From Patescibacteria group bacterium (GTDB taxonomy: Bacteria; Patescibacteriota; Minisyncoccia; UBA6257; 2-01-FULL-56-20), in assembly GCA_018971305.1 (NCBI GenBank), contig JAGXBC010000002.1:144046-208045 (forward strand): a stretch of 64,000 nt of DNA, given 5' to 3'. The notes beneath the pieces were generated by a model. It saw nothing but the letters and a program-made list of their open reading frames with translations. It was not told the origin of the DNA and did not search any database. The translations under genes were made by a program, and so were the position numbers. Position 1 is the stretch's first letter. The number at the start of each line of letters is the position of its first letter. This document shows, piece after piece, positions 1 to 64,000 of this stretch.

Positions 1-1052
1 TGAATGTCACTAAGGTTATTCACTCTGCCATCGTTGCCAGGATTAAATTATTATCTGGTCTCAAGATAGACGAGCACATGAGACCGCAGGACGGACGTTT
101 TCGGCATCAGATAGTAAACCAAGTTGTAGACGTGCGTGTCTCCGCGATACCGACCTATTATGGCGAGAAAGTAGAAATGCGTCTTTTGGACGCGACGCAG
201 AAACCTTTATCGTTGGAAGAGTTAGGAATGAACGAAACTATTTCTAAAATTGTTAATAACAATACTAAAAGTGCTTACGGTATGATTCTATCCTGCGGGC
301 CTACCGGTTCCGGAAAAACGACAACGCTTTACGCGATTATGAATATTTTGAACAAGCCGGAGGTCAATATTACCACAATTGAAGACCCGATTGAATACAA
401 TATGCGCTACGTGAATCAAACGCAGATAAATCCCCAGGCTGGCGTGACCTTTGCCTCAGGTCTTAGAGCTCTTCTCCGTCAAGACCCCAATATTATTATG
501 GTGGGCGAAATCAGAGACGCCGAGACCGCCGGAATTTCTGTTCAGGCGGCTCTTACTGGTCATCTTTTAATGTCTTCCTTGCACACGAACGACGCCCCCA
601 CGGCCATCCCGCGCCTCTTTGACCTTAATATTCCGCCATTTCTCGTTTCATCGGTATTAAATCTTGTGATAGCTCAACGCCTGGTGAGAAAAATTTGCCA
701 GACCTGCGTTTATTCTTTCGAGGCCGCTTCTGATATCCGCAAGGTTATTGCAGATCAGCTTAAAGATGTCGGTGCCGAGAGGGCCGAGGCCGAAATGCCC
801 AAGATTTTTTATCGCGGCAAAGGCTGTGACGATTGCGGTAAGACCGGCTATAAGGGAAGGCTTGGAATTTTTGAAGCTCTGGAGATAAATGATAAAATTA
901 AGAAGCTTATTGGTACCGGGTCTTTTGAACTGGAGGCCCTGCGCTCCGAGATCAGAAGAGAGGGGATGAAAACAATGTTTGAAGACGGCTTGGAGAAAGC
1001 CGAACTAGCCGTGACCACCATAGAGGAAGTATTGAGGGTCATCAGGGAATAG
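1..1052 (+). CDS. pilB: Type IV pilus assembly ATPase PilB/GspE family (5'-partial; reading frame open to window start)
   Basis: Frame is open upstream of the annotated ATG at 78 (..ARIKLLSGLKIDEHMRPQDGRF matches the GspE motif), Walker A GPTGSGKTT, Asp/His boxes, C-terminal CxxC..CxxC zinc motif (CQTC...CDDCGKTG). Confidence 0.85.
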   Translation, partial: NVTKVIHSAIVARIKLLSGLKIDEHMRPQDGRFRHQIVNQVVDVRVSAIPTYYGEKVEMRLLDATQKPLSLEELGMNETISKIVNNNTKSAYGMILSCGPTGSGKTTTLYAIMNILNKPEVNITTIEDPIEYNMRYVNQTQINPQAGVTFASGLRALLRQDPNIIMVGEIRDAETAGISVQAALTGHLLMSSLHTNDAPTAIPRLFDLNIPPFLVSSVLNLVIAQRLVRKICQTCVYSFEAASDIRKVIADQLKDVGAERAEAEMPKIFYRGKGCDDCGKTGYKGRLGIFEALEINDKIKKLIGTGSFELEALRSEIRREGMKTMFEDGLEKAELAVTTIEEVLRVIRE

Positions 1053-1070
1053 AAATTAGAAAATAGAACA
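1050..1070 (+). repeat. Three tandem TAGAAAN heptamers (TAGAAAT TAGAAAA TAGAACA) starting at the pilB stop codon
   Basis: Read directly from the sequence; the same motif recurs at 8753-8780 and 13686-13699. Confidence 0.5.
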
Positions 1071-1149
1071 AAATAAACAAATAAAAAAATAAACAGAGTA
1101 GAATTTAATTAGTTGATCGTGGGATTGAAGAAATAAAATCAAATCATCC

Positions 1150-1180
1150 TACTTCCTACTTTCTACTTTCTACTTTCTAC
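1150..1180 (+). repeat. Tandem heptamer array TACTTCC(TACTTTC)x3 TAC abutting the pilC start codon
   Basis: Read directly; it is the reverse complement of the GTAGAAA/TAGAAAN family found about 80 bp upstream; no room for a classical RBS before the ATG at 1183. Confidence 0.5.
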
Positions 1181-1182
1181 TA

Positions 1183-2388
1183 ATGCTTTACCACTACGTT
1201 GCCTCCGACAATTCAGGGAAGATTCTAGAAGCGGATTTGGATGCCGATAATTTGAGCCGCGTTCTTCAATACCTCGCGGGTCGTGACCTCCGCCCTATTT
1301 CTGTAAAGCCAGTCAAAGAAAGCGTATTCAACTTCAGGCGTTTTTTTGGAACAATAAGTATCTCCGATAAAATTTTTCTTACCAAGTATTTAGCTCTCAT
1401 GCTGCGCGTGGGAACAGATCTGTTGTCGGCTATCAATATTTTAATTTCCGATTTTGACAAACCTGCCGTCAAAAATTTTCTTTTGGAGGTTCGTGACAAT
1501 CTGAGCCGCGGCCAGCAGTTCTATAAGGCCTTTGAGAGTCATCCGGAAGCGTTTTCCCAAACCTTCGTTAGTTTAATCAAAGCAGCTGAGACATCCGGCA
1601 ATCTGCAGTCTACATTTGAAGAGCTCTCAACCTCCTTGGTACAGGAATCGGATTTGAGGAGTAAAATAAGAAGCGCATTTATCTACCCGATAATATTATT
1701 GAGCTCGGCATCTGGCGTGGTTGTATTTCTTGTCACCTTCGCTTTGCCCAAAATATCCCAGGTTTTCGTTGAGAGCGGCATAAAGCCGCCGTTTTTCTCC
1801 GGCCTTGTCTTTAGCGTAGGGCTTTTTATAGGAGGTAATATTTGGATAATTTTGCCGTTACTCCTCGCCATTATAGGATTTTTGGTTTACGCCTATTTCA
1901 AAACCGAAGTCGGCAAACAGATTTTCTATCGGGCTCTGAGCAATACCCCTATAATCAAAGAGATTTATAAGCAAATCGCGATTCAGCGGCTTGCTTCCAC
2001 GATGAGCTCTCTTATGCGCGCCGGACTACCTATAATAGACACAATTAAAGTCGCTGCCGATACGGTGGGACTAGCCGAATTCAGGTTCAGCTTGGAAAGA
2101 ATTGCTAACGAGGGGCTGTCTAAGGGTCTGACGATAGGTGAGGCATTCAAGCGCGAAGTCGTTTTCCCCAGGGCCGTCACCAATCTAATCGCCATTTCCG
2201 AAAAAGCTGGGCACCTGGAGGAAGTTCTAAAAACACTTTCCGATTTCTACGCGGCCAATATCGATTCCAGTATAAAGTCGCTAGTTTCATTCCTGGAGCC
2301 GATGCTCCTGTTAATGATGGGTTTGCTCGTGGCGATTATAGCTCTTTCTATAATAGTGCCAATCTATCAATTGGCTACGCAATTTTAA
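1183..2388 (+). CDS. pilC: Type IV pilus assembly inner-membrane platform protein PilC (GspF family)
   Basis: 401 aa, duplicated GspF-like cytoplasmic domains and three TM segments, immediately downstream of pilB. Confidence 0.85.
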   Translation: MLYHYVASDNSGKILEADLDADNLSRVLQYLAGRDLRPISVKPVKESVFNFRRFFGTISISDKIFLTKYLALMLRVGTDLLSAINILISDFDKPAVKNFLLEVRDNLSRGQQFYKAFESHPEAFSQTFVSLIKAAETSGNLQSTFEELSTSLVQESDLRSKIRSAFIYPIILLSSASGVVVFLVTFALPKISQVFVESGIKPPFFSGLVFSVGLFIGGNIWIILPLLLAIIGFLVYAYFKTEVGKQIFYRALSNTPIIKEIYKQIAIQRLASTMSSLMRAGLPIIDTIKVAADTVGLAEFRFSLERIANEGLSKGLTIGEAFKREVVFPRAVTNLIAISEKAGHLEEVLKTLSDFYAANIDSSIKSLVSFLEPMLLLMMGLLVAIIALSIIVPIYQLATQF

Positions 2389-2413
2389 AGTCTCATATCG
2401 TAAAATTATAGAT

Positions 2414-2935
2414 ATGACCTATAATTCGGATACTAAGAACTATGGGGCGATAAGAGGTTTTACCGTTCTTGAGATACTTATAGTTGCCGCAGTTTCTGTT
2501 GTAATTACGGTCGTCGTTGCTGCCAGTCTTCTGGGTCAAAAAAACACTACCGCTATAAACAATGCCGTAAGGGAAGCCGCTACTACGTTGAGAGAGGCTC
2601 AGAGTCGTTCCATCTCGCAGGAGGGCGGTGTGGTTTGGGGTGTGCATTTTGATAATAATTCTTCTACGCCCTTTTTTGCTCTTTTCCAGGGTTCCTACCC
2701 TGCCGGAGTTGTTGGTAGTTACGGCCTGCCCAGTAATGTTCAATTTTCCAGTTCCAGCATTGCCTCGGGCGGATCTTTGGAAATAACTTTTGCCAAAGGT
2801 TCCGGAGCACCCTCAACCTCAACGTCCCTTTCCATGAATCTAACATCTGGTGGCACCGTGACGACTCCGGCGAATATCAGCCGCACATCAAGCGGAAAAA
2901 TTTTCTTTGATGACTTCAATCGCTCTAATTTATGA
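2414..2935 (+). CDS. Prepilin-type (type IV pilin/pseudopilin) protein
   Basis: N-terminus ...RG|FTVLEILIVAAVSVV: the G/F cleavage site, Glu at +5 and a hydrophobic helix make a class III signal; Ser/Thr/Gly-rich C-terminal domain. Confidence 0.65.
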   Translation: MTYNSDTKNYGAIRGFTVLEILIVAAVSVVITVVVAASLLGQKNTTAINNAVREAATTLREAQSRSISQEGGVVWGVHFDNNSSTPFFALFQGSYPAGVVGSYGLPSNVQFSSSSIASGGSLEITFAKGSGAPSTSTSLSMNLTSGGTVTTPANISRTSSGKIFFDDFNRSNL

Positions 2936-3132
2936 TTAATAAGAAATTTAGCAATTATAGGCGATTAGTGATTGTTATTGTAATCTTGCTTTTGGCCGCT
3001 GGGCCGATTTCTTTTGACGTGACAGCACTCTTGCAACTATCCTCTCCGTTTTCTGTTTTACCCCCGTGGCAAGGGCAATTACCTGCGGCTTCGGTTCCGA
3101 CGGAATCCCATCACTCACAAACCTTACGGTAA
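2932..3132 (+). CDS. Small hypothetical membrane protein (66 aa)
   Basis: Single hydrophobic segment; ORF overlaps the pilin stop by 4 nt; weak support. Confidence 0.25.
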   Translation: MINKKFSNYRRLVIVIVILLLAAGPISFDVTALLQLSSPFSVLPPWQGQLPAASVPTESHHSQTLR

Positions 3133-3148
3133 CCAATACCAAATCGCT

Positions 3149-6100
3149 ATGAAAAAATATCTCGTCATAGGAATAGCACTCGCCGCGTTCTTTTCGTTCG
3201 CGCCCCGTTCCCATGCCGCATATTCCTATTACATGAGCCTGACCGTGACGAGTACGCCGACAATAGCTTCCGGTACGCAAACCAATTTCCCCATGCTTGT
3301 ATCTTCAACTGTTTCTTCGTGGGCTTCATCTGGTAATGGTGGGAATGTTCAGAACCTTACAACAGCTCCGAATGGTGTACAAGAACCAGCTGACCTTGTA
3401 TTCGCTACCTCTTCGGCAAACTGCGGCACTGCGAACCTCAACTTCGAAACAGAGTCGTATACTTCCAGCACGGGCGCTCTCATTGATTGGGTAAACGTGC
3501 CCTCTCTTTCCGCGGGAAGCGTTATCTATGCTTGTTACGATAATTCTTCGGTGACGACCGACCAATCCCATCCGTCTTCCACGTGGAACTCGCAATATCA
3601 GGATGTGTTCCATTTTCCGAACGGCACGATTCTTAACGCAAGCGATTCTACTGCAAATGCGAATAACGGAACTATACATACCGTTACCGCGACAACGACA
3701 GGAGAAATTGACGGTGCTGGGAATTACAACGGTTCTTCCGATATTACGCTGAAATCATCTCAAGACTATTATAACTTTACGGCGGAAAGCTGGGTAAATT
3801 ATATACAGGGAGGGCAAATTGAAACTATTGTTTCAAATAAGGGGACGGGGTGTACTGCTGGTTCGACAAACGATGGATACGCACTATATGTAAATAGTTA
3901 CAATACCAGCGATGAAAATCTTGTGTTTGAGGTTGGTAATAATGGCGGTTGTACTGCACATACTTTCAAAGATTCAACCACCCTTATAGTTCCAGGTAAA
4001 TGGACGGATGTCGCAGTAACTTATGCAAGCAGTACGGGGAGTGCTTCATTATTCGTGAATGGTTCGCTTATTGTGTCTACCAGTTCCCTCGCAAAAAATC
4101 TTCAGACCAATTCTTCAACGAACCCGTTTACAATCGGCGCTTTTGCCTACAATACGAACGTTCCCTATTACATATCGGGCAGGATAGACGAAACGCGAAT
4201 ATCAAATGCGGTGCTCTCACCTTCATGGATTCTCACCGAGTATAATAACCAATCAAGCCCTTCCACTTTCTACGCGGTGGGGGCGCAGACGGCATTTTCC
4301 GCCTCCGACACCTCTCCCCCCACCCCCAACCCCATGGCCTTCGCCTCGGGCTCACCGACCGTCACAGGAACTTCAACAATAACAATGAGCGCCACCACGA
4401 CAGCTACGGATGCTACCTTACCAGTTTATTTCCAATTCGCTAATGTTTCTTGTACTTCTAACGGCGGCTCCAATGGCACATCCTCTACCTGGATAACCAC
4501 GAGTTCTTTCCCCTATAGCAACGCCGGCCTCCAAGCCAACGAATGTTACGCCTATACCGTTCAGGCAAGAGATTCCGTCTCGCCTACTCCGAATACCGGG
4601 ACGGCCTCGGCAAGCTCTTCCATCTACACCTACGCTTCCACCCCCGGAACCCCAACCCTGAACGGTGCCTCCACTTCAACTCTCAATATCACGGTAGCCG
4701 CTAACGGCAACCCCAGCTCCAATCCGACAACCCTTTTCTCCGTACAGGTAACCTCAACCTCACCAACAGACAACAATACTCTAGGCAAATTTATCGACTC
4801 CGCAGGAGCCATAACAACTAGTGCCGTCTGGCTTTCTGCCGCAACCTGGAATGCCGTTGCCATCAAGAACCTCCAGGCGAATACCACTTACGGCATTACA
4901 GTCCAAGCGGAGAATAACGGCACCCCGAACATTGCTACCGCCTGGAGCGCGATAGGGAGCGGGACGACGAATGCCAGTCTACCAGGAACTCCGGGTACGC
5001 CGACGTATAGCAATGTTTCTACGTCAACAATGACAGTAAGCTGGACTTCGGCGACGAATGCAACTTACTATGACTTGGAGCGCGGCACTAACGGTAATAC
5101 ATTCGCCCATATAACAACAACTACTGCTCCGACGGCAACTTATAACGATTCCGGTCTCTCTATATCAACCACTTATTATTATCGTGTCAGGGGAAATAAC
5201 TCATCCGGCGACGGCTCTTACAGCGCATCGTCGAGCCAGGCGACCACGTCGGGCAATTCTTCTCCTAATGCGCCCTCCGCGGACTCTCCTGCCAATGCCT
5301 TAAGCGATGTGAGCACAGCTCCGGTTTTCAAGATGACGGCAACAGACCCCAATTCGGACACGATAAGATATAAGGTTATTATTTATTCCAACTCGGGATG
5401 CACGACAATCGTGCAGACCAATGACCAAAATTCTTCGCAAACCGGCTGGAGCGGACAGAATGCTTCTTCCAGCACTTCTTATACTTCTGGTACGCAGGGG
5501 ACATATACGGTTCAAAGCAATCTTTCTAGCAATACCACTTATTATTGGCAAACTTATGCCATAGACCCATCGGGTTCAAATACCTGGAGTTCGGCTTCAG
5601 CTTGTCAGAATTTCACGACTACTTATGGAAATTGGGTAACAGACTCTGGCAGTTGGAGTATCTCGTCCAGCCAGCTTGTTGCTACGCCTACATCTAGTTC
5701 GATATTCCAGATTCATGCCAGCACTACAAGTCAGACGAATGCAGTTGTTGATTTCAAGATGAAAGCAAGCGCAACAGGTGCTAATACTGGCAGTGGCGGG
5801 GCAGTTCTCCGTGCCGATACTGGCAGCAACAGGTATCTACTGCCTGTTGGTAATGTTCAGAACAATCTTTCTGTTGTCGGTGCGACTATCTCCAACGCAT
5901 ATAGCACCGTTGCTTCCACGGCTTTCACTTTCAGTGCGGCAACCTTCTATCAGTTCAGGGGGTCGCTTTCCGGAACCTCCTTAAAGTCCTGGATTAACGG
6001 CGGCACCGCTATCTCGGCAAGCACATCAAGTTTGGGTAGCTCCGGTTTTTCCGGACTTTACGCGTCGTCAACCAACGGCAGCGTTACCTTTACTTACGAC

Positions 6101-6469
6101 AACTTTGCCCTCTATAATTCCACTACTATTACGCTTAACAATTTGCCTGCAGGAGGTTCTTGGGCCGTGAGGAATTCTGCCGGTACGGTGATTGCCGGTT
6201 CTTGCACGACCGGTTCAACTTGGGATTTATCGACTTACAATGGCCAGGTGCCTATCGACTATGATAACGGTGGCGGCAGCATAGCTATCTGGACCGGCAG
6301 CACAATTTGTAGCGGAGCTCAGAATTTAACTTATCCCGCCAGCGGTTTGGCTACTGATATATTCGGCGGTGATGTATATTCCTATAATGGTGCTAGCCAG
6401 AGCGGCGGAGTGTCTGTTGTCTCTTCATCCACTATTAATATAAATTCCACTGGATTGATAACCTATTGA
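3149..6469 (+). CDS. Large secreted surface protein (1106 aa) with LamG/concanavalin-A-like lectin domain and fibronectin type III repeats
   Basis: Sec signal peptide (MKKYLVIGIALAAFFSFAPRSHA|A); LamG-type motif ...YISGRIDETRISNAVLS...; FN3-like segments (PGTPGTPTYSNVSTSTMTVSWTS...YYDLERG...TYYYRVRG); very Ser/Thr/Asn-rich. Confidence 0.6.
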   Translation: MKKYLVIGIALAAFFSFAPRSHAAYSYYMSLTVTSTPTIASGTQTNFPMLVSSTVSSWASSGNGGNVQNLTTAPNGVQEPADLVFATSSANCGTANLNFETESYTSSTGALIDWVNVPSLSAGSVIYACYDNSSVTTDQSHPSSTWNSQYQDVFHFPNGTILNASDSTANANNGTIHTVTATTTGEIDGAGNYNGSSDITLKSSQDYYNFTAESWVNYIQGGQIETIVSNKGTGCTAGSTNDGYALYVNSYNTSDENLVFEVGNNGGCTAHTFKDSTTLIVPGKWTDVAVTYASSTGSASLFVNGSLIVSTSSLAKNLQTNSSTNPFTIGAFAYNTNVPYYISGRIDETRISNAVLSPSWILTEYNNQSSPSTFYAVGAQTAFSASDTSPPTPNPMAFASGSPTVTGTSTITMSATTTATDATLPVYFQFANVSCTSNGGSNGTSSTWITTSSFPYSNAGLQANECYAYTVQARDSVSPTPNTGTASASSSIYTYASTPGTPTLNGASTSTLNITVAANGNPSSNPTTLFSVQVTSTSPTDNNTLGKFIDSAGAITTSAVWLSAATWNAVAIKNLQANTTYGITVQAENNGTPNIATAWSAIGSGTTNASLPGTPGTPTYSNVSTSTMTVSWTSATNATYYDLERGTNGNTFAHITTTTAPTATYNDSGLSISTTYYYRVRGNNSSGDGSYSASSSQATTSGNSSPNAPSADSPANALSDVSTAPVFKMTATDPNSDTIRYKVIIYSNSGCTTIVQTNDQNSSQTGWSGQNASSSTSYTSGTQGTYTVQSNLSSNTTYYWQTYAIDPSGSNTWSSASACQNFTTTYGNWVTDSGSWSISSSQLVATPTSSSIFQIHASTTSQTNAVVDFKMKASATGANTGSGGAVLRADTGSNRYLLPVGNVQNNLSVVGATISNAYSTVASTAFTFSAATFYQFRGSLSGTSLKSWINGGTAISASTSSLGSSGFSGLYASSTNGSVTFTYDNFALYNSTTITLNNLPAGGSWAVRNSAGTVIAGSCTTGSTWDLSTYNGQVPIDYDNGGGSIAIWTGSTICSGAQNLTYPASGLATDIFGGDVYSYNGASQSGGVSVVSSSTININSTGLITY

Positions 6470-6484
6470 TACATAAAATAAAAA

Positions 6485-6510
6485 ACGGCTCATGAGCCGT
6501 TTTTTATTTT
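6485..6510. terminator. Rho-independent terminator (acggctcatgagccgt hairpin plus T-run), bidirectional between convergent genes
   Basis: Perfect 7-bp stem with a T8 tract on the plus strand and an A5 tract before it. Confidence 0.7.
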
Positions 6511-6532
6511 ATTAATCTATTTCTTTATTTTG

Positions 6533-7042
6533 TTATTTAACCAGGAAATTCACATCTATATGTTCGTTTGCTCCTACATATACCCTTTTTGGAAGCTGGT
6601 CGCTGGAACCAGTTCCGGAAACTATATTTACAACATATTCTCCGGGCAATACCGTGAATTGATAAGTATCATTAGCAGAGATATTGGTAGTATCTAAAAC
6701 TTTATTGGTTTGCGGGTCAGAGATTGATACCTTAACAGAGGTAATGCTTATTGTTGCTCCTGGAGCTATTTTTGTGGATCCGCCCAGAATCCCTACTGCC
6801 TGTGTGGGTTGAGGTTTTATAAGTCCGGTTGCATACGTACTCGTTGACCCAGAAGCGTCCTTACCATAACTGGAAGCGGGAATGGGAACATTGGGAATAG
6901 GAATGGTTGTAAGCGGAGCGCTTAGGGGATTAGAGCCGGTAGTAGAATTATTATTTGTCGGCGCCGATCTAAAGCCGATATACCAGACAATTCCGACAGC
7001 AACCGCTACAACCGCAATAATAACGGGCAATATTCTTTTCAT
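6533..7042 (-). CDS. Hypothetical secreted/membrane-anchored protein
   Basis: N-terminal TM/signal (MKRILPVIIAVVAVAVGIVWYIGF), Thr/Ser/Pro-rich linker, beta-rich C-terminal domain. Confidence 0.4.
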   Translation of the reverse strand: MKRILPVIIAVVAVAVGIVWYIGFRSAPTNNNSTTGSNPLSAPLTTIPIPNVPIPASSYGKDASGSTSTYATGLIKPQPTQAVGILGGSTKIAPGATISITSVKVSISDPQTNKVLDTTNISANDTYQFTVLPGEYVVNIVSGTGSSDQLPKRVYVGANEHIDVNFLVK

Positions 7043-7172
7043 GGTTCTATTATTATAACAAATAATTTATTCAATGAGCAAAAATTCTCTTATCCACAGG
7101 GTTTATTGACAAGAACGCCAGATCACTTACGCCCCCATTAATAAAACTTAGGCGATAAATGTATAATTAATA

Positions 7173-7823
7173 TTGATGAGCAATATTAAAAGATTGTTTA
7201 TGTTTCTAAGTCACCGGGGAAAGGGCCAGTCCTTGGTGGAGATACTTATCGCGGTGTCTATCGGGGCTCTTATGATAATAGCTGCTGCTGGGGTTATTGC
7301 CCCGGCCTTAAGGATTAATACTCAGACTATCCATGCTCAGACGGGTACAGCCTTTGCTAAGGAACTTATGGAGAACGTGCGCGTCTGGAGCGAAGGTGAT
7401 TGGCACAGGATTGCGTCCCTGGCAACCTCGTCAGTTAATCATTACTATCTTGTCACCACGGGTTCCCCGTTCGCATCTTCCACTGGGGACCAGACGGTTA
7501 TCGTTTCCACGACCACATATACGCGTTATTTTTATGTTGACGACGTCTATCGCGATTCTGGGGATAATATAGCTACGAACGGTACGTTATACTACGACCC
7601 ATCCACAAAAAAAATAACGGTTGCTTATAGCTGGCCACAGAGTGCTACCAATACTATGTACCAATATATAACGAGGTATCGCAATAATGTTTTTGTCCAA
7701 ACAGATTGGTCCGGAGGCTCCGGTCAAAGCGGTCCGGTGACGAGCACTAATAATATGTTTTCCACCTCCACTAATATTGATAACACCACTTCGAGCGGAG
7801 CTATTTATATAAACCTGCATTAG
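7173..7823 (+). CDS. Prepilin-type minor pilin-like protein
   Basis: ...HRGKG|QSLVEILIAVSIGALMIIAAAGVIA: class III signal with Glu+5; the true start may be the internal Met at 7200. Confidence 0.5.
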   Translation: MMSNIKRLFMFLSHRGKGQSLVEILIAVSIGALMIIAAAGVIAPALRINTQTIHAQTGTAFAKELMENVRVWSEGDWHRIASLATSSVNHYYLVTTGSPFASSTGDQTVIVSTTTYTRYFYVDDVYRDSGDNIATNGTLYYDPSTKKITVAYSWPQSATNTMYQYITRYRNNVFVQTDWSGGSGQSGPVTSTNNMFSTSTNIDNTTSSGAIYINLH

Positions 7824-7846
7824 GGCGATACGAATATCTTAGAACA

Positions 7847-8749
7847 ATGCGTACGTTACCAATCAATTTTAAAATATTATTAATATTATTTATTGCCGTT
7901 TGCGGTGTGTTTTTACGTTTGCCTGCGGCTAATGCTTCCACAAATATCAGCGCGACCACTACGGACCACTGGGCTTGGAGCGATGTTATCGGTTGGATTG
8001 ATTTTTATAACACTCTGACGGTTACGGTGAGCTCCACTGCGTTGAGCGGTTATGCGAGTTCGTCGGCCGGAGATATTTCTCTTGACTGTGCGACGACGAG
8101 GGGCGGGAATATCTGTTCCCCCAGTAATGGCAATTATTATGTATCAAACGATAACTCGGGGAATCTGGCTGGATGGGGTTGGAACGACACTTACGGTTGG
8201 GTAAGCTTTTGCGGTGGGCAGGGGACAGCTAATTGTCCTGGTGCCGTTTCTTATCTAACCTATATTCTAGGCAATGGTAAGTTTGAGGGCTGGGCCTGGA
8301 ACGATATCGTTGGATGGCTTAGTTTCAATTGCAATAATTATAGCGATTGCGACACTAATGCCAGCACAACACAATATAGGGTTACTACCAGTTGGCAGCC
8401 GAGTTCAACAATAGGAACACTTGACTCCAGCACTTTTGATACCGGAGTGAATGCCGGTGCCCAGTTGAATTCCGTTATGTGGAATGGTCCGACGCCACCA
8501 GGCGGTACTTCGGTAAAATTCCAGTTTGCCTCGTCTAATTCTTCTAGTGGCCCTTGGACTACGTATATCGGTACCGATGGAACTTCCAACACCTATTATA
8601 CTCCATCTGGTCCGAACGTTCCGGTAAGACTCAGCTATACACTTCATAATAATTATCGTTATTTCCGTTACAGAGTCAGTTTATTTTCCAACTCATCGTC
8701 AACTCTTACCCCGGAAGTGGACGATATTATTATTAACTGGAGCCCGTAG
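7847..8749 (+). CDS. Secreted protein with three Trp-rich GW-type internal repeats, pilus-locus associated
   Basis: Signal peptide; repeats HWAWSDVIGWIDF / GWGWNDTYGWVSF / GWAWNDIVGWLSF each followed by a Cys-containing segment. Confidence 0.45.
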   Translation: MRTLPINFKILLILFIAVCGVFLRLPAANASTNISATTTDHWAWSDVIGWIDFYNTLTVTVSSTALSGYASSSAGDISLDCATTRGGNICSPSNGNYYVSNDNSGNLAGWGWNDTYGWVSFCGGQGTANCPGAVSYLTYILGNGKFEGWAWNDIVGWLSFNCNNYSDCDTNASTTQYRVTTSWQPSSTIGTLDSSTFDTGVNAGAQLNSVMWNGPTPPGGTSVKFQFASSNSSSGPWTTYIGTDGTSNTYYTPSGPNVPVRLSYTLHNNYRYFRYRVSLFSNSSSTLTPEVDDIIINWSP

Positions 8750-8752
8750 GGT

Positions 8753-8780
8753 AGAAATTAGAGAGTAGAAAATAGAATAA
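8753..8780 (+). repeat. Four TAGAAAN heptamers (TAGAAAT TAGAGAG TAGAAAA TAGAATA)
   Basis: Read directly; second copy of the module seen at 1050-1070. Confidence 0.5.
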
Positions 8781-8790
8781 AATTTCCAAT

Positions 8791-9237
8791 ATGAATAAAC
8801 ACAAAAAGAATATAATGCTATTTTCTATTTTCTATTTTCTATTTTCTCGCAAGTGGGGTCAGGCCGTTCTCTCCCTTGTCCTTTTAATGGGAGGTGTGAT
8901 AGTCGTTATTGCCTTGAGCTTGGCCTTCTTCGCAACTTCTTTTGTCAACTCAGCATACGGTTTCCAGGCAGCTCAGCGGGCAGAAGCAATTGCTTCTGCC
9001 GGGGTTTATGATGCCATGATAATGCTCGTTCGCGAGGGGAGCGGGCTAACACTTTCCTCTTCCTCGGTTCCTATCGGCAGTGATACGGCCACGGTTACGA
9101 TTGTGGCTAATTCGCCGGCGACCGGTGAGTCCACGATAACTTCTTATGCATCTGTTTCTCAAAGGCAAAGAACTCTTACAGTCATTGTTTCCGTATCATC
9201 AAGCACTGGGCAAGTTCTGCCGGTTTCCTGGCAATAA
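8791..9237 (+). CDS. Hypothetical membrane-anchored protein in pilus locus
   Basis: Lys-rich N-terminus plus a long hydrophobic segment; no Glu+5, so not a canonical pilin; start uncertain because a 28-nt heptamer array sits in the 5' region. Confidence 0.4.
   Translation: MNKHKKNIMLFSIFYFLFSRKWGQAVLSLVLLMGGVIVVIALSLAFFATSFVNSAYGFQAAQRAEAIASAGVYDAMIMLVREGSGLTLSSSSVPIGSDTATVTIVANSPATGESTITSYASVSQRQRTLTVIVSVSSSTGQVLPVSWQ
8819..8846 (+). repeat. (TATTTTC)x4 tandem heptamer array, inverted complement of TAGAAAA
   Basis: Read directly; lies inside the 5' end of ORF 8791-9237 if the first ATG is used, or in its leader if translation starts at the Met at 8887. Confidence 0.5.
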
Positions 9238-9309
9238 ATGCCGGTAAGCCAGTGCGATTTTATAATTTATTGTTAAGTGGGGTTTATGAATCTATAATGT
9301 AAGAAAGCG

Positions 9310-10824
9310 ATGAAAAAAGCAATCCGTTATTATTTTGAAAAGTTATTAAGCATTTTGAAGGTCAGGCAAAATGTAGGGGGAGTTGAAATCTCCGACCTTG
9401 CTTTGCGTTTCGCTAATTTTGACGGAGAAAATTGGCGCATCAGCGGCGTGCGTTTGGAGCCGGGAATATTGGATGGCGGAAAGATAAAGAACAGGGAAAA
9501 ATTTATTGAGGCGTTGAAGACGCTGAAGCTTCAGGCTCTTGGAGAGGATAAAGCCAGAAAGAAGATGAGTATCGTAGCCTCATTGAGCTCCATAAGTATT
9601 TATAGCCAAGTTTTCAGCTTGCCCATAATTGAAGGAGAAAATTTGAGCAAAGCCATAGACCTTAATGTACAGATGGTTTCCCCGATAGAAGCAGCTCAGG
9701 CTTATTCCGGATGGCAGACTGTCGGTGAGGACCAAAGCTCGTTGCGTCTGGAAATTCTGAGCGCCTTTATTGATAGAAGCGTCGTTGACGGTATGAGTCA
9801 GGCTTTTCGCGACGCTGGGTTTATGATGATAGCCATGGAATCACGAGCCCTGGCCCTCGCCCGTCTTTTAAGGACCGAAGGGGTGGGTTTTGACCCTCTG
9901 AAGGCCTATATTTTAATCAGTTTGGATAATTCCGGTTTGGACTTCTTAATAATCAGGGGTGGCCAGCTTTATTTTGAATATTTTAGTCCCTGGCGCGATG
10001 TTGCCGATGATCAGGGGCAAATTTCCATGCCGGCATTTGAAGCCGTGATCACCCGCAACTTACATCAGGTAATGAATTTTTATGGCCAGCACTGGAAAGA
10101 ACCTTTGGGTGAGGTTTTGCTTTCGGTTTCGGCTATGAGGGAAGACGTGGAAAGGATAATAAAGAGCAATTTTTCTTTAAGCGCAACCGACCTGAAATTA
10201 AAAACAATTCAATCCGTTGGTCCAGAATGGTATGTGGTTTTAGGATGCGGCTTGCGCGGGCTCACTTCTAGGAGCAGAGATAAAGAAATGAGCCTGTTGG
10301 GCATTGGCGCCAGGGAAGAATTTGCCCGTGAACAGCTTGTGTCCTTCGCGGAATTTTGGAAATTACTTATGCCAGTTGCTCTTGGCCTGCTCGTAATTAT
10401 TTTCGTTTTCGCCGATTTATTTCTGGTTCAGACTAGAAAGTCTCTGGAATCGCAATCGCTATTCACCATGGAGAGCGGAGCGGCGAAAGAAAACGAACTT
10501 TTACAAACTCAGGCCGAAAGTTTCAACCAATCAGTTAAGATGATAGCCTCCGTAGAGAGTACTTCTGTTTCTCAGGGAAGATTATTGGAAAAAATTTCCG
10601 GTATTGCTTCTTCGAACGGTGTAACAATCAACAGGCTTTCCGTGGCAGTCTCTTCAAATAATGCAACATTGAATGGTCTAGCTGATTCCGAAAGCAAAAT
10701 TGTGGCCTTTAAAGATGCACTGACCGCAGATTCGGCTTTTAAAGATATTAATTTACCACTCTCTGCTATAAGCGTCGGTCCGTCCGGCCTATCTTTTTCA
10801 ATGTCTTTCACGCTTAATAGATAA
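9310..10824 (+). CDS. pilM: Type IV pilus assembly protein PilM fused to a PilN-like C-terminal domain
   Basis: N-terminal region resembles the PilM actin-like fold (..RLEPGILDGGKIKNREKFIEALKTL..), a central TM segment (LLMPVALGLLVIIFVFADLFLV) and a periplasmic C-terminal domain as in PilN. Confidence 0.55.
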   Translation: MKKAIRYYFEKLLSILKVRQNVGGVEISDLALRFANFDGENWRISGVRLEPGILDGGKIKNREKFIEALKTLKLQALGEDKARKKMSIVASLSSISIYSQVFSLPIIEGENLSKAIDLNVQMVSPIEAAQAYSGWQTVGEDQSSLRLEILSAFIDRSVVDGMSQAFRDAGFMMIAMESRALALARLLRTEGVGFDPLKAYILISLDNSGLDFLIIRGGQLYFEYFSPWRDVADDQGQISMPAFEAVITRNLHQVMNFYGQHWKEPLGEVLLSVSAMREDVERIIKSNFSLSATDLKLKTIQSVGPEWYVVLGCGLRGLTSRSRDKEMSLLGIGAREEFAREQLVSFAEFWKLLMPVALGLLVIIFVFADLFLVQTRKSLESQSLFTMESGAAKENELLQTQAESFNQSVKMIASVESTSVSQGRLLEKISGIASSNGVTINRLSVAVSSNNATLNGLADSESKIVAFKDALTADSAFKDINLPLSAISVGPSGLSFSMSFTLNR

Positions 10825-10840
10825 TTACCGGAAATAATCT

Positions 10841-11371
10841 CTATTCTTTTAGAAATAATTCTTCGGAGGATATGATTTCCTTGAATGTTTGTTCTAGCGT
10901 ATTCATATCGGCCTTGCCGATTTTTTTTAAGACGAATTCCGAAGCTTGTTTTCTCTCGTCCGCTCTGCGTACCCCGATTCTCAGCCGCCAGAATTCTTTA
11001 CCGCCTACGTTATTAATCACAGATGCCACTCCTTTGTGTCCGGCAGCGCCGCGATCAAAAGACAATTTGTATTCACCAAGCAATATATCGGAATCGTCGT
11101 GTGCTATGAGCAGGTTGTCTCTTTTGAAGCCATATTTTTTTAGAAATTTTTTGACGCTCAGACCGGAGTCGTTCATAAAAACGCCGGATTTTACGATGTG
11201 AAATTTCGGATCATATAATTTGTCCTTCATATAATCGATAAATAAAAAACCCGCGTTATGATAGGTATTTTTATATTCCGGCCCGGGGTTCCCCAGTCCA
11301 ACAACGATTTTTATTTTCGACACGTTTTCAACCATTTGCTTCATTATACCTAAAGACTTATACTTAACCAC
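10841..11371 (-). CDS. pth: Peptidyl-tRNA hydrolase
   Basis: KIVVGLGNPGPEYKNTYHNAGF signature; the ORF as listed likely over-extends; the true start is probably the Met at 11332 (MVENVSKIKIV...). Confidence 0.85.
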   Translation of the reverse strand: MVKYKSLGIMKQMVENVSKIKIVVGLGNPGPEYKNTYHNAGFLFIDYMKDKLYDPKFHIVKSGVFMNDSGLSVKKFLKKYGFKRDNLLIAHDDSDILLGEYKLSFDRGAAGHKGVASVINNVGGKEFWRLRIGVRRADERKQASEFVLKKIGKADMNTLEQTFKEIISSEELFLKE

Positions 11372-11372
11372 A

Positions 11373-11921
11373 ATGCGTCAATTTTTTGCCTCATTTCTAG
11401 AAGTAATTGAGATTGCGCTTGTGGCCATTGGAGCGGTTTTCTTGATCAGGAGCTTCTTGATTCAGCCATTTCTCGTGAGCGGTTCCAGCATGGCGCCTAA
11501 TTTTGAAAACGGGGATTATCTTTTAATAGACGAATTAACATATCATTTTCGGGCGCCGCAGCGGGGCGAGGTCATCGTTTTCCGCTATCCGAACGATACA
11601 TCGACATATTTTATTAAGCGGGTTATAGGTCTTCCGGGCGAGAGAATTGAAATTAAAAATGACAGCATAACTGTTTTCAGCGATACCGACCCGAAGGGAC
11701 TTGTTTTAGATGAAAATTATTTGCCGAAATCAACCGTTACGAGCGGAGACGAAATAATTCAACTTAAGCAGGGTGAATACCTGATGCTAGGGGACAATCG
11801 TGCCTACAGTTTTGATTCCAGAAGCTGGGGACCATTACCCGCCAAAGATATTATCGGTATCGTCCGTTTGCGCCTTTGGCCGCCCGCCGGGGTTACCGCT
11901 TTTGCCGCTCCGCAATATTAA
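11373..11921 (+). CDS. lepB: Signal peptidase I
   Basis: Catalytic Ser motif GSSMAPNF, GDNRAYSFDSRSWG box, N-terminal TM. Confidence 0.85.
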   Translation: MRQFFASFLEVIEIALVAIGAVFLIRSFLIQPFLVSGSSMAPNFENGDYLLIDELTYHFRAPQRGEVIVFRYPNDTSTYFIKRVIGLPGERIEIKNDSITVFSDTDPKGLVLDENYLPKSTVTSGDEIIQLKQGEYLMLGDNRAYSFDSRSWGPLPAKDIIGIVRLRLWPPAGVTAFAAPQY

Positions 11922-11961
11922 GAAGACATAGTGTTCATTCAGGATATATAATAATTTCAAC

Positions 11962-13269
11962 ATGCCCAAGCTTAAGAAAAATAAAAACAACGAACGCTTG
12001 ACCAAGTTCCGTTCGCCGCGGGGCATGTACGATATTTTGCCGATTGATCAGCAGTATTGGGACCGCATTGAAACGGCGGCTAAAAACCTCGCCCGTTCTT
12101 ATAATTTCCATCGTATTGAGCCGCCGATTCTGGAGGACGCGGATTTGTTCAGAAAGACCATTGGCGAAGAAAGCGATGTCGTGGAAAAAGAGATGTACAC
12201 ATTAAAAACCAAAGGGGGCGATGTTTTGGCTCTCCGTCCCGAGTATACGGCCTCCAATATGCGTGCTTATCTGCAGAATAGCTTGTCACGCATAGGTCAG
12301 CCGCAAAAGCTTTATAATTTCGGTCCCGTGTTTCGCCACGATAGACCACAGTTGGGGCGTCTTAGAGAGTTTTGGCAAATAGGATTTGAAATAATCGGAG
12401 GTACGAACGATCCCATCTTTGATGCTCAGATTATTTTGATCTTTAAGAGTTTGTTGGACGAACTGAAGATAAAAAACACTGTTTTGAAAATTAATTCCGT
12501 TGGTTGCCGGGTTTGCCGTCCGATATACAAGAAGCAGCTGCAGAACTTTTATAAGAACCACGAAAAAGAATTATGCGAGGATTGTCTGAGGCGGTTAAAA
12601 ACCAACCCGCTGCGTTTGCTGGACTGTAAGAACGAATCGTGCGTAAAACTTAAGGATAAGGCCCCGAATTTTTTGGATAAACTTTGCGTAACTTGCAGCG
12701 CTCATTTTAAAGAAGTTTTGGAATATTTGGATGAACTAAAAATATCTTATGTGCTTGATAACCAGCTCGTGCGCGGCTTGGATTATTATTCGAGAACTGT
12801 CTTTGAAATTTTTGCCGAAGGCAAAGAAAGTGAAATCGGGGCATTGCCGGGCGGAGGCCGCTATGATTATCTAATGGAATTTTTGGGCGGGCACACAACC
12901 CCTGCGGTTGGCGGCGCTTGCGGCGTGGAGAGGTTAATCGCCGTGATGAAGGCGAAAGAAATTATCCCAGCGATCAAGGCGCTAAAAAGAGTTTTTGTTG
13001 CGCACGCCGGAGAGATGGCTAAGAAAAAGGCATTCGTTTTAATGAAATCGCTGGAGACGGAGGGCATCGCGATTTCCGAAGCTTTATCCAAAGAATCTTT
13101 AAAGGCCCAGCTTAAAGCTGCCGACAAAGAAGGTGTCCCGCTGGCTCTGATCCTTGGCCAAAAAGAAATCTATGAATCTAGCGTTATTCTTCGCGACATG
13201 CGCACGGGCTTGCAAGAATCTATTTCTTTGGATAGAATTGTTGAGGAAGTTAAAAAAAGGTGGAAGTAG
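11962..13269 (+). CDS. hisS: Histidyl-tRNA synthetase (class II), with a Cys-rich insertion
   Basis: Class II motifs (..RYDYLMEFLGG.., GGACGVERL), anticodon-binding C-terminal domain; insertion carrying four Cys pairs (CRVC..CEDC..CKNESC..CVTC). Confidence 0.9.
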   Translation: MPKLKKNKNNERLTKFRSPRGMYDILPIDQQYWDRIETAAKNLARSYNFHRIEPPILEDADLFRKTIGEESDVVEKEMYTLKTKGGDVLALRPEYTASNMRAYLQNSLSRIGQPQKLYNFGPVFRHDRPQLGRLREFWQIGFEIIGGTNDPIFDAQIILIFKSLLDELKIKNTVLKINSVGCRVCRPIYKKQLQNFYKNHEKELCEDCLRRLKTNPLRLLDCKNESCVKLKDKAPNFLDKLCVTCSAHFKEVLEYLDELKISYVLDNQLVRGLDYYSRTVFEIFAEGKESEIGALPGGGRYDYLMEFLGGHTTPAVGGACGVERLIAVMKAKEIIPAIKALKRVFVAHAGEMAKKKAFVLMKSLETEGIAISEALSKESLKAQLKAADKEGVPLALILGQKEIYESSVILRDMRTGLQESISLDRIVEEVKKRWK

Positions 13270-13278
13270 TTCTTAGGC

Positions 13279-13695
13279 ATGGAAGATTGTCTATTCTGTA
13301 AGATAGCCGCAAAGCAGATACCGGCGGATGTTGTTTATGAGGATGAAAACACGCTGGCATTTCTTGATGTGAATCCCAGGGCTCCGGGGCATACTATTAT
13401 TATTCCAAAGAGCCACCGGGAGACGATTCTAGATTTACCGGAGAAGGAGACAAGCAGTTTGTTTTCAGCGGTTAAGATAGTGGCTGATGCGGTTTCCGGG
13501 GCTTTGCACGCTGATGGCTTGAATATCGGAATAAATCATAAGCCCGCCGGCGGACAGGTAGTCAATCATCTCCACGTCCATATTTTGCCAAGGTTTATAG
13601 GCGACGGGGGTACGTCGGTCCAGGGAATAGTAAATAATCCACCGAAGGATTCGTTAAAAGAAATCTGTAAAAAAATTAAGTCATTTAGAAATTAG
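13279..13695 (+). CDS. HIT-family (histidine triad) nucleotide hydrolase
   Basis: HIT motif NHLHVHILPR; 138 aa. Confidence 0.8.
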   Translation: MEDCLFCKIAAKQIPADVVYEDENTLAFLDVNPRAPGHTIIIPKSHRETILDLPEKETSSLFSAVKIVADAVSGALHADGLNIGINHKPAGGQVVNHLHVHILPRFIGDGGTSVQGIVNNPPKDSLKEICKKIKSFRN

Positions 13696-13726
13696 AAATT
13701 TTAATCTGTAAATTATAATTTTAATT

Positions 13727-13942
13727 ATGCCAATAGAAGTAAGAAAAAAAGCCAGTGAGTCTCCGAATACCTTGTTTTTTAGTTTTTCGAAGAGGGTTAA
13801 AAGAAGCGGAGTTCTTAAAGAAGCGAGGAAGCGCCGTTTTCACGACCGCAAAACGAGCCGCTTGAAGCGACGCCTTTCGGCGATTCATAGGGATAATAAA
13901 AAGAAAGATATGGATCGGGCGCGCAAGCTGGGAATCGTGTAG
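13727..13942 (+). CDS. rpsU: 30S ribosomal protein S21
   Basis: 71 aa, very basic; ..KRSGVLKEARKRRFHDRKTSRLKRR.. resembles the S21 core; lies upstream of yqeY as in many bacteria. Confidence 0.65.
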   Translation: MPIEVRKKASESPNTLFFSFSKRVKRSGVLKEARKRRFHDRKTSRLKRRLSAIHRDNKKKDMDRARKLGIV

Positions 13943-14008
13943 AAGTTTGGATAAGCGGCGGCACGGAATATTGGCAGCTAATTGCAATCAAAAAAATAAT
14001 AGTTTCCT

Positions 14009-14452
14009 ATGTCTCTCGTAGATCGCATTAAGGAAGACGTGAAAGCATCTCTTAAATCTGGTGCCTCGGCGCGAGCCGGAGTTTTGCGGTTATTGCTCGC
14101 CGAGCTCCTTAATAAAGAAAAGGAAAAATTCGGCGGAACAGGAGGGAATCTTGAAGACGCGGATGCTATAGCGGTTTTACAAAAGGAAGCTAAGAAGAGA
14201 AAGGACGCTATAGAGCTTTTCCGCAAAGGGCAAAGGGAAGACCTGGAAGAAAAAGATGAGGCAGAATTAAAGATTGTGGGGGAATATTTGCCGCAGCCGA
14301 TGAGCGTCGGAGAAATCGGCTCTATTATAGATGGAGTAATAGCCAAGGGCGCGAGCGATTTTAATTCCATAATGAAAGAAGCGATGAAGGAGCTCAAGGG
14401 TAGGGTCGACGGCAGGGTTGTTGGAAATATAATAAAAGAAAAGATAAAATGA
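14009..14452 (+). CDS. yqeY: GatB/YqeY domain protein
   Basis: MSLVDRIKEDVKASLKSG...VLRLLLAEL N-terminus typical of the YqeY family; conserved rpsU-yqeY-ybeY arrangement. Confidence 0.7.
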   Translation: MSLVDRIKEDVKASLKSGASARAGVLRLLLAELLNKEKEKFGGTGGNLEDADAIAVLQKEAKKRKDAIELFRKGQREDLEEKDEAELKIVGEYLPQPMSVGEIGSIIDGVIAKGASDFNSIMKEAMKELKGRVDGRVVGNIIKEKIK

Positions 14453-14868
14453 AGCGTGGCGGTGGCGGGGGGACCTTGGTTTTTTCCGAAAAACGAGCCG
14501 CAATGGTTGTTAGGAATAGCATTCGTCTGCTCGGATTTAAAAAGTCCAAAGCGGACGTTTTTTTGTTGTCGGGGAATAAAATGAAGGATTTAAAGGCCAG
14601 ATTTTACGGTCATAGGCCGGAAAAAGCCGTAGATGTATTGTCTTTTCCGGAGCCAAGCGATTTTCCATCTCCAGAAATCAAGGCTAAATTTCTGGGGGAA
14701 ATATATTTGAATAAAGATATCGCCCGGACCGATACGGAACGCTCTACTTTCCTGGTTATCCACGGACTTTTACACCTTTTGGGCTATACACACGATAAAA
14801 AAAATGCTATTTTGAAGATGGAACGACTGGAAAAAAGGCTTGTGGAAAAAATATTTTGGCGCCTTTAG
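14449..14868 (+). CDS. ybeY: rRNA maturation endoribonuclease YbeY
   Basis: HGLLHLLGYTHD metal-binding motif. Confidence 0.8.
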   Translation: MKRGGGGGTLVFSEKRAAMVVRNSIRLLGFKKSKADVFLLSGNKMKDLKARFYGHRPEKAVDVLSFPEPSDFPSPEIKAKFLGEIYLNKDIARTDTERSTFLVIHGLLHLLGYTHDKKNAILKMERLEKRLVEKIFWRL

Positions 14869-14912
14869 TTGTTCGCTTGTCGGTGAGTGGAGAAAATCGC
14901 TAAATCTTAAAT

Positions 14913-16139
14913 ATGTCATCAAATTTTGTTACAGGATTAGATATTGGAACCCACTCCATTAAGGCGGTTGTCGCCGAAAATCGCCGGGGAAAACCCTTAT
15001 TAAAATTTGTTTTCAAAACGCCTTCCGCAGGAATGAGAAAAGGAGCTATTGTTGATTTAGCCGAGGCTTCTCAGGCTATAGGCCATGCCATCGCGGAAAT
15101 AAAAAAATTTTCTAAGCAGGCTGCGAAAAATATTTATCTTAACATCGGTTCGCCGCAAGTGAAGGCTCAGGCCTCGCGCGGTATTGTGGCTGTCTCTCGC
15201 GCTGACGCAGAAATTTATCGGGACGATGTTGAACGAGTTGTGAAGGCTAGCGAGGCGGTTAATTTGTCTCCGAACAGAACTATAATCCACAACGTAACCA
15301 AGGAGTTTATAGTTGACGGCATAGGCGATATTTCCGACCCCATCGGGCTTTCCGGAAACAGATTGGAAGTCCACAGTTTAATAATTGACGCTTTTTCTCC
15401 TCACGTTAAAACGCTTATCCGCGCAGTGGAGCTTGCTGGGGGAGAAATAGGCGGCTTGGTTTTCAGTCCGCTTGTAGCCAGCCGTTCGGCGCTAAGTAAG
15501 AAACAAAAAAATTTAGGAACGGTCCTGATTGATGTCGGTTTTGGGACGACGGGAATGAGCGTATATGAAGAAAACAAACTTGTTGGTGTTGCTAAATTCC
15601 CTGTTGGTGCCGGAAATATTTCCAACGATTTGGCGGTTGGGCTTAAGATCCCTGTTGATGCCGCTGAGAACCTCAAGCTTGGTTATGGATATGCGCTGGC
15701 CAGAGACGTCGGTCATAAGGAAACGGTTGATCTTAAAAAATTTTCACCAGAGGCAAAAGGAATAATTTCGCGGAGATTCATTGCCGAGATAATAGAATCC
15801 CGCCTTGCGGAAATCATAGGATTCATAAATAATGAGTTAAAAATTTTGGAAAATCGGGGCCGTTTGCCGGGCGGAGTCGTTGTTGTCGGTGGCGGAGCGA
15901 AGATGGCGGGGCTTTCTGAGCTTGTCAAACAGGAATTGAAACTCTCTTGCCAAATTGGATTGGCATTGGATAATGAATGGGAGGTGGAAAATACCGAATT
16001 TGAGGAGAATCTGGAAGACCCCGAATTCGTTACGGCTTTAGGCCTCGTTCTTTGGGGGATTGACGAAGAGGACTGGAACGGTAAGAATCTTTTCTCCAAA
16101 TTCAGCGTAAGGACGGCACTCAAGTATTTCTTGCCATAA
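14913..16139 (+). CDS. ftsA: Cell division protein FtsA
   Basis: Actin-like ATPase; GLDIGTHSIKAVVAE start; immediately upstream of ftsZ. Confidence 0.85.
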   Translation: MSSNFVTGLDIGTHSIKAVVAENRRGKPLLKFVFKTPSAGMRKGAIVDLAEASQAIGHAIAEIKKFSKQAAKNIYLNIGSPQVKAQASRGIVAVSRADAEIYRDDVERVVKASEAVNLSPNRTIIHNVTKEFIVDGIGDISDPIGLSGNRLEVHSLIIDAFSPHVKTLIRAVELAGGEIGGLVFSPLVASRSALSKKQKNLGTVLIDVGFGTTGMSVYEENKLVGVAKFPVGAGNISNDLAVGLKIPVDAAENLKLGYGYALARDVGHKETVDLKKFSPEAKGIISRRFIAEIIESRLAEIIGFINNELKILENRGRLPGGVVVVGGGAKMAGLSELVKQELKLSCQIGLALDNEWEVENTEFEENLEDPEFVTALGLVLWGIDEEDWNGKNLFSKFSVRTALKYFLP

Positions 16140-16152
16140 AGAATCTGCAATT

Positions 16153-17412
16153 ATGAAAAAAATAAAGAAATCAAAACAAAAAAACCAGGGTAAGCAAGCT
16201 CAGTTTGCCAATATTAAAGTTATCGGTGTTGGCGGTGGCGGCGGGAACGCGGTTTCGCGAATGAGCCGTGATTTTCTGCGCGGAGTGGATTTTATAGCTA
16301 TCAATACCGACCACCAAGATCTAGATGTCTGTGGTGTCAGGCAGAAAATTTATATAGGCAGGAATTTGACGCGAGGATTGGGAACTGGCATGAACCCTGA
16401 CCTCGGCAGACAGGCGGCAGAAGAAAACAGATCTGAAATAGCCGAGTCGCTCCATGGCGCAGATATGGTCTTTATAGCTGCCGGTTTGGGCGGGGGGACT
16501 GGAACCGGCGGCGCGCCTATTGTCGCTGAAGCAGCCAAACAGGCCGGGGCTCTTACTATCGCAGTTGTTACCAAACCTTTTGCTTTTGAAGGCTCTCAGC
16601 GCGACCGTATCGCGAGAGAAGGATTAATAAAGTTGAAAGAAAAAGTTGACGCCTTAATAGTTGTCCCCAACGACAGGATTTTTACGATTATTCACAAAGA
16701 CACCCCCATCCTAAAAGCTTTTGAAGCCATAGACGACGTTCTTAAAAATTCTTTGCGAGGAATCGTGGAACTCATCGCTTCTCCGGGGATCATCAATCTT
16801 GATTTCGCCGATGTCAAAAACGTTGTGCAAGACGCTGGTATTGCCGTTATAGGAGTAGGCACTGCCTCTGGGGCGGACAGGGCGACTAGTGCCGTTAATC
16901 TTGCCCTGAATTCTCCTCTGCTTGAGACAAGCGCCGAAGGAGCTAAGGCTGTGATTTTGGGAATCTCCGGCGGTCGGGATTTGAAGATGAGCGAGATCAA
17001 CGATGCCGCTAAGGTCGTTGCGCAAGTTGCCGATCCTGGAGCGCGTATTATTTTTGGCGCCTATCACGACAGAAGCTTAAAGCCCAACCAGATCAAGGTT
17101 ACTATGATTGCCACCGGGTTCAACGGTAACCAGCCCAACTCTCTTTTCTCGGGTCACTTAAGTGAAAGTAAGGCACAGGGAGTTTTCCCCCGAACCCTTA
17201 AATCCGAAGATGATGGAAGAGAAGAGAAAATGTCGCCAACCCCTTTTGATTCCAAACATTCCTCCGCGGCCGCAAAGGTAAAATCGTCCGACGGCGGCAG
17301 TCTCGGCCGTGAAGTTGTAAGGGAAGAAAAGCGTTTTGAAAAGGGAGACATCAGTAAAAAAGAAAGCGATATCTGGGACATCCCGACCTTCCTCAGGAGA
17401 AAGAAAAAATAA
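16153..17412 (+). CDS. ftsZ: Cell division GTPase FtsZ
   Basis: GVGGGGGNAV and tubulin signature GGGTGTGGAPIVAE; Lys-rich C-terminal tail. Confidence 0.95.
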   Translation: MKKIKKSKQKNQGKQAQFANIKVIGVGGGGGNAVSRMSRDFLRGVDFIAINTDHQDLDVCGVRQKIYIGRNLTRGLGTGMNPDLGRQAAEENRSEIAESLHGADMVFIAAGLGGGTGTGGAPIVAEAAKQAGALTIAVVTKPFAFEGSQRDRIAREGLIKLKEKVDALIVVPNDRIFTIIHKDTPILKAFEAIDDVLKNSLRGIVELIASPGIINLDFADVKNVVQDAGIAVIGVGTASGADRATSAVNLALNSPLLETSAEGAKAVILGISGGRDLKMSEINDAAKVVAQVADPGARIIFGAYHDRSLKPNQIKVTMIATGFNGNQPNSLFSGHLSESKAQGVFPRTLKSEDDGREEKMSPTPFDSKHSSAAAKVKSSDGGSLGREVVREEKRFEKGDISKKESDIWDIPTFLRRKKK

Positions 17413-17436
17413 CAAAGATATAAATACAAAAATAGA

Positions 17437-17475
17437 ATACCTCGCGCAGCGCGAGGTATTTATGTTTTGTTTTCT
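17437..17475. terminator. Rho-independent terminator (atacctcgcgcagcgcgaggtat hairpin plus T-rich tract), bidirectional
   Basis: 10-bp perfect stem; T-run downstream on the plus strand; A-run upstream serving the minus-strand gene. Confidence 0.7.
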
Positions 17476-17789
17476 GATGGCCACCAATCGTGTTTTAATA
17501 TTTCTGCGGCATCTTCAAAAGATTTTGCATTATGGAAGAGGAGATTATATGCTACATGCTCTGCGTTCGGTTTCTTTATCACGGGTTTAATATGGGGATG
17601 CCTTTTAGGTTTTGGTTGCCACCAGTCTTTTTGTAAAATATCGAGTGCCTCCGTTAATGACTGGGCCTTACCAAAGAGCAGCCTATAAGCTTCCTGATGC
17701 TTGTTGCGTTTTTCTTTGATGAATATAGGATTTTCATCCGGATGTTTTGGTGGAACATGGTGCTTCGTCCAGCCTCTTCTTGATGACAA
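17460..17789 (-). CDS. Hypothetical small protein with internal tandem repeat
   Basis: Two about 30-aa repeats (AYRLLFGKAQSLTEALDILQKDWWQPKPK / AYNLLFHNAKSFEDAAEILKHDWWPSENK); downstream of the RmuC-like gene on the same strand. Confidence 0.35.
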   Translation of the reverse strand: MSSRRGWTKHHVPPKHPDENPIFIKEKRNKHQEAYRLLFGKAQSLTEALDILQKDWWQPKPKRHPHIKPVIKKPNAEHVAYNLLFHNAKSFEDAAEILKHDWWPSENKT

Positions 17790-17864
17790 GAGATCTCCTC
17801 AATAGCCAGTAATTCTGATTACCATCCTAACACCAGAAGTTCTGTGCCTGCAATACCCCGCTCT

Positions 17865-18911
17865 TTATTCGTCATTGTCCGGTCCCTCAATCGCCAAAGA
17901 TTCCGTATTCATTGCTTCGCCTGTTATTTTTAGGACATCTTTATCTATTTTCCCGAATTCTTTTTGCGCGTGATTATAGGCGCTGACAGTCGTTGTGAGG
18001 TTTTTGCCTATCTTACCGAAATACTCTTCGTAGTTGATTAGGTGCTTGCGAAGATTATCAACCTGCTTGATTATGTCTTGCGCTTGCTCGGATATTTTTT
18101 GATTGCGCAGGCCCTGTAAAACGGTTTGCAGGTAAGCGAGGAACGAAGTGGGAGAAACTATTATCACTTTTTTTTGAAAAGCGTAAGTTATCATATTTTT
18201 ATCTTCCGCGTCGCTGCCGACTTTATTTATCAGAAGATCGTAATATATCGCCTCCGATGGTATGAACATAAAAGCGAAGTCCATCGTGTCTTCCTGCGGC
18301 TTTACGTATTTTGATGTTTCGTCAATTCTGTTTTTAATATCAGAGACAAAGGACGATTCGTATTTTTTCTTTTCTGAGGGATCCGTGGCCGCGGCAAAGC
18401 GATTATAATTTTCCAAACTGAACTTGGAATCAATCGGGATTATTTTTTTATCCGCGAAAACTGCGGCGTCAACTATTACTCCGTCAGCGAAGGGGTATTG
18501 CATTTGATATTGCCCTGGGGGCAGGACGTTCTTCAAAACCGTTTCCAATAAATATTCCCCCAGTATGCCGCGTTGTTTGGGGTTTGTAAGCGTATCTTGC
18601 AGTTTCTTTATCTGTTCGTTCATAGCGAGCGTCTGTCGAGCTGCCTCATCAACCCTTGTCAGCTTTTCGGTAACATCGCTAATTATTTTTGCGCTTTGGC
18701 GTGTCACCTCGGTCACGGTATGCTTGGATTCATTGGCTATTTGCCCGAGCTTTATGTCAAGTGAGCGGTTCAATTCCGTCATTTGATGCTGCAAGATAAC
18801 TAGTGATTGGTCGTTTTGGTTGTTTGCCGGCTTATTCCTGGTCAGGCGCCAAACCAAGGCGATTCCCGCCGCGAGTACTATAAGCGTAACAATAAGTAGA
18901 ATTGATTCCAT
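17865..18911 (-). CDS. rmuC: RmuC-like DNA recombination protein (N-terminal TM, coiled coil, C-terminal nuclease-like domain)
   Basis: TM (ILLIVTLIVLAAGIALVW), long coiled coil, C-terminal segment (..MDFAFMFIPSEAIYYDLL..) resembling the RmuC family; not verified by search. Confidence 0.45.
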   Translation of the reverse strand: MESILLIVTLIVLAAGIALVWRLTRNKPANNQNDQSLVILQHQMTELNRSLDIKLGQIANESKHTVTEVTRQSAKIISDVTEKLTRVDEAARQTLAMNEQIKKLQDTLTNPKQRGILGEYLLETVLKNVLPPGQYQMQYPFADGVIVDAAVFADKKIIPIDSKFSLENYNRFAAATDPSEKKKYESSFVSDIKNRIDETSKYVKPQEDTMDFAFMFIPSEAIYYDLLINKVGSDAEDKNMITYAFQKKVIIVSPTSFLAYLQTVLQGLRNQKISEQAQDIIKQVDNLRKHLINYEEYFGKIGKNLTTTVSAYNHAQKEFGKIDKDVLKITGEAMNTESLAIEGPDNDE

Positions 18912-19020
18912 TGTTTAATTTTAACTTTTATTCGTAGAAACCTCAAAATAAAATCCCCTCAATAAGCACGCAGGGGGATTTATGAGGAGCAAAACCTTTT
19001 ATATCTGACCGAGATCATTT

Positions 19021-19983
19021 TTATTGTATCTTTTGCTTTTTGGCTTTCAGCGAATCATCCACCAATTTTTCAACTTCGGCGGTAAATTGGTTCTGAGTGA
19101 TTTTGCCTTTAGATAGTCGGATTTCTAGTTCCCCAAATTTTTTCTTTATCTCGGCCGGACTTTCTCCCGCAGTCCCGAATTCTTCGGCTAGCATTTTATT
19201 TGCGGTATCTTTGAATTTTCTGTAGGTTCTAGAATTGTATTGCCCTTTAAGTTCTTCAAGTTTGCGTCCGATAACATTCTCTCTTTTTTCTTCTTTCAAT
19301 CTCTCTTTAGAGAAAAGCCTATGTTCTTTTGCGAGTTCCAGGAAATTACTTTGGTTTTCTTCGTCCGCGAGAGAGATAAGAATTTCTGTTTGTTTTGGTG
19401 TTAGTCCCAAACTGGAACCGAAACTGAGCAATTGGCCAATAATATAATTCCGCTCTCTACCGCTTATTTCTTGGACATAGGTATTGTCTTTGGATTCTAT
19501 GCGATATTTGGGTTCGTTCGTGAATCGCCACAAGTCAATAAAATTCTCATCGTCTTCGTTCTCTTTCTCCTGGACCTTGGATTTATGTTTGAATTCTGGT
19601 TCTAAATCCAGCTCAGGCGCGCCATCATTATTAGTATTGTCCTCTATTAATTTTTCTGCAAATGAAAAATCTCTGGAAATATTATCTCCCAGTTTTTTGA
19701 GCAGCGATTTCTCATATAATTGCGGCCTTAAATCGGCCAATTCTCTCAGAAATAATTCCTTAATTTTTTCTATCTGTTCCGGGGGCAGACCAAGCCGCTC
19801 GTTTTTGAAGAATCCCACCAGTTCGTCTATTTTCTCCCAGTAATACAGCCGGTCGATGTAATTACTGGTCGTATCTACGATTTTTCTATATGCCGCATCC
19901 TCCAGATATTTTTTAAGATTAAGATTGCGCATTTCCGGGTATACCTCCGGTGTGCTGGGAAACTGTTCTGTTTTATTGGACAT
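19021..19983 (-). CDS. Hypothetical acidic protein (320 aa)
   Basis: Long ORF with no recognisable motif; Glu/Lys-rich. Confidence 0.4.
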   Translation of the reverse strand: MSNKTEQFPSTPEVYPEMRNLNLKKYLEDAAYRKIVDTTSNYIDRLYYWEKIDELVGFFKNERLGLPPEQIEKIKELFLRELADLRPQLYEKSLLKKLGDNISRDFSFAEKLIEDNTNNDGAPELDLEPEFKHKSKVQEKENEDDENFIDLWRFTNEPKYRIESKDNTYVQEISGRERNYIIGQLLSFGSSLGLTPKQTEILISLADEENQSNFLELAKEHRLFSKERLKEEKRENVIGRKLEELKGQYNSRTYRKFKDTANKMLAEEFGTAGESPAEIKKKFGELEIRLSKGKITQNQFTAEVEKLVDDSLKAKKQKIQ

Positions 19984-20042
19984 AAAAACTCATTCTAATT
20001 CTTTACGCGCGAAATGCCAAATTTCCGGAGATAACCTGTTCT

Positions 20043-20079
20043 GTAAAATAAAACAGCTCCGGTTTTAGCCGGAGCTGTT
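20043..20079 (-). terminator. Rho-independent terminator downstream of the RRM-protein gene
   Basis: Hairpin acagctccgg/ccggagctgt followed by a T-run on the minus strand. Confidence 0.7.
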
Positions 20080-20095
20080 TTCTCAAGAATAGCGA

Positions 20096-20422
20096 TTACC
20101 AGCGGTCTCTGTGACCACCTCCGAATCCACCGCCATTACCGCCACGGTCGTTGTCCCTGCGAGGAGGACGAGCCTCCATCGGCCGGGCTTCGTTCACCGT
20201 AAGCGAGCGTCCGCCGAAGTCTTTGCCATTCCACATTTCGATAGCCTTGTCAGCTTCTTCATCGGAAGACATTTCAACGAAACCGAATCCTTTGGAACGA
20301 CCAGAGAATTTATCTATGATTATCGTTGCTGAGGTAACGGTTCCGGCTTTGGCGAAAGCGTCCTGCAATTCCTCCTGAGTGGTGGTATAAGGCAGTCCGC
20401 CAACGTATAATTTCTTAGCCAT
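20096..20422 (-). CDS. Glycine-rich RNA-binding protein with RRM domain
   Basis: RNP-2 (LYVGGL) and RNP-1 (KGFGFVEM) motifs; Gly/Arg-rich C-terminal tail. Confidence 0.85.
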   Translation of the reverse strand: MAKKLYVGGLPYTTTQEELQDAFAKAGTVTSATIIIDKFSGRSKGFGFVEMSSDEEADKAIEMWNGKDFGGRSLTVNEARPMEARPPRRDNDRGGNGGGFGGGHRDRW

Positions 20423-20814
20423 GTTTAATTAATAATAATAAAATTAGCTTCCAGTTCTTAGCTTGGAACTTTTAGTAAATTACCTAAAAATCTTTATGTG
20501 CTAGTACTTAAAAACTATTTTGTGTAAGGCGACCAACTTCTCCCTCTGCCTCCCTCTGCGAGCCACCGCGCGTTTTTTCGCGTTTGGTCTGCTTTAGTCC
20601 GCTTATGTGAGAACACTTACAAGCAACTCTATTATAGCACCTATCGTCGGAGAACGCAAGGGGACGAGGTTGTTTGCAATAAAAAGGGCATATCTCTATA
20701 GGGGCTATAAGATTAAACAAATTTTTATTTTAATCATTAGCCAAATTATATCAGTTCCCGATTGCTTTTATCGGCGGCTTGGTGTATCATTCAATTGAAA
20801 TTTGCGGGTTCAAA

Positions 20815-20839
20815 CCCTCTTCGGTGAGGGATTTTATTT
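20815..20839 (+). terminator. Terminator-like hairpin plus T-tract on the plus strand inside the 540-bp intergenic region
   Basis: ccctc ttcggt gaggg then attttatttc; no convincing upstream CDS, so it may end a small RNA or act as a leader/attenuator for typA. Confidence 0.3.
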
Positions 20840-20964
20840 CTATGGATCCCGTTAGATATTAAGCATCTGCGGGACAAGTAGATTGTAAATACAAGAAAGA
20901 TAATATTATTCAGAATAAATTAACTAATATTACGGAAACGTAAACGTTTCCTATCTCTAACGGG

Positions 20965-22791
20965 ATGGATATAAGAAACATTGCAATTATAGCTCACGTT
21001 GACCACGGCAAAACCACGCTCGTGGATGCTTTGCTGAGGCAGTCGTTGAATTTTAGGCCGAGTGTTGATGCGCCGAAGGAACTGATTATGGATTCCAACG
21101 AACTGGAGCGCGAACGGGGGATCACTATTTTTTCCAAGAACGCGGCCGTGACCTATAAAGACGTGAAAATAAATATCGTGGACACTCCCGGCCACGCTGA
21201 TTTTGGCGGCGAGGTGGAACGGATAATGCGCATGGTGGACGGCGTGCTTTTGCTTGTGGACGCGAAAGAAGGTCCTATGCCACAGACGAAGTTTGTCTTA
21301 AGGAAGGCGATACAGGCCGGGCATAAGGTAATAGTCGTTATAAGTAAGATGGATAAGCCGGACGCGCGCCCGGAGTGGACCTTAAACGCGATTTACGATC
21401 TTTTCTTTGAGCTTGGCGCTAGCGAAGCTCAAATTGAATTCCCTGTTGTCTACACGGCGGCATCTTTAGGCAAGGCCGGATTTACTAAAAATTTGAACGA
21501 GATGCAGAACATCGAACCAATCTTTGAAACTATAATTAAATATATCCCCGCCCCAGTTGTGGACATGGAAAAGCCCTTGCAGATGCTTACGGTAAATCTC
21601 GCTTATGATAACTACAAGGGGAAGGTAGCAGTCGGCCGGCTTTATTCGGGAACCATGAAAAAGGGTATGAATGTTGCGCATATTAATCGTTCGGGAGAAA
21701 TAAAACACACCCCCCTAAGCTCTGTCATGGTTTTTGATGGTCTTGGCCGTGTTGACGTAGTTGAGGCTTTTGCGGGAGACATCGTCGCGGTGGCCGGTAT
21801 TCCCGATATCACGATAGGAGAAACCATTGCCGACGCCGAGCATCCGGTGGCGTTGCCTACGATTACCATAGATGAGCCGACGATAAAGATGACCTTCGGT
21901 GTCAACACATCTCCCTTTAAGGGCAAGGAGGGGAAATTTACTACTTCCAGAAATCTCAAGGAGCGTTTGGAGCACGAACTGGAAACTGACGTAGCGCTTT
22001 CCGTGGTGCCAACAGAGACTACCGATCGCTGGGTGGTTGCTGGCCGCGGCGAACTACACCTTTCGATTTTAATAGAAAAAATGCGCCGCGAGGGATACGA
22101 GCTGGAAGTTTCCCGCCCGCAGGTAATTTTCAAAGAAAAAGACGGCAAAAAATTGGAACCGATGGAGCTTGTGTCCGTGGAAACTCCGGAACAATATTCC
22201 GGTGCAGTTATCGAGATGATGGGCAAGCGTCTCGGGATTATGAAAGATATGCGCGTTGATAAACAAAACGTTTCCATGGATTTTGCGATTCCTACAAGAG
22301 GTCTCATCGGCGCGCGCGATAAGTTTTTGACGGCAACAAAAGGCACGGGCGTTATGAACAGTATTTTCCTCGGCTACGAGGAATATAAGGGAGAGATAAG
22401 CTCCATGCAGCACGGTTCTATAGTCGCGAGCGAGGCCGGAACTACCAACAATTACGGTTTAGTTACTGCTCAGGGACGCGGCACTTTGTTTCTTGGTCCC
22501 GGAGTGCCGGTTTATGCCGGAATGGTTGTGGGTAAGAACGCCAAAGCGGGGGACATGATCGTCCACGTTTGCCGTACACGGGCGCTTACAAACTTCCGCG
22601 CCAAAAACGAAGGATTGGGCGACCAGCTGGAGACGCCGCTTAATTTATCTCTGGAAGATTCATTGGACTATATCGGCGACGATGAACTTGTTGAGATAAC
22701 TCCTAAGAGTATTAGGATAAGAAAATTGTATCTTACGGAAAACGAGCGCAAGCGCGCCAGCTCCAGCGCCTTCAAAGAAAAGACCGGTTAA
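20965..22791 (+). CDS. typA: Translational GTPase TypA/BipA
   Basis: [23 protein letters not shown]1 motif, [11 protein letters not shown]-like domain structure, 608 aa. Confidence 0.9.
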
Positions 22792-22837
22792 CATAACTTA
22801 TTTTTCGGCGGGGAGTATTAGGGTTATACTTTTAGAT

Positions 22838-23215
22838 ATGGAAGGCGATATACCGAATATAATGCTTTGTCCTCAATGCCATCAGCTCGTAAAGCCGGAA
22901 TTTTATTTTTGCCCTAACTGCGGGGAAAACCTGCGCAAGACTCCGCTTTCCACTTCGGTTGGTACGCAGATATGGATGTATTTTCTTAGTATTATCATGC
23001 CCTGGGTAGCGTTTATTTTTATCGGCTACTGGCACGGTTTGAAATATCTGCGCTCGCAGGATACGAAAACAAAACAGATCGGCTTGATTGCCACGATAAT
23101 TCTTGTTGCCTCTACGCTTTTCGCTATTTGGATTTCCATTGTTTGGGTGCAGAACATATTACAAACAACGATGAGCGACCTGAATGGGGTGGGTAGTGGA
23201 CTCGGCGGTTTTTGA
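22838..23215 (+). CDS. Zinc-ribbon membrane protein (hypothetical)
   Basis: CPQCHQ...CPNCGENL zinc ribbon followed by two TM helices. Confidence 0.5.
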   Translation: MEGDIPNIMLCPQCHQLVKPEFYFCPNCGENLRKTPLSTSVGTQIWMYFLSIIMPWVAFIFIGYWHGLKYLRSQDTKTKQIGLIATIILVASTLFAIWISIVWVQNILQTTMSDLNGVGSGLGGF

Positions 23216-23333
23216 TTTGAAAGTAAAATATCTTTTTGTTATCCTATACTGGACATTCCGCGGTATGGTTTTCAGCCAGCCGGAACGAGAAATAGCGATA
23301 ACGAGAAAAATTGAAAACTAAAAACGCTCAAGC

Positions 23334-23694
23334 TCCGCGGTAGCTCAACGGTAGAGCGGCTCCCTGTCAACAAGCATTCGATAGGGCTCAGTATTGATAC
23401 TGAGCGATAGTCGAAGTATCAAAAGGCAGCCATGCGTAGTAATGCACATAGGAAAAATCGGGCTAATTCGGGGAACCCCTTTATGAAATTAAAGGGCAAT
23501 CCCGAGCTAAATTCCGAAACGAAGTTTAGGACTTGTCCTCGGCTTCGCTGAAGGATAAACGTGTAGAGACTATATACCCGAATCCCAAAACGCCTGCCTG
23601 CCGGCAGGCAGGGGATATGAGATAGTCCAGCCCTTTCGGTAACGGAAGGAAAACTGTAAGGAGAAGGTTCCTGGTTCGAATCCAGGCCGCGGAG
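23334..23694 (+). tRNA. tRNA-Asn(GUU) interrupted by a group I intron; exons 23334-23367 and 23657-23694
   Basis: 5' exon tccgcgg-ta-gctc..gagc-g-gctcc-ctgt; 3' exon taa-ggaga-aggtt-cctgg ttcgaat ccagg-ccgcgga-g; acceptor stem perfectly paired (U1-A72), discriminator G73; reconstituted anticodon loop cuGUUaa. Confidence 0.7.
23368..23656 (+). other. Group I self-splicing intron (289 nt) in the tRNA anticodon loop, inserted after U35
   Basis: Core elements in canonical order: P-like ctaattcggggaa, Q-like caatcccgagc, R-like gtagagactata, S-like gagatagtcc; 5' exon ends in U; intron ends in G (omega G, 23656). Confidence 0.65.
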
Positions 23695-23788
23695 CTTGGG
23701 TGTTTTTCTTAGATAAATCAAAGACAGATAATTCTTTGTTAGTCATGATCGGGTTGTAACCAGCATGGTAAGATGATGATATGATAAT

Positions 23789-24370
23789 ATGATAATCTTG
23801 TTTGGATATGTTTCGGCAGTTTGTATAATCTCTTCGTTCGTTCCGTATTTTGTGACCTTGTTTAAGGGGGCAACAAAACCGGAAAGAACTTCTTGGTTTC
23901 TTTGGGCATTACTTGGCGGGATAAGTTTCTTTTCTCAACTATCAAAGGGAGCAACACATTCATTATGGTTGCCCGGGATTCAAGCCTTGGGAGATTTTTT
24001 GGTCTTTATCCTTGCAATAAAATACGGCATCGGTGGGTGGAAAAAAAGGGATAAAGTTTCTCTGGTTATTGCGATGTTGAGTTTGGTTGTTTGGTATGTG
24101 ACAGGGCAGTCAGCCGTTGCACTATTTGCGGCTATTATAATTGATGCAAATGGTGTTGTTTTGACGATGATAAAGTCATATGAACTTCCCTCCACCGAGC
24201 CAATTAGCTCTTGGACCCTAACTGGGCTGAGCGGTTTCTTCGCAATATTTGCCGTTGGGCAAATAGATTGGATACTTTTGGCATTTCCGGTTTACACTTT
24301 TGTCGCTAATGTTGGAATTGTTTTATCTATTATCTTTGGGAAAAGAAATTCTAACCTGCGTTCTATATAG
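23789..24370 (+). CDS. Hypothetical polytopic membrane protein
   Basis: 193 aa with about six hydrophobic helices. Confidence 0.4.
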   Translation: MIILFGYVSAVCIISSFVPYFVTLFKGATKPERTSWFLWALLGGISFFSQLSKGATHSLWLPGIQALGDFLVFILAIKYGIGGWKKRDKVSLVIAMLSLVVWYVTGQSAVALFAAIIIDANGVVLTMIKSYELPSTEPISSWTLTGLSGFFAIFAVGQIDWILLAFPVYTFVANVGIVLSIIFGKRNSNLRSI

Positions 24371-24401
24371 ATCAAATCTCTGGTTCTGAATTTGTCGAGA
24401 T

Positions 24402-25235
24402 TTGGGAGCAATATTGTTAAAGTATATTAATATGGACGACAGAAAGCTTTTTAGTGGAACAGCTTCTTATTATGCCAAATACAGATTGGGATACCCCCAA
24501 TCATTTTTCAAGCATATCATTAAGTCATTTAATCTCGATAAAACATCGCGAGTTCTAGATTTAGGAACAGGAACCGGTCAGATAGCGATTGCTATTGCGC
24601 CATATGTAAAAGAAGTGGTTGCCATTGACCCCGACAAAGAGATGCTTAATGAGGGAGAACGGAAAGCCCGGGAGGACAATATTGAAAATATAACCTGGAT
24701 TAAATCGAGGGCCGAAGATGTCTCTAAAGACTTGGGTTTTTTCAGTTTAACTACGATTGGAACTGCATTTCACTGGATGGAAAATCAAAAGGTAGTTGAT
24801 ATTGTGTACGACGTTACTATAAAAGGCGGAGGCATTGCCATAGTATCCAATATTTCTCCTCTTACAGGAACGGAATCAATCCAAAAAGACGAACCATGGG
24901 TTTCAACGATTTGGGACACGATAAGGGAATTTCTGGGAGAGCGAAGGCGCGCCGGCAATTCTTATTATCAAGTATCCGGAGAAAGGTTCGAAGATATTTT
25001 AACTAGCTCGAAATTCTCTCGCTTTCAGACGTGGAATGATACTTATACCAACACAAGGAATATTGAGAACATCGTCGCATTCCTCGGTTCGACTTCCTTT
25101 GCTGCCAGAAGACTCTTCGGCAATCGTATCAATGAATTTGAAAAAATATTGACCGAACGGCTTTTAGAGATTAACCCCGCCGGCAATTTTAAGGAAGTAG
25201 TTGCGGTGGAAGCATTGTTGGCTTGGAAAGATTAA
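24402..25235 (+). CDS. Class I SAM-dependent methyltransferase
   Basis: Motif I VLDLGTGTGQIAIAIA; the start is possibly the Met at 24432. Confidence 0.7.
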   Translation: MGAILLKYINMDDRKLFSGTASYYAKYRLGYPQSFFKHIIKSFNLDKTSRVLDLGTGTGQIAIAIAPYVKEVVAIDPDKEMLNEGERKAREDNIENITWIKSRAEDVSKDLGFFSLTTIGTAFHWMENQKVVDIVYDVTIKGGGIAIVSNISPLTGTESIQKDEPWVSTIWDTIREFLGERRRAGNSYYQVSGERFEDILTSSKFSRFQTWNDTYTNTRNIENIVAFLGSTSFAARRLFGNRINEFEKILTERLLEINPAGNFKEVVAVEALLAWKD

Positions 25236-25361
25236 CGCTAAGAATATTAGATATTTCTTGCCGCGTGATTTAAGCTGAAAAAATATTAATTCATATATCT
25301 ATAAAAATAAAATAACCCGGTCTTCCCGAGCCATTTTATTTTCCAAGAACACGCTGCAGCC

Positions 25362-25850
25362 TTACTCGTTCGTATCTGCCGATGGTCCATAAATAACAGG
25401 AACCTTGCCGCCCATCGGTCGGATGTAGGTTGAAAGCTGTCCGCGGTGGTGGATAAGGTCCAAGAGAAATCCGATGGCGAATTTCCCCTTGGTCGTTTTC
25501 CAGGCCTCCTTGCCGTCCATAATCATCTTGGCTTCGGATGACCAGTCGCTATCCGCCATGGTGCTCGCGATTGCTTGCGCATCGCCAAGGCCGGATTTCA
25601 TTTCGTCCGACAATCCTGCGAAGGTTGTCGCGGATGCCGCCGGGGCGGTGCCGAAATCGAGAGCACCGGTTTTTAAGAAAACCGAGAACATTTTCGCTTC
25701 GCTCGCAATAACTCCGGCGAGCTCCATTGCCGTACGGGCCTTGGGATCCGGTCTATAATCGGATTTATCTTGCGGCAGGGCTTTAAAAATTTTTTCAAAC
25801 CGGGGAATCTCGTCGGCAACCGTGGCTACAAATAATTCTTTATCTGTCAT
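25362..25850 (-). CDS. Hypothetical protein (possibly DinB/YfiT-like helical bundle)
   Basis: 162 aa; weak resemblance only. Confidence 0.3.
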   Translation of the reverse strand: MTDKELFVATVADEIPRFEKIFKALPQDKSDYRPDPKARTAMELAGVIASEAKMFSVFLKTGALDFGTAPAASATTFAGLSDEMKSGLGDAQAIASTMADSDWSSEAKMIMDGKEAWKTTKGKFAIGFLLDLIHHRGQLSTYIRPMGGKVPVIYGPSADTNE

Positions 25851-25911
25851 ATTTTTTAAACTGTTAGTTTAATGTCAGCGACCTTTCGGACTTATATTCT
25901 AACATTTATTA

Positions 25912-26292
25912 TTGACCCTTGAAATTGGTCATATCGCCCCTTTAAACAAGGGATATTTTAATTCGGCGATGCCTTTGCCGTATTTCCAAAAGTTAGTCCA
26001 CAGGGTAGCTATGGTCGTTTATTGTATAATTAAATGCATGAATATCCCACAAGATTTCGTTTCGCAGGAGTCGAGAGGGTTTAAATTTAAAATCGGTCGT
26101 TATATCGCCTCATCCCTTTCCGGGTTTGTTGCCGGAGTAATAGCGGCGAGCATTATTTGGTTTGGGGTTCTTTGGGTTACAAATTTGTACGGTAATTTAG
26201 GACCAAATAATACCTCATGGTTCGGTTTAAGAAATACTGTATGTGCAACAAAAGCTGCTCCACTCGCACCCGCTGCCGCATCAACGAAATAA
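25912..26292 (+). CDS. Hypothetical membrane protein
   Basis: ORF with one or two TM segments; weak. Confidence 0.25.
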   Translation: MTLEIGHIAPLNKGYFNSAMPLPYFQKLVHRVAMVVYCIIKCMNIPQDFVSQESRGFKFKIGRYIASSLSGFVAGVIAASIIWFGVLWVTNLYGNLGPNNTSWFGLRNTVCATKAAPLAPAAASTK

Positions 26293-26365
26293 TTTATAAA
26301 ATCGATTATCGCCTACTTGGGAAAAGATTGGCCCACCGGGAATAGATAACCCAAATCCGATCTGA

Positions 26366-27205
26366 TTGCAGCCGTCCTATCGGGCGGCTTTTGATTTAAG
26401 CATTGAAGATGTATTGCCACGATGTCCGCTGGAACTGTATAATATTGATATGAAACTTATAAAGAAACTCATTCCGTTCCTTATAATATTTTCTACCGTT
26501 TTTTATTTTATTAGATCAAGCGACGAATACAATATTCGTGTTCTTGTCGCAAACAATGACGGAGTGCCATGGCTCTATGCCGTTGTCGGTACAATTTTCG
26601 GTGTTCTAGCAGCTTTCGCTATCCAAAAAGAATGGGTAAAATGGGACGCGTTGACCGAAGCTGTGCGCGGCGAAGTAGACGGGCTTGAAAAGATGTATCT
26701 TTGGTCAAGCCACTTCCCGATAAAGATCAAAGATAAGATACACAGACATATCAAGACCTATTTGGATCTTGTAATCCGTGAAGGGTGGGATCGTAACAAG
26801 GAAGGGGAAAGGAGCCAGGAGGTTGATGACGTTATGGAGGGTTTGAATATGAGTATTTATGAAATTTTCGATGAGGCTCCGCAACTTGTTCCGACATCAT
26901 TCGCGCTATTCTCAAATATTCTTGGACACCGTTCGTCGCGCTTGGAATACAGCCGCGAGCACATCCCGCCTCTTTTAAAAAACACCCTTCAGTTTTCTGC
27001 CTTTCTCCTTATCGGTCTTTCTATGTTTATCGCCATCAAAGATTTTTGGCTGGCGTTTTTGTTTACGGCGAGTATCGCGAGCCTTGCCTTCTCTATTTTC
27101 TTGGTATTAGTTGACCTTGAGAATCCATTAATGCCCGGTGATTGGCATATTACCACCAAGGACTACGAAGCCTTACTTAAAAAAATCACAACCATTCACT
27201 CGTGA
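26366..27205 (+). CDS. Hypothetical membrane protein (N- and C-terminal TM helices)
   Basis: The start is likely the Met at 26450 (MKLIKKLIPFLIIF...). Confidence 0.4.
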   Translation: MQPSYRAAFDLSIEDVLPRCPLELYNIDMKLIKKLIPFLIIFSTVFYFIRSSDEYNIRVLVANNDGVPWLYAVVGTIFGVLAAFAIQKEWVKWDALTEAVRGEVDGLEKMYLWSSHFPIKIKDKIHRHIKTYLDLVIREGWDRNKEGERSQEVDDVMEGLNMSIYEIFDEAPQLVPTSFALFSNILGHRSSRLEYSREHIPPLLKNTLQFSAFLLIGLSMFIAIKDFWLAFLFTASIASLAFSIFLVLVDLENPLMPGDWHITTKDYEALLKKITTIHS

Positions 27206-27340
27206 GGGATATTTGCCGTCGTTGCAAGCGTGATTTGCCGAAACGATCAAATAAATATGTCACAAGTTTTTTTACCTGACTACAGAAACAAGCGGGGAAG
27301 CAATGGTTGTCCCGGATTTTTTATTACAACTTCTGAATAA

Positions 27341-27382
27341 GAAAAAAATTGGGCGGAGGTTTTTGACCCCGCCCCTTTTATT
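27341..27382. terminator. Bidirectional terminator hairpin gggcgg...ccgccc flanked by A- and T-runs
   Basis: Sits between convergent genes. Confidence 0.6.
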
Positions 27383-27920
27383 GGCAACAGATGTCGATCG
27401 ACAATTCTTCTAATGGATTCACGCGCAAGACAGAATCGAATATATTCTCTTTCTCTATCTCCTGCGCGTGAAAATTTCTATAGTGATCCAAGTAGGAATT
27501 CATTCTTTCTTGCAGGTGCATTCCTTCCCATCGTTCTTGGAAATCAATTTGTCCCCGCTGGACGCACCATTTAAGACATACTTCCTCCGGAGTAACGAAA
27601 TACCAGGATTCAATTATGGTTGCTCCTAGTCCTCTGAGATTTTCCGCAATTTCTTGGCGTGCGCGTTTTGATCCGTTCCAGGCATCTAAAATTATGGTTA
27701 TAGGGTCATTAGAAAGGTGACTCTCTACCATTGTCCACAACCTTTCCCATCCTTTCTCATGGCCTCCAGAATGAGGGTAGAGCCAGGTATTTCCGAAGAG
27801 TTCCACAAGAATAGCATCCCGGTTTACCAGGGCAAAATCATTGCGAGCGGAAATAATTTTGTTACAAAAGGTTGATTTCCCTGCATATTGCGGGCCAACC
27901 GTTACCACAACACGCTTCAT
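27378..27920 (-). CDS. P-loop kinase (AAA_33/polynucleotide-kinase-like NTPase)
   Basis: Walker A VTVGPQYAGKSTF at the N-terminus; 180 aa. Confidence 0.5.
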   Translation of the reverse strand: MKRVVVTVGPQYAGKSTFCNKIISARNDFALVNRDAILVELFGNTWLYPHSGGHEKGWERLWTMVESHLSNDPITIILDAWNGSKRARQEIAENLRGLGATIIESWYFVTPEEVCLKWCVQRGQIDFQERWEGMHLQERMNSYLDHYRNFHAQEIEKENIFDSVLRVNPLEELSIDICCQ

Positions 27921-28054
27921 CTGTCACCCCCTATGTTTATTTTCTGTTATTGAAAATACAATTATGCGAAGCATTATGTCAAGTTGGTATCCCGAGACCC
28001 ACCTGAAAATCATAGCCACTTTATGCAATCATAGGACTACCCTATAATGAACTC

Positions 28055-28591
28055 ATGTATCTTTGGTTTTTAATAATCGGCACATTCATTCCTCAGGAGT
28101 TTTTATCTACCGGAGCTGTTCTGCTTTTGGCTCGGCAGACAAATTTTCCTATAATTTTTATCCACCTTATTTGGTTCGGAGCAACATTTATAGATATGTA
28201 TGTAGGTTATATTTTGGGGAATCTCTTGCGTAACAGCATGTCTCATACGGCTCTTGTCGAGCGCGTGAATAAATGGTCGGAGGCGTTAAAGTCCAGACTC
28301 GGTGAGCACGGGGAGAAATTGTCGTTGTTTATTCTGGGATTCATGAACTTCCCTTACTTGAACACCTTTCTTGCTTCTTGGCTTAAAATACCCATGACAA
28401 CAGCATTCGCTTTTACCTTCCTGGGAAATTTTTTATGGTACGTAATTCTTTGGGCCACGGTGTTCGGAGCGGCTGTTCTGGTTCCAAGTCAAAGGATGGT
28501 TTTATTTATAGTAATTATAGCCGGCGTGGTATCCAGTTTTTTCTTTAAATTTTTTTCCCGCTATTTCCGAAAAAAGAGGGCTAAAAAATAA
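28055..28591 (+). CDS. Hypothetical integral membrane protein
   Basis: 178 aa, about five TM helices. Confidence 0.4.
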   Translation: MYLWFLIIGTFIPQEFLSTGAVLLLARQTNFPIIFIHLIWFGATFIDMYVGYILGNLLRNSMSHTALVERVNKWSEALKSRLGEHGEKLSLFILGFMNFPYLNTFLASWLKIPMTTAFAFTFLGNFLWYVILWATVFGAAVLVPSQRMVLFIVIIAGVVSSFFFKFFSRYFRKKRAKK

Positions 28592-28662
28592 TACGAGGTT
28601 TCTATCAATTAATATAGGCGATTTGAATCTTTCCTAGCTATTGATAAGATTAAGTTAATCCT

Positions 28663-29568
28663 ATGCAGTTTTTAAATCACCAAAAAAAGTTTTTGCTTGT
28701 AACGGCCGTGGCAATCATTGCCGTTTTATATGGGGGGTACCGTTATTGGGAATTGAGGAAAGAAAAAATATCGCTTGAGGGCAATGTGTCCGAGTTGCGG
28801 CAACAAGTTGCCGGCTTAGGAGTTTCTTTGGCTTCTACCACTGCCGACCTGGAGGAAGTAAGAACAGAAAACGCCAACCTCGCCCAATCTCTGATCGCAG
28901 AGCAAAGCAAGAATCAAGCATTTGAAACACAGATTCATGATATCTCAACCACCGTCGGTTCTCTTCAGAAGCTAAGCACGATTGACCCGCAGCTTCTGCA
29001 AAAATATTCCAAGATTTATTTTTTGAGCGAGAATTACGCTCCCGCCCAGCTATCAAGTGTCGGCATTCAATATATTTATGACAAGACAAAACCGCAGCTT
29101 ACGCTCCCCGGTGTTCTTCCATATCTTACGGCCATGATAGACGCTTCCAATCGTGATGGCGCAAAACTTCTCGTACTCTCGGCTTACCGATCTTTTTATG
29201 AGCAGGCAGCGCTCAAAACAGGTTATAAGATGGTTTATGGAAGCGGTGCCAATCAATTCTCCGCCGATCAGGGATATTCGGAGCATCAGCTCGGTACGGC
29301 AGTGGACATTACTACTCAGCAGCTCGACGACTCCCTCATCACCAATAAATTTGCTTCTTCAACCGCCTATGCTTGGCTTAAGAATAACGCTTATAAGTAT
29401 GGATTTACTCTTTCGTACCCCCCTAATAACTCTTATTATCAGTTTGAGCCATGGCATTGGCGCTTCGTGGGAGTTGGTCTTGCAACCTATATTCAGGAGA
29501 ATAATATGTATTTCTACGAAATGGCTCAGCGCGACATAGACAAATACCTGATAAACTTCTTTGACTAA
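28663..29568 (+). CDS. D-Ala-D-Ala carboxypeptidase, VanY/peptidase M15B family, with N-terminal coiled coil
   Basis: LSAYRSFYEQ and SEHQLGTAVD zinc-ligand motifs; N-terminal TM plus coiled coil. Confidence 0.75.
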   Translation: MQFLNHQKKFLLVTAVAIIAVLYGGYRYWELRKEKISLEGNVSELRQQVAGLGVSLASTTADLEEVRTENANLAQSLIAEQSKNQAFETQIHDISTTVGSLQKLSTIDPQLLQKYSKIYFLSENYAPAQLSSVGIQYIYDKTKPQLTLPGVLPYLTAMIDASNRDGAKLLVLSAYRSFYEQAALKTGYKMVYGSGANQFSADQGYSEHQLGTAVDITTQQLDDSLITNKFASSTAYAWLKNNAYKYGFTLSYPPNNSYYQFEPWHWRFVGVGLATYIQENNMYFYEMAQRDIDKYLINFFD

Positions 29569-29581
29569 TCTTTAATGATGA

Positions 29582-29616
29582 CCCAGCCCTTGCATGCAAG
29601 GGCTGGGATTTATTTC
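29582..29616 (+). terminator. Rho-independent terminator (cccagcccttgcatgcaagggctggg plus T-tract)
   Basis: 11-bp perfect stem. Confidence 0.75.
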
Positions 29617-29699
29617 ATCATCACGTCATCCACGAAATATTTTAGAACGGAAAAACAGATAAGAACTATAACAAAAAATCCGGCGATGTAGTTCATGTT

Positions 29700-31991
29700 C
29701 TATGAAGTTGCTGGCAATGACGCTCCGGCAGTGTCTTCTATTTCGCAGACGCCACCGACGCAAGCCAGCTCCCGCTTATTATCTGTTTGGTCGTCTTTTT
29801 CGTAAAATATTATTTGCGCGAAATCAACCGGGGGGAACTTTTCCAGCATCTCCTCGTAGCGCTCTTTAGTTATTTCTTCATAGGGTGCGAGGAGGTAGGA
29901 GTGGTCATCGCGCGGCAGGAAAGACAGTCCGCCGAGGATACTCCAGTTTTTATATAGCCACTCGGCGACATCAATCCATTCATTGTCTCCGACGGAAACG
30001 GTTACGGAGGGATTGTGTTCGGTGTAATGCTCTTTTACTGTTTTCCAATAACTTAATTGTTCCATCGCCGTAAGGTCGTCTTTTTTAATGGAGCCGTCCG
30101 GAGCCTTTATCGGGAATTCTATTACGAAAGTGTTCGCCGAACCCATTGACTGCCCAACTTCCGGCGAGTAGGGAACTTTTTGATCTTTAAGCATCTGGAA
30201 AAGGGGATCGCTCGCGGCGATTCTCACTCTGCGGATGTAATATGGCGAATGGCGCGGATGAAGTCCGGAAGAGGCATCAACGGTCTGAGATAAATTCCCC
30301 GAAGGTTTAACGCAAGTGATTGCCGCTGATTGATTGATGCCGAACTTAGCCGCATAAATTTTATTGACCTCTATCGTTTTGTCGCGGAGTTTTTCCAGGA
30401 CGGCCGCGTTTCTTACCACCGGACAATCCCATTGGCCGGTTATGGAAACTCCGAGCAAGCGTTCCTCCTCGCAATTTTTCTTCCATTCTTTGGAAAGGTA
30501 GGGGAAATTAGTTAGGGTTGACTGATATGTTCCTAAAATTGTTGCCAAACGAACTTTGCGCAACAGGCTCTCCTCTGTGTCTTCGGGACGAGCTACGACC
30601 TCGGATAAGTTGCAGAATTCTTTGGACTTGAGGACTATTTCGCCGCAGGGGTTGATGCCGCAACTTGAAAGATCCGGTTCGAATATTTTGCGCCGTCGTT
30701 CGGGTATTTGGCTCAGGATGTTACCCCTATTGAACATGCCCCTCTCGCCCGTGCCGCTTTTAGCCAATGAAAGCCACTCTTCCAGGAACTGCACCGCTGT
30801 CGGTTTTTCATTGTAAGCTGCGGAATTATTAGCCATGGAACGCTGCGGCTCTTTTATATAAAACTGGCCGGTTTTCGCGTTGCGCATTTCCTGGTCGTCT
30901 AAGTCCGACAGGGAAATCATCGCGCTGCGGCGGACGCCGCCGGAGACGACAACTTCTCCTATTTTGCAGATTACGTCGTGGACATCAATATTAGAAAGGC
31001 GTTTTCCTTGATTGCTTAATATTTTTCTCCTTGAGAAATCCAGCAAGGCCCGCAGCGGTGCCGGTCCGGAACTTCTTCCGCCCATTGTTTTGAGGCGCGC
31101 TCCGGCTGGACGCAAATTGGAATAATCAAATTCAATATCTTTGCCGCTGAACCAGGTTCGCAGCCCGAGAGTGAGCGCGTCCGCCCAGCCTTCCTTGCTG
31201 TCGTCGATGACGTGAGTGTCCAATTTTTTTCCGGTCTGTTTTTTTATTTGCGGAAGCTGCTGGACGGTTTCGCTCTCCACCGAGAAGCCAAGGCCGGTAC
31301 CGCACATGGAGATGTACATGATCTCCGCGAAGTCCTCTATTTTTGTCGGTGCGATAAAAGAACAATTGAAAGCCGCAACGTTCGTTTTTCTTGCGGCAGT
31401 TCCGGCAAATTGAAGAAGGCGCATGGACGGCATCGCTTCCTGTTTCAAAATTCCCTGGCGCACTTCGGAATATTCTTCGTCCGAGAGTTTGTTGCCGAGA
31501 TTTTCTTTCATAAAATTCACATAGCGGTCAACTGTTTCCACCCATGTCTCGCGGCGGCCTTCGGCGTCTATCCAGCGGGAGTATGTTCGGTAGTAAACGA
31601 ACTCAGAGAGGGGATTGCGGAAATGTTTTTTACTTTCAGCGGCAAGCGCGAAGATGTTCTCGGGAATTTCACGTTTCCTGTCTCGCACTTCTGAGCGATT
31701 TTTTCTGTAGAGGATATAGGCCTTCGCGGTTTTCGGAAAATCCATGACGACCAGTTGCTCTTCAACAACGTCCTGTATCTCTTCAATTGTCGGGATATGC
31801 TCTTTAAGATATTTTTTCCCCAAAGAGTTCACGACTTGTTCGGAAATTCTTTCGGCATCGTCTTTGGAGTTTCCTTCACCGGCCGCGGACATCGCGCGGG
31901 ATATTGCGCTTGTGATTCTCGACTGATCAAAAGGCGCGATTCTCCCATCGCGCTTTTTTACTTCCGTGAACTGAACTTTTTTGAAGAGCAT
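29700..31991 (-). CDS. nrdJ: Ribonucleotide reductase, class II (adenosylcobalamin-dependent, NrdJ-like) with N-terminal ATP-cone
   Basis: ATP-cone (..VKKRDGRIAPFDQSRITSAISRA..), active-site NPCGEI motif, C-terminal Cys pair (CVGGVC); no nrdB partner nearby. Confidence 0.65.
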   Translation of the reverse strand: MLFKKVQFTEVKKRDGRIAPFDQSRITSAISRAMSAAGEGNSKDDAERISEQVVNSLGKKYLKEHIPTIEEIQDVVEEQLVVMDFPKTAKAYILYRKNRSEVRDRKREIPENIFALAAESKKHFRNPLSEFVYYRTYSRWIDAEGRRETWVETVDRYVNFMKENLGNKLSDEEYSEVRQGILKQEAMPSMRLLQFAGTAARKTNVAAFNCSFIAPTKIEDFAEIMYISMCGTGLGFSVESETVQQLPQIKKQTGKKLDTHVIDDSKEGWADALTLGLRTWFSGKDIEFDYSNLRPAGARLKTMGGRSSGPAPLRALLDFSRRKILSNQGKRLSNIDVHDVICKIGEVVVSGGVRRSAMISLSDLDDQEMRNAKTGQFYIKEPQRSMANNSAAYNEKPTAVQFLEEWLSLAKSGTGERGMFNRGNILSQIPERRRKIFEPDLSSCGINPCGEIVLKSKEFCNLSEVVARPEDTEESLLRKVRLATILGTYQSTLTNFPYLSKEWKKNCEEERLLGVSITGQWDCPVVRNAAVLEKLRDKTIEVNKIYAAKFGINQSAAITCVKPSGNLSQTVDASSGLHPRHSPYYIRRVRIAASDPLFQMLKDQKVPYSPEVGQSMGSANTFVIEFPIKAPDGSIKKDDLTAMEQLSYWKTVKEHYTEHNPSVTVSVGDNEWIDVAEWLYKNWSILGGLSFLPRDDHSYLLAPYEEITKERYEEMLEKFPPVDFAQIIFYEKDDQTDNKRELACVGGVCEIEDTAGASLPATS

Positions 31992-32054
31992 AATTTATAA
32001 AAATTATTTTTTATTACCTACGAGATAATTTTAACATTTCTAGAATCAGGCACT

Positions 32055-32369
32055 GTGCATAAAAGTTTGCAATTTACCAGAGAATATGCTATTGTAAGTG
32101 TACGGACGTTAAAGGTCGTCGTGAAACCAATAGATAATAAATTTATGGCAGGATTAGCGGAGAAAGGAGGACTTCCTAATATAGAAGTCAATACAGATAC
32201 CGGTGAAACACCTCAGGAATTACAGGCAAGAGCGGGAAGACAGCAGGCAAGAGCTGCGAGAAGAGATATGTTGAAGAAAGAAGTGCCCAAAGAAGAGAGC
32301 GTTGACCTGACTGAAGACCTTAAAAAGGAAGTTTTAGATGCTTATAAAGAGAATGGTAGTGGAAAATAG
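32055..32369 (+). CDS. Hypothetical small protein
   Basis: Lys/Arg/Glu-rich; the probable true start is the Met at 32145. Confidence 0.3.
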   Translation: MHKSLQFTREYAIVSVRTLKVVVKPIDNKFMAGLAEKGGLPNIEVNTDTGETPQELQARAGRQQARAARRDMLKKEVPKEESVDLTEDLKKEVLDAYKENGSGK

Positions 32370-32376
32370 CCACAAA

Positions 32377-32398
32377 AACCGCGGGAACGCGGTTTTTT
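32377..32398 (+). terminator. Rho-independent terminator (aaccgcgggaacgcggtt plus T6)
   Basis: Read directly. Confidence 0.75.
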
Positions 32399-32550
32399 AG
32401 TTGATGAATCAAATATTTTATGGTTTTCAGTGGTTGGATTCCTATATTAAGGCCAAAACAGTTCACGATATATATAGTGGAGTTGAATTTACCGTCCCTG
32501 GCGTGTTATAAGTTTTATAGCTATTTTACTGCTGGCGGACAGGAGGATTA

Positions 32551-33153
32551 ATGCTGACGCACGAAATTTGGGGAATAGTTGATAAAGAATGCGCCGCCGG
32601 TTTTAATCCTGATTTGCAGGCGCGAATACGGGAAAAATTATGTGTGGCTGTCGGAGAAGAAATAGTGAAGACCGGATTGTCTGAAGATCTTTGGCTGAAG
32701 TTTCTTGATGCAGCCGAAGCCGAGCGCGATTTGGCATATTTCGTTGTTCTGTCCAGTTTGGGAGATAACTGCAAGTTGATTAAAGTTGGCGAGGAAAAAA
32801 TAATGTCTTTCGGTTATCTTTGCGGGAGGACTAGGTCGTTTTGTGAGTTTCTTATGGATAACTACGAAATAGCTCCGGAAGATATAAAGAAGGAATGGGA
32901 TTTAGATGGACTAATGTCCCTTGCGGCCGAGACCGGAGTTGAGTCGGAAAAATTTTTTCGGCGGCCGAAAGGCAGGAAGGGCTTTTTATTTGAAAAGGTT
33001 TTCCTCGGAAAGATAAATAAGCTTATCAGTTCTCTGCGGCTTGTGATTTTAGGTGAAGACCTGAATTCTAAGTTTAACAAAGAGATGAATAGCGTGGAGA
33101 TGGCAGCGAGCCAATATTTTGAAAAAGTCGGAGCTCGCGACTATCAGATTTAA
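32551..33153 (+). CDS. Hypothetical protein (200 aa)
   Basis: No motif recognised. Confidence 0.4.
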   Translation: MLTHEIWGIVDKECAAGFNPDLQARIREKLCVAVGEEIVKTGLSEDLWLKFLDAAEAERDLAYFVVLSSLGDNCKLIKVGEEKIMSFGYLCGRTRSFCEFLMDNYEIAPEDIKKEWDLDGLMSLAAETGVESEKFFRRPKGRKGFLFEKVFLGKINKLISSLRLVILGEDLNSKFNKEMNSVEMAASQYFEKVGARDYQI

Positions 33154-33155
33154 CT

Positions 33156-33186
33156 GGGGCCGATCCTGTCGGCCCCCTTTTATTTC
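33156..33186 (+). terminator. Rho-independent terminator (ggggccgatcctgtcggcccc plus T-tract)
   Basis: Read directly. Confidence 0.7.
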
Positions 33187-33243
33187 CACTAATATATTAT
33201 GGGGAAAATTCTTGCAAAAATGCCGCGTTTAAGGCGCGGCTTT

Positions 33244-33543
33244 TCAATTAGTTTTGGCTGAAGAAACTTTTTTAAACCAGAACCCGGATAAGCTTTCCGG
33301 AGATTCTGACTGGCATAATGATTTTTCTGATTTCGGGAGGAAGGTAATATATTGGGAATGTGCGCAGCGCTGCATCTGTTCAATAGAGAGCTCTGTTGCT
33401 CTTAAAACCACGAAAGGACCAGGCCCGTACATATTTTTAAAGCAGCCGATGTCTTCCGGAGCCCCCTTGGTATTTTCAAGTTCATCGTCGTCCCTCCAGG
33501 TAATAATGTCGCCCGGAGAAAAGAATTCTTCCTCTCGCAACAT
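33244..33543 (-). CDS. Hypothetical protein (99 aa)
   Basis: ORF only. Confidence 0.3.
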   Translation of the reverse strand: MLREEEFFSPGDIITWRDDDELENTKGAPEDIGCFKNMYGPGPFVVLRATELSIEQMQRCAHSQYITFLPKSEKSLCQSESPESLSGFWFKKVSSAKTN

Positions 33544-33697
33544 TGTTGCCTCCAGATTGCATTATAAGCCCAACTCCTTATTTTATAGACCTACATTGAT
33601 TTTTTGTCCAATACTTTTTATTTGAAGGTTTGGGAATAAAAATGGGACGCACAAAATTTCTGTGCGCCCCGTGGTGTTTGTGAGTTGGCTGGTAGAA

Positions 33698-34018
33698 TCA
33701 CCAGCTTCTCACGAATTGCAGGATGGCCTCCGCTTCGGCGCGGATGGCCGTTGCCATCAAAGAACGCATCTCCGGAGAGGAGATGCCGTAGGCCCTTGCC
33801 ATGATTTCAATTTTCGCTGGCGAAGGTGGCTTGAATTTCACCATCCTTTTTGCTTCCTTCTTGAGCCTCTTGCCCGCCGCTTTTCTTTCCCTTAGAGCCT
33901 CGGCTGCGCTACCACTAGCAAATTGAGTCATGTTTTCTCCTTGTTCCCGCAGCAATGAATTTGGCGCTTTGCCACGGATACTATGAAACATTATATTCCT
34001 TTTATTTAAAAATGTCAA
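33698..34018 (-). CDS. Hypothetical basic protein
   Basis: ORF only; the start may be the internal Met (MTQFASGSAA...). Confidence 0.3.
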   Translation of the reverse strand: MTFLNKRNIMFHSIRGKAPNSLLREQGENMTQFASGSAAEALRERKAAGKRLKKEAKRMVKFKPPSPAKIEIMARAYGISSPEMRSLMATAIRAEAEAILQFVRSW

Positions 34019-34110
34019 GGGAAAGAGTATTTATACGATCTTTATCTCCAGGGGAAATTATCGTGCAGTTCTTATAAAAATCCGCGCATTTCGGCGCGGG
34101 TAAATATTTT

Positions 34111-34656
34111 TTACATTGGCTTTTTATCTGGTCCTGGCTCAAAGTTTTTTAACAGTGTCGTCAGCTCGTTATTATCTTCTTCCGATTTCTGGCTTGCTAT
34201 AAGTTGAACCAACCGCTCGGTGCTTAAAGTTATATGTGTTTCCCGGAAAACATCTCCTGCCACCAGGATCGGACAATCGAGAACCATTGCAAGAGCAATG
34301 GCAAAACTCTGGTTTGACTTGATTATGGTAGTTTTCCCGGGCGATTCTTGCAGGATATGAATCTGCGTATATAATCTACGTTTCTTATCAACCTTTTTAA
34401 TATAAATTTTTTGTACGCTTGCCGACACTGCTTTCAGAATATCTCTGGTTACATCGTGAGACATCGGTTCCTCGGATTTCTGTCCGCCGAGGAGAGTGGC
34501 GATAGTATAGGCATCGTCAGCATCGGAAAATATGAACATGACATTATTACTCGCCACATCTTTAACAACGATAAGTGGCTGAAAATCTTCAGGATTCGGT
34601 ATTAAGGCGATAACTTTAACTGTAACGTCATTTTCCATAGCCACCCCCGCTTTCAA
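34111..34656 (-). CDS. Bifunctional nuclease family protein (BFN/DUF151)
   Basis: ..LIVVKDVASNNVMFIFSDADDAYTIATLL...PMSHDVTRDILKAV.. pattern resembles the BFN domain. Confidence 0.5.
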   Translation of the reverse strand: MKAGVAMENDVTVKVIALIPNPEDFQPLIVVKDVASNNVMFIFSDADDAYTIATLLGGQKSEEPMSHDVTRDILKAVSASVQKIYIKKVDKKRRLYTQIHILQESPGKTTIIKSNQSFAIALAMVLDCPILVAGDVFRETHITLSTERLVQLIASQKSEEDNNELTTLLKNFEPGPDKKPM

Positions 34657-34721
34657 CGTTTCTAATGATTAGAATAAACAGGAGGTCCCGTTTATGCAAA
34701 TTGTTGTGTTAAAATAAAAAG

Positions 34722-35282
34722 ATGCAGCCTAACGGTAAAAAACTTTTAGTGGTGGATGACGATGAGTTTTTGTTGAACATTTATGCGGCGAAATTGCAGG
34801 AGGACGGCTACGTAGTAAGAACAGCTAATAATGGGGAAGAGGCCTGGGATATAGTTCAAAACGGCTACATTCCCGACGCCGTTTTCACTGGCATCATTAT
34901 GCCGCGGATGACCGGCTTTGACCTTATCGCCAAAATGCAGGCAGACACGAAACTGGCTGGTATTCCTGTCGCCATTTCTTCGCATCGCGGCAGAGACGAA
35001 GACAAAAAGAAGGCGAAGGAAATGAAAGTAGACGATTTTATTATTCAGGGAACGGTTCCCTTGGTGGAGGTTGTGCGCCGGATAAATTCCCTCGTTGGCA
35101 TCCAGCAGAGAAATTATAAAATCCAGCTTGTCCGCGGGAAGCTTGACTCCGAGGCGCTCATAGATTTTATGAATAAGCAGCAGCAAACATTTTTTGCTTT
35201 TGAGACAAATAAAAATGCCTATCTGGAATTTGAGCCCGATGCAGAGGCTGGTAAGTTTAAAATTAAACTTACCTCCGACTGA
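34722..35282 (+). CDS. Orphan response-regulator receiver domain protein
   Basis: KKLLVVDDDEFLLNIY..., the phospho-acceptor Asp context and a conserved Lys; about 60-aa C-terminal extension with no output domain. Confidence 0.7.
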   Translation: MQPNGKKLLVVDDDEFLLNIYAAKLQEDGYVVRTANNGEEAWDIVQNGYIPDAVFTGIIMPRMTGFDLIAKMQADTKLAGIPVAISSHRGRDEDKKKAKEMKVDDFIIQGTVPLVEVVRRINSLVGIQQRNYKIQLVRGKLDSEALIDFMNKQQQTFFAFETNKNAYLEFEPDAEAGKFKIKLTSD

Positions 35283-35290
35283 TTCGACTA

Positions 35291-35779
35291 ATGGAGATTG
35301 CTGTCTTATTGCACAATATAAGAAGCCTGCATAATGTCGGTTCTATTTTCCGCACGGCAGATGCCGCCGGAGCCAAAAAAATCTATCTCTGCGGCATTAC
35401 GCCGGCTCCAGTAGATCGTTTTGAAAAAATTATTCCTCAATTTGCTAAAGTTTCTTTGGGCGCGGAAAAATACCTTGGATGGAAAAAATTCCCCTCAACG
35501 CTTCCGCTTATCAAAAAATTAAAAGATCGTGGTTACAAGATTTTTGCCATTGAGCAAAGTAAAAAATCCACCCCGTATTTTCGCGAGGCGCGTAGAGCCA
35601 AGGGCACCGCAAAGATAGTATTGGTTTTAGGGAATGAAGTTCGTGGTCTGCCGCCGGCTGTTTTAAAATCTGCCGATAAAATTTTGGAAATTCCGATGTT
35701 GGGTGGAAAAGAATCCCTGAATGTAGCGGTTGCTTTCGGAATAGTTGCATTCGGATTTCTCAGCAGGATATCTAAATAG
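35291..35779 (+). CDS. SpoU/TrmH-family (SPOUT) RNA 2'-O-methyltransferase, TrmL-like
   Basis: LHNIRSLHNVGSIFRTADAAG and LVLGNEVRGLP..EIPMLG motifs. Confidence 0.75.
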   Translation: MEIAVLLHNIRSLHNVGSIFRTADAAGAKKIYLCGITPAPVDRFEKIIPQFAKVSLGAEKYLGWKKFPSTLPLIKKLKDRGYKIFAIEQSKKSTPYFREARRAKGTAKIVLVLGNEVRGLPPAVLKSADKILEIPMLGGKESLNVAVAFGIVAFGFLSRISK

Positions 35780-35782
35780 GTG

Positions 35783-35813
35783 CAAATTAAAAGGCTCCCG
35801 ATATCAGGAGCCC
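35783..35813 (-). terminator. Terminator for the sigma-factor gene (ggctcccgatatcaggagcc hairpin, T-run on minus strand)
   Basis: Read directly. Confidence 0.6.
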
Positions 35814-35820
35814 CTAAACA

Positions 35821-36495
35821 TTAAGCAGTGACTGTTGCCGTTCTTGGCGGACACGCCTCAGTCTTTAACATTCCTCTTAATTTCCGCCGGGCTTTATGCA
35901 GCTGAGATTTGGAATTGCCAATTGTGCTTCCGCGCATTCCGGCGATTTCATTGTGTTCGTATCCTTCAACGTCGTGGAGGACTAATGCGTCCTTGTAACC
36001 GTCTGGTAATTTCTCTATCGCTTCTTTGAGACATAGTCTCAATTCAATGGTGTTACGGCGTCCTATGTCGCCTGGGTGGTGATTGATCTTCGCTTCATGA
36101 TCGAATTTTGGTTCTATAATTATCCCTCCTCGAGTATTTGTACTCCGATTTGGAAGCAGTTGTACTTGTAGGTCTACAAGAGGTATCGTCACTATTCTCT
36201 TTTTGCGGAGCTCCATCAGCGCTTGGTTGACCGCGACTCTGTATAGCCAGGTACTGAATTTTGATTCTCCACGGAATTGACCGATTTTTTTGAACACCTG
36301 CATAAATGCTTCCTGTAGAAAATCTTCTGCATCGGTATGGTTGCCAGCAATGCGCATGAACAATCTGAATATTCTTTGGTGATATTTTTTATAAATTTCG
36401 GTAAATGCGGATTCATCGCCCATCTGCGCTTTCGTGATGGTATTCATTTCTTGTGCGTCACTTTCTGATTGGCAATATTTTTCGCTCATTTTCAA
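35821..36495 (-). CDS. RNA polymerase sigma-70 family factor (ECF-like)
   Basis: Region 2 (..DAEDFLQEAFMQVFKK...FSTWLYRVAVNQAL..) and region 4 (..ALVLHDVEGYEHNEIAGMRGSTIGNSKSQLHKARRKLR). Confidence 0.75.
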   Translation of the reverse strand: MKMSEKYCQSESDAQEMNTITKAQMGDESAFTEIYKKYHQRIFRLFMRIAGNHTDAEDFLQEAFMQVFKKIGQFRGESKFSTWLYRVAVNQALMELRKKRIVTIPLVDLQVQLLPNRSTNTRGGIIIEPKFDHEAKINHHPGDIGRRNTIELRLCLKEAIEKLPDGYKDALVLHDVEGYEHNEIAGMRGSTIGNSKSQLHKARRKLRGMLKTEACPPRTATVTA

Positions 36496-36571
36496 CTCCT
36501 AACTCCTGGTTAAATTCTGTTTTCTATTATACTTTATGTATGATTTTTTGTCAAAAGATTTATAATTTACG

Positions 36572-37762
36572 ATGATGGAAGATAAAAAAATTCTCGGCGT
36601 TAATCGTAATATTTTTTTTCTCGGACTAGTAAGCCTCTTCAATGATTTTTCTGCCGAGATGGTGCAGTCCGTGATGCCTATTTTTTTGACCGTGGTTTTG
36701 GGGGCGCCGGCGGAGTTCGTGGGATTCTTGGAGGGCTTTGCCGATGCCATAGCGAGCATCCTAAAGCTTTTCTCCGGCTGGTTCTCGGATAAAATCGGCA
36801 AACGCAAATTGCCGGCAGTTATGGGTTACGCTCTCTCTGTCGGAGTACGTCCGCTTCTTTCGTTGGTCGGCAATTTTTGGCAGGTTTTTGAATTGCGCGT
36901 TGTGGATAGGATAGGCAAGGGATTCAGGGACGCTCCGCGCGATGCCCTCATCGCGGAATCTGTTCCGAAAAACGAACTCGGAAAATCTTTCGGCTTTCAT
37001 AGATCATTAGACACGTTGGGCGCCACCCTCGGTCCGCTGGTCGCCCTGATTATATTGCCGCTCATAAATAACAATTATCGCCACCTTTTTTTGATAGCTT
37101 TTTTTATCGGCCTCGGCGCGATTTTCAGTTTTGTTTTCGTGAAGGAAAAAAGGCCGGTTATATTGCTATCAAATCCGGTCGCTAAGCCGAAATTAAATTT
37201 CGCCCTGCTTAAGAGCAACAAAAGGTTCGCCTTAGTGGTTTTATCAATTTTCATTTTTGGATTAGGCACGTTGCCGATATTGCTCGCTATTTTGAGGGCC
37301 AAAGAAGTTGGTTTGGGGGTTAGCGGCGTGCCCCTGGCATATTTTATTTATAATTTAACGTTTGTTTTAGTCGCAATTCCTTTGGGGCGGCTTGCGGACA
37401 AAATAGGGGAGAGGACGGTTATTGCCTCGGGATTTTTTTTGGCGGCTACCGCTTATTTCGGTTTAGCTGGAGCCGCAAGCGTTCTTGTTGTCGTGGCATC
37501 TTTCGTTGTCCTCGGAATATATTCGGCGGCGACAGACGGCTTAATGCGCGCGCTTGCTGCCAAACACTTGACGGACAATATTTTGGCTACGGGCCAGGGA
37601 TTCCTCAATATGGCTGTGGGATTTTCTTCCTTGGTAGCGGGCATTATCGGAGGAGTTTTATGGACAAACATAGGTTCAAGCGCCGCCTTTTTATATGCCG
37701 GAACATTTTCTATAATAGGATTAATACTCTTCCTGATAATGACGAGGAATAAATATGTCTAA
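36572..37762 (+). CDS. MFS transporter
   Basis: 396 aa, about 12 TM helices, GxxxDRxGKR-type motif (SDKIGKRKL). Confidence 0.75.
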   Translation: MMEDKKILGVNRNIFFLGLVSLFNDFSAEMVQSVMPIFLTVVLGAPAEFVGFLEGFADAIASILKLFSGWFSDKIGKRKLPAVMGYALSVGVRPLLSLVGNFWQVFELRVVDRIGKGFRDAPRDALIAESVPKNELGKSFGFHRSLDTLGATLGPLVALIILPLINNNYRHLFLIAFFIGLGAIFSFVFVKEKRPVILLSNPVAKPKLNFALLKSNKRFALVVLSIFIFGLGTLPILLAILRAKEVGLGVSGVPLAYFIYNLTFVLVAIPLGRLADKIGERTVIASGFFLAATAYFGLAGAASVLVVVASFVVLGIYSAATDGLMRALAAKHLTDNILATGQGFLNMAVGFSSLVAGIIGGVLWTNIGSSAAFLYAGTFSIIGLILFLIMTRNKYV

Positions 37763-38234
37763 AAACTTGATAATCATATTATTATTGATACTTATTTTCA
37801 TAGCTGCTGCCGCATTGGCATTTTTTCATTTTTTTCTTAGCGGTCCCAGCAAACACAGCGGTGTGGAAGCGAATGTGGAAATAGGCGGTACGACGTTCAA
37901 GTCGGAAGTCGCGAGCACCATACTTCAAAGAACCATTGGTCTTTCCGGGCGCGATTCTCTTCCCGAGGGAGAGGGCATGCTTTTCATTTTCAACGGTTAC
38001 GGAAATTACGGATTTTGGATGAAGGATATGAAGTTCCCTATAGATATGGTGTGGATTTCCGGAGACAAAGTTGTTGGTTTTGTCGAAAACGCAATGCCGG
38101 AACCGGACAAAACAGTTTTTGGCTTGAAGGTTTATTATCCGCCCGAGGCAGTGGATAAAGTATTGGAAATAAATGCCGGCGACGTTGGTCGCTATGGTAT
38201 ATCGGTCGGACAGTCGGTATTGATCAGCGATTGA
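37755..38234 (+). CDS. DUF192 (COG1430) family protein
   Basis: ..GLSGRDSLPEGEGMLFIF....MKDMKFPIDMVWI.. pattern. Confidence 0.6.
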   Translation: MSKNLIIILLLILIFIAAAALAFFHFFLSGPSKHSGVEANVEIGGTTFKSEVASTILQRTIGLSGRDSLPEGEGMLFIFNGYGNYGFWMKDMKFPIDMVWISGDKVVGFVENAMPEPDKTVFGLKVYYPPEAVDKVLEINAGDVGRYGISVGQSVLISD

Positions 38235-38261
38235 ATTGTTGTGCTACAATAAAAATAAGAC

Positions 38262-39293
38262 ATGAAAAAAGTTCGCATAGCTATAAACGGATTTGGGCGC
38301 ATAGGGCGCCTGTTTTTCCGGCAAATATTTGATGAGGCAAATATAGAGGTAGTCGCTCTTAACGACCTCGGCGACGCGGAAAATCTCGCCTATCTTTTAA
38401 AGTACGACACGGTTTATGGCCGCTACGACAAAGAAGTGGCAGCCGATTTGGCTAAAGGTGTTCTTGCGGTCGGCGGTAAAGAAATAAAATTTTTACAGGT
38501 CAAAGACCCGACCCAGCTTCCCTGGAAAGATTTGAATGTTGATATTGTCGTGGAGTCCACCGGCATCTTTGAGTCGTTTGAGGCTAACAAGGTACATCTC
38601 GCCGCCGGAGCCAAGCGCGTTGTGATTACGGCTCCAGCCAAGGACGAGGATGGAATCGACGGACAAACAGTTCTTATAGGAGTGAATGATGAAAATCTAA
38701 AAATTCGCCCGATCTCTTCCAATGGTTCGTGCACAACTAATTCGGTATCTCCGGTAATCCAGATACTTTCCGAAAATCCCGGAATTGCGAAAGCGATGCT
38801 CTCCACCGTTCATTCTTATACTGCAACGCAGGGGATTGTTGACGGTCCGGTTCGCAATAGCAAGGATTACAGACGTGGCCGCGCGGCGGCACAGAATATT
38901 GTTCCGTCCACGACCGGCGCGGCGATAGCCGTCACCCGCGGGATTACGGACCTCAAGGGTAAATTTGATGGCCTGGCATTCCGAGTACCTTCCATAACAG
39001 GTTCAGTTTCCGACATAACCTTCTTATCTAAACGTAAAACTTCCGCCGAAGAAATAAATAAAATTCTGACGGACGCCGCTTCTTCGCCTCGCTGGCAGGG
39101 AATATTAAAGGTGACGGACGACCAAATTGTCTCTCACGATATTGTTGGCGAGCCATACGGCGCGATCGTGGACCTCGGTTTTACGAAAGTCGTTGACGGT
39201 GATCTAGTAAAGGTCTTAAGCTGGTACGACAACGAAGCTGGCTATGTGAGCACGCTGGTGAAGCATGTCCGGCTGGTTGCGCAATTGATTTAG
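38262..39293 (+). CDS. gap: Glyceraldehyde-3-phosphate dehydrogenase
   Basis: NGFGRIGR NAD-binding motif, active-site SNGSCTTN. Confidence 0.9.
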   Translation: MKKVRIAINGFGRIGRLFFRQIFDEANIEVVALNDLGDAENLAYLLKYDTVYGRYDKEVAADLAKGVLAVGGKEIKFLQVKDPTQLPWKDLNVDIVVESTGIFESFEANKVHLAAGAKRVVITAPAKDEDGIDGQTVLIGVNDENLKIRPISSNGSCTTNSVSPVIQILSENPGIAKAMLSTVHSYTATQGIVDGPVRNSKDYRRGRAAAQNIVPSTTGAAIAVTRGITDLKGKFDGLAFRVPSITGSVSDITFLSKRKTSAEEINKILTDAASSPRWQGILKVTDDQIVSHDIVGEPYGAIVDLGFTKVVDGDLVKVLSWYDNEAGYVSTLVKHVRLVAQLI

Positions 39294-39302
39294 GGATAGT
39301 TA

Positions 39303-39500
39303 ATGGATAATAATAAATTTTACGCGCAGAGAATGATCGGACATATAATTTTTGCCGTTGCAATTTTTTTCATATTCGTCTCTTTTATGATGTATGCCTG
39401 GTTCTATATGACCTATTCCCATTTAATAAACACAAACGTCCAGCAAAGTATTCTATTCAGCCATATCGTTGACGCGCAACTGAAGATCGGGAGAAAATAA
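39303..39500 (+). CDS. Small hypothetical membrane protein (65 aa)
   Basis: Single hydrophobic segment; weak. Confidence 0.25.
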   Translation: MDNNKFYAQRMIGHIIFAVAIFFIFVSFMMYAWFYMTYSHLINTNVQQSILFSHIVDAQLKIGRK

Positions 39501-39504
39501 AATT

Positions 39505-39954
39505 ATGCTTATCTATATAGGAGCGGATCACAGGGGATTCAAGTTCAAAGAACGCCTGAAAGCTATTTTGCACGATCAAGGATACGAGGTCACGGATGTT
39601 GGGAACGAGATTTATGATGAAAAAGATGACTATCCGGATTTTGCAGCGGAAGTTGGCAGGAGGGTTAGCGCTGAATCTGGGGGCAATAGGGGGGTTTTGA
39701 TATGCGGCTCCGGAGCCGGCGTTGATATCGTAGCCAATAAATTCCATGACGTGCGTTCCGTTCTCGGGATTTCCACGGACCAGGTTTTTGACGCTAGACA
39801 CGACGACGATGTTAATGTTTTGAGCTTGTCCGCTGATTTTACAAGCGAAGCAGATGCCGAAAAAATGGTTAGGGTTTTTCTGGATACGCCTTTCTCGGGA
39901 GAAGAACGTCATAAACGTCGCCTGAAAAAAATTGCGGCGGCAGATAATCAATGA
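39505..39954 (+). CDS. rpiB: Ribose-5-phosphate isomerase B
   Basis: IGADHRGF and LICGSGAGV motifs; 149 aa. Confidence 0.85.
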   Translation: MLIYIGADHRGFKFKERLKAILHDQGYEVTDVGNEIYDEKDDYPDFAAEVGRRVSAESGGNRGVLICGSGAGVDIVANKFHDVRSVLGISTDQVFDARHDDDVNVLSLSADFTSEADAEKMVRVFLDTPFSGEERHKRRLKKIAAADNQ

Positions 39955-40121
39955 ATAACCGCGCCGCAAGCGGCGCGTTATCCGCTTGCGGCCCCTGCGG
40001 TTATTCACCCCGCCATAGGCGGGGTTTATTAAATTCATTCCGCTTCATCCCCGCGTTTACGCGCGGGGTACTAGCGGGAATTTAATAAAAAATCCGCGCT
40101 TAACGAAACGCGGTTTTTTTT
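39954..40121. repeat. Cluster of four or five GC-rich hairpins, the outermost a nested cruciform with 10-bp outer stem gaataaccgc/gcggttattc; the last is a terminator
   Basis: Stems gcgccgc-aa-gcggcgc, ccgcttgcgg, ccccgcc-ata-ggcgggg, ccccgcg-tttac-gcgcgggg, ccgcg-cttaacgaaa-cgcgg plus T8; GC-rich island in AT-rich DNA. Confidence 0.5.
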
Positions 40122-40142
40122 GAATTCACGGGGTGGCAGATT

Positions 40143-40667
40143 TTAATTCGTTTGCGGGAAAATATCGGCGTGCTCTTTTTTCCAAACACTCCATTCTTTC
40201 ATACCGATAGCCTGGATTCTGTCCATTACTTCAACTAGTGACAGCGGGAGGTAGAATGTGTCGCCAACATATGGCTGAAAAGTCGGTCCGGTTGTGCTGC
40301 TCCAAAACGTTCTCCGATAAAACCAGCACTTATCGTTTCCCCGGTTATCTCCCTTATGGAAAACGGTTGTATTGTTTCCGCTGTCTTTGGGTATTGGTAT
40401 TTCCAGCAATTTTGCCGAATATCTCGGGTTATAATAACTCTTGATTACAAACTCTCGATAGCTGGCAATTTGACGCAACTCTTCGTCGCTTGGCATTACG
40501 GACTGTCTGTCCAGTGAAGTTATCCAATACGTTCTGGGGTTTAAAGAATCCACGGGAATCTTGAAGTTCTCGTGTATATGTCGCTGCTGTTCTTGCGTGA
40601 TGTTGGTCGCCGCCATTTGAACCTCGGGCATATTCACCTCCAAAATTTCTATTGGGGAGCTTAGCAT
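40143..40667 (-). CDS. Hypothetical protein (174 aa)
   Basis: ORF; no motif recognised. Confidence 0.4.
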   Translation of the reverse strand: MLSSPIEILEVNMPEVQMAATNITQEQQRHIHENFKIPVDSLNPRTYWITSLDRQSVMPSDEELRQIASYREFVIKSYYNPRYSAKLLEIPIPKDSGNNTTVFHKGDNRGNDKCWFYRRTFWSSTTGPTFQPYVGDTFYLPLSLVEVMDRIQAIGMKEWSVWKKEHADIFPQTN

Positions 40668-40724
40668 AATCGGAATATCCCCGTCAAAAATATGGAGAAA
40701 TTAATGTGATACAATTAATCTATT

Positions 40725-41372
40725 ATGGAGGTTATTCCGGTTATAAATTGCCACGACCACGACATTAAATGCGTTAAAGATAAGCTCTATCACGCTGGGA
40801 AATTTTTACAGAAAGGCGATTGGCTGCATCTGGACATCTCCGACGGCAGGTTCACTTTCAATAAAAGCTGGCGGGATCCGCAGCAATGGGCCTATCTGCG
40901 CCCGGAGTTCAATTTGGAGGTCCATTTGATGGTTGAGGAGCCGGAAAAATATTTGAGCGATTGGTCGGCTGCGGGCGCCGGGCGTTTTATAGTTCATAAA
41001 GAATCATTGAGCGAGGCGGCGGCGGAAAGTTTTGTAAAAAGGGCAAGAACAATGAGAAAAGAAACCGTTCTTTCCAGCGTGCCGCACACTACAACGGCCC
41101 AGCTTTGGCCGTACCTGAGATTTTTTTCACATTATCAGGTTCTGGCCGTGGAACCGGGGCCTGCCGGACAGAAGTTTTTGCCGACAGTACTTCAGAAAAT
41201 AAAATTTTTGAGGAACTTCGCGCCGAATGCTAAAATTGAAGTTGACGGTGGCATTACGCCGGAAATAGCGAAGCTGGTAAAAAAAGCCGGTGCGGACAGG
41301 ATAGTTTCCTCTGCCTACATTTTCGGCAGCAAAAATCCGAAGAGCGCATATAAGAAACTTCAAAAAGCATAA
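40725..41372 (+). CDS. rpe: Ribulose-phosphate 3-epimerase
   Basis: Collinear with Rpe: WLHLDISDGRF, EVHLMVEEP, LAVEPGPAGQKF, IEVDGGI, GADRIVSSAYIF. Confidence 0.8.
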   Translation: MEVIPVINCHDHDIKCVKDKLYHAGKFLQKGDWLHLDISDGRFTFNKSWRDPQQWAYLRPEFNLEVHLMVEEPEKYLSDWSAAGAGRFIVHKESLSEAAAESFVKRARTMRKETVLSSVPHTTTAQLWPYLRFFSHYQVLAVEPGPAGQKFLPTVLQKIKFLRNFAPNAKIEVDGGITPEIAKLVKKAGADRIVSSAYIFGSKNPKSAYKKLQKA

Positions 41373-41373
41373 G

Positions 41374-42234
41374 ATGCAGGAAATCCACGAGAAAAAAATA
41401 AAGTATCTGGAATACATTGCGAATAAGCTTCGCGAGGATGTGATCAGAATGGTTTCGCATGCCGGTTCCGGGCATATTGCCGGACCGCTTGATATGGCGG
41501 AAATTTTCGCCGCGTTTTATTTTCACATTTTGAATCACGACCCTAAGAAACCCGATTGGCCGGATCGTGACCGCTTGGTTTTGTCTAACGGCCACATTTG
41601 CCCCGTGCAGTACGCGGCGCTGGCCCGCTCCGGATATTTTCAATTGGAAGAATTAAAAACCTTGCGCCAGCTGGGGACCCGTCTGCAAGGCCACCCTCAC
41701 AGGAAAGTTCTCCCGGGTATTGAGACAACATCCGGACCGCTCGGTTCCGGGATTTCGCAGGCGGTCGGCATGGCGCTCGCGGCGCGGCTGGACGGTAAAA
41801 AGTGGCGGACATATTGCCTTACATCAGATGGCGAGCACGAAGAGGGGAATACATGGGAAGCGATTATGTTCGCCGGCAAGAATAGGTTGAATAATTTAAC
41901 AGTTGTCGTTGACCGCAATAATATCCAAATAGACGGTTTTACGGAAAATATTATGCCGCTTGAACCGTTCCGCAGGAAATATGAATCGTTTAACTGGGAA
42001 GTGGTGGAGATAAACGGCCACGATTTTTATGACATAATTTCCGCTGTTGCCGAGGCGCAGGCAGTATATGAAAAGCCGACCGTTATTATCGCCCATACCA
42101 TAGCCGGCAAAGGAGTGAGTTTTATGGAAAGGAACTATTTATGGCACTCTAAGCCTTTTAGTTCGGGTGAGGCAGAGGAGGCGCTAAAAGAGCTGCGAAC
42201 CCTCGGTGGGAAAATAAGAAGCGAACATGAATAA
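41374..42234 (+). CDS. Transketolase, N-terminal (TPP-binding) subunit
   Basis: GHIAGPLDMAEI, TSGPLGSG and GDGE..EG motifs; 286 aa split-type transketolase. Confidence 0.85.
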   Translation: MQEIHEKKIKYLEYIANKLREDVIRMVSHAGSGHIAGPLDMAEIFAAFYFHILNHDPKKPDWPDRDRLVLSNGHICPVQYAALARSGYFQLEELKTLRQLGTRLQGHPHRKVLPGIETTSGPLGSGISQAVGMALAARLDGKKWRTYCLTSDGEHEEGNTWEAIMFAGKNRLNNLTVVVDRNNIQIDGFTENIMPLEPFRRKYESFNWEVVEINGHDFYDIISAVAEAQAVYEKPTVIIAHTIAGKGVSFMERNYLWHSKPFSSGEAEEALKELRTLGGKIRSEHE

Positions 42235-42430
42235 GAAACAAGTAGCATCAATAATATTTCTAATATTAGCGTTCGTCCTTATTGCTATAAATGGTATTGG
42301 TTTTAACATGGGGACTTACATTCAAATGGACGTCAATCAAAAAATTTTGGTTACATTAGATGCGGTCGTCAGTTTATTGTGGGCAATTCTTTTTATGTTA
42401 TTAGCGATTTATTTTAAAGATAGAAAATAA
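42227..42430 (+). CDS. Small two-TM membrane protein
   Basis: 67 aa; weak. Confidence 0.3.
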   Translation: MNKKQVASIIFLILAFVLIAINGIGFNMGTYIQMDVNQKILVTLDAVVSLLWAILFMLLAIYFKDRK

Positions 42431-42435
42431 AATTT

Positions 42436-43380
42436 ATGTCTAAACAAACAGCAAAAAGTTCTCCCCGCGATGTCTTTATGTATCTTTTGGCGACAATAAC
42501 CGTTTACTTCAGCGCCTATAGCGTAATTGACCTTGTCTTTCAATATATAAACGTAGGATTTCCGGACGCACTTAATCCATATTACGATGCCGGCAACGCC
42601 ATTCGCTGGCCGTTGGCATTCCTCGTTATCATTTTCCCCGTCTACGTTTGGGTTTCTAGTTTTTTGCACAAAGAACTAGTAAAAAATCCAAAGAACGGCG
42701 AGGTAAAAATCCGCAAATGGCTGCTTTATTTCACGCTTTTCGCCGCCGCGCTTCTTATAATCGGCGACTTGGTTTCTCTTATATATAACTTTTTGGGCGG
42801 AGACCTTACTACAAGATTTTTGCTTAAGGTTTTAGCTATACTTGCGGTTGCCGCCGCTGTCTTTTGGTATTATCTCTATGATTTGCGCAGTGGCAAAAAA
42901 AAGTTTTCTTCCGGAGCGAAAGTGTCCGTTAAAATTGCTATTGTCTGCGTGGCAGTGGTTGCCGTTACAGGATTCTTTATTGCTGGATCGCCCTTCAGGC
43001 AGCGCCTTATAAAGTTTGACGACCAAAAAATTAGCGACCTGCAGAATATCCAGTGGCGGGTGGTAAATTACTGGCAGCAGAAAAATGTTTTGCCGTCTAC
43101 CATCGGCGACTTGCGGGACGATATTTCCGGATTTGTTCCGCCGGTTGACCCGCAGGACAGTTCTGCCTACGTGTATACTGCAACCGGAGAACTTTCGTTT
43201 GGGCTTTGCGCTAATTTTAACGAGGCATCAGACGATAAGGCGAGAGCTGTCATTCAGCCCCAGCCATACGGGGTTTCTGGAAATGAGAGTTGGGCGCATC
43301 CCGCCGGAAATTATTGTTTCTCGCGGACGATAGACCCGCAACTATATAAACCAATCGCACCTGCGCCGATGCTTAAATAA
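42436..43380 (+). CDS. Hypothetical membrane protein with C-terminal soluble domain
   Basis: 314 aa; four or more TM helices. Confidence 0.4.
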   Translation: MSKQTAKSSPRDVFMYLLATITVYFSAYSVIDLVFQYINVGFPDALNPYYDAGNAIRWPLAFLVIIFPVYVWVSSFLHKELVKNPKNGEVKIRKWLLYFTLFAAALLIIGDLVSLIYNFLGGDLTTRFLLKVLAILAVAAAVFWYYLYDLRSGKKKFSSGAKVSVKIAIVCVAVVAVTGFFIAGSPFRQRLIKFDDQKISDLQNIQWRVVNYWQQKNVLPSTIGDLRDDISGFVPPVDPQDSSAYVYTATGELSFGLCANFNEASDDKARAVIQPQPYGVSGNESWAHPAGNYCFSRTIDPQLYKPIAPAPMLK

Positions 43381-43386
43381 AAATCC

Positions 43387-44142
43387 ATGCCTAACCCAGA
43401 CACAAAATTATCTAAAAATGGATTCGCGACCATAATCGCCATTATAATTATCGCAGCTGTTTTGGTTACGGCTGGATACTTTGTGCTTGTAAATAAAGCG
43501 CAGGTGCCAGAGGTATTGTTGTCTGGACAGCACACAACGCCACCGCTTGCTGTGCAGAACCAAACATCAAAATCAGCAATTGATGCAAGTTGGAAAACTT
43601 ATAGTAATCCAAAATACGGATTTGAATTTAGCTATCCTCAAGACTGGGCGATTGATGGCATTTATGACTATTCTACTGATAACGGGAAAAATTCGGCGTA
43701 TATACCATATCTGGGCGATTTTAATTATTTTTTTACAATGAACGCTGATCCACTAAGCAGACTGGATGGGTTTACTATATCTCTAGGTTGTCAGTCTGGT
43801 AATAAGGTTAATTTAATAGAACAGAAAGGTCTTCTTATGGGATCAGGAACCGTGTCATTGGCTAATACAACTGCGACAATGTTCTCGGGCGGCGAATGTA
43901 CGTATGTTAATAATCCTAATGAGTGTAATTCTGACGTATCGCCGACACTGACTCTTCTTTGTAATAACGATGGCGATATTTGTTTTCAAGCCGATACTTA
44001 TACGGGGGGCGGTATTTATGCAGATAGACAGGCGCGCACAGCTTTACTAAAAGAGGTTTTGGGCACGGTAAGGTTTTCAAAAGATCCACAATCTATTCTT
44101 GTTCCCGGCAACTGTCCTGTCCCCATAGAAAGAAAAGGATAA
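43387..44142 (+). CDS. Hypothetical secreted protein with N-terminal anchor
   Basis: KNGFATIIAIIIIAAVLV anchor (pilin-like but lacking Glu+5); Cys-containing C-terminal domain. Confidence 0.4.
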   Translation: MPNPDTKLSKNGFATIIAIIIIAAVLVTAGYFVLVNKAQVPEVLLSGQHTTPPLAVQNQTSKSAIDASWKTYSNPKYGFEFSYPQDWAIDGIYDYSTDNGKNSAYIPYLGDFNYFFTMNADPLSRLDGFTISLGCQSGNKVNLIEQKGLLMGSGTVSLANTTATMFSGGECTYVNNPNECNSDVSPTLTLLCNNDGDICFQADTYTGGGIYADRQARTALLKEVLGTVRFSKDPQSILVPGNCPVPIERKG

Positions 44143-44174
44143 ACAATCATCTATAATAAAAGACAGCAAACAAG

Positions 44175-45167
44175 ATGCTCAATCCCGAAGCAAAACTTAA
44201 TCCAAAACTATTCGAGCACGATATCGAGCAGGCGCCGACCCGCAATGGTTATGGCGAGGGTTTGGTTTTGGCCGGAGAGGCAAATAAGAATGTGGTAGCA
44301 CTTTGCGCGGATTTAACAGAGTCCACACGCGCGGAAGCATTTGCTAAAAAATTTCCCGAGAGATTTTTTGAAGTCGGCGTTGCAGAGCAGAATATGGCGA
44401 CTATCGCCGCCGGACTGGGAGTCACCGGCAAAATCCCTTTTATATCTTCTTATGCAACATTTTCCCCCGGCAGAAACTGGGAGCAAATAAGAACAACTAT
44501 CGCTTATAACGATTCCAATGTAAAAATCGCCGGACATCACGCGGGGATTTCCGTGGGTCCTGACGGCGCAACGCACCAGGCAACGGAAGACATCGCTATG
44601 ATGCGGGCATTGCCGAATATGAAAATTTTCGTTCCTTGCGACTCGATTGAGGGGAAGAAAGCTACGCTCGCGGCGGCCCACATCTGGGGCCCGGTTTATC
44701 TGAGATTCCAAAGGGAGAAAACTCCGGTGTTTACTACCGAAGCGACGCCCTATGTCCCGGGCAAGGCGGAAGTTTTTTGGGAAACTAAAGGGGCGAAGGT
44801 ATTAATTGTCGGTTGTGGGGGTTTGTTATACAACTCTTTACTTGCCGCCCGGGAATTGGAAAGAGAAAAAATTGGCACTATAGTTTTAAACAGCCACACG
44901 ATAAAACCGCTGGATGAGAAGAAAATCGTGGAACTTGCCAAAAAATGTGGTGCTGTGGTTACAGTTGAAGAACATCAAATTGCCGGCGGCTTGGGCGGCG
45001 CGGTTGCGGAAGTTTTAGCACAGCATACGCCAGTGCCGATGGAGTTTGTTGGAATGCATGATACTTATGGAGAATCCGGCCAGCCAAGCGAGCTTATCAA
45101 GAAATATGGGATGGATGTTAAAGATATAAAACTGGCCGTTAAAAAAGTTCTGCGCAGGAGAAAATAA
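44175..45167 (+). CDS. Transketolase, C-terminal (pyrimidine-binding) subunit
   Basis: ..EVGVAEQNM.., ..GPDGATHQATEDIA.. motifs; 330 aa. Confidence 0.85.
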   Translation: MLNPEAKLNPKLFEHDIEQAPTRNGYGEGLVLAGEANKNVVALCADLTESTRAEAFAKKFPERFFEVGVAEQNMATIAAGLGVTGKIPFISSYATFSPGRNWEQIRTTIAYNDSNVKIAGHHAGISVGPDGATHQATEDIAMMRALPNMKIFVPCDSIEGKKATLAAAHIWGPVYLRFQREKTPVFTTEATPYVPGKAEVFWETKGAKVLIVGCGGLLYNSLLAARELEREKIGTIVLNSHTIKPLDEKKIVELAKKCGAVVTVEEHQIAGGLGGAVAEVLAQHTPVPMEFVGMHDTYGESGQPSELIKKYGMDVKDIKLAVKKVLRRRK

Positions 45168-45214
45168 AAATCCCCTTCCGAATTGGCTGGGGGGATATAA
45201 TTGGTTAAATCGTG

Positions 45215-45652
45215 CTAGTTTGGCTTAAACCCAAGCACTACTACTGCCCACTGCGCGTGACTGTAATTTTCTTGCGCCTCCTTAAGAGCCGACTCGGCAG
45301 CATTTTCATTTGTCCTGAGTTCACTAAGTTTCTGGATGTTTGTTTTCACCATATCAGCGGTCGATGGCTCAGATGCAAGGATTTTTTCTTTGGCCGCCCT
45401 TGCCTGATCCAGTGAAGCGCTTTTCAGTTTGACTTCTTCGCTTAATTTACCAAGTTGCGCCGTAACATAAGGCTGCATTAGCCTTATCGCTTCTTTGTCT
45501 TCTTGTTGTGGCGGTTCAATCTTTAATTGGGCCACGAAGTATTCATGCGCACGACTGTATGTAATTGCCGGCATAGCAATCGCCGCTATTATAATTAGAA
45601 CTATCGCCACCATAATCCACAACCCTATCAGTGAAAGGACATTCTTTTTCAC
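45215..45652 (-). CDS. Hypothetical membrane-anchored coiled-coil protein
   Basis: N-terminal TM plus helical region. Confidence 0.4.
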   Translation of the reverse strand: MKKNVLSLIGLWIMVAIVLIIIAAIAMPAITYSRAHEYFVAQLKIEPPQQEDKEAIRLMQPYVTAQLGKLSEEVKLKSASLDQARAAKEKILASEPSTADMVKTNIQKLSELRTNENAAESALKEAQENYSHAQWAVVVLGFKPN

Positions 45653-45753
45653 ATCATCCTCCCGGGCAAGCTGCCCACAAAGTTCAAGTCTTACACTGAG
45701 GGCATTATATGTTGTTTTGAATTACTTGTCAATTGGGAATATAATTTAAGTTA

Positions 45754-46776
45754 ATGTTTGATGTAATCACCATCGGTTCCACAACCCGCGACGCTTTTTT
45801 TGAAAGCGATTTTACAACAATTAAATGGCCAAAAACTCCGTCGCGGTTGGCGTATGTTTTGCCTAAAGGCGACAAGCTGGAAATCAAGCGCGCTTATTTT
45901 ACCGTTGGAGGCAACGCAGCGAACGGTTCGGTGACTTTCGCGCGACAGGGATTTAGGGTGGCGGCAGTTGGAAAAATCGGGGACGATGCTTCAGGGGAAG
46001 AAATAAAGCGCAAGCTCGCGAGCGAAAAAGTTAACACATCGCTTATGGCGATGGCTCGCAATATGCCGAGCGCACACTCCGTTTTGCTTTTAGAAAATGC
46101 CGAGCGCACGATTCTTGGTTATCATGGTTCGTCGGACACTTTCGCGATTCGCGACCTTCATCTCTTAAAAATGAAGGCTAAATGGTGGTATATGTCTTTA
46201 GCCGGAGAGTCGGACAAGATGTTTTTGCCGCTTATAAAATTCGCGCGCGCGAATAAGATCGCGGTTGCCTTTAATCCAAGCGGTCATCACTTACGCCACA
46301 AACGCAATGATGTTCTGAGATCGCTCAAAGATATTTCATTTTTGGTTTTAAACGACGAAGAAGCGGGACAAATCACCGGAATTCCCTGGAAATACGAGAA
46401 AAAAGTTTTTAAAAAGCTGGATAAGCTGATGAGCCCGGGAATTTTGGCTGTAACGACTGGGCGAATGGGGGTCACCGTTTCCGACGGCAAATATGTTTAT
46501 AAAGCCGGGATTTTCAAGGAGAGAAAACTGGTCGACAGGACCGGTGCGGGGGACGCTTTTGGTTCGGGATTTACCGCCGGGCTTTTACTGCGTGGAATTA
46601 ATGCAAAGAATATCGGGAAGGCGAAATCTTCGGATATCTGCTACGCAATACGTCTTGCAACGGCGAACGCAACTTCCGTTGTAGAAAAAATAGGCGCCAC
46701 GGAAGGGATTATTACGCGGGAAGAATTCAATATGCCGCGCTGGAAAAATCTTAATATAACCGTTAAAAAAATATAA
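45754..46776 (+). CDS. PfkB-family carbohydrate/nucleoside kinase
   Basis: C-terminal TGAGDAFGSGF signature; N-terminal GG motif. Confidence 0.75.
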   Translation: MFDVITIGSTTRDAFFESDFTTIKWPKTPSRLAYVLPKGDKLEIKRAYFTVGGNAANGSVTFARQGFRVAAVGKIGDDASGEEIKRKLASEKVNTSLMAMARNMPSAHSVLLLENAERTILGYHGSSDTFAIRDLHLLKMKAKWWYMSLAGESDKMFLPLIKFARANKIAVAFNPSGHHLRHKRNDVLRSLKDISFLVLNDEEAGQITGIPWKYEKKVFKKLDKLMSPGILAVTTGRMGVTVSDGKYVYKAGIFKERKLVDRTGAGDAFGSGFTAGLLLRGINAKNIGKAKSSDICYAIRLATANATSVVEKIGATEGIITREEFNMPRWKNLNITVKKI

Positions 46777-46777
46777 A

Positions 46778-48031
46778 ATGACTGGCGCTGAGAAAGTATC
46801 TAAAATATTAAGAGCCGACAAACACTTGGTCGCCAAATTGGACGAGCGGCTATCCTCGGTTTCCGGGAAAAACGGTGTCTTGGATAAAATTATAGAAGAG
46901 CACTCCAATATCATCCGCGATAAGCTTTCTACTCTCGGTATCCCCACTGCGGCCACTTCCAAGGATGTTTACGATGCCCTGATTTCCAAAATAGAGTCCG
47001 ACGACCATCATTTATTTTCCGCTTTGAACGAGCCGGATTGCCGGCGTGTTGCCGATTGTCAGAAGGTTGCCGATGCGGCTTTGCAGGTTGCTGGCGGTCC
47101 GAAAGGATTGTTTCTTAAATTTGATAAGGCCAGGGAATTCTTAATAAAAGAGCCGCCGAAAAAGATAATGGCGTTTTTGGGTTATGATTCGGCTGAAAAA
47201 ATGCTCTTAAATGAAGATTTGCTGGAGGTTATGAGCGCCCTGCGTTTTATTGAAGGCAGCGAATGGCTGAATAATGTTTTCTTCAAGCAGTATGGATCTC
47301 TTACGCCGGATGATTTTGAGGAGCGGGATATCCGAGTTAAGGCCTTGAGCGAAAAATGGGGCGCGGAATCGCAAAAGTTCGTTATTAAGAAGCGGCACAA
47401 CATCAGTCACCTGAAGGAACTTGGAGTTATTTTCGTGATACCGGTTCTTCTTGGCATCTCCGGAGAGATCTTGCGCATGTTCGCGCTTATCCTCCACTAT
47501 TTAAACGAGATTCCTTTCTACTCCGATATTTTTCGGGACATAGCCAAAGATCAGAAAACTTTTACGGCTAATTTCACCTCTCTCTTGCGCGGTGATGTTT
47601 TGGAAAATAGGCCGGCCGAGAGCGATAAATCATTATGGCTGGTCGTGCAGCGGTATCTGGCAAAGGACGACGAAAACGATTGGCGTTTGTTCGTGCCGCA
47701 TATCAATCCGGAAGCCCTGCACTGGCTTAAGGCCGAGGAAAATTTGGCTAGCGCCGGGGCGACAATGGACCATTTCGGCGAAGAGTTGGCATTTTGGAAG
47801 GATATTGACTGGGTGGGGGATTATTTCAAAGACGAAAGCGGCGTGGACGTACTTGTGAGCTTTGACCTTGTGGACACGGTGATGAGCTTGGTAAAGGAAA
47901 AAGAAATGGCCAAGTATCTCTATCATCATCAGGAAGCTCTTTGGAATAAAGTGTTTGCGGAATATATGGGACGGGATAAACTGGAAGATTATTCCAAGCA
48001 ATACTTATTAAAAGGATATTTCGAAATTTAA
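46778..48031 (+). CDS. Hypothetical protein (417 aa)
   Basis: Long ORF between pfkB-like and fba genes; no motif recognised. Confidence 0.45.
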   Translation: MTGAEKVSKILRADKHLVAKLDERLSSVSGKNGVLDKIIEEHSNIIRDKLSTLGIPTAATSKDVYDALISKIESDDHHLFSALNEPDCRRVADCQKVADAALQVAGGPKGLFLKFDKAREFLIKEPPKKIMAFLGYDSAEKMLLNEDLLEVMSALRFIEGSEWLNNVFFKQYGSLTPDDFEERDIRVKALSEKWGAESQKFVIKKRHNISHLKELGVIFVIPVLLGISGEILRMFALILHYLNEIPFYSDIFRDIAKDQKTFTANFTSLLRGDVLENRPAESDKSLWLVVQRYLAKDDENDWRLFVPHINPEALHWLKAEENLASAGATMDHFGEELAFWKDIDWVGDYFKDESGVDVLVSFDLVDTVMSLVKEKEMAKYLYHHQEALWNKVFAEYMGRDKLEDYSKQYLLKGYFEI

Positions 48032-48041
48032 TTTCAGATCA

Positions 48042-48908
48042 ATGAAAACTTTACGAGAAACACTTAAAGACGCAGGCGAACGCAAGGTTGCCATTGGCCA
48101 TTTCAATATTTCCGACCTGGCGGCTCTTAAGGCCATTTTTGAAGCCGCACGTGAGTTGAATTTGCCTGTTATGATAGGGGTTTCCGAGGGCGAAAGGGAA
48201 TTCGTCGGTGTTCGCCAGGCGGCGGCGTTGGTTAAAAGTTTGCGCGGAGAATACGACTATCCTATTTTTTTGAATGCGGACCACACCCATTCCCTGGAAA
48301 AAATACGTGAAGCCGCCGAAGCCGGTTTTGACGAAATATTATTCGACGGCTCAAAGCTTTCCCTTGAGGAAAACATCCAGCAAACCAAAGAGGCCGTAAA
48401 AATCATTAGATCTATTGATAAGAATATTCTGATTGAAGGCGAGATCGGATATATCGGCAGTTCCTCGGAGGTGATGAAAGAAAAACCGGAAGGCATAGAG
48501 CTTACTACGGCCGAAGAAGCGGTACGTTTTATTAAAGAAACAGGCGTTGATGTTCTTGCTCCTGCGGTGGGCAATATGCACGGCCTTACGGAAGATATGG
48601 CCAAGGGTCTTTCGCAAAAGAGGCTTGATATAGAAAGGATAGGAAAAATAAAAGAAGCAACGCTGACGCCGCTTACTCTTCACGGTGGATCGGGGACTAA
48701 CGACGATGATTTTGTTGCCGCCATAAAAGCTGGCATAAATATAGTCCACATCAATACAGAAATACGCGTAGCTTGGCGCCGCGGATTGGAAAAAGGATTA
48801 AAAGATATGCCGAATGAAGTCGCGCCCTACAAGATTCTGCCGCCGGCGGTAGAGGAGATAAAACAGGTAGTCCTCTCACGCATGAAGCTATTTAATAGTT
48901 CTAACTGA
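48042..48908 (+). CDS. fba: Class II fructose/tagatose-bisphosphate aldolase
   Basis: ..VAIGHFNISDL.., ..LNADHTHS.., ..LHGGSG.. motifs. Confidence 0.8.
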   Translation: MKTLRETLKDAGERKVAIGHFNISDLAALKAIFEAARELNLPVMIGVSEGEREFVGVRQAAALVKSLRGEYDYPIFLNADHTHSLEKIREAAEAGFDEILFDGSKLSLEENIQQTKEAVKIIRSIDKNILIEGEIGYIGSSSEVMKEKPEGIELTTAEEAVRFIKETGVDVLAPAVGNMHGLTEDMAKGLSQKRLDIERIGKIKEATLTPLTLHGGSGTNDDDFVAAIKAGINIVHINTEIRVAWRRGLEKGLKDMPNEVAPYKILPPAVEEIKQVVLSRMKLFNSSN

Positions 48909-48972
48909 TTGCTTGTGGTAGATAGGTTTTGTGCTATGATTCATACTAGGATATTTATTTTGGAGGTGTATA

Positions 48973-49215
48973 ATGCCGAGACGGAAGTGCCCAATAGAAG
49001 GATGCGATTCGTTCGTTAGAACTACGTGTTTGTGTCTATGTAGTGATGGCGAGTGCGAAAAAGGACATAAATGGCATTGGTATAGAAGGAATTCTAGATG
49101 TAAATGGGTTTTACACACGGGAGAATCGGACCACGAAATTCACGGCGGTAATCCATCTCAATGTTGTGCGATGGGTCGAAATATAACCAGAAAATACGAA
49201 GGAAAAAGGCATTAG
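48973..49215 (+). CDS. Small Cys/His-rich protein (80 aa, 11 Cys)
   Basis: CPIEGC..CLCLCSDGEC..H.WHW..C..H..H..H..CC; GGAGG RBS 8 nt upstream; its own terminator overlaps the stop codon. Confidence 0.4.
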   Translation: MPRRKCPIEGCDSFVRTTCLCLCSDGECEKGHKWHWYRRNSRCKWVLHTGESDHEIHGGNPSQCCAMGRNITRKYEGKRH

Positions 49216-49232
49216 TGTGCCTTTTTTATTTT
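49207..49232 (+). terminator. Rho-independent terminator (aggcattagtgtgcct plus T-tract)
   Basis: Read directly. Confidence 0.7.
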
Positions 49233-49307
49233 GATACGTTGGGTTATCTCAATGGGTAATATTATAAGGGGTTGCTTTCGGGAATATTTTTTGTTATCCT
49301 CTAATTC

Positions 49308-49979
49308 ATGGATTTAACAGTTAAAACAAGAGAAAAATTCGGTAAAGCGGTAGGGGCTTTGCGGAAACAGGGAATTATCCCGGCCGAGCTTTATGGACGC
49401 GGTATTGAGAACGTCCATTTGAACGTTGCCGCGAAGGATTTCGCCAAGCTTTTCAAAGAAGCCGGTAGCAATACGGTTGTTAATATTGTTGTTGATGGAA
49501 AGAAATATCCAGCGCTGGTGCACGATGTCAGCAAGAACTACTTTAGCGGCGAAGTAGACCACGTTGATTTTTACGCCGTGCGCATGGACGAGAAGCTTAC
49601 GGCAAAGATTCCTTTGGAATTTTTGGGAGATGCTCCTGCCGTGAAAGACAAGGGCGGTATTTTGAACAAAGCGATGTACGAAGTTGAAGTTGAAGCTTTG
49701 CCTGCCGACCTACCTCATAGCTTACAGGTTGATCTTTCTGTTTTGGATGATCTTAATAAGAGTATTTACGTTAAAGACCTTAAAATTTCTTCCAAAGCCA
49801 AAATTGTTGTTGATCCGGAAACCGTGATTGCTACGGTAACGCCGCCTGTAGCCGAAGAGGTCAAGGTTGAGGAGCCGGTTGACGTTAGCACGGTGAAGGT
49901 TGAATCGGAAGAAAAGAAGGCCGAAAGGGCAGCCGAGAAAAATAGCGAAGATAAGACCGAGGAAACAAAAAAGAAATAA
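49308..49979 (+). CDS. rplY: 50S ribosomal protein L25/general stress protein Ctc
   Basis: N-terminus ..REKFGKAVGALRKQGIIPAELYGRG.. and beta-barrel body; acidic C-terminal extension. Confidence 0.8.
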   Translation: MDLTVKTREKFGKAVGALRKQGIIPAELYGRGIENVHLNVAAKDFAKLFKEAGSNTVVNIVVDGKKYPALVHDVSKNYFSGEVDHVDFYAVRMDEKLTAKIPLEFLGDAPAVKDKGGILNKAMYEVEVEALPADLPHSLQVDLSVLDDLNKSIYVKDLKISSKAKIVVDPETVIATVTPPVAEEVKVEEPVDVSTVKVESEEKKAERAAEKNSEDKTEETKKK

Positions 49980-49997
49980 AAACCAGATCTGATAAAA

Positions 49998-50026
49998 AGC
50001 CCCTTCTCTAATAAGGGGCTTTTTAT
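49998..50026 (+). terminator. Rho-independent terminator (agcccctt ctctaat aaggggct plus T5)
   Basis: Read directly. Confidence 0.75.
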
Positions 50027-50082
50027 ATCGATTGAGGCCAAAGAGTAACAAATATCCTGTTAATTAAGATATAATACTAGTA

Positions 50083-51531
50083 ATGCCAAATCCTCCCAAG
50101 CCGAAGGTTGTAGGGGATATTAATAGTTTTAAAATAACCGCCGTGCGGGATAACTTTTCTTCTCTGCCGGAGCGGATAAATTTGAGCTACCACAGAATTT
50201 TGCGTTTGCCGCTGACCAAGCTATTAAGGGCGGCAATCTGTGTTCTTGCCGTTGCAACCTTGGTTTTGGGCTCGGTAACTGCTCCCACTGGCTTGCCTAC
50301 CGCGGCCGGCCAGTCAACCGATACCGAAAGAAAGGCGCTGGAAGACCAGCTTGCTCAACTTGAGGGCCAAATCAATCAATATGAAGATCAGGTATCCGGA
50401 TATCAAAAACAAGGGAGCAGCCTTAAGGGAGAAATATCCTTATTGAACAATAAAATAGCCAAGCTCAATTTACAGATACAGGCTATTAATCTGACTTTGA
50501 AAGATCTCAATAATAAGATATCCGAGACCCAGTCGCAGATTACCGATACTGAGTCCAGTATAGCTGATAGAAGAGCGGCATTATCCAAGTTGTTCCAGAA
50601 TCTCTATGAATCCGAGCAAGTCTCTCTTATGGAAGTATTCTTAAAAAACCCCCAACTCTCCGATTTCTTCGGAGATGTGAATAGTCTTACTCTTTTACAG
50701 AACGACCTCAGGGTTACAGTCCAGCAAATGACGGATTTGCGTAATCAGCTGCAGGATCAGCAGCAGCAATTTGCTTTGGCGAAATCGGACGCCGAGAGCG
50801 TGCAGGCTTATCAGGTTTCCCAAAAGACCGTCATCGACAACACTAAGGCAGAAAAAAACCAGCTACTCACCGTGACTAAAGGACAGGAATCCAAGTACCA
50901 AACCCTTTTGCAGCAAACTAAAGCTACTGCGGCGCAGATCAGAAACAGGATTTTCCAGCTGTTGGGAGGCGGCGAGTTAAGTTTTGAACAGGCTTATGAA
51001 TATGCCAAGCTTGCGAGCGGCGCAACCGGAATTGCCCCCTCTTTGATCCTGGCAATTTTGGACAGAGAGTCGGCTCTTGGGCAAAATGTCGGCAAGTGCA
51101 GTTATAAGACGGCGATGAGTCCTTCCAACCAAACAATATTTTTGCAATTAACTGCGGAGTTGAACATAGATCCCAATTCCGTTACCGTTTCCTGTCCCAA
51201 TAAAGACGGAACATACGGCGGCGCGATGGGTCCGGCTCAGTTTATCCCGTCAACCTGGAATTTATACACGAACGCCGTTTCCAAGGTTACCGGACATTCG
51301 CCGGCCTCCCCATGGAATAATGCAGATGCCTTTGCCGCTACCGCACTATATCTCAAAGACGCTATGACCGGTTGCGCTGCAGTTTATAGTTCGGAAATAA
51401 GCCGCGAACGCTGCGTGGCCGCGAAATATTACGCTGGTGGCAGGTGGCAGAGCTATCTTTGGACCTACGGAGAAGCAGTTGTTAACCGGGCTCAGAGCTT
51501 TGCTGATGACATTAAGACTATTAATAGCTAA
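50083..51531 (+). CDS. Membrane-anchored coiled-coil protein with C-terminal lysozyme-like/SLT-type peptidoglycan hydrolase domain
   Basis: N-terminal TM, about 250-aa coiled coil (EnvC/PcsB-like architecture), C-terminal ..LDRESALGQN...GAMGPAQFIPSTW.. resembling transglycosylase SLT motifs. Confidence 0.5.
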   Translation: MPNPPKPKVVGDINSFKITAVRDNFSSLPERINLSYHRILRLPLTKLLRAAICVLAVATLVLGSVTAPTGLPTAAGQSTDTERKALEDQLAQLEGQINQYEDQVSGYQKQGSSLKGEISLLNNKIAKLNLQIQAINLTLKDLNNKISETQSQITDTESSIADRRAALSKLFQNLYESEQVSLMEVFLKNPQLSDFFGDVNSLTLLQNDLRVTVQQMTDLRNQLQDQQQQFALAKSDAESVQAYQVSQKTVIDNTKAEKNQLLTVTKGQESKYQTLLQQTKATAAQIRNRIFQLLGGGELSFEQAYEYAKLASGATGIAPSLILAILDRESALGQNVGKCSYKTAMSPSNQTIFLQLTAELNIDPNSVTVSCPNKDGTYGGAMGPAQFIPSTWNLYTNAVSKVTGHSPASPWNNADAFAATALYLKDAMTGCAAVYSSEISRERCVAAKYYAGGRWQSYLWTYGEAVVNRAQSFADDIKTINS

Positions 51532-51539
51532 TCGCGAAT

Positions 51540-52814
51540 ATGGATTACAAAAAAATAACATTTAAAAACGGCCTGCGATTGATTTTAATACGGAAGCCAG
51601 GAAGTTTGGCTTCCAGCGTTCTTGTTTTAGTGGAAGCCGGTTCGGAATATGAGACAAAAAAAATCAATGGCGTATCGCATTTTTTGGAGCACATGATGTT
51701 TAAGGGCACTACTAATAGGCCGCGAGTTGGCCAAATAGCCGAAGAGCTCACCGGTTTGGGTGCCCAATTCAACGCTTTCACTTCTCAGGAATATACCGGT
51801 TATTGGGCGAAGGCCGAAAGTCACAAACTGCCGAAGATTTTTGATATTGTTTCCGACTTGTATCTCAATCCGGTTTTTAACGACGGAGAGATAGAAAAAG
51901 AGCGGGGAGTAATAGCGGAAGAAATCCATTTGCGCCGCGATGATAATCCCATGGCCGAAGCTCCGTATCTTTTGCTTAAATTATTATACGGTGACCAGCC
52001 CGCCGGTTGGGATGTCGCCGGTACAAAAGAGATCCTGAAGAGAATTAAAAAACGCGAAATCGTGGACTATCGAACCAAGCATTATGTCGCGCCGAAAACC
52101 GTTGTGGTTATCGCCGGTAAATTCAATGAGAAGAAGATAAAAGCGCAGACGAAATCTTATTTTGGCGGTTTATACCGCTCGCCTTCTATAAGAAAATTTA
52201 AAACCAAAGAATCTAATCAAAAAAAACCGGCGATAGACGTTAAGTTCAAGGCTTCCGGGCAAAGTCATATGGCTTTGGGGATCAGGGCTTTCGACATGTT
52301 CGATAGCCGCCGTTACGCCTTGCTTGTGTTGGCAGATATTTTGGGCGGGGGGATGAGTTCGCGGCTTTTTAAGAAAATCAGAGAAGAGATGGGCGCCGCT
52401 TATTATGTCGGTGCTGATGCCGACCTGAATTTGGATCATGGTTATTTGGCTGTATCTGCAGGCGTTGATCACGAGAAATCCGAGAAAGTATTGGGAGCCA
52501 TCCTCGGGGAATTGAGGCGATTGCGCGACGAGAATGTCCCGGAAGCGGAATTGCGCCGGGCCAAAGACCATCTTATTGGCAACCTAATTATCGGTTTGGA
52601 AACATCAGACGAGCTTGCCGGTTTTTACGGAGAGCAGGAGATTTTGACCAGAAAAATGTTGCCACCGGAGAAATTAATTGATAGGATTCAAGGTATTAAG
52701 GCAGGCGACATCAGGAAGGTGGCTAGAACGGTTTTTAAAAATGATAGATTAAATCTGGCTATAATAGGCCCATATAAAAACAAAGGGAAATTTAATAAAA
52801 TTTTTAAACTATAA
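51540..52814 (+). CDS. M16-family zinc peptidase (insulinase-like)
   Basis: Inverted zinc motif HFLEHMMFKGT...E. Confidence 0.8.
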   Translation: MDYKKITFKNGLRLILIRKPGSLASSVLVLVEAGSEYETKKINGVSHFLEHMMFKGTTNRPRVGQIAEELTGLGAQFNAFTSQEYTGYWAKAESHKLPKIFDIVSDLYLNPVFNDGEIEKERGVIAEEIHLRRDDNPMAEAPYLLLKLLYGDQPAGWDVAGTKEILKRIKKREIVDYRTKHYVAPKTVVVIAGKFNEKKIKAQTKSYFGGLYRSPSIRKFKTKESNQKKPAIDVKFKASGQSHMALGIRAFDMFDSRRYALLVLADILGGGMSSRLFKKIREEMGAAYYVGADADLNLDHGYLAVSAGVDHEKSEKVLGAILGELRRLRDENVPEAELRRAKDHLIGNLIIGLETSDELAGFYGEQEILTRKMLPPEKLIDRIQGIKAGDIRKVARTVFKNDRLNLAIIGPYKNKGKFNKIFKL

Positions 52815-52839
52815 TTTTATAAAGGATCAAATTCCACGG

Positions 52840-53862
52840 ATGTCTGAAACAAAATCATTTAATGTATCTTGGGAAACGTTATGGAAGATTACGACCTTCG
52901 CTGTCCTTATTGCTATTCTTTATCAAGGGAGGCAAATTCTGCTTGGCCTTTTTTTGGCTATCATTATATCTTCCGGTTTGGAAACAATAGTGGATTTTCT
53001 TGAGAAACGCGGTGTACCGAGAACGCTAGGCGTAATTTTGATCTTTCTCTTATCGCTCGTAATTATTATTTTTGTGATTTATGCTTTAGTTCCCTTGGTT
53101 ATAGTGGATCTGAACACAGCATTTTCCGGGCTTGATAGATCTAATCCGTTTTTGGGCTCTTTAATTAATATCGGGGCATCGCAGGAGTCCCTTGGCGTTG
53201 CCTTAAATAAAATATCTTCCGGGTTATTTTCTGGGAATATATCACCATTTGGTTTTTTGTCGCAAACAGTCGGTAGCGTGGGACTAGCTGTAGCTGTTTT
53301 GGTTAGCTCTTTCTATTTGAGTTTAAGTCGCGATGGAGTGGAAAGATTTATTAAAACGGTCTTGCCGGCTACATATGAAAAGATGGCTTTAAAGATATAT
53401 GAACGTTCGCGGAGAAAAATCGGCGCCTGGTTTCAGACGCAAATATTATTGAGCGTTATCATGGGTTTTCTTGTTTGGGGAGCGCTCGCATTGCTCGGAG
53501 TTAAACACGCTTTTCTTCTCGGAATCCTGGCCGGGTTTTTTGAAATAGTGCCTTTTGTCGGGCCGATACTTGCAGGTGCGATTTCTGTCCTTGTCGCGCT
53601 TTCTGTTTCCTTCTCTTTGGCGATCTATACGCTTATTACATTTTTGGCGTTACAGCAGTTCGAATCCAATGCTCTGGTTCCGATTTTGATGCGGCGTACA
53701 GTCGGTTTGCATCCGGTGATAGTTATAGTGGCCATTCTTATCGGTACGGAGGTCGGAGGTTTTCTCGGATTGCTTATCGCCGTGCCGGCCGCAGCTGTTT
53801 TTGAAGAGGCAATCGGTGAGTGGTCGGGCAAGAAAGGGGGCACGGAAGAAGTTTTGGTCTAA
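52840..53862 (+). CDS. AI-2E family transporter (UPF0118/PerM-like)
   Basis: 340 aa, about eight TM helices, architecture typical of the family. Confidence 0.5.
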
Positions 53863-55337
53863 TGAAGGAAAAAGAGTTTTATATTACAACCACCCTCCCT
53901 TATGTAAATGCTCCGCCGCATCTGGGGCATGCTTTGGAATTGGTTCGTGCGGATATAATTGCCCGTTACCACAAACTCAAGGGATACGACGTTTTTTTTA
54001 ATACAGGAACCGACGAGCATGGTTTGAAGATCTATCGCAATGCTGTTGCCGCTAACAAGGAGCCGCAGAGCTATGCTGACGAATACGCTGCCAAATTTGA
54101 GAGTTTGATGGGAATATTGGAAGTCGATTATAGCCATTTTTCCCGTACCACCGATCCGCACCACGTAAAGGCGGCTCAGGAATTTTGGAAGATATGCGAC
54201 AAGAACGGTTATATCAAAAAAAAGTTGTATAAAGTAAAATATTGCGTCGGTTGTGAATTGGAGAAAACCGAATCAGAGCTTAAAAACGGCCGTTGTCCGT
54301 TACATCCCAATCTGGAATTGGAGATAATAGAAGAGGAGAATTATTTTTTTAAATTTTCGGAGTTCCAGAAGCCGCTCCTGGCATTATATAAAAAATATCC
54401 GGATTTTGTTTTGCCGAACGGCAGATTGAACGAGATAAAGAAGTTTATCGAAAGAGGTCCGGTTGATTTCAGTATTTCGCGGCTGAAAGAAAAAATGCCG
54501 TGGGGAGTCAACGTCCCCGGGGACGAATCGCACGTTATGTATGTTTGGTTTGACGCCCTGGTAAATTATATTTCCGCGCTTGGCTGGCCGGAAGATAAAA
54601 AGAACTTTGAAAAATTTTGGGGTACAAAAGATAAGCCTCGGGCAATGCAAATAGCCGGTAAGGATAACTTGCGCCAGCAGGCAGCAATGTGGCAAGCGAT
54701 GCTTATGGGAGCCGGACTACCTACCTCGCGCCAGATTCTTATAAACGGATTTATAACGAGTGGTGGAGAAAAAATGAGCAAGAGCTTGGGCAATGTTGCC
54801 GACCCGGTGGAAATAGCCAAGAAATACGGTGCGGATGCCCTGCGCTACTGGCTGGCGCGCGAGATACCGGCGTTTGAAGATGGGGACTTTTCCCAGGAGA
54901 AGTTCAAAGAAAGATATAATGGCGACTTGGCGAACGGACTTGGCAATTTTGCATCCAGAGTTTTGACGCTTGGCGCATCCGTTCACGAATTTAATGCCAA
55001 ATTGGAGCCGGAACAAGAAATAATAAAAGCTATAAATACAACCAAAGAACACGTTGCGGCCAAAATGGAAGAATTTAAGTTCCATGAAGCATTGGCTGCA
55101 ATATGGGAACTCATCGCTTTTGGGGACGAGTATGTTAACAGGACTACGCCTTGGGATATTGAATACGAAGAAAAGAAAGCCCAGACAATTTTTAATTTGG
55201 TAGTTATTTTGGATAATGTCGCCGCGCTTTTGCGGCCGTTCATGCCCTCTACTTCCGAAAAAATAACCAAGTGTATTGAATGGGAGAATATATTGAAAAT
55301 AAAAAAATGTGAGGTTCTATTTCCTCGCATCAAATAG
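53862..55337 (+). CDS. metG: Methionyl-tRNA synthetase (short form)
   Basis: HIGH-type motif (PPHLGHALE), KMSKSLGN; the start is taken at the ATG overlapping the upstream stop (listed ORF begins 42 nt earlier). Confidence 0.9.
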
Positions 55338-55345
55338 CCAACATT

Positions 55346-56188
55346 ATGGAGTCTATGCCAGTGGTTCCCAGGTTTATGGATGTTCACACGCATCCGCAAA
55401 TGCTGGCTTATAATTCCGATCGCGAAGCCGTTTTGGGACGTGCCAAAATAGCGGGAGTAAAAATGATTGCCGTGGGAACGCAATTCAGTACATCGCACGC
55501 CGCTATTGAGCTCGCGGGAAAATATCCAAAAGACGTTTGGGCGACCGTAGGTTTTCATCCCGCACATTTTTCCGTGAATTGGTATCACGACAAGAACGAG
55601 CAATCATCTCCGGAACGTGAAATTTTTGATATTGTCGCGCTTGAAGATCTCGCCAAAAATCCCAAAGTCGTGGCGATAGGGGAATGCGGGCTGGATTATT
55701 TTAGGGATAAAGACGAGGGGACAAAAGACAGGCAAAAGGAAGGATTCGTTGCGCAAATTAGTTTAGCGCATCGGCTGAAAAAACCGCTGATGATACATTG
55801 CCGGGCCGCATTTCCCGACCTTATTCAAATTCTAAAATCCAAGCCGGAGATACTTAATTCTCCTCCAGGAATTATCCACTTTTTTTCCGGAACGATCGAT
55901 GAAGCCAAGAAATTATTGGATATGGGATTTTATTTTACCTTCGGAGGAGTAATAACCTTCGCTCGCGACTACGACTATGTTATTAAAATGATCCCCATAG
56001 ACAGGATTCTGAGCGAAACCGATGCTCCTTATGTATCGCCCGTGCCCTATCGTGGCAAACGCAACGAACCGGCGTATGTGGTTGAGGTGGTTAGAAAACT
56101 GGCTGACTTGAAGGGTGTTTCAATAGAAGAGACCTCGGAGACAATCTTCCGTAACGCGCAAAATGTTTTTGGTCTAATAAAATCCTAA
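55346..56188 (+). CDS. tatD: TatD-family metal-dependent hydrolase/DNase
   Basis: MDVHTHP metal-binding start (possible true start at 55376), ..GECGLDY.., ..HCR.. motifs. Confidence 0.8.
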   Translation: MESMPVVPRFMDVHTHPQMLAYNSDREAVLGRAKIAGVKMIAVGTQFSTSHAAIELAGKYPKDVWATVGFHPAHFSVNWYHDKNEQSSPEREIFDIVALEDLAKNPKVVAIGECGLDYFRDKDEGTKDRQKEGFVAQISLAHRLKKPLMIHCRAAFPDLIQILKSKPEILNSPPGIIHFFSGTIDEAKKLLDMGFYFTFGGVITFARDYDYVIKMIPIDRILSETDAPYVSPVPYRGKRNEPAYVVEVVRKLADLKGVSIEETSETIFRNAQNVFGLIKS

Positions 56189-56218
56189 AAAAAGAGCGCA
56201 GGATTTCCCGCGCTTTAA
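56187..56218. terminator. Bidirectional terminator hairpin (agcgc aggatttccc gcgct)
   Basis: A-run upstream and T-run on the minus strand. Confidence 0.55.
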
Positions 56219-56241
56219 TGTGCATATGGTTATACCGACCA

Positions 56242-56586
56242 TTATATGATCTTGTTCGCCACCACGAGAAGAAACTTCATCGGGTCCAATTGTTTTGAGT
56301 TTACTAAGACCAATTGGAAAGCCTCGTCGCTGCTAAAACCTGCAGTCATATAGGCTTTGTAGCTCTGGAGGGTTTCTTTTGCGTGGATATCGGTCGCTCG
56401 AATCATTTCCGGCTGTAATTCTTCTCGTACATTATTGAGATGACCCAGAATCATCTTGGCAGTTTTGGTTATTGCCGGTTTTGATGCGGTAAGAGCCTTA
56501 TCCAAGGCCCCTAGATATTCATCGGCGTTAAGTACTAATCCCATCAGTTCCTTAGCCCTTTCTCGCATTTTTTCGTCTTGAGTCAT
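56242..56586 (-). CDS. Hypothetical helical protein (114 aa)
   Basis: ORF with terminator. Confidence 0.4.
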   Translation of the reverse strand: MTQDEKMRERAKELMGLVLNADEYLGALDKALTASKPAITKTAKMILGHLNNVREELQPEMIRATDIHAKETLQSYKAYMTAGFSSDEAFQLVLVNSKQLDPMKFLLVVANKII

Positions 56587-56688
56587 TGCGTGATCTCCGG
56601 AAATTAAATTTTACTGCACTGCCTGCATTATATCATATATAAGGATGTTGTCAAATATGTTTTTTGGCGTTAGAATTCTATGTAAACT

Positions 56689-59529
56689 ATGCCTAAATAT
56701 GATTCGCAGAAAGTCGAGAAGAAATGGCAAAAGAAGTGGCTGGAGGAGAAAGTTTACGAGCCGGACTTAAAGAACCCGAAGAAGCCGTTCTATAACCTGA
56801 TGATGTTCCCGTATCCGTCGGCAGAAGGTTTGCACGTCGGGAATATGTACGCTTTTACGGGAAGCGATATTTATGGCCGCTATCAGAGGATGCGCGGCAA
56901 TGATGTGTTTGAGCCGATAGGGCTTGATGGCTTCGGCATCCACTCGGAAAATTATGCCCTAAAAGTCGGTACGCATCCAATGGAGCAGGCCAAAGTTTCC
57001 GAAAAGCGTTTTTACGAGCAACTGCAGGCGATAGGCAATGGTTTCGCCTGGGACGAACATCTGGAGACCTATGACCCCGAGTATTATAAGTGGACGCAAT
57101 GGATTTTTACGCAGATGTGGAAGCGGGGATTAGCTTACAGAAAAAAACAAAGGGTTAATTGGTGCCCCAAAGACAAAACGGTTTTAGCGGACGAGCAGGT
57201 TGAGGGCGGCAAGTGCGAGCGCTGCGGCAGCGTTGTTGAAAAACGCGAACTGGAACAGTGGTTTTTCAGGATAACCGCTTATGCAGAAAAGCTTTTGCAG
57301 AATATCGAAAAATTAGATTGGTCCGAAAAAGTTAAAATCGCCCAAAGAAATTGGATAGGCCGTTCGGAAGGCGCGCTTTTGAAGTTCCCGGTTATGGGTT
57401 CAAAGTTATCAATAGAAGTTTTTACCACGCGGCCCGACACTTTGTTCGGTGCGACCTACATGGTTTTAGCGCCGGAACACGCGTTAGTTTTAGAATTGAA
57501 AGAAAAAATATCCAACTGGAAAGATGTTGAAAAATATATAGAGAGTTCCAAAAAGAAAACAGAGGATGAACGAATTGCCGAAGGCAAAGAAAAAACCGGT
57601 GTCGAATTGAAAGGCGTCAAAGCCATAAACCCGGCCAATAAAGAAGAAATTCCCATCTGGCTTGCCGACTACGTTCTTTCCGGCTACGGAACAGGAGCAA
57701 TAATGGCCGTGCCGGCGCAAGACGAGCGAGATTCTGAATTTGCCAAGAAATTTAAACTGCCCATAAGAACAGTCATTGAGCCGATAACCGGTGAACCAAG
57801 AACAGACGAAAGTGAAAGGGCGGGAATAGTGGCAATAGTAGAGGACCCTAAAACCGGTAAAATACTCTCGTTAGATTGGCGTGATGGCGGAGGTGTTCTT
57901 TTTGTCGGTGGAGGCATAGAAAGCGGAGAAGATCTGATACGGTGCGGGGTGCGAGAGATAATAGAAGAAACAGGATATAAAAACTTAAAATTTATTTCAT
58001 CCACAGAAACAATACACCACCATTTCCATGCATTTTCCAAGAACAAGAATAGATACATGCATGCGATCGGTTTATATTTTCAATTGGAAAATGAAGAAAG
58101 AGAAAAAGAACGCTTGGAGGATCATGAAAAAGATAAATTCATTGTTGGATGGATTACTAAGGACGAAGCCGAAAGCAAGGTTAAAGATGCAATGCATCAA
58201 TATATTTTTCAGAAACTAATCCGTGGGAAGTGTTATTCCGGTCCAGGGCTGCTGGCAAATTCTGGAAAATTCTCCGGTATGGATTCCGAAAAAGCCAAAT
58301 GGGAAATAACGAAATTCGTCGGCGGCGAAAAGAAAATCCAATATCGTTTGCGCGATTGGCTTATTTCGCGCCAGCGCTATTGGGGCCCGCCGATACCGAT
58401 GGTTTATTGTGAGGCGTGCGCCAAAGAGAATAAAGGGGAACAAAAGGAAATGCCCGGCTGGTTTGCGGTTCTGGAAAATGAACTGCCTGTTGAGCTCCCT
58501 AAGGTAAAGGATTTTAGGCCGCAGGGTAAGGGGGAGTCGCCGCTAGCATCCGTGAAAGATTTTTACGAAACAACATGCCCTGGTTGCGGCGGCAAGGCGC
58601 GCAGAGAAACAGATGTTTCCGACACGTTCCTGGATTCTGCCTGGTATTATCTCCGCTATCTGGACCCAAAAAATGAAAAAGAAGTTTTTGATAAAAAGAT
58701 AATCAAAAAATGGCTGCCGGCGGAAATGTATATCGGTGGTGCCGAGCACGCCGTATTACACCTTCTTTATGTTCGTTTTATCGCTATGGTTTTCCACGAC
58801 CTGGGTCTTGTTGAATTTGACGAGCCCTTCAAGCGTTTCCGGGCCCACGGGCTTCTGATAAAAGAGGGCGCCAAGATGTCCAAATCAAAAGGCAACGTTG
58901 TAAACCCCGATGAATATATAAAAAAATTCAGCGCCGATGTTCTGCGGATGTACCTTATGTTCCTCGCCCCTTTTGATCAGGGCGGTGATTTCCGCGACGC
59001 GGGGATTCTTGGCATTGAGCGATTCTTAAATAGGACATGGAAATTATATGAAAGCGAAGGCAAGAAAAATAAAACTTCACCGGCCTTTCATCGCGCCGTA
59101 AAAAAAGTTACGGAAGACATTGAGTCGCTTCATTACAACACGGCAATCAGCGCCCTCATGATACTTTTGAACGAATTTGAAAAAGAGGGAATTGCGCCGG
59201 AAGAAAAAGTCGGATTCGTAAAGCTTCTCGCTCCTTTTGCGCCGCACATGGCGGAGGAAATTTGGCGGGAAGTTCTCGGCCATAAAACGTCAATTCATAA
59301 AGAGATGTGGCCGGAATACGACGAGAAGCTGATAAAAGAAGAATCGTTCACGCTTGTTATCCAGATTAACGGCAAAGTGCGCGCAAGTGTTGAAGTTCCA
59401 ATCGATATAAGCGAGAATAGAGCTAAAGAGACCGCGCTGGGAAACGAACGAGTTTGTGCTCTTCTCGATGGCAAAGAGCTGAAAAAAGTAATCTATGTGC
59501 CGAAAAAATTAATTAACATCGTCGTTTAG
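56689..59529 (+). CDS. leuS: Leucyl-tRNA synthetase with a Nudix hydrolase domain inserted in the CP1 editing domain
   Basis: HIGH-type motif PYPSAEGLHVGN, editing motifs TTRPDT and VPAQDERD, KMSKSKGN, C-terminal tRNA-binding domain; about 150 extra residues between ..KFKLPIRTVI and GLLANSGKFSGMD.. containing the Nudix box GGGIESGEDLIRCGVREIIEETGY. Confidence 0.9.
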   Translation: MPKYDSQKVEKKWQKKWLEEKVYEPDLKNPKKPFYNLMMFPYPSAEGLHVGNMYAFTGSDIYGRYQRMRGNDVFEPIGLDGFGIHSENYALKVGTHPMEQAKVSEKRFYEQLQAIGNGFAWDEHLETYDPEYYKWTQWIFTQMWKRGLAYRKKQRVNWCPKDKTVLADEQVEGGKCERCGSVVEKRELEQWFFRITAYAEKLLQNIEKLDWSEKVKIAQRNWIGRSEGALLKFPVMGSKLSIEVFTTRPDTLFGATYMVLAPEHALVLELKEKISNWKDVEKYIESSKKKTEDERIAEGKEKTGVELKGVKAINPANKEEIPIWLADYVLSGYGTGAIMAVPAQDERDSEFAKKFKLPIRTVIEPITGEPRTDESERAGIVAIVEDPKTGKILSLDWRDGGGVLFVGGGIESGEDLIRCGVREIIEETGYKNLKFISSTETIHHHFHAFSKNKNRYMHAIGLYFQLENEEREKERLEDHEKDKFIVGWITKDEAESKVKDAMHQYIFQKLIRGKCYSGPGLLANSGKFSGMDSEKAKWEITKFVGGEKKIQYRLRDWLISRQRYWGPPIPMVYCEACAKENKGEQKEMPGWFAVLENELPVELPKVKDFRPQGKGESPLASVKDFYETTCPGCGGKARRETDVSDTFLDSAWYYLRYLDPKNEKEVFDKKIIKKWLPAEMYIGGAEHAVLHLLYVRFIAMVFHDLGLVEFDEPFKRFRAHGLLIKEGAKMSKSKGNVVNPDEYIKKFSADVLRMYLMFLAPFDQGGDFRDAGILGIERFLNRTWKLYESEGKKNKTSPAFHRAVKKVTEDIESLHYNTAISALMILLNEFEKEGIAPEEKVGFVKLLAPFAPHMAEEIWREVLGHKTSIHKEMWPEYDEKLIKEESFTLVIQINGKVRASVEVPIDISENRAKETALGNERVCALLDGKELKKVIYVPKKLINIVV

Positions 59530-59559
59530 GGATTTATTTGCAGTTTAATAATTGTTTCC

Positions 59560-60495
59560 ATGATGGGTCCGAAAATTATAGTTATATTGGTTTTGGTGGT
59601 GCTGGTTGGCGGCATAGTTTTTGTGGCGCGCAGCGGTGTTTTCAGCAAGCTTGGTTCGCTCAATCTAAAATCCGTATTTCCTTTAGGAGGTGCTACTACC
59701 GCTAATTCCACGAGTACTTCGCCTAAACCGCAAAACAGCACAACGACAAAGCCAAACATTAGCACGAGTACTGTTGCTACTAAGACGACGTCCACCGTGT
59801 CGTCTGTGGTTGGCCATGCAACCATAAAGCCATCGGACATTCCGGCGGGATTTACCGCGGAGGACATGTCGCCGTATTTCCATCAGGTTCGTTTCAATTC
59901 CGTGTCCACGAGTAAGGTATCGCTTGCCGCTAAATTCAGCGGTCCGGGAGCTATCGACGTGACTGACTGGCTGATTAAGGCCAACAGGGGTTCGCAGGTG
60001 GTAGGCACGGCGATAAATATCTATTACCCGGTCGGCGATAATCCGGAGGGTGATGTCTATCTTTCAAGCAGCAATGTTTTGAATATGTACATTGGCACGA
60101 ATTCCGTGGGTCCTAACCTGCGTCTCAACAAATGCATAGGTTATCTAAAAGGATCCTTCCAATATAATCCATCTTTGCCTGGTGGTTGCCCGGCTCCTTA
60201 CAGCAGCAAGTCAGACCTCTCGTCGTTCACCGGCCAGTGCCAGAATTATATTACTTCTTTGGGTTCCTGCCAGGTTCCGAAATCAAACGTTCTGCTTCCT
60301 CAGAATGATTATGCCTGCCTTGCTTTCATACAAAACATCAGTTATCGGAGTTGTTTTAATACTCATGCAGGCGACAGCAACTTTTTGAGTAACGAATGGC
60401 GGATGTGGGTCAGTGGAAAATTTTTGGACTCGAAGCATGATGTCGTAAAACTTTTGGATAGAAATGGGAAATTAGTTGATTTATATAGTTATTAA
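59560..60495 (+). CDS. Hypothetical secreted/anchored protein with Thr/Ser-rich linker and Cys-containing C-terminal domain
   Basis: N-terminal TM (IIVILVLVVLVGGIVFVA), low-complexity T/S stretch, eight or more Cys. Confidence 0.4.
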   Translation: MMGPKIIVILVLVVLVGGIVFVARSGVFSKLGSLNLKSVFPLGGATTANSTSTSPKPQNSTTTKPNISTSTVATKTTSTVSSVVGHATIKPSDIPAGFTAEDMSPYFHQVRFNSVSTSKVSLAAKFSGPGAIDVTDWLIKANRGSQVVGTAINIYYPVGDNPEGDVYLSSSNVLNMYIGTNSVGPNLRLNKCIGYLKGSFQYNPSLPGGCPAPYSSKSDLSSFTGQCQNYITSLGSCQVPKSNVLLPQNDYACLAFIQNISYRSCFNTHAGDSNFLSNEWRMWVSGKFLDSKHDVVKLLDRNGKLVDLYSY

Positions 60496-60500
60496 AGAAC

Positions 60501-60860
60501 ATGGAGCGCGGAATTCGTAATACAATAAGAGAAATAGTTTTGCGGTTCAGAGCCAAAGACATTGGTTTTAAGAGAATAAAATCAGGATTAAAAACCGTTG
60601 AAACTCGCGCGGCTACAAAAAAATACCGCGATTTTAAGGCGGGGGACAAGCTAATCTTTGTCTGCGGCAATGAACGGTTCGGTAGGAAGATAACCAAAGT
60701 CCAGCACTTCGGGGGGATCGCCGCTATGCTTAAAAAAGTTCCTTATAAAAAAATCAACCCACTTTTTATATCTCTCGCCGCCGCCAAAAAAATTTATTAT
60801 GGTTATCCCGGCTATAAAGAAAAAATCAAAAAATTCGGGATTATAGCTCTTTATATTTAA
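60501..60860 (+). CDS. ASCH (PUA-like) domain protein
   Basis: ..FKRIKSGLKTVETR.. hallmark of ASCH domains; 119 aa. Confidence 0.5.
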   Translation: MERGIRNTIREIVLRFRAKDIGFKRIKSGLKTVETRAATKKYRDFKAGDKLIFVCGNERFGRKITKVQHFGGIAAMLKKVPYKKINPLFISLAAAKKIYYGYPGYKEKIKKFGIIALYI

Positions 60861-60872
60861 CCAAGCCCGGTT

Positions 60873-61922
60873 TTATTTCCTTTCCACCAATGCCAGCTTG
60901 ATCTTGAATTGTTTGTCGCCGCGCAAAACAAGGAGTTCCGCGCTGTCGCCGACATCCATATTCTCCAGAAAATCCTGTATTGGATGTTCTTTGTCCAATT
61001 TTTTCGCATTGAATTCCAAAATAATATCCTTTTCTTTAAGGCCGGCTTTTTCCGCCGGGCTGCCGGGGACAACGCCGTGGTCGTTCTGGCTTTCGGCGAT
61101 AACAAGCGCGCCGTAATTTACGGGCAGATTCATTTTGTCTCTCATATTGTCGTCAACCATCATGTAGCGCACGCCCAAAAGCGGCCTGCGGATGCGGCCG
61201 TATTTTTTTATGTCGTCCAGGTCACGCCTCGCGGCGTTTACTGGAATCGCAAAGCCAATGTTCTGCGCGCCAAAAACGATTGCGGCGTTAACGCCGATAA
61301 CAAGGCCATCTAAGTCAACTAGCGGCCCCCCTGAATTTCCTGGATTTATGGCGGCATCTGTTTGAATCAGCCCGCGCATTTCCTGCGGGGGAGCGTCGGG
61401 TTCTGCCTGAGCAGAAATTGAGCGCGAGAGGCCGGAGACGATTCCTAATGAAACAGTATTTTTAAATATTCCCAAAGCGTTGCCGATGGCGATTACACTT
61501 TCCCCGAGTTCCAGGGTTGTCGCGTCGCCTAATTTCAGAAACGAGAGATTATCCGCCGGTATTTTTATTATCGCTACATCGTTTATCGGATCGCGGCTTA
61601 AAACTTCCGCTGGGAATTTTCTGCCATCATTTAGAATCACCGTATATTCCGCCTTGGAGTCGGCGATAACATGTTTATTTGTAAGTATGACTCCGGTTTT
61701 ATCCACTATAAATCCCGAACCGCCTCCTATCTGGACCATCCCGCGCTTATCAACGAGTTCCGGTGGGATATCAAGCTTTTTACCATCGGGAGTTCCCGGC
61801 AAAAATGGATAGAGCTCCTTGGGAATTTCTTTTTCCAAATCTTCCAGATGCTTGGCGATAGCGATAGAAACCACCGCCGGCATAACTTTTTTTATCGTGG
61901 CGATTACGATTTTATCTTGCAT
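60873..61922 (-). CDS. htrA: HtrA/DegP-family serine protease with PDZ domain
   Basis: Catalytic triad contexts (..TNKHV.., ..D.AI.., GNSGGPLVD) and a C-terminal PDZ domain. Confidence 0.85.
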   Translation of the reverse strand: MQDKIVIATIKKVMPAVVSIAIAKHLEDLEKEIPKELYPFLPGTPDGKKLDIPPELVDKRGMVQIGGGSGFIVDKTGVILTNKHVIADSKAEYTVILNDGRKFPAEVLSRDPINDVAIIKIPADNLSFLKLGDATTLELGESVIAIGNALGIFKNTVSLGIVSGLSRSISAQAEPDAPPQEMRGLIQTDAAINPGNSGGPLVDLDGLVIGVNAAIVFGAQNIGFAIPVNAARRDLDDIKKYGRIRRPLLGVRYMMVDDNMRDKMNLPVNYGALVIAESQNDHGVVPGSPAEKAGLKEKDIILEFNAKKLDKEHPIQDFLENMDVGDSAELLVLRGDKQFKIKLALVERK

Positions 61923-61988
61923 TACTCTATTGTATCACAAATAAAAACCGATAGGTCCCATTTATGACGCTTGTATAGAAATTTTTTG

Positions 61989-62060
61989 TGCCCTCGGAGG
62001 GAATTGAACCCCCATCTCTTCCTTAGGACGGAATAGCTCTATCCGTTGAGCTACGAGGGC
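61989..62060 (-). tRNA. tRNA-Arg(CCU)
   Basis: Reverse complement folds as gccctcg-ta-gctc..gagc-t-attcc-gtCCTaa-ggaag-agat-ggggg ttcaatt ccctc-cgagggc-a; acceptor stem perfectly paired. Confidence 0.7.
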
Positions 62061-62122
62061 GAAAATTGTCAGAACTTCATTTTTTTTATACTATACAGGA
62101 GATATAAATATTAGTTAAGCGG

Positions 62123-62193
62123 GGGCCTATAGTATAGTGGCAGAACGCCTCCATGGCATGGAGGAGGTGGGGGTTCGATTCCCCCTAGGTCCA
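62123..62193 (+). tRNA. tRNA-Ala(GGC)
   Basis: gggccta/taggtcc acceptor stem with the G3:U70 Ala identity pair, discriminator A73, anticodon loop auGGCau, T-arm ggggg ttcgatt ccccc; D-stem has one mismatch. Confidence 0.7.
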
Positions 62194-62336
62194 CATAAAG
62201 AGGAATTGAACGCCGGAGCCAAAATTTCCAGTAGGAAATGTTAGCGAGGCGGTGCCCAGACCGCGCACGACCTGCCGGACGTCAGGCGGGACGGCGGCTA
62301 GCGCGAGAGTCGCGGGCGATTCCCCCTAGGTCCACA
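62176..62336 (+). repeat. 20-nt direct repeat cgattccccctaggtccaca (62176-62195 = tRNA-Ala 3' end; 62317-62336) flanking a 121-nt GC-rich segment
   Basis: Exact 20/20 match read directly; the second copy cannot form a T-arm and is a non-functional 3' duplicate. Confidence 0.6.
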
Positions 62337-62338
62337 AG

Positions 62339-62426
62339 GGTGGGGTGGCCGAGTGGTTGAAGGCGACGGTCTTGAAAACCGTTATACCCCAAAAGGGTAT
62401 CGTGAGTTCGAATCTCACCCCCACCG
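62339..62426 (+). tRNA. tRNA-Ser(UGA)
   Basis: ggtgggg acceptor, 3-bp D-stem (class II), anticodon loop cuUGAaa, long variable arm, T-arm gtgag ttcgaat ctcac, discriminator G. Confidence 0.8.
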
Positions 62427-62433
62427 CAGGGTC

Positions 62434-62470
62434 GGGCACCGATGCGAGAGATCGATGCCCCTTATTTTTC
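62434..62470 (+). terminator. Terminator after the tRNA cluster (gggcaccgat...atcgatgccc hairpin plus T-tract)
   Basis: 10-bp stem with one mismatch followed by cttatttttc. Confidence 0.55.
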
Positions 62471-62741
62471 AATACTTTTTGAAAATCTTTTGAACGGCAA
62501 AAATGAGCAGGGAGAAGAGATTCGAACTTTTACTCTGGTCTGAGCATCGGCTAATATTGAGATATCACTCGCCATGAATAAAAACAGCCCCAAATTCGTT
62601 GAATTTCGCCCAAACGAAAATATAAATTTCCTATAACATGCGCACGGGCGGGATGGGGCGAGTGTTATATACTAAAAGTATTCGGCCTCCTCTCCAAAAA
62701 ACTCTCCCTAAAAAATACGGTTAGTTTGAGGGTAAAACAAA

Positions 62742-62775
62742 CAAAAAACACCGTTTTTGAAGCGGTGTTTTTGTT
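62742..62775. terminator. Bidirectional terminator hairpin acaccg tttttgaag cggtgt flanked by A6 and T5
   Basis: Read directly; 3' of minus gene 62780-63427. Confidence 0.6.
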
Positions 62776-62779
62776 CGGG

Positions 62780-63427
62780 TTAGCGAGAGTTTATTTGTCC
62801 CTGCAACACCTTTATCTGATCCAAAATATTTTGAATCTGTTGCTGGATATTGCTCGCGTTGTTTGTATTTGCCGATGACGATTCCGTATTGGTTCCGCCA
62901 TTTTCTCCCTCGCCTCCGTTCTTCTGCTGATTACTTTGCCCGTTTTCACCCTCACTCGTATTCCCCTGTCCACCCTCCATCTCCGTCTCTCTATTGCTGA
63001 GTTCTTGCGTATCACCGAGCGAATAATCTCTGATTACTTGGCCGTTCACGGTAAGCTCGTGATTCGCATCTACCGATCCCGAGACCCCTACTTCGTCTCC
63101 GGATTTAAGAACGCTGGACAAGATCACCTGACCGCCGCCAGCGCCATTCTGCAAAAGAAATTCCAATCCTGAAGCGTCGACGATATTGACCGTCCAGGAG
63201 GTTCCCCAGACTTTGCCGACAAAAGAATTACCACTCACGCTTTCTACAACCATGCCGTGAGCCAAAAATCTTCCTTCGGGATTAATGCTCAGCTCTGCCG
63301 GTCTGAATAACTGGGGCGGCGTGGATGGAGATGCCGGCGGAGTGGAAGTAGCGGTCTGAGCCATGGCCAAAGAAACAAGACCCGCTGTTGCTGCCATCGC
63401 AAGCGCGCCAATAAAATATTTTTTCAT
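62780..63427 (-). CDS. Secreted hypothetical protein with Gly/Glu/Asn-rich C-terminus
   Basis: Signal peptide MKKYFIGALAMAATAGLVSLAMA|Q, Pro/Ser/Thr stretch, low-complexity tail. Confidence 0.5.
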   Translation of the reverse strand: MKKYFIGALAMAATAGLVSLAMAQTATSTPPASPSTPPQLFRPAELSINPEGRFLAHGMVVESVSGNSFVGKVWGTSWTVNIVDASGLEFLLQNGAGGGQVILSSVLKSGDEVGVSGSVDANHELTVNGQVIRDYSLGDTQELSNRETEMEGGQGNTSEGENGQSNQQKNGGEGENGGTNTESSSANTNNASNIQQQIQNILDQIKVLQGQINSR

Positions 63428-63552
63428 GGGTTTTATATTTTTATAAACAAACCGACCTTTACTTGCCTTGATTTAATTCTACCATATTTATTATATTACG
63501 CTCATCAAAGATTTCGGGGTGGCCCCACTTGTGGCAATCCTATACCGAAGAG

Positions 63553-63852
63553 CTAGATCGGTCTTTGCCGTTTGTTAAATACGAAATAACACGTGAGTCC
63601 GGCAGCGATAATAATCAGTACACTTCCTGCAATATCCACCGGGTGATGGATGCCGGAATAGACTCTGGCGAAGCCGATCAATAATGCGAGTAGAAAGAGA
63701 ATGGCGCTACCCCTCCGGACAGGATTCGAACCGATTTGAGGCGAAGACGAAAATAAAAAGTAAGGTTTTTCAATACTTTTTTTAAATTTAGTGAGAGTCG
63801 GTTCGCCTCCGCCAAGACAGCGACTTTCCCAGATTAAACACTCATCTTCCAA
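63553..63852 (-). pseudogene. Probable truncated PAP2-family phosphatase (only the C-terminal third is recognisable)
   Basis: C-terminal ..FARVYSGIHHPVDIAGSVLIIIAAG.. matches the PAP2 C3 motif (SGH..R...H...D); the N-terminal 45 aa of the ORF are unrelated; upstream DNA contains a T-arm-like ggattcgaacc string. Confidence 0.3.
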
Positions 63853-64000
63853 GAATTTTGCAACGGCTTGCTAAAGCGCCAATCTAGACCGACCCACGCC
63901 GCCAATTTATTTTAGTAAAAATAGAAAATTTCTGGAGTGCGAAGTCGTTTTTTAATTTTGTTATTATTAAGGAGATATCCAAGGTTCTTGCATATGCCCA

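Follow-up and report, generated by a model that had tools for sequence, protein, structure and literature searches.

What does a pair of inverted heptamer arrays do in the gap between two genes of a type IV pilus (T4P) locus? Host attachment and DNA uptake in CPR/Patescibacteria are believed to rely largely on type IV pili, and to our knowledge nothing is known about how pilus gene expression is controlled in these uncultivated bacteria, which are mostly devoid of Shine-Dalgarno (SD) sequences. The stretch of DNA analysed here (64 kb in length, referred to as the window) begins within pilB, and a short array of TAGAAAN units follows the end of that gene, with an array of the inverted type in front of pilC. 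We call this pair module 1 and a second pair further along the locus module 2. Judged from sequence comparison, the inverted heptamer arrangement probably works on pilus gene expression via base-pairing, because relatives keep the arrangement with differing repeat sequences.

Paired heptamer arrays in the pilus locus

Module 1 and its neighboring cistrons are laid out as follows:

3-1052, + strand: pilB (T2SSE ATPase), the cistron 5' of module 1, with its 5' end cut by the window edge
1050-1070, + strand: module 1 arm 1, TAGAAAT-TAGAAAA-TAGAACA, found in the sequence, by TRF, by motif count and by inverted-repeat search
1071-1148, + strand: module 1 spacer (loop), A-rich
1149-1181, + strand: module 1 arm 2, (CTACTTY) x4.7, the reverse complement of arm 1
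1183-2388, + strand: pilC (T2SSF platform protein), the cistron 3' of module 1

The sequence-only reading had described direct and inverted heptamer arrays on either side of the pilB-pilC spacer, and the sequence, TRF and an inverted-repeat search all confirm them. The pilB stop codon TAG (1050-1052) is itself the start of the first unit of arm 1, and the period of 7 places a TAG in all three reading frames. Arm 2 reads TACTTCC, (TACTTTC)x3 and TAC within 1149-1181 and stops 1-2 nt before the pilC ATG at 1183. TRF reports period-7 arrays of 3.0 copies (1048-1068) and 4.7 copies (1149-1181). The arms are 19 nt each, 89% complementary and 92 nt apart, with the optimal pairing between 1050-1068 and 1161-1179. 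Also present in the spacer region are a AAATAAAC-like repeat of 8-9 nt (1060-1095) and, at 1099, a stray TAGAATT. The same reading pointed out that pilC starts without a Shine-Dalgarno sequence, which is true but nothing special, because the window genome is largely SD-less, with an SD-like 4-mer in just 9 of 70 genes. Neither an intrinsic terminator nor a sigma-70-type promoter was found in module 1 by two-hexamer and terminator scans.

Module 2 lies 7.6 kb downstream of module 1, and a third, unpaired array was found beyond it:

8751-8778, + strand: module 2 arm 1, GTAGAAA-TTAGAGA-GTAGAAA-ATAGAAT, 2 nt past the TAG stop of the ORF at 7847-8749
8779-8817, + strand: module 2 loop, with ATG at 8791, TATAAT at 8811-8816 and ATG at 8815
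8818-8847, + strand: module 2 arm 2, (CTATTTT) x4.3, within the ORF at 8791-9237
8791-9237, + strand: pilin-like ORF (PilX-N-like; a PilX-like minor pilin), 3' of module 2
13685-13700, + strand: unpaired TTAGAAA array of 2.3 units, 27 nt upstream of rpsU, without an inverted partner

Module 2 had been called near-identical to module 1. The two do have a common architecture and a TAGAAAN arm, but they are not near-identical: the arm 2 units differ (CTATTTT vs. CTACTTT), the loop measures ~40 nt as against ~80-90 nt in module 1, and the interiors fail to align. Its period-7 arrays have 3.9 (arm 1) and 4.3 (arm 2) copies according to TRF. Arm 2 lies in codons 10-19 of the pilin-like ORF, where it encodes FSIFYFLFS ahead of the pilin-like N-terminus G|QAVLSLV. 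An N-terminal extension resembling a translated repeat array is present in most of 10 database homologues of this ORF and was confirmed in DNA for five. The ATG at 8815 aligns with the start codon of the orthologues, and the ATG at 8791 has TAAAAT (8778-8783) followed by 7 nt upstream of it, which fits a leaderless start.

The pattern TAGAAANTAGAAA, with at most 1 mismatch, gives 13 matches in the 64-kb window vs. 0.92 expected, a count reached in 0 of 100 shuffles, and all except one fall within 1050-1179, 8752-8848 and 13686-13698. Since 12 of the 13 matches cluster at these three sites, the motif is not dispersed across AT-rich intergenic DNA. In the pilus locus, intergenic DNA has a lag-7 autocorrelation of 0.385, vs. 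0.262 in the other 43 spacers. With period-7 arrays of 3.0, 4.7, 3.9 and 4.3 copies (TRF) and a motif far above expectation, the module arrays are heptanucleotide simple-sequence repeats (SSRs). The unpaired array at 13685-13700 includes the TAG stop of a HIT-family gene and probably overlaps the -35 region of a promoter with TATAAT at 13714-13719. In the window, Rfam 15 at gathering score matched only three tRNAs and one group I intron, and neither module.

Two further candidates were rejected. A possible third module upstream of pilB in the same genome (L167, 1945-2045) is 7-periodic by eye, but it is not claimed as a module because its fold has z = +0.13 and its inverted repeat is only 13 nt. 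The TAGAAAN unit as a pilus-specific signal was also abandoned, since a metagenome scan for TAGAAAN x3.4 gave >120 matches, on contigs of 25-65% GC, and none was close to pilus genes; the unit itself is therefore a generic heptamer repeat.

The same architecture in related Paceibacteria

The module arrangement is not unique to this genome, and period-7 tandem arrays abound in the T4P loci of related Paceibacteria. Across 34 related loci, TRF found 75 arrays of period 7, compared with 9 and 32 for periods 6 and 8. Typically, arm 1 begins 0-9 nt past the upstream stop codon, and the reverse-complementary arm 2 either runs up to the next start codon or is located in the part of a prepilin gene that codes for the leader peptide. 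Arm 1 is purine-rich, with TAG in most modules, and arm 2 is pyrimidine-rich and contains CTA. When a partner was defined as at least 16 of 21 matches no more than 200 nt away, 21 of 56 period-7 arrays had a reverse-complement partner, vs. 2 and 3 in the reversed and complemented controls (Wilcoxon p about 1e-5) and 8 of 80 among generic metagenomic TAGAAAN arrays (Fisher p = 2e-4). Significant inverted repeats spanning the junction were seen at 12/30 pilus-operon junctions vs. 3/28 others (p = 0.016).

At orthologous junctions the architecture is kept and the repeat unit is completely replaced. In six species both arms are present at the junction in front of the PilX-like gene, each species with its own unit (arm 1/arm 2):

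Window: TAGAAAN/CTATTTT
L037: GTAGTAT/CTACTAC
L036: TTAGCTN/CAAGCTAG
L038: GTAGGCA x10/CTACCGC x4
L160: GGTTTTA/CTAAAAC
L162: TAGTAAG/CTACYAC

Between the pilB stop and the pilC ATG, about half of 29 relatives have a species-specific inverted repeat; spacers in the remaining ones are 2-15 nt, which suggests direct coupling there. One genome, L038, mixes GTAGGNN units (three modules) with AATTTTC/TTGAAAA units, and upstream of its pilB the arms are separated by a loop that measures ~3 nt by eye. Partnerless arrays also exist (at 13685 in the window and at sites in L023 and L028), and L160 carries a module at its HisRS-HIT junction; modules are thus not restricted to pilus genes.

Proposed pairing in the mRNA and the competing explanations

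Module 2 is predicted to form a 19-bp-plus stem with a minimum free energy (MFE) of -33.9 kcal/mol (z = -5.2; 0 of 200 shuffles as good). In module 1, z is -3.0 for the arm duplex and +4.3 for the gapless inverted-repeat score, and the complete hairpin is thermodynamically marginal, with a full-region MFE of z = -1.4, a loop of 92 nt and a long-range stem that is missing from the centroid. Over 27 modules, the arms contain 556 Watson-Crick pairs and their mismatches comprise 25 G:T, 20 A:C and 65 other. Used as a test of RNA vs. DNA, these counts reveal no G:U bias (25 vs. 20), so the mismatches do not point to sense RNA over DNA or a purely mutational origin. MFE z-scores at 102 gene starts (-110 to +49) were discarded as too coarse, as the frame clipped arm 1 of module 1; the best-scoring folds in that set were ordinary terminators.

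The reading we prefer, to which we give a little less than an even chance, is that the modules are pairs of inverted SSR arrays that form hairpins and act in cis on the mRNA, gating translation or processing; the function is one that we infer. The arms would pair in read-through T4P mRNA to give a long imperfect stem. In the predicted module 1 stem, the pilB UAG (1050-1052) would face CUA at 1177-1179, 3 nt from the pilC AUG, and ~20 nt upstream of the SD-less pilC start codon would be masked. A ribosome terminating on pilB could unwind arm 1 and set free arm 2 and the pilC AUG, and the result would be translational coupling, either by unmasking or by juxtaposition of stop and start over the 130-nt spacer. 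In module 2, a likely internal -10 element would be enclosed by the stem along with the start codon, so that only read-through transcripts would hold both arms. A stem of such length would be a natural RNase III-type substrate, comparable to the 5'-UTR of Haemophilus hmw; no rnc gene was found in the 64-kb window, where a Pfam scan of ~70 proteins detected no HutP, CsrA, RNase III, recombinase or transposase. The repeats would make pairing tolerant of register shifts, and slippage could let stem length drift, slowly. The module is seen here as an evolvable tuning knob and not as a demonstrated fast switch. A hairpin of two inverted heptamer arrays that is conserved in place and hypervariable in sequence would be a new cis-regulatory design.

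The modules could also be neutral or selfish palindromic filler with no regulatory role, formed as by-products of slippage together with template switching or as MITE- or REP-like insertions. Intrastrand template switching would regenerate inverted arms, and such filler would accumulate where a compact operon has its few sites with room for additional DNA, in short intercistronic gaps and cleavable leader peptides. We consider this somewhat unlikely. It fits the arm mismatches, which lack a wobble bias, and the observation that whole modules come and go between species that are 77-80% identical, with L023, L028 and L029 representing three states of the pilB-pilC junction. Unrelated repeats with target-site-like duplications are found at these junctions as well (the ATCCCGTTAGAG family and a 200-nt repeat in L162), and because other species hold such unrelated MITE-like elements there, the junctions may merely tolerate insertions. 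TAGAAAN arrays are frequent in unrelated metagenomic contigs of 25-65% GC away from pilus genes, and among the long simple-sequence repeats of bacteria none are as abundant as heptamers, a result of Mrazek (2007) that PMC4679880 summarises.

Several observations speak against filler. The inverted pair is present at the PilX-like junction in 6 of 6 species whose DNA was examined, despite full turnover of the unit, and the array-like N-terminal extension recurs in most of the 10 database PilX-like homologues. Inverted partners are ~4 times commoner than for generic arrays, and inserts of 100-130 nt are unlikely to be cost-free because the genomes are compact. The interiors of modules 1 and 2 are unrelated and target-site duplications are absent, so the pair did not arise by copying of a single MITE; when both modules were aligned with site 3, again no common core emerged, with duplication limited to the repeat's own TA, and the MITE candidate was rejected. 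The ATCCCGTTAGAG family in the same genomes has 4-5-bp duplications, unlike the modules. A REP/BIME element with RAYT was rejected too, with 2.5 copies, all in 1-13.7 kb of the 64-kb window, and neither a transposase nor a RAYT gene found in those 64 kb. Should the modules prove neutral, they would still identify hot spots where structure turns over quickly, which can break assemblies and mislead the annotation of pilin start codons.

The hairpin reading can also be extended to the whole lineage, with self-complementary heptamer hairpins at most Paceibacteria T4P cistron starts, prepilin leaders included, serving as a dedicated, self-renewing translation gate in an organism where SD-based initiation is largely lacking. 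In this general form we think it unlikely. Stop-start juxtaposition could allow terminating ribosomes to re-initiate over spacers of 100 nt or more; alternatively, as in hmw, a change in repeat number that depends on RNA structure could switch single pilus components on or off.

Phase variation by slipped-strand mispairing had been proposed from the outset, and its mechanical basis stands: heptanucleotide SSRs do sit at pilus-gene starts, and a change of ±1 unit in module 2 frameshifts the pilin-like ORF to a stop at residue 29 or 75, while a three-unit change brings the reading frame back. The variation in repeat number that was also expected did not appear among the assemblies, which were consensus assemblies: two NCBI MAGs and three Logan runs do not differ in their modules. 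All of these are one clone, with 0 mismatches in 12,388 nt. All 90% clusters searched for strain variants contain this clone alone, and the second MAG is 100% identical over 12.4 kb, so the comparison says nothing on repeat mutability. Two other species, each with two metagenomes, also have identical arrays (L160 = L161 and L162 = L163). Arrays have 3-4.7 units in the window and up to 10 in relatives. Phase variation is therefore mechanically possible, but low copy numbers and the identity of all available assemblies leave it unsupported.

A contingency locus of the type of Neisseria opa/pilC or Haemophilus hmw, in which frequent slippage would toggle the module 2 pilin-like ORF and tune pilC via module 1, is on this evidence improbable. 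The placement is that of such loci: the arrays are at the 5' position of surface-structure genes, their unit length is not a multiple of 3, and many pilin genes have arm 2 in the dispensable coding part of the leader peptide. Copy number spans 3 to 10 units between species, and one Logan contig stops exactly at the array end, which could be an assembly-graph branch. On the other hand, besides the identity of arrays in this organism and in the two doubly sampled species, an in-frame start codon is kept in 61 of 61 pilin-type genes with no OFF alleles seen, the 3-4.7 units compare with at least 11 in natural hmw alleles, and slippage leaves the presence of a reverse-complement partner unexplained.

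The arrays had further been suggested to be regulator sites bracketing a promoter. As an operator pair, they would bind a multimeric regulator that loops or occludes a promoter between them, which we regard as very unlikely. The modules of one genome do have a common unit (TAGAAAN at the three window sites, GTAGGNN in three L038 modules). A promoter within the module 2 loop is plausible from its sequence: a perfect sense-strand TATAAT occurs in 5 of 25 loops vs. 1.3 expected, with none in antisense, and the loops concerned are mostly those of orthologues of the module 2 junction. Two-hexamer sigma-70 promoter and terminator scans of module 2 gave no relevant match. Module 1 does not follow the scheme, as -10-like matches in its loop are no more frequent than chance and no promoter was found there. 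Relatives with 60-75% protein identity swap the whole unit at the same junction and retain complementarity; the motif is not conserved at orthologous sites (L036, L037, L038, L160 and L162 all differ), L038 uses two unrelated unit types, the ~3-nt loop upstream of its pilB (by eye) is too small for a promoter, and genes for a DNA-binding regulator are absent from the locus and its immediate neighborhood.

A switch combining RNA and protein has a slim chance at best. In it, a ring protein of the HutP or TRAP type, or else the RRM protein whose gene lies at 20096-20422, would occupy arm 1, block its pairing with arm 2 and turn the downstream cistron on. Arm 1 as RNA, UAGAAAU-UAGAAAA-UAGAACA, is (UAG-N4)x3, the exact HutP motif (PMC2425495). 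In many species arm 1 again contains TAG or GTAG, and the RRM_1 protein is conserved in the window and L038. Several modules, however, use AATTTTC, AAAATNN or GCTCGTT arms without UAG, one of them in a genome with GTAG-type modules as well. The motif is confined to arm 1, and neither the HutP family (among ~70 window proteins) nor a terminator after the modules was found, so a HutP-type antitermination site was rejected. An inverton, with a recombinase flipping a promoter or start-codon segment between the arms, is hardly credible: as in fimS, a short stretch in front of pilus genes does lie between inverted repeats, and the module 2 loop contains a start codon and TATAAT, but loops of 24-92 nt (~3 nt in L038) are below the roughly 100 bp or longer that we took as the size of an invertible segment, no recombinase is encoded in the 64 kb, and the orientation is the same in all six independent assemblies.

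Comparison with known repeat systems

We found no reports of CPR/Patescibacteria repeats or phase variation in the literature. Several systems from other bacteria share features with the modules. Cyanobacterial STRR heptamer arrays are period-7 tandem repeats. Period 7 is the most abundant long-SSR class in many bacteria and is mostly intergenic (Mrazek 2007, in the account given in PMC4679880), so that this period needs no special recognition factor. The heptanucleotide SSR/STRR class covers the periodicity only and predicts neither reverse-complement partners nor placement from stop to start or in leader peptides.

Neisseria opa (CTCTT)n and pilC poly-G are contingency loci with SSRs in the leader peptide, long and polymorphic within strains. 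As in these loci, the repeat has a unit that is not a multiple of 3 and lies in the cleaved leader coding part of a surface-protein gene; the module arrays, in contrast, are short, identical across assemblies and paired with an inverted copy. REP/BIME elements are single palindromes, each 20-40 nt long and scattered over the genome by the hundreds; they are tied to the RAYT transposase and can affect mRNA stability and translation. The modules resemble them in being species-specific imperfect palindromes with GTAG/CTAC motifs, often in inverted pairs, between co-transcribed genes near stop codons; unlike REP/BIME, their arms are tandem heptamers, and the 2.5 copies are confined to one region of 64 kb in which RAYT was not found.

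HutP binds XAG three times at 4-nt spacing, at two sites, in the Bacillus hut terminator (PMC2425495). The triple UAG-N4 spacing of arm 1 matches this exactly and likewise lies 5' of a complementary segment, but many sister modules lack UAG and neither a HutP homologue nor a terminator was found in the window. TAACTGA heptamer repeats, known from marine Beggiatoaceae, Cyanobacteria and Bacteroidetes, have been proposed to have a role in translation (PMC4679880). They are also short (2-6 copies), intergenic arrays of a heptamer that contains a stop codon, ending a few nt from SD-less start codons. TAACTGA is a single fixed unit genome-wide, in 169 sets at unrelated genes and almost never inverted (PMC4679880), whereas the unit of the modules varies by species and junction, and the arrays form inverted pairs that cluster in the T4P operon.

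The closest known analogue of the module hairpin is the heptamer hairpin in the 5'-UTR of the Haemophilus influenzae genes hmw1A and hmw2A (PMC12721329). There, the heptamer SSR is one arm of a hairpin that is cut by RNase III, and the hairpin is required both for expression and for changes in repeat number (PMC12721329). In hmw, it is the 5' arm that consists of the repeat, with at least 11 units, in a monocistronic 5'-UTR, and the partner arm is non-repetitive and G-rich, whereas both module arms are arrays of 3-5 units, with the pyrimidine arm 3' and the whole intercistronic or reaching into leader-peptide coding sequence. In both systems a pyrimidine-rich heptamer (ATCTTTC in hmw, TACTTTC/TATTTTC here) lies upstream of an adhesin or pilus gene and has a purine-rich partner arm with which it forms, in our case by prediction, a long imperfect hairpin. 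If the modules act as we propose, the link between SSR, hairpin and RNase III described for hmw would extend to a distant phylum and to intercistronic positions.

Paired heptamer arrays in the type IV pilus operon

A type IV pilus (T4P) operon fills the leftmost 11 kb of the window, and close relatives are found among Paceibacteria/Parcubacteria metagenome-assembled genomes.

Genes of the T4P operon and period-7 arrays (TRF) in the window
3-1052, pilB (T2SSE)
1048-1068, array, 3.0 copies
1149-1181, array, 4.7 copies
1183-2388, pilC (T2SSF)
2414-2935, pilin-like gene
within the operon, fn3 protein, 1106 residues
7173-7823, N-methyl pilin
7847-8749, 300-residue protein
8751-8777, array, 3.9 copies
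8791-9237, PilX-N-like protein, 148 residues
8818-8847, array, 4.3 copies
9310-10824, PilM/N-like protein
13685-13700, array, 2.3 copies

In module 1, at the pilB-pilC junction, the pilB stop codon TAG (1050-1052) doubles as the first unit of TAGAAAT-TAGAAAA-TAGAACA (arm 1), and an A-rich spacer leads to TACTTCC-(TACTTTC)x3-TAC at 1149-1181 (arm 2), with the pilC ATG at 1183. Module 2 joins ORF 7847-8749 to ORF 8791-9237. The arrays of each module are reverse complements, over 19 nt with 89% complementarity and 92 nt apart in module 1, and over 25-33 nt with 82-88% complementarity and 24-45 nt apart in module 2. The sequence-only reading had called the two modules near-identical; their design is alike, but arm 2 of module 2 has the unit CTATTTT and its interior is not alignable with module 1. 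This arm lies inside ORF 8791-9237 and encodes FSIFYFLFS directly before a pilin-like N-terminus, G/QAVLSLV.

With at most one mismatch, TAGAAANTAGAAA has 13 matches in the window against 0.92 expected, confined, bar one coding-region match, to module 1, module 2 and the 13685 site. Autocorrelation at lag 7 is raised only between the genes of the T4P locus (0.385 vs 0.262 in the other 43 spacers). Thus, plain AT-rich low complexity, against which the first proposal had been set, does not describe the arrays. The feature is genuine and has firm statistical support.

Arrays of the TTAGAAAT type that have no inverted partner occur at 13685-13700 and in two related loci (L038 15522-15551; L160 15149-15206), preceding rpsU in the window and ftsA in two relatives; in contrast to the pilus modules they are similar in sequence between species. 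An 8-nt tandem array (ATGATAAT x4, 23765-23796) overlaps the start of ORF 23789-24370. A group I intron at 23381-23649 (Rfam RF00028, 68 bits), with tRNA-like exon halves on either side, splits a tRNA gene (23335-23700) that ARAGORN missed, and in the leucyl-tRNA synthetase (56689-59529) residues 378-498 form an inserted NUDIX domain.

Conserved position and unit turnover among relatives

The comparison covered the pilC loci of 29 related species and four syntenic loci retrieved through homologues of the 148-residue ORF. The pilB-pilC spacer measures 2-15 nt, or contains a short TGTGGTATCAT resembling a promoter, or bears an inverted repeat peculiar to the species, which starts 0-9 nt past the pilB stop, runs up to the pilC ATG and in several cases has a period of 7. 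Three loci with 77-80% nucleotide identity (L023, L028, L029) show three different states, and turnover is visible between species only. At the PilX-like junction, which precedes the PilX-like gene, both arms are present in all six species with DNA, and the units are mutually unrelated.

Array units (arm 1 / arm 2 where both are listed) at orthologous junctions of the window and related loci
pilB-pilC, L021: TAGGCAT x5 / CCTAAGG
pilB-pilC, L029: TATAGAA x6 / AATCCTA x7
pilB-pilC, L038: AATTTTC / TTGAAAA
pilB-pilC, L023 and L160: AAAATNN
pilB-pilC, L007: GCTCGTT
PilX-like, window: TAGAAAN / CTATTTT
PilX-like, L037: GTAGTAT / CTACTAC
PilX-like, L036: TTAGCTN / CAAGCTAG (period 8)
PilX-like, L038: GTAGGCA x10 / CTACCGC x4
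PilX-like, L160: GGTTTTA / CTAAAAC
PilX-like, L162: TAGTAAG / CTACYAC

In pilin genes, many arrays fall in codons 1-25, the leader-peptide part, directly upstream of G/FTLIEL or G/QSLVEV; the loop separating the arms then contains the start codon together with a segment rich in Lys. Most of the ten PilX-like homologues in the database carry an N-terminal extension resembling a translated array (motifs such as LLPTTYYLL). Across the related loci TRF returned 75 period-7 arrays, compared with nine at period 6 and 32 at period 8. Since heptamers are the class of long simple-sequence repeat met most often in bacteria (Mrazek 2007, cited in PMC4679880), the 7-nt period calls for no dedicated reader.

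Among 56 arrays, 21 have a reverse-complement partner no more than 200 nt away, as against 2-3 for reversed or complemented controls and only 8 of 80 generic TAGAAAN arrays from JGI metagenomes (Fisher p = 2e-4). Significant junction-spanning inverted repeats were found at 12/30 T4P junctions vs 3/28 other junctions (p = 0.016; five annotated loci), and the HisRS-HIT junction in L160 is the one clear non-pilus case. What is new here is the pairing of inverted arrays, their placement from stop to start or in the leader peptide, and a position that is conserved while the sequence is fully turned over across a CPR lineage.

Pairing in the pilus mRNA and the alternatives

The predicted fold of module 2 is convincing (-33.9 kcal/mol, z = -5.2). 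Module 1 folds weakly (z = -1.4) and is significant as an inverted repeat (duplex z = -3.0; inverted-repeat score z = +4.3). The most likely mechanism, we infer, is pairing of the two arms within read-through T4P mRNA. In module 1, the stem would set the pilB UAG opposite CUA at 1177-1179, which leaves 3 nt to the pilC AUG, and would mask the region upstream of this SD-less start; on reaching the end of pilB, a terminating ribosome would have to melt arm 1, freeing arm 2 and the AUG and preserving the tight pilB-pilC coupling of relatives whose spacer is 2-15 nt. In module 2, the start codon would sit either at the edge of the stem or within the loop, and both arms would occur together only in transcripts reading through from upstream. 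The stem is long enough to be a plausible target of an RNase III-type enzyme. A small RRM_1 protein, a candidate single-strand RNA binder with no link to the repeats, is syntenic in two species (window 20096-20422, minus strand; L038 20115-20444).

Neutral or selfish filler is a serious rival to pairing in the mRNA, even if we consider it rather improbable. The mismatches between the arms do not favour G:U (25 G:T, 20 A:C and 65 others vs 556 Watson-Crick pairs), so selection on the sense RNA is not told apart from maintenance at the DNA level or by mutation alone, for example through template switching in quasi-palindromes, and unrelated MITE-like elements occupy the same junctions in other species. 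A second inverted-repeat family, GGATCCCGTTAGAT...ATCTCTAACGGGATG, unrelated to the modules, lies at window 20843-20966, L018 3768-3887, L032 ~3880-4002 and L038 16837-16955, and in L033 and L022. Its end falls in the ATG of typA/bipA (window), ftsZ (L038) or pilC (L032, L033), and the 4-6-bp direct repeats on its flanks (ATGGAT, ATGAA, TAAA) resemble target-site duplications. The family appears to be a MITE-like element landing on start or stop codons and supplying the start codon. Modules 1 and 2, unlike this family, have neither a common core nor target-site duplications, and we rejected their identity as two MITE copies. A ~200-nt repeat (GGCTTGGCCCAAGAGTGCGAGCCGCAGGCGAAGCGCGATTG...) at two T4P junctions of GCA_041480965.1 (L162 1934-2143, 10526-10751) shows that small repeated elements are tolerated at these junctions or even drawn to them.

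Phase variation had been proposed from the sequence as a slipped-strand switch. Simple-sequence repeats do stand at pilus gene starts and the design permits switching: the unit length is 7, arm 2 lies in a cleavable leader, and in module 2 a one-unit change brings a stop at residue 29 or 75 while a three-unit change restores the frame. Switching itself is unproven, with no evidence of its occurrence in the assemblies compared. Two NCBI MAGs and three Logan runs, all of one clone (0 differences over 12,388 nt), showed no repeat-number variants; in two further species, with two metagenomes each, both arms were identical; and no OFF allele was seen among 61 pilin-type genes, all of which keep an in-frame start codon. 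The window modules hold 3-4.7 units. Logan contig L005 (SRR32006849) ends at its position 2365, window 8847, the last base of module 2 arm 2, which could reflect low coverage or an assembly-graph branch from length heterogeneity.

The proposal that module 1 is a pair of regulator sites bracketing a promoter found no support: there is no promoter match, the units differ at orthologous junctions, and an L038 hairpin upstream of pilB has a loop of ~3 nt (by eye). The absence of a Shine-Dalgarno sequence at pilC holds but is not specific to the module, as only 9 of 70 window genes have an SD-like 4-mer upstream. A TATAAT stands 5-11 nt ahead of the start codon in many of them, hinting that leaderless or very short-leader mRNAs are widespread in this organism. 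For module 2, a promoter inside the loop is plausible from its motifs: TAAAAT (8778-8783), 7 nt and then ATG at 8791 match the spacing of leaderless starts, which is common in this genome, and 8811-8816 reads TATAAT. Perfect sense-strand TATAAT occurs in 5/25 loops vs 1.3 expected (antisense 0), mainly at PilX-like junction orthologues (window 8811-8816, L037, L038, L162, L019, L160), and MRYNLN, the conserved N-terminal peptide of some PilX-like homologues, may in fact be promoter DNA (TATAAT).

An inverton was rejected given loops of 24-92 nt, no recombinase in the 64 kb and one orientation in all assemblies; Rfam gave no family match at the modules; and although arm 1 matches the HutP motif (XAG-N4)x3 (PMC2425495) exactly, no HutP is encoded in the window and UAG is absent from many sister modules.

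Relation to known repeat systems

The kinds of element involved, heptanucleotide simple-sequence repeats and an hmw-type repeat hairpin, are already known. In Beggiatoaceae, TAACTGA heptamer arrays lie directly upstream of SD-less start codons (PMC4679880). The closest experimentally characterised analogue of the modules is the 5′-UTR of Haemophilus influenzae hmw, where (AUCUUUC)n provides one side of a long hairpin; RNase III cleaves this hairpin, and both expression and changes in repeat number depend on it (PMC12721329).

Follow-up and report, generated by a model that had tools for sequence, protein, structure and literature searches.

Does a tRNA-Asn(GUU) gene whose two halves lie 289 nt apart still give rise to a working tRNA and, if so, by what means? 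We addressed this question for one such locus within a 64-kb stretch of DNA (hereafter, the window; coordinates are window positions, and all features described lie on its forward, +, strand). The proteins encoded around the locus have identical counterparts among NCBI MAG proteins that carry the label Patescibacteria group bacterium, which bears out the earlier impression of a CPR-like genome. The arrangement found here has already been published and spliced in vitro (2025-2026), and the window's copy is a further, somewhat divergent example of it. On the evidence set out below, and with activity known in homologues, we consider it highly probable that the locus holds an ORF-less group I intron that is functional and self-splicing and that leaves a tRNA-Asn once removed.

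The split tRNA gene and its splice sites

Sequence inspection placed the split tRNA-Asn(GUU) gene at 23334-23694, and all of the parts described in the original prediction—two exons, the 289-nt intron between them, acceptor stem, D-arm, T-arm, and discriminator G—were found where it had put them. Exon 1 (23334-23367) supplies the 5' strand of the acceptor stem, the D-arm, the 5' strand of the anticodon stem, and loop positions C32, U33, G34, and U35, with its 3' end reading ...CTGT. Exon 2 (23657-23694) opens with TAAGGAGA at 23657 and supplies U36, A37, and A38, the 3' strand of the anticodon stem, the variable loop, the T-arm, the 3' strand of the acceptor stem, and the discriminator G23694. 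The acceptor stem is 7 bp long (TCCGCGG/CCGCGGA) and the T-arm reads CCTGG-TTCGAAT-CCAGG; CCA is absent from the 3' end of exon 2, where the acceptor strand is followed by the discriminator base. ARAGORN run without its intron mode called nothing at the unspliced locus. Once the exons had been joined in silico, it returned a tRNA-Asn(gtt) of 73 nt with a perfect cloverleaf and the anticodon loop CUGUUAA, just as had been foreseen; the predicted spliced junction is GGCTCCCTGT/TAAGGAGAAGG, the predicted sequence across the ligated exons is GGCTCCCTGTTAAGGAGAAGG, and pair 27:43 of the anticodon stem is a G×A. The locus is base-for-base identical across three independent read-set assemblies and is thus not an assembly artefact. 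A promoter and terminator scan gave no more matches than expected by chance, and synteny was not informative, with TypA lying near a split tRNA-Asn in only 3-4 sampled loci.

The intervening sequence (23368-23656, 3' end ...ACTG) was recognized as a group I intron by two models. Rfam RF00028 (Intron_gpI) matches 23381-23649 at 68.0 bits (E 4.1e-15; gathering score 50 bits) over model positions 1-253 of 253, a result in favour of the original prediction, which had proposed this covariance-model search as a check. It is the sole non-tRNA Rfam match in the 64-kb window, the remaining Rfam matches being three ordinary tRNAs near 62 kb. A family HMM built from 60 related ORF-less introns, with the window excluded, gives a single nhmmer match in the 64 kb (23417-23662, 86.2 bits, E 3e-26, HMM positions 9-249 of 251), and the E-values of the two models together exclude chance; across 100 shuffled versions of the window, a junction-aware pattern matched nowhere. 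On the sense strand, 23368-23656 holds no ORF of 50 aa or more, and the antisense ORFs within the intron have no Pfam match. The intron is without an endonuclease gene, as had been expected from its size, and so lacks the internal endonuclease ORF of a mobile intron.

The junction reads CTGT/C...G/TAA (slashes marking the splice sites), with the insertion between anticodon bases U35 and U36 (position 35/36), the 5' splice site after U23367, and the 3' splice site after G23656. The final base of exon 1 is U and that of the intron is G, two features on which the original prediction had relied and which both find their place in the fold described below: U23367 lies in a U·G wobble of P1, and G23656, the terminal guanosine or omega-G, stands directly 3' of P9.0 and is G in all parsed relatives among the matches listed.

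In its intron mode (-i), ARAGORN reports a different gene, tRNA-Thr(tgt) i(33,289), with both intron boundaries shifted 5' by two bases—a call that arises because CTGT is present at both junctions. We give virtually no credence to a tRNA-Thr(UGU) gene with an intron at 33/34. Such boundaries would give the intron a final C in place of G, and would leave neither the invariant P1 U·G wobble nor the covarying P9.0 beside a splice site. The exons, moreover, resemble tRNA-Asn: the spliced product is 83-94% identical to the spliced tRNA-Asn of relatives, and while it has no match in E. coli genomes at E 1e-3 or better, its full-length matches there are annotated tRNA-Asn genes only (74% identity; the E of 0.1 is weak, obtained from 28 Gb of sequence with the threshold relaxed to 10). 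The two-base miscall is itself documented in homologues, where ARAGORN and tFind misread such genes as tRNA-Thr(UGU) at 33/34 and where 35/36 was confirmed by sequencing the spliced product (Nakagawa et al., PMC13011429). The Thr reading thus fails on three structural rules (omega-G, U·G, and P9.0) and on the kind of tRNA that the exons resemble, and we prefer the Asn reading because exon 1 ends in U and the intron in G, because U23367 falls in the P1 wobble and G23656 after P9.0, and because the exons are those of a tRNA-Asn.

Fold of the intron and covariation of its helices

The window's own model forms every helix from P1 to P9.0; two pairs in it are mismatched, one C×A within P2 and the anticodon-stem G×A at 27:43. 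P1 is short, with four exon pairs and one intron pair: its 5' strand, made up of exon C-U-G-U and intron C1 (23364-23368), pairs with 23429-23425 as C-G, U-A, G-C, U·G, and C-G. The internal guide sequence, G-GCAGC (23425-23430), places G23426 in the wobble with U23367 and falls in the region where the family HMM alignment starts. It lies 57 nt into the intron, after a structured insertion, and its GCAGC (23426-23430 in the window) is invariant in 61/61 and 81/81 introns of the two alignments introduced below.

A separate observation concerns the layout of this helix, the strands of which might be assumed to adjoin at the splice site: with the guide sequence at 23425-23430, they are not adjacent there. 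An alternative P1 was also considered, in which exon CCCUGU and the following c pair with GAUAGGG (23380-86) to give 7 bp with a U-A at the splice site. We ruled it out on the invariance of GCAGC at 23426-30, the covariation of the preceding base with intron nucleotide 1, and the start of the HMM alignment at that point.

The remaining helices are as follows. P2 (23432-23449) is a hairpin capped by GUAA, a GNRA tetraloop (23439-23442), and contains the one C×A mismatch; the G and A of its loop fall in invariant GNRA columns, and its stem covaries across the family. P3 pairs 23458-23462 with 23577-23581 and forms a pseudoknot with P7. P4, J4/5, P5, and J5/4 occupy 23467-23506, with P4 at 23467-73/23500-06 and P5 at 23477-83/23490-96, and both P4 and P5 covary. 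The P6 domain (23507-23562) consists of two hairpins (23507-29 and 23533-58; local fold -16.0 kcal/mol) and is larger than in most relatives, with a homologous expansion in five of them (L148, L163, L181, L189, and L197). The 5' strand of P7 (23566-23573) comprises G23566, a bulged A23567, and G23568-U23573, and pairs with 23622-23628, a strand placed there by both the Rfam model and the window fold. By analogy with established group I structure, G23568-C23627, beside the bulged A, is the predicted guanosine-binding pair. The group I core signatures reported earlier can be assigned to these helices, the 'P' and 'Q' elements being the two strands of P4 and the 'R' and 'S' elements those of P7, and all of their pairs form.

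The 3' strand of P3 (23577-23581) follows P7 immediately, and the absence of a P7.1/P7.2-type insert makes the core compact. MAFFT had placed this strand instead at GCCUG (23592-96) in the 61-sequence alignment, a candidate that we rejected because 23577-81 agrees with the placement in the closest relatives and shows covariation across the lineage. P8 (23583-23615) has an outer stem (23583-86/23612-15), which covaries in the lineage, and an inner one (23592-98/23603-09). P9.0 (23629-23655) consists of A23629-U23655 and G23630-C23654 and encloses P9 (23632-38/23643-49), which is capped by a GUAA tetraloop. The fold from P1 to P10 around the splice sites that had been anticipated is present as far as P9.0; no P10 helix is apparent in the window fold.

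Covariation was assessed in two alignments, one of 61 family introns (A2) and one of 81 sequences of the window's compact-core lineage (A3); P7 cannot vary in either, being fixed by the search patterns. Run on A2 without the window's model as input, RNAalifold recovered the anticodon stem joining the exons together with P1, P2, P4, P5, P6, P8, P9, and P9.0. Its consensus was paired in 95.7% of cells, against 67% with shuffled and 32-41% with slid partners, and its covariation score was 0.754, against 0.20 for shuffles and at most 0.13 for slid partners. Each of the P1 exon pairs (C-G, U-A, G-C, and U·G) was found in 61/61 sequences, and the P1 intron pair varied among pairing combinations with none broken (AU28 GC17 CG10 UA3 GU2 UG1). 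The same holds for the two pairs of P9.0 (AU50 GC10 GU1 and CG39 GC7 AU7 UA5 UG3, none broken). When the window's model was projected on A3, 93.6% of cells were paired (79% shuffled, 33-55% slid). Here a P3 pair free of the search pattern reads UA54 UG13 GC8 CG6 and a P9.0 pair GC42 AU23 CG13 UA1, none broken in either case, and P8, P9.0, and one P4 pair also covary.

This structure suggests how the tRNA would mature. The gene would be transcribed as a 361-nt precursor, in which the intron would fold into a canonical group I core with P4-P6 and P3-P7-P8-P9 domains and a P3/P7 pseudoknot. The guide sequence (23425-23430) would pair with exon C32-U35, the U·G wobble at U35 marking the 5' splice site, and an exogenous guanosine bound in P7 would attack after U23367. 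G23656, positioned by the 2-bp P9.0, would then replace the exogenous guanosine, and the 3'-OH of U35 would attack after G23656 to join the exons. In place of P10, the anticodon stem (23360-63/23660-63) would hold the exons together, a role in exon alignment that it is known to play in tRNA introns (Zaug et al. 1993, as cited in PMC13011429). The product would be a normal tRNA-Asn with the loop CUGUUAA, to which CCA must be added post-transcriptionally because none is encoded. In homologues, self-splicing at 35/36 has been demonstrated in vitro and the ligated product sequenced, and a change of omega-G to C blocks exon ligation (PMC13011429); we infer self-splicing of the window's copy by analogy.

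An opposite reading of the locus is that of a decaying relic, in which the intron no longer splices, the tRNA is a pseudogene, and a functional uninterrupted tRNA-Asn is encoded elsewhere in the genome. The 56-nt insertion in the P1 loop, a P1 of only five pairs, and the divergent sequence could all be taken as signs of decay, and our view of the genome is limited to 64 kb. Against this, no core helix is disrupted, the positions that do not vary across the family are all retained, the exons form their perfect cloverleaf, and lineage-wide covariation supports the window's model. L163, the closest relative among the matches listed (78% identity), differs by changes that preserve pairing, the insertion included. 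Within the 64-kb window, neither ARAGORN nor Rfam nor the family HMM found a second tRNA-Asn, and in the published genomes an intron-bearing tRNA-Asn is usually the sole copy, several complete genomes having no other (PMC13011429). We regard decay as very unlikely, and, on a view limited to 64 kb, the split gene is presumably the cell's sole tRNA-Asn gene.

Published relatives and the wider family

The original prediction had called tRNA-Asn an unusual host, a view overtaken by published work. Over two scans we found at least 215 loci with a split tRNA-Asn at the same site. Williams (2020, bioRxiv 10.1101/2020.01.27.920355) expanded the bacterial tRNA settings known to bear introns from 4 to 21, including, as cited by Nakagawa et al. 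(PMC13011429), an 'Asn.4Ug' class. Nakagawa et al. (mSystems 2026, PMC13011429; preprint July 2025, 10.1101/2025.07.03.662931) covered 95 complete Patescibacteria genomes and reported 15 tRNA-Asn genes of this class, with homing-endonuclease genes absent from most of the introns and with intron-bearing and intron-less copies of the same anticodon rarely together in one genome. The window's sequence was not found in the examined part of their tables.

The window's intron shares with the Patescibacteria tRNA-Asn 35/36 introns its host gene, site, phylum, CTGT/...G/TAA junction, and invariant GCAGC, as well as GNRA loops on P2 and P9, a P7 lying ~27 nt from omega-G, and the Thr(UGU) 33/34 miscall by ARAGORN. 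It differs from them in its 56-nt P1-loop insertion. It also lacks the ~35-nt element between P7 and P3' that is carried, in the entries consulted of Table S3, by the validated tRNA-Asn intron (GCA_016700035.1) and other Saccharimonadia ones; a P7-to-P3' segment is likewise present in the Nitrospirota and WWE3 tRNA-Asn introns labelled IA1 in the corresponding entries of Table S5, and absent from the window. BLAST gave no match between the window's intron and the validated tRNA-Asn intron at E 1e-3 or better. By such comparisons, the intron is divergent in sequence.

The closest tested relative is the tRNA-Asp(GUC) 35/36 intron of GCA_001029755.1 (Microgenomatia), which self-splices in vitro (PMC13011429). 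The two have the same compact core, collinear throughout (GGCTAATTCGGGGAA ... AATCCCGAGCTAAAT ... TGTGTAGAGACTATATACC ... AGATAGTCC), the exon end CCCTGT, the guide sequence GGCAGC, and the insertion site. They differ in that the relative sits in a tRNA-Asp, with an exon 2 starting in CAC, and is 196 nt long, the window's intron being expanded in the P1 loop (~50 nt), P5, P6, and P8.

Classical bacterial tRNA introns belong to subgroup IC3 (Azoarcus and Anabaena types) and are found in tRNA-Leu UAA at 34/35, fMet and Ile2 CAU at 33/34, and Arg CCU at 36/37. The window's intron resembles them as a small ORF-less ribozyme in an anticodon loop whose anticodon stem aligns the exons, with P3' directly after P7 and with similar P4 and P7 sequences. 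Its site and host are not among the classical ones, however, being 35/36 and tRNA-Asn, and its P9 is the simple hairpin seen in the tRNA-Asn/Asp family, in contrast to the longer P9 region (GACCACAAAC...) of the IC3 examples.

To place the locus among its relatives, we scanned one genome per species with a pattern combining P7, its spacing from omega-G, and the first bases of exon 2, which returned at least 120 loci. Exon 1 was recovered at 112 of the 120 listed, and every one of these splices in silico to tRNA-Asn(gtt) with the junction CTGT/...G/TAA. Going by the titles of their records, the hosts are mostly Patescibacteria, with others among the Acidobacteriota, Nitrospirota, Cyanobacteria, Omnitrophota, and further groups, in agreement with Nakagawa et al. 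Intron lengths at these loci fall, among the matches listed, into two groups of ~206-361 nt and ~520-600 nt. BLAST of the window's intron against the 112 genome relatives gave short core matches only, which led us to a lineage-specific scan of metagenomes, its pattern tailored to the compact core found in the window. It too returned at least 120 loci; of the 120 listed, 103 are split tRNA-Asn genes at 35/36 with all parts present, and three are tRNA-Tyr genes interrupted at that position. The exon end CTGT is invariant in 115 genome and 103 metagenome split genes among the matches listed. With at least 120 loci in each scan, the family is much larger than the published complete-genome sample.

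Most family members carry the ~35-nt segment between P7 and P3' that the window lacks; the compact core is common to the window, L091, L039, and the validated tRNA-Asp intron. Three core architectures occur at one insertion site (35/36). Against small sequence profiles, which are not covariance models, the window's core scored 37.0 bits with a 10-sequence IC3 profile and 21.1 bits with an IA1 tRNA-Asn profile, and the whole intron 44.0 bits (IC3) and 41.2 bits (IA1), again with small sequence profiles. The published subgroup assignment of the family, made with subgroup covariance models, is IA, and the same study places none of the Patescibacteria tRNA introns in IC (Nakagawa et al., PMC13011429). 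On a speculative reading, which we hold to be unlikely, the appearance of the same P1-P2/P9 'site module' on at least three catalytic-core types at one tRNA site would imply modular exchange between introns.

The P1-loop insertion and the significance of the locus

Relative to the 60 introns of the family HMM, the window carries a lineage-specific insertion of 56 nt in the P1 loop (23369-23424; fold -18.5 kcal/mol), which can adopt two alternative folds, one a long hairpin (23374-23417) and the other a tandem-G·A hairpin (23398-23418). Most relatives are without it. Among the matches listed, the closest relatives, L163 and L207 (78% identity over 354 nt), share the insertion with pairing-compatible changes, and L197 and L222 share its 3' half only. 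In relatives of 520-600 nt, the insertion's site is occupied by an ORF of 100-135 aa whose reading frame continues across the guide sequence and P2; 2/4 tested ORFs pass the Pfam threshold for HNH. As a candidate remnant of a lost HNH ORF, the hairpin has no sequence or reading-frame similarity to the ORF-bearing relatives. We rejected a repeated element, no further copies being present in the window or in the loci of other genomes. The tandem-G·A hairpin motif recurs elsewhere, in peripheral loops.

Might the insertion do something for its host? The intron could be functional, yet dependent in the cell on a protein cofactor or a certain condition, with the insertion modulating the formation of P1 and hence the supply of tRNA-Asn. 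This would refine, not exclude, the reading as a self-splicing intron. A short P1 interrupted by a stable hairpin able to compete with or delay guide-sequence pairing is compatible with such a role, as are the potential of exon CCCUGU to pair alternatively with GAUAGGG (23380-86) and the retention in the sub-lineage of an insertion holding a recurrent tandem-G·A motif; regulatory roles of such introns have also been speculated on by Nakagawa et al. (PMC13011429). Compact-core relatives without the insertion are nonetheless common, one of them splices alone in vitro, and the site also tolerates endonuclease ORFs, which suggests that it is simply permissive. On balance, we find dependence of this kind quite improbable.

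A more specific proposal, which we hold to be unlikely but perhaps worth recording, is that the P1 loop, P5 loop, and P6 of the compact-core sub-lineage have repeatedly gained a tandem-G·A module, CUGAG-N-UCGAAG, the window's copy having been duplicated into a 44-nt inverted repeat within P1, where it separates the splice site from the guide sequence. Were the module mobile or functional (in protein binding, docking, or as a folding switch), it could gate P1 and regulate tRNA-Asn supply at splicing. In that event, the supply of tRNA-Asn in reduced genomes could be set at the splicing step.

The split gene opens no new question, since genes of this kind, where they occur, and the splicing activity of their introns have been described before. 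Its main value lies in annotation: standard tools miss the gene or call it tRNA-Thr, and with such a miscall the genome appears to be without tRNA-Asn and completeness estimates based on counting tRNAs go wrong, as Nakagawa et al. likewise argue. Beyond the published work, our analysis makes modest additions: a larger family, three core architectures at one site, and a structured insertion where relatives hold a homing-endonuclease gene. The locus adds a divergent case of a ribozyme lodged in a tRNA gene, here in a genome that is highly reduced, and if this is the cell's sole tRNA-Asn gene, the decoding of all of its Asn codons would depend on RNA self-splicing.

A tandem-G·A module and other peripheral elements

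A short module, [CT]TGAG[CT]-N2-5-[GA]TCGA[AG]G, recurs in three different peripheral loops of the compact-core introns (those lacking the ~35-nt segment that separates P7 from P3' in IA1-type cores), and it could fold into a hairpin that contains tandem G·A pairs. It lies in the P1 loop of the window's intron (23398-23418) and of related loci L163, L197 and L222, in the P5 loop of L128, L154, L186, L208, L215, L231, L232 and L242, and in P6 of L181, L189, L204 and L241. The module is carried by 16 of the 103 compact-core tRNA-Asn introns among the metagenome matches listed, against a chance expectation of ~0.02 matches for the same amount of intron sequence; among the matches listed from the genome scan, none of 116 introns does.

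A second peripheral element, the inner P8 hairpin of the window (23592-23609; GCCUGCCUGCCGG(C/U)AGGCAGG), has a near-exact copy in L157 and was not found in the remaining lineage members of A3, the 81-sequence alignment of the window's lineage. This hairpin appears to be a discrete insertion within P8. Four further loci (L125, L130, L166, and L224) match the 5' half of the compact core, from P3 to the 5' strand of P7, with no P7 3' strand (ATAGTC) in the 200 nt downstream; each may be a truncated intron or one whose P8 carries a large insertion.

Open reading frames in long introns and around the locus

Introns of 520-600 nt (L004, L013, L017, L026, L029, L058, L097, L100, L216, L230, L131, L237, and L159) contain an ORF of 100-135 aa in the P1 loop that runs through the guide sequence and P2, and such P1-loop ORFs occur with both core types, IA1-type and compact. 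When four of the ORFs were searched against Pfam, those of L026 and L013 scored above the HNH threshold (PF01844), and those of L097 and L004 gave no HNH match at E 0.01.

Directly upstream of the window's tRNA, gene callers place a 45-aa ORF (23184-23321, equivalent to 1959-2096 of locus L001) that overlaps the zinc-ribbon gene at its end. The annotation of one MAG skips one number between the protein accessions of the two flanking genes (MBU6500690 to MBU6500692), which suggests that a CDS had been called within the tRNA/intron interval of that MAG.

Features of the host tRNAs

U55, modified to pseudouridine, is near-universal in the tRNA T-loop. Among the metagenome matches listed, 20 of 103 split tRNA-Asn genes (including L154, L160, L162, L165, L167, L168, L171, L172, L185, and L186) instead have the T-loop GGTCCGA in exon 2, and thus a C at the position expected to be U55. 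At 27:43, where the anticodon stem begins, the window has a G×A mismatch (23359/23664), and 71/81 tRNA-Asn genes of its lineage are likewise mismatched there (A3, column pair 1/426). Elsewhere in the window, a cluster at 61988-62427 comprises ordinary, uninterrupted tRNA genes—tRNA-Arg(CCU) on the minus strand, and tRNA-Ala(GGC) and tRNA-Ser(UGA) on the plus strand.

Distribution across lineages and host genes

By record labels, which may include binning errors, the tRNA-Asn 35/36 intron extends outside Patescibacteria to Acidobacteriota (Pyrinomonadaceae, Blastocatellia), Nitrospirota, Cyanobacteria, Omnitrophota, Elusimicrobia, and Planctomycetes (L006, L013, L018, L030, L036, L048, L064, L072, and others). 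The window's nearest relatives among the genome-scan matches listed, L091 and L039, are labelled Nitrospirota and Planctomycetia, again with binning errors possible.

The same compact core is also found in L127, L178, and L223, where exon 2 begins AAATCTGACGG and finishes CACCACCA. From these exon sequences, the host gene looks like tRNA-Tyr(GUA), split at 35/36, and Nakagawa et al. 2026 (PMC13011429) list one tRNA-Tyr case of this kind.

Follow-up and report, generated by a model that had tools for sequence, protein, structure and literature searches.

A Nudix domain inserted within the CP1 editing domain of a Patescibacteria leucyl-tRNA synthetase

Few enzymes have been studied as intensively as the aminoacyl-tRNA synthetases, and new domains appended to them, such as the eukaryotic WHEP, GST and EMAPII domains, usually mark new biology. 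The leuS gene in the stretch of Patescibacteria DNA analysed here (the window, 64,000 nucleotides) raises the question of what a second, predicted catalytic domain is doing when lodged in the editing domain of an essential bacterial enzyme of this kind. The open reading frame (56689..59529; all features given with coordinates here lie on the + strand) encodes 946 amino acids without interruption, and its product belongs to the bacterial leucyl-tRNA synthetases, scoring 901 bits against the equivalog model TIGR00396 (leuS_bact, cutoff 548.4) and matching the Thermus thermophilus enzyme collinearly over its full length (E 3.4e-227). The protein is identical to MBU6500732.1 and is found on three contigs from separate sources. 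Of the canonical blocks listed in a first-pass annotation of this DNA, the Thr-rich TTRPDT motif of the CP1 editing site (residues 246-251; 57424..57441), the CP1 editing motif VPAQDERD with Asp345 and Asp348 (residues 341-348; 57709..57732) and the KMSKS loop (residues 729-733; 58873..58887) are present, while the supposed HIGH-type motif actually reads HVGN (residues 49-52; 56833..56844), a clade-wide variant that occurs with or without the Nudix domain. In a comparison of 50 Nudix-bearing LeuRS, the editing-site residues T246, T247, R248 and T251 were invariant in all 50, as were H49, G51, D345 and D348, and the CP1 editing-domain model PF13603 scores 206.9 bits on the window's protein. The enzyme is collinear with structurally characterised bacterial LeuRS (T. 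thermophilus 1H3N/2BYT and the E. coli 4AQ7 group), with which it has the Thr-rich motif, the catalytic Asp, KMSKS and the C-terminal tRNA-binding domain in common; it differs from the T. thermophilus protein in reading HVGN for HIGH, in lacking the leucine-specific domain (T. thermophilus 579-632) before KMSKS, and in carrying, at position 375/376 of that protein, some 135 additional residues that form the Nudix domain. Judged from its sequence, the gene is predicted to encode a normal, working leucyl-tRNA synthetase apart from the graft.

The inserted segment, consisting of linker, Nudix domain and linker, is in frame (57781..58234, residues 365-515) and translates into the 151 amino acids originally quoted for it. 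The count of about 150 extra residues had to be lowered, as residues 1-378 align to positions 1-376 of T. thermophilus LeuRS (1h3n) and residues 514-724 to positions 375-578, so that about 135 residues (approximately 379-513) are truly extra and the other 15 or so belong to the native loop or linker. The PF13603 match likewise runs through profile positions 1-154 (of 185) as far as residue 377, where it is broken off. The graft point lies between the CP1 strand ending in PIRTVIE and the one beginning GLLANSG, where CP1 resumes with GLLANSGKFSG (58246..58278), the equivalent of T. thermophilus GIMVNSGPFDG; the loop that receives it is probably a solvent-exposed surface loop. The borders of the insert have no direct repeats and only weak inverted ones, and thus give no sign of recent mobile insertion.

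That the graft is a Nudix domain is clear from the family model PF00293, which matches the insert alone with 46.0 bits (E 6.6e-12) and residues 378-498 of the full protein with 41.5 bits, against a gathering cutoff of 21.1. The Nudix box GX5EX7REUXEEXGU, GGIESGEDLIRCGVREIIEETGY (residues 408-430; 57910..57978), has every signature position in place, including E414, R422, E423, E426 and E427; the first-pass annotation had called it letter-perfect, correctly, and had begun it one Gly too early, at 57907. AlphaFold2 models of the insert are confident both alone (pLDDT 95.3) and within the full-length protein (pLDDT 88-95 over the insert), and predict the alpha/beta/alpha arrangement of a Nudix fold. 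Together with the interruption of PF13603, these results bear out the earlier proposal of a complete Nudix domain inside CP1. Within the family, whose near-full-length domains have a median identity of 31%, the full box is intact in 181 of 233 (78%), while in roughly one domain in five, a subtype of some size, E7 of the box is replaced by Q and R15 by other residues. Outside the box, the family conserves E480 (78%) and W488 (96%), which together span 58126..58152, and the window's insert retains the family-specific residues R377, K451, R455, E480 and W488. Such conservation leads us to infer that the insert is active as a divalent-cation-dependent pyrophosphohydrolase.

A search with the insert alone against a word-indexed database returned no homologues, and an exhaustive HMMER search was required to find the family. 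Related loci were retrieved with an alignment of the subtype; that of the diverse family has no conserved stretch. The insert recurs at the identical site in dozens of homologues, which is far beyond chance, and the architecture is present in 77 of 80 species genomes and in independent assemblies that number in the dozens. It is conserved in the LeuRS of many Patescibacteria lineages and of an abundant gut Bacilli lineage, in which a single 90%-identity cluster holds 599 member sequences; the architecture is thus neither confined to CPR bacteria nor specific to one genome. Taxonomy was assigned from consistent labels, GC content and Firmicutes-type neighbours only, and some labels of TPA_asm metagenome-assembled genomes ("Gammaproteobacteria", "Muribaculaceae") look unreliable. 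Among its best 150 matches, the Nudix subfamily is nearly exclusive to LeuRS and does not occur in IleRS, ValRS or MetRS, which resemble it in structure, or in other large proteins. The long matches outside LeuRS proved to be LeuRS fragments, proteins with tandem Nudix domains and one spurious Ig-repeat protein (P0233), and hence supply no additional "Rosetta stone" partner domain. The searchable literature held only incidental matches and no description of a LeuRS-Nudix architecture, in agreement with the initial impression that it was undescribed, and because of this architecture the NCBI name is just "class I tRNA ligase family protein".

The CP1 site is one of several, as the place of insertion varies (sites A, B and C). 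Nudix domains also occupy other LeuRS loops, including some in the C-terminal half, and occur in tandem, with up to three copies per protein; free-standing relatives exist as well (L059, L071, L074). The graft fits a broader tendency, confined to LeuRS, to gather hydrolase domains: the same LeuRS family hosts Ham1/ITPase (P0166, 201 bits, and P0004), HAD phosphatase (P0176, L046) and Ser_hydrolase domains at several loops. ASCH-like domains are also found among LeuRS-borne inserts. A curated class I synthetase with an extra enzyme domain appears in the NCBIfam family table as NF040702, in which both the synthetase (IleRS) and the type of domain (N-acetyltransferase) differ from those in the window.

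Close relatives in the Bacilli have a LeuRS that either has no insert or keeps a remnant without the Nudix box. Synteny identifies the Nudix and remnant alleles as orthologous, while the insert-free gene has a different gene neighbourhood, and a test for mosaicism or recombination found only a slight dip in identity beside the site (0.68-0.75 versus about 0.8-0.9). Decay of the remnant is rapid, which is what a loss of function would lead one to expect. The Nudix insert is dispensable for LeuRS.

Which substrate might such a domain cleave? A conserved Tyr in the X-loop, about 16-18 residues past the box, is the marker of ApnA hydrolases (PMC5389931). This Tyr is found in 228 of 285 family domains (80%) and in at least 90% of the subtype closest to the window's copy, which itself has Phe446 (+16) and His447 in this region (HHHFHAFSKNKNR, residues 443-455; 58015..58053), next to the family-conserved K451 and R455. 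The family profile scores on a par against ApnA-hydrolase and other structures (1f3y, 39 bits; 3i7u, 37 bits; ADPRase, 41 bits), and a free-standing Saccharibacteria Nudix protein encoded beside LeuRS reaches 58.9 bits to 3i7u as a single sequence. Polyphosphate and cap hydrolases are prominent among the fold neighbours of the insert, which is 13-23% identical to human NUDT2, Aquifex 3I7U, T. thermophilus Ndx1 (1VC8), E. coli RppH, DIPP/DDP1 and Rv2985, and 18-19% identical to the free-standing 2AZW, a MutT/nudix protein of Enterococcus faecalis that is itself uncharacterised and so lends the insert no substrate. The ApnA hydrolases and RppH are also free-standing, whereas the window's domain is embedded in a synthetase, has Phe at the marker and belongs to no such family at the level of HMMs: it scores 21.2 bits against the RppH equivalog (NCBIfam PRK00714, cutoff 118), 18.9 against the MutT 8-oxo-dGTPase (TIGR00586, cutoff 97.9) and 23.5 against the NudB dihydroneopterin triphosphate diphosphatase (NF006961, cutoff 103). 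Among the anti-phage defence models of PADLOC, it gave only a partial, 17-bit match to PDC-S07 over the Nudix box. Our guess at the substrate class, one we would expect to miss more often than hit, is dinucleoside polyphosphates or other nucleotides linked by polyphosphate, such as Ap3A-Ap6A and perhaps RNA ends capped with Np(n)N. Given the Tyr in 80% of the family and the fold neighbours, clearance of Ap4A-type by-products by the insert is plausible but unproven.

The explanation we favour, with somewhat better than even confidence, is that the graft is a self-contained Nudix pyrophosphohydrolase tethered to a working LeuRS as an accessory enzyme. It would fold independently within the CP1 loop and, with the box residues E414, R422, E423, E426 and E427 binding metal and acting in catalysis, would most likely depend on Mg2+ to cleave a pyrophosphate bond within some small nucleotide, as the retained catalytic box and family-specific residues suggest. 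Its role would be accessory, and would not add a step to leucine activation or editing; the candidate substrates would be by-products of synthetase chemistry. Adenylated by-products of aminoacyl-tRNA synthetases are degraded by HIT/Hint and NUDT2-type Ap4A hydrolases, which are separate polypeptides, whereas the window's hydrolase lies within the synthetase chain. A bolder version, which we put forward tentatively, would make the LeuRS of reduced genomes a dedicated platform by which enzymes of nucleotide clean-up are tethered to the translation apparatus: ITPase, HAD phosphatase, serine hydrolase, ASCH-like domains and as many as three Nudix copies. The Nudix domain would then be coupled to the synthetase, for example by breaking down ApnA and further adenylated by-products where they arise or by acting on the 5' ends of LeuRS-bound RNA, and its cassette would have moved between Patescibacteria and gut Bacilli into one and the same CP1 loop.

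A less probable alternative, which still deserves weight, is that the Nudix domain has no functional link to LeuRS and is a passenger that, in the manner of MutT or ITPase, clears away or recycles NDP-X compounds or non-canonical (d)NTPs, in a CP1 loop that tolerates insertions and in an essential gene that guarantees expression in reduced genomes. The variety of enzymes hosted at several loops, the free-standing Nudix relatives, the gain, loss or decay of the insert in an unaltered LeuRS and the restriction of hosts, by record label, to reduced-genome lineages are all consistent with this. It accords poorly with the near-exclusive association with LeuRS among the best 150 matches, the low MutT score and the Tyr marker of the family, which points to ApnA-type substrates.

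Improbable by comparison is the proposal, raised in the first-pass annotation, that the Nudix domain works with CP1 on mis-activated aminoacyl-adenylates or adds an editing or clearance step. Its position inside the editing domain and its exclusive association with LeuRS would suit such a role, but the editing-site residues are unaltered and invariant, close Bacilli relatives lack the insert or keep a box-less remnant, and the domain also occurs at other loops and in multiple copies. Aminoacyl-AMP, moreover, is an acyl-phosphate, handled by HIT/Hint rather than Nudix enzymes and, to our knowledge, not a typical Nudix substrate; a HIT gene directly adjoins that of HisRS in the same window. We give similarly little credence to an RNA-directed role, in which the domain would strip 5' polyphosphates or caps, like RppH or NudC, from tRNA-Leu precursors or other RNAs near the tRNA acceptor end. 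CP1 binds this end of the tRNA, and the characterised folds nearest to the insert include E. coli RppH and Nudix effectors that remove caps, but the RppH equivalog score is far below its cutoff, the insert has no evident RNA-binding extension, and the variable sites A, B and C argue against a fixed geometry relative to the tRNA. Slightly less probable again is a non-catalytic module, whether a ligand sensor or a structural or interaction lobe regulating LeuRS. About a fifth of domains carry the E7 and R15 replacements, and some Bacilli keep the box-less remnant rather than deleting it; but the remnant decays fast, as loss of function would predict, and every catalytic residue is retained in the window's insert, as in 78% of the family, so that the earlier idea of a pure nucleotide sensor loses ground. 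Finally, an artefact, be it a chimeric assembly, the fusion of adjacent genes or a pseudogene, for which we found no point in favour, is effectively refuted by the continuous reading frame, the identical protein on three contigs, the dozens of orthologues in independent assemblies, the confident full-length model and the lack of flanking repeats, so that the original reading as one polypeptide holds.

Coupling of the hydrolase to synthetase chemistry, if it exists, would offer minimal-genome cells a new way to police adenylated by-products, and the platform reading, if true, would add a new layer of nucleotide quality control, modular and linked to the synthetase. If the domain is a pure passenger, it would be a striking case of accessory enzymes hitch-hiking in an essential gene and of a cassette spreading across phyla. 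Biochemistry has natural controls at its disposal, since nearly identical backbones carry alleles with an intact insert, with a decayed one and with none. A group I intron considered as a link to tRNA-Leu was rejected, as it interrupts tRNA-Asn. In Saccharibacteria loci, ApnA-hydrolase genes lie downstream of LeuRS.

The leuS open reading frame (window 56689-59529, forward strand) encodes 946 aa without interruption, and its product is assigned to the bacterial LeuRS equivalog TIGR00396 with 901 bits (cutoff 548.4). Its alignment with the LeuRS of T. thermophilus (E 3.4e-227) spans the whole length. Since query residues 1-378 match residues 1-376 of the T. thermophilus enzyme and residues 514-724 match 375-578, some 135 residues (~379-513) are found only in the query; they occupy a loop within the CP1 editing domain, and PF13603, the Pfam model of that domain, aligns over profile positions 1-154 of 185 before the match is interrupted. 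In-frame translation of 57781-58234 returned the 151 residues quoted in the first-pass annotation, which had described an insert of about 150 extra residues; the insert is real, with about 15 of the 151 belonging to the native loop or linker. Searched alone, it matched Pfam NUDIX with 46.0 bits (E 6.6e-12; gathering cutoff 21.1), and residues 408-430 (nt 57910-57978, forward strand) match the Nudix box GX5EX7REUXEEXGU perfectly, confirming the earlier claim of an in-frame, stop-free Nudix domain with a letter-perfect box within CP1.

The same annotation had listed all canonical LeuRS blocks as present. This holds for TTRPDT, the editing Asp pair and KMSKS, while the supposed HIGH motif reads HVGN (residues 49-52, window 56833-56844, forward strand). 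HVGN is found clade-wide, in 106 of the 120 closest LeuRS (mostly from Patescibacteria), whether or not they bear the insert, and so has no connection with the Nudix domain; the gut Bacilli relatives carry the canonical HAGH. Across 50 aligned LeuRS with a Nudix domain, no substitution occurs at the editing positions T246, T247, R248, T251, D345 and D348 or at K729, K732 and S733 of the KMSKS loop, and M730 and S731 are nearly invariant. Unlike the T. thermophilus enzyme, the leuS product has no leucine-specific domain (T. thermophilus residues 579-632), and KMSKS directly follows the 724/725 junction (window 58864-58872 region). An AlphaFold model of the full-length protein (mean pLDDT 86, pTM 0.71) gives the Nudix segment a pLDDT of 88-95 and places disorder only in the mobile KMSKS loop (722-737) and at residues 762-766. 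This protein is both the sole LeuRS and the sole Nudix domain of the 64-kb window.

The leuS product is identical to MBU6500732.1, MDE2015429.1 and MDE2226956.1, whose only name is 'class I tRNA ligase family protein [Patescibacteria group bacterium]', and at least one Nudix domain of the insert's family occurs in 79 of its 120 best full-length homologues. When the insert was run exhaustively with HMMER against 1.84 billion representative proteins, only 360 matched at E<=1e-3, and the best 150 of these are mostly LeuRS or LeuRS fragments, the remainder being small free-standing or tandem Nudix proteins and one spurious match. A scan of species-representative genomes gave at least 183 confirmed matches; of 80 loci taken from these, 77 have the Nudix domain embedded in LeuRS at one and the same site. 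Hosts were classified by record title, GC content and gene neighbourhood. The matches listed include hosts titled Paceibacteria/Parcubacteria, Saccharibacteria, Uhrbacteria, Berkelbacteria, Taylorbacteria and Buchananbacteria, so that the proposed search of other CPR LeuRS recovered the insertion in many Patescibacteria lineages; unexpectedly, they also include about 30 gut MAGs titled Bacilli, Erysipelotrichaceae, Tenericutes or Mycoplasmatota. The Bacilli-type loci have a GC of 26-35% and Firmicutes-type neighbours, namely SpoVS at loci with an intact or remnant Nudix domain and Cse60, FemAB and VanY around the LeuRS of an insert-free relative. Several 'MAG TPA_asm' records (L001, L005, L007, L045, L021, L038, L056) are titled Gammaproteobacteria or Muribaculaceae; their LeuRS-Nudix genes are of Patescibacteria or low-GC Bacilli type, and the titles look unreliable. 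The sequences and their Pfam matches are already public under generic names. As the first-pass annotation had supposed, we found no description of LeuRS-Nudix, or of any synthetase-embedded Nudix domain, in a full-text corpus that leaves out most subscription journals, and neither 'tRNA' nor 'synthetase' occurs in the text of a 2017 clan-wide Nudix survey.

A search with the LeuRS backbone of one Bacilli-type locus (L027), its Nudix domain removed, recovered three kinds of allele: 90 insert-free LeuRS of 796-797 aa with 78-79% identity, among them a 'leucine--tRNA ligase [Bacilli bacterium]'; 21 proteins of 937-947 aa that carry the Nudix domain, with 599 member sequences on 40 contigs in one cluster; and nine of 892-895 aa that retain a remnant of ~95 aa at the insertion site, lacking the Nudix-box helix entirely (for example L084 5001-7682 and P0272, P0273 and P0278). 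Remnant and intact alleles share a syntenic locus (methyltransferase/pseudouridine synthase/SpoVS/LeuRS/PFOR). The insert-free and remnant alleles indicate that LeuRS does not need the Nudix domain. Moreover, the remnant and intact backbones are ~93% identical and the insert regions only 23-42%, indicating that the rest of the domain decays once the catalytic helix is lost; of the indirect evidence, this pattern argues most strongly that intact copies are retained for catalysis. The insertion itself looks old, yet the insert has a GC of 0.40 and an unusually low GC3 of 0.34, against a GC3 of ~0.55 in the host parts of leuS, a value as low being reached by only 2.1% of 151-codon windows in the long ORFs of the window. 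Across phyla, identity to the window's protein is in the same range for Nudix (31-50%) and backbone (37-70%). The flanking linkers are recognisably homologous (LEEVTGTKHDNEKK versus IEPITGEPRTDESE) and the Bacilli proteins have a backbone of native type, which together suggests that a cassette, rather than the whole leuS gene, may have passed between phyla; a mosaic test of the Bacilli gene showed only a slight dip in identity beside the insertion site (0.68-0.75 against ~0.8-0.9).

LeuRS relatives carry one to three Nudix copies, inserted after residue ~208-241 (site A), after 364 as in the window (site B) or at ~576-626 (site C). Copies at sites A and B fall in the same sequence clusters, implying that the domain moved or duplicated within the gene. 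Other domains have been inserted in relatives (P0004, P0166, P0176, P0243, P0020, P0217): Ser_hydrolase/alpha-beta hydrolases at site A and in the C-terminal half, Ham1/ITPase at site A of P0004 and in the C-terminal half of P0166 (201 bits), HAD phosphatases in P0176 and L046, and a 'PGFWNEYVG' domain at two sites. The largest hydrolase-decorated LeuRS seen, a 1,735-aa reading frame in a Candidatus Taylorbacteria MAG (L046, PLXZ01000004.1, 3205-8409), combines three Nudix domains with Ser_hydrolase-like and HAD-like inserts. An ASCH-like domain is inserted in the LeuRS of other Patescibacteria (P0123, P0166), and a free-standing homologue of it (BLASTP E 1e-7, 27% identity) is encoded 1 kb downstream of leuS by a small ORF (60501-60860, forward strand) that is weakly ASCH-like at 17.6 bits, below the 21.2 cutoff.

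Taken together, we somewhat favour a reading in which an autonomous, catalytically competent Nudix pyrophosphatase would be tethered on a surface loop of CP1 as an accessory to an otherwise ordinary LeuRS, its likeliest substrates being dinucleoside polyphosphates or similar nucleotides. The part about a predicted active accessory domain is well supported; the substrate is a tentative assignment, the likeliest candidate yet short of an even chance. The equivalogs RppH, MutT, NudB, NudE and YtkD gave the insert 15-24 bits, all below their cutoffs of 98-169, and thus no family-level assignment. A profile search of the PDB found generic matches only, led by the uncharacterised 2azw (42 bits). Structural neighbours after 2azw include T. 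thermophilus Ap6A hydrolase, DIPP/DDP1, Rv2985, RppH, Ap4A hydrolases and decapping effectors, many of the characterised ones being polyphosphate or cap hydrolases, with ADP-sugar hydrolases on the same score plateau. A tyrosine lies 16-18 residues past the Nudix box in 228 of 285 family domains, and an X-loop tyrosine coincides with diadenosine polyphosphate activity in Nudix proteins (PMC5389931); the window's domain has Phe there, but 90% or more of its closest subtype have Tyr. Tyrosine and neighbours are weak pointers to polyphosphate-linked dinucleotides. Against ApnA as substrate, seven Saccharibacteria-titled loci (L008, L029, L039, L040, L052, L053, L072) encode a separate NUDT2/Aquifex-type ApnA hydrolase (58.9 bits to 3i7u, the Aquifex Ap4A hydrolase) on the same strand, 0.6-1.3 kb downstream of LeuRS-Nudix.

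The Ham1 and HAD domains found as further inserts would also fit general nucleotide house-cleaning by an NTPase that merely rides in LeuRS, a pure passenger, which we regard as possible if rather unlikely. The proofreading of mis-activated adenylates proposed in the first-pass annotation is improbable, being disfavoured by the dispensability of the domain in Bacilli, its varying insertion site, the unchanged editing site and Nudix chemistry. Action on RNA 5' ends, as by the RppH and decapping-type neighbours, is just as improbable, a non-catalytic sensor, also raised in that annotation, slightly more so, and an artefact has a negligible chance.

Elsewhere in the window, a group I intron (~23368-23656; Rfam RF00028, 68 bits versus 50) splits a forward-strand tRNA gene (~23334-23720) that ARAGORN missed; splicing by the U(-1)/omega-G rules gives tRNA-Asn(GUU), and alternative junctions give Thr or Asp. 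A gene for a 141-aa HIT-family nucleotide hydrolase (13270-13695, forward strand; PF01230, 98.6 bits) begins immediately past the stop of the HisRS gene (11932-13269, forward strand), a second synthetase/nucleotide-hydrolase pairing in this genome, as adjacent genes. In a relative's locus (L071, 5346-6429), a gene that is peptidyl-tRNA hydrolase-like by its N-terminus overlaps, at its 3' end, the gene of a free-standing 173-aa protein related to the insert; the neighbouring ORFs are signal peptidase-, HisRS-, def- and fmt-like by N-terminal sequence only, and the gene order resembles the window's pth/signal-peptidase/HisRS/HIT arrangement.
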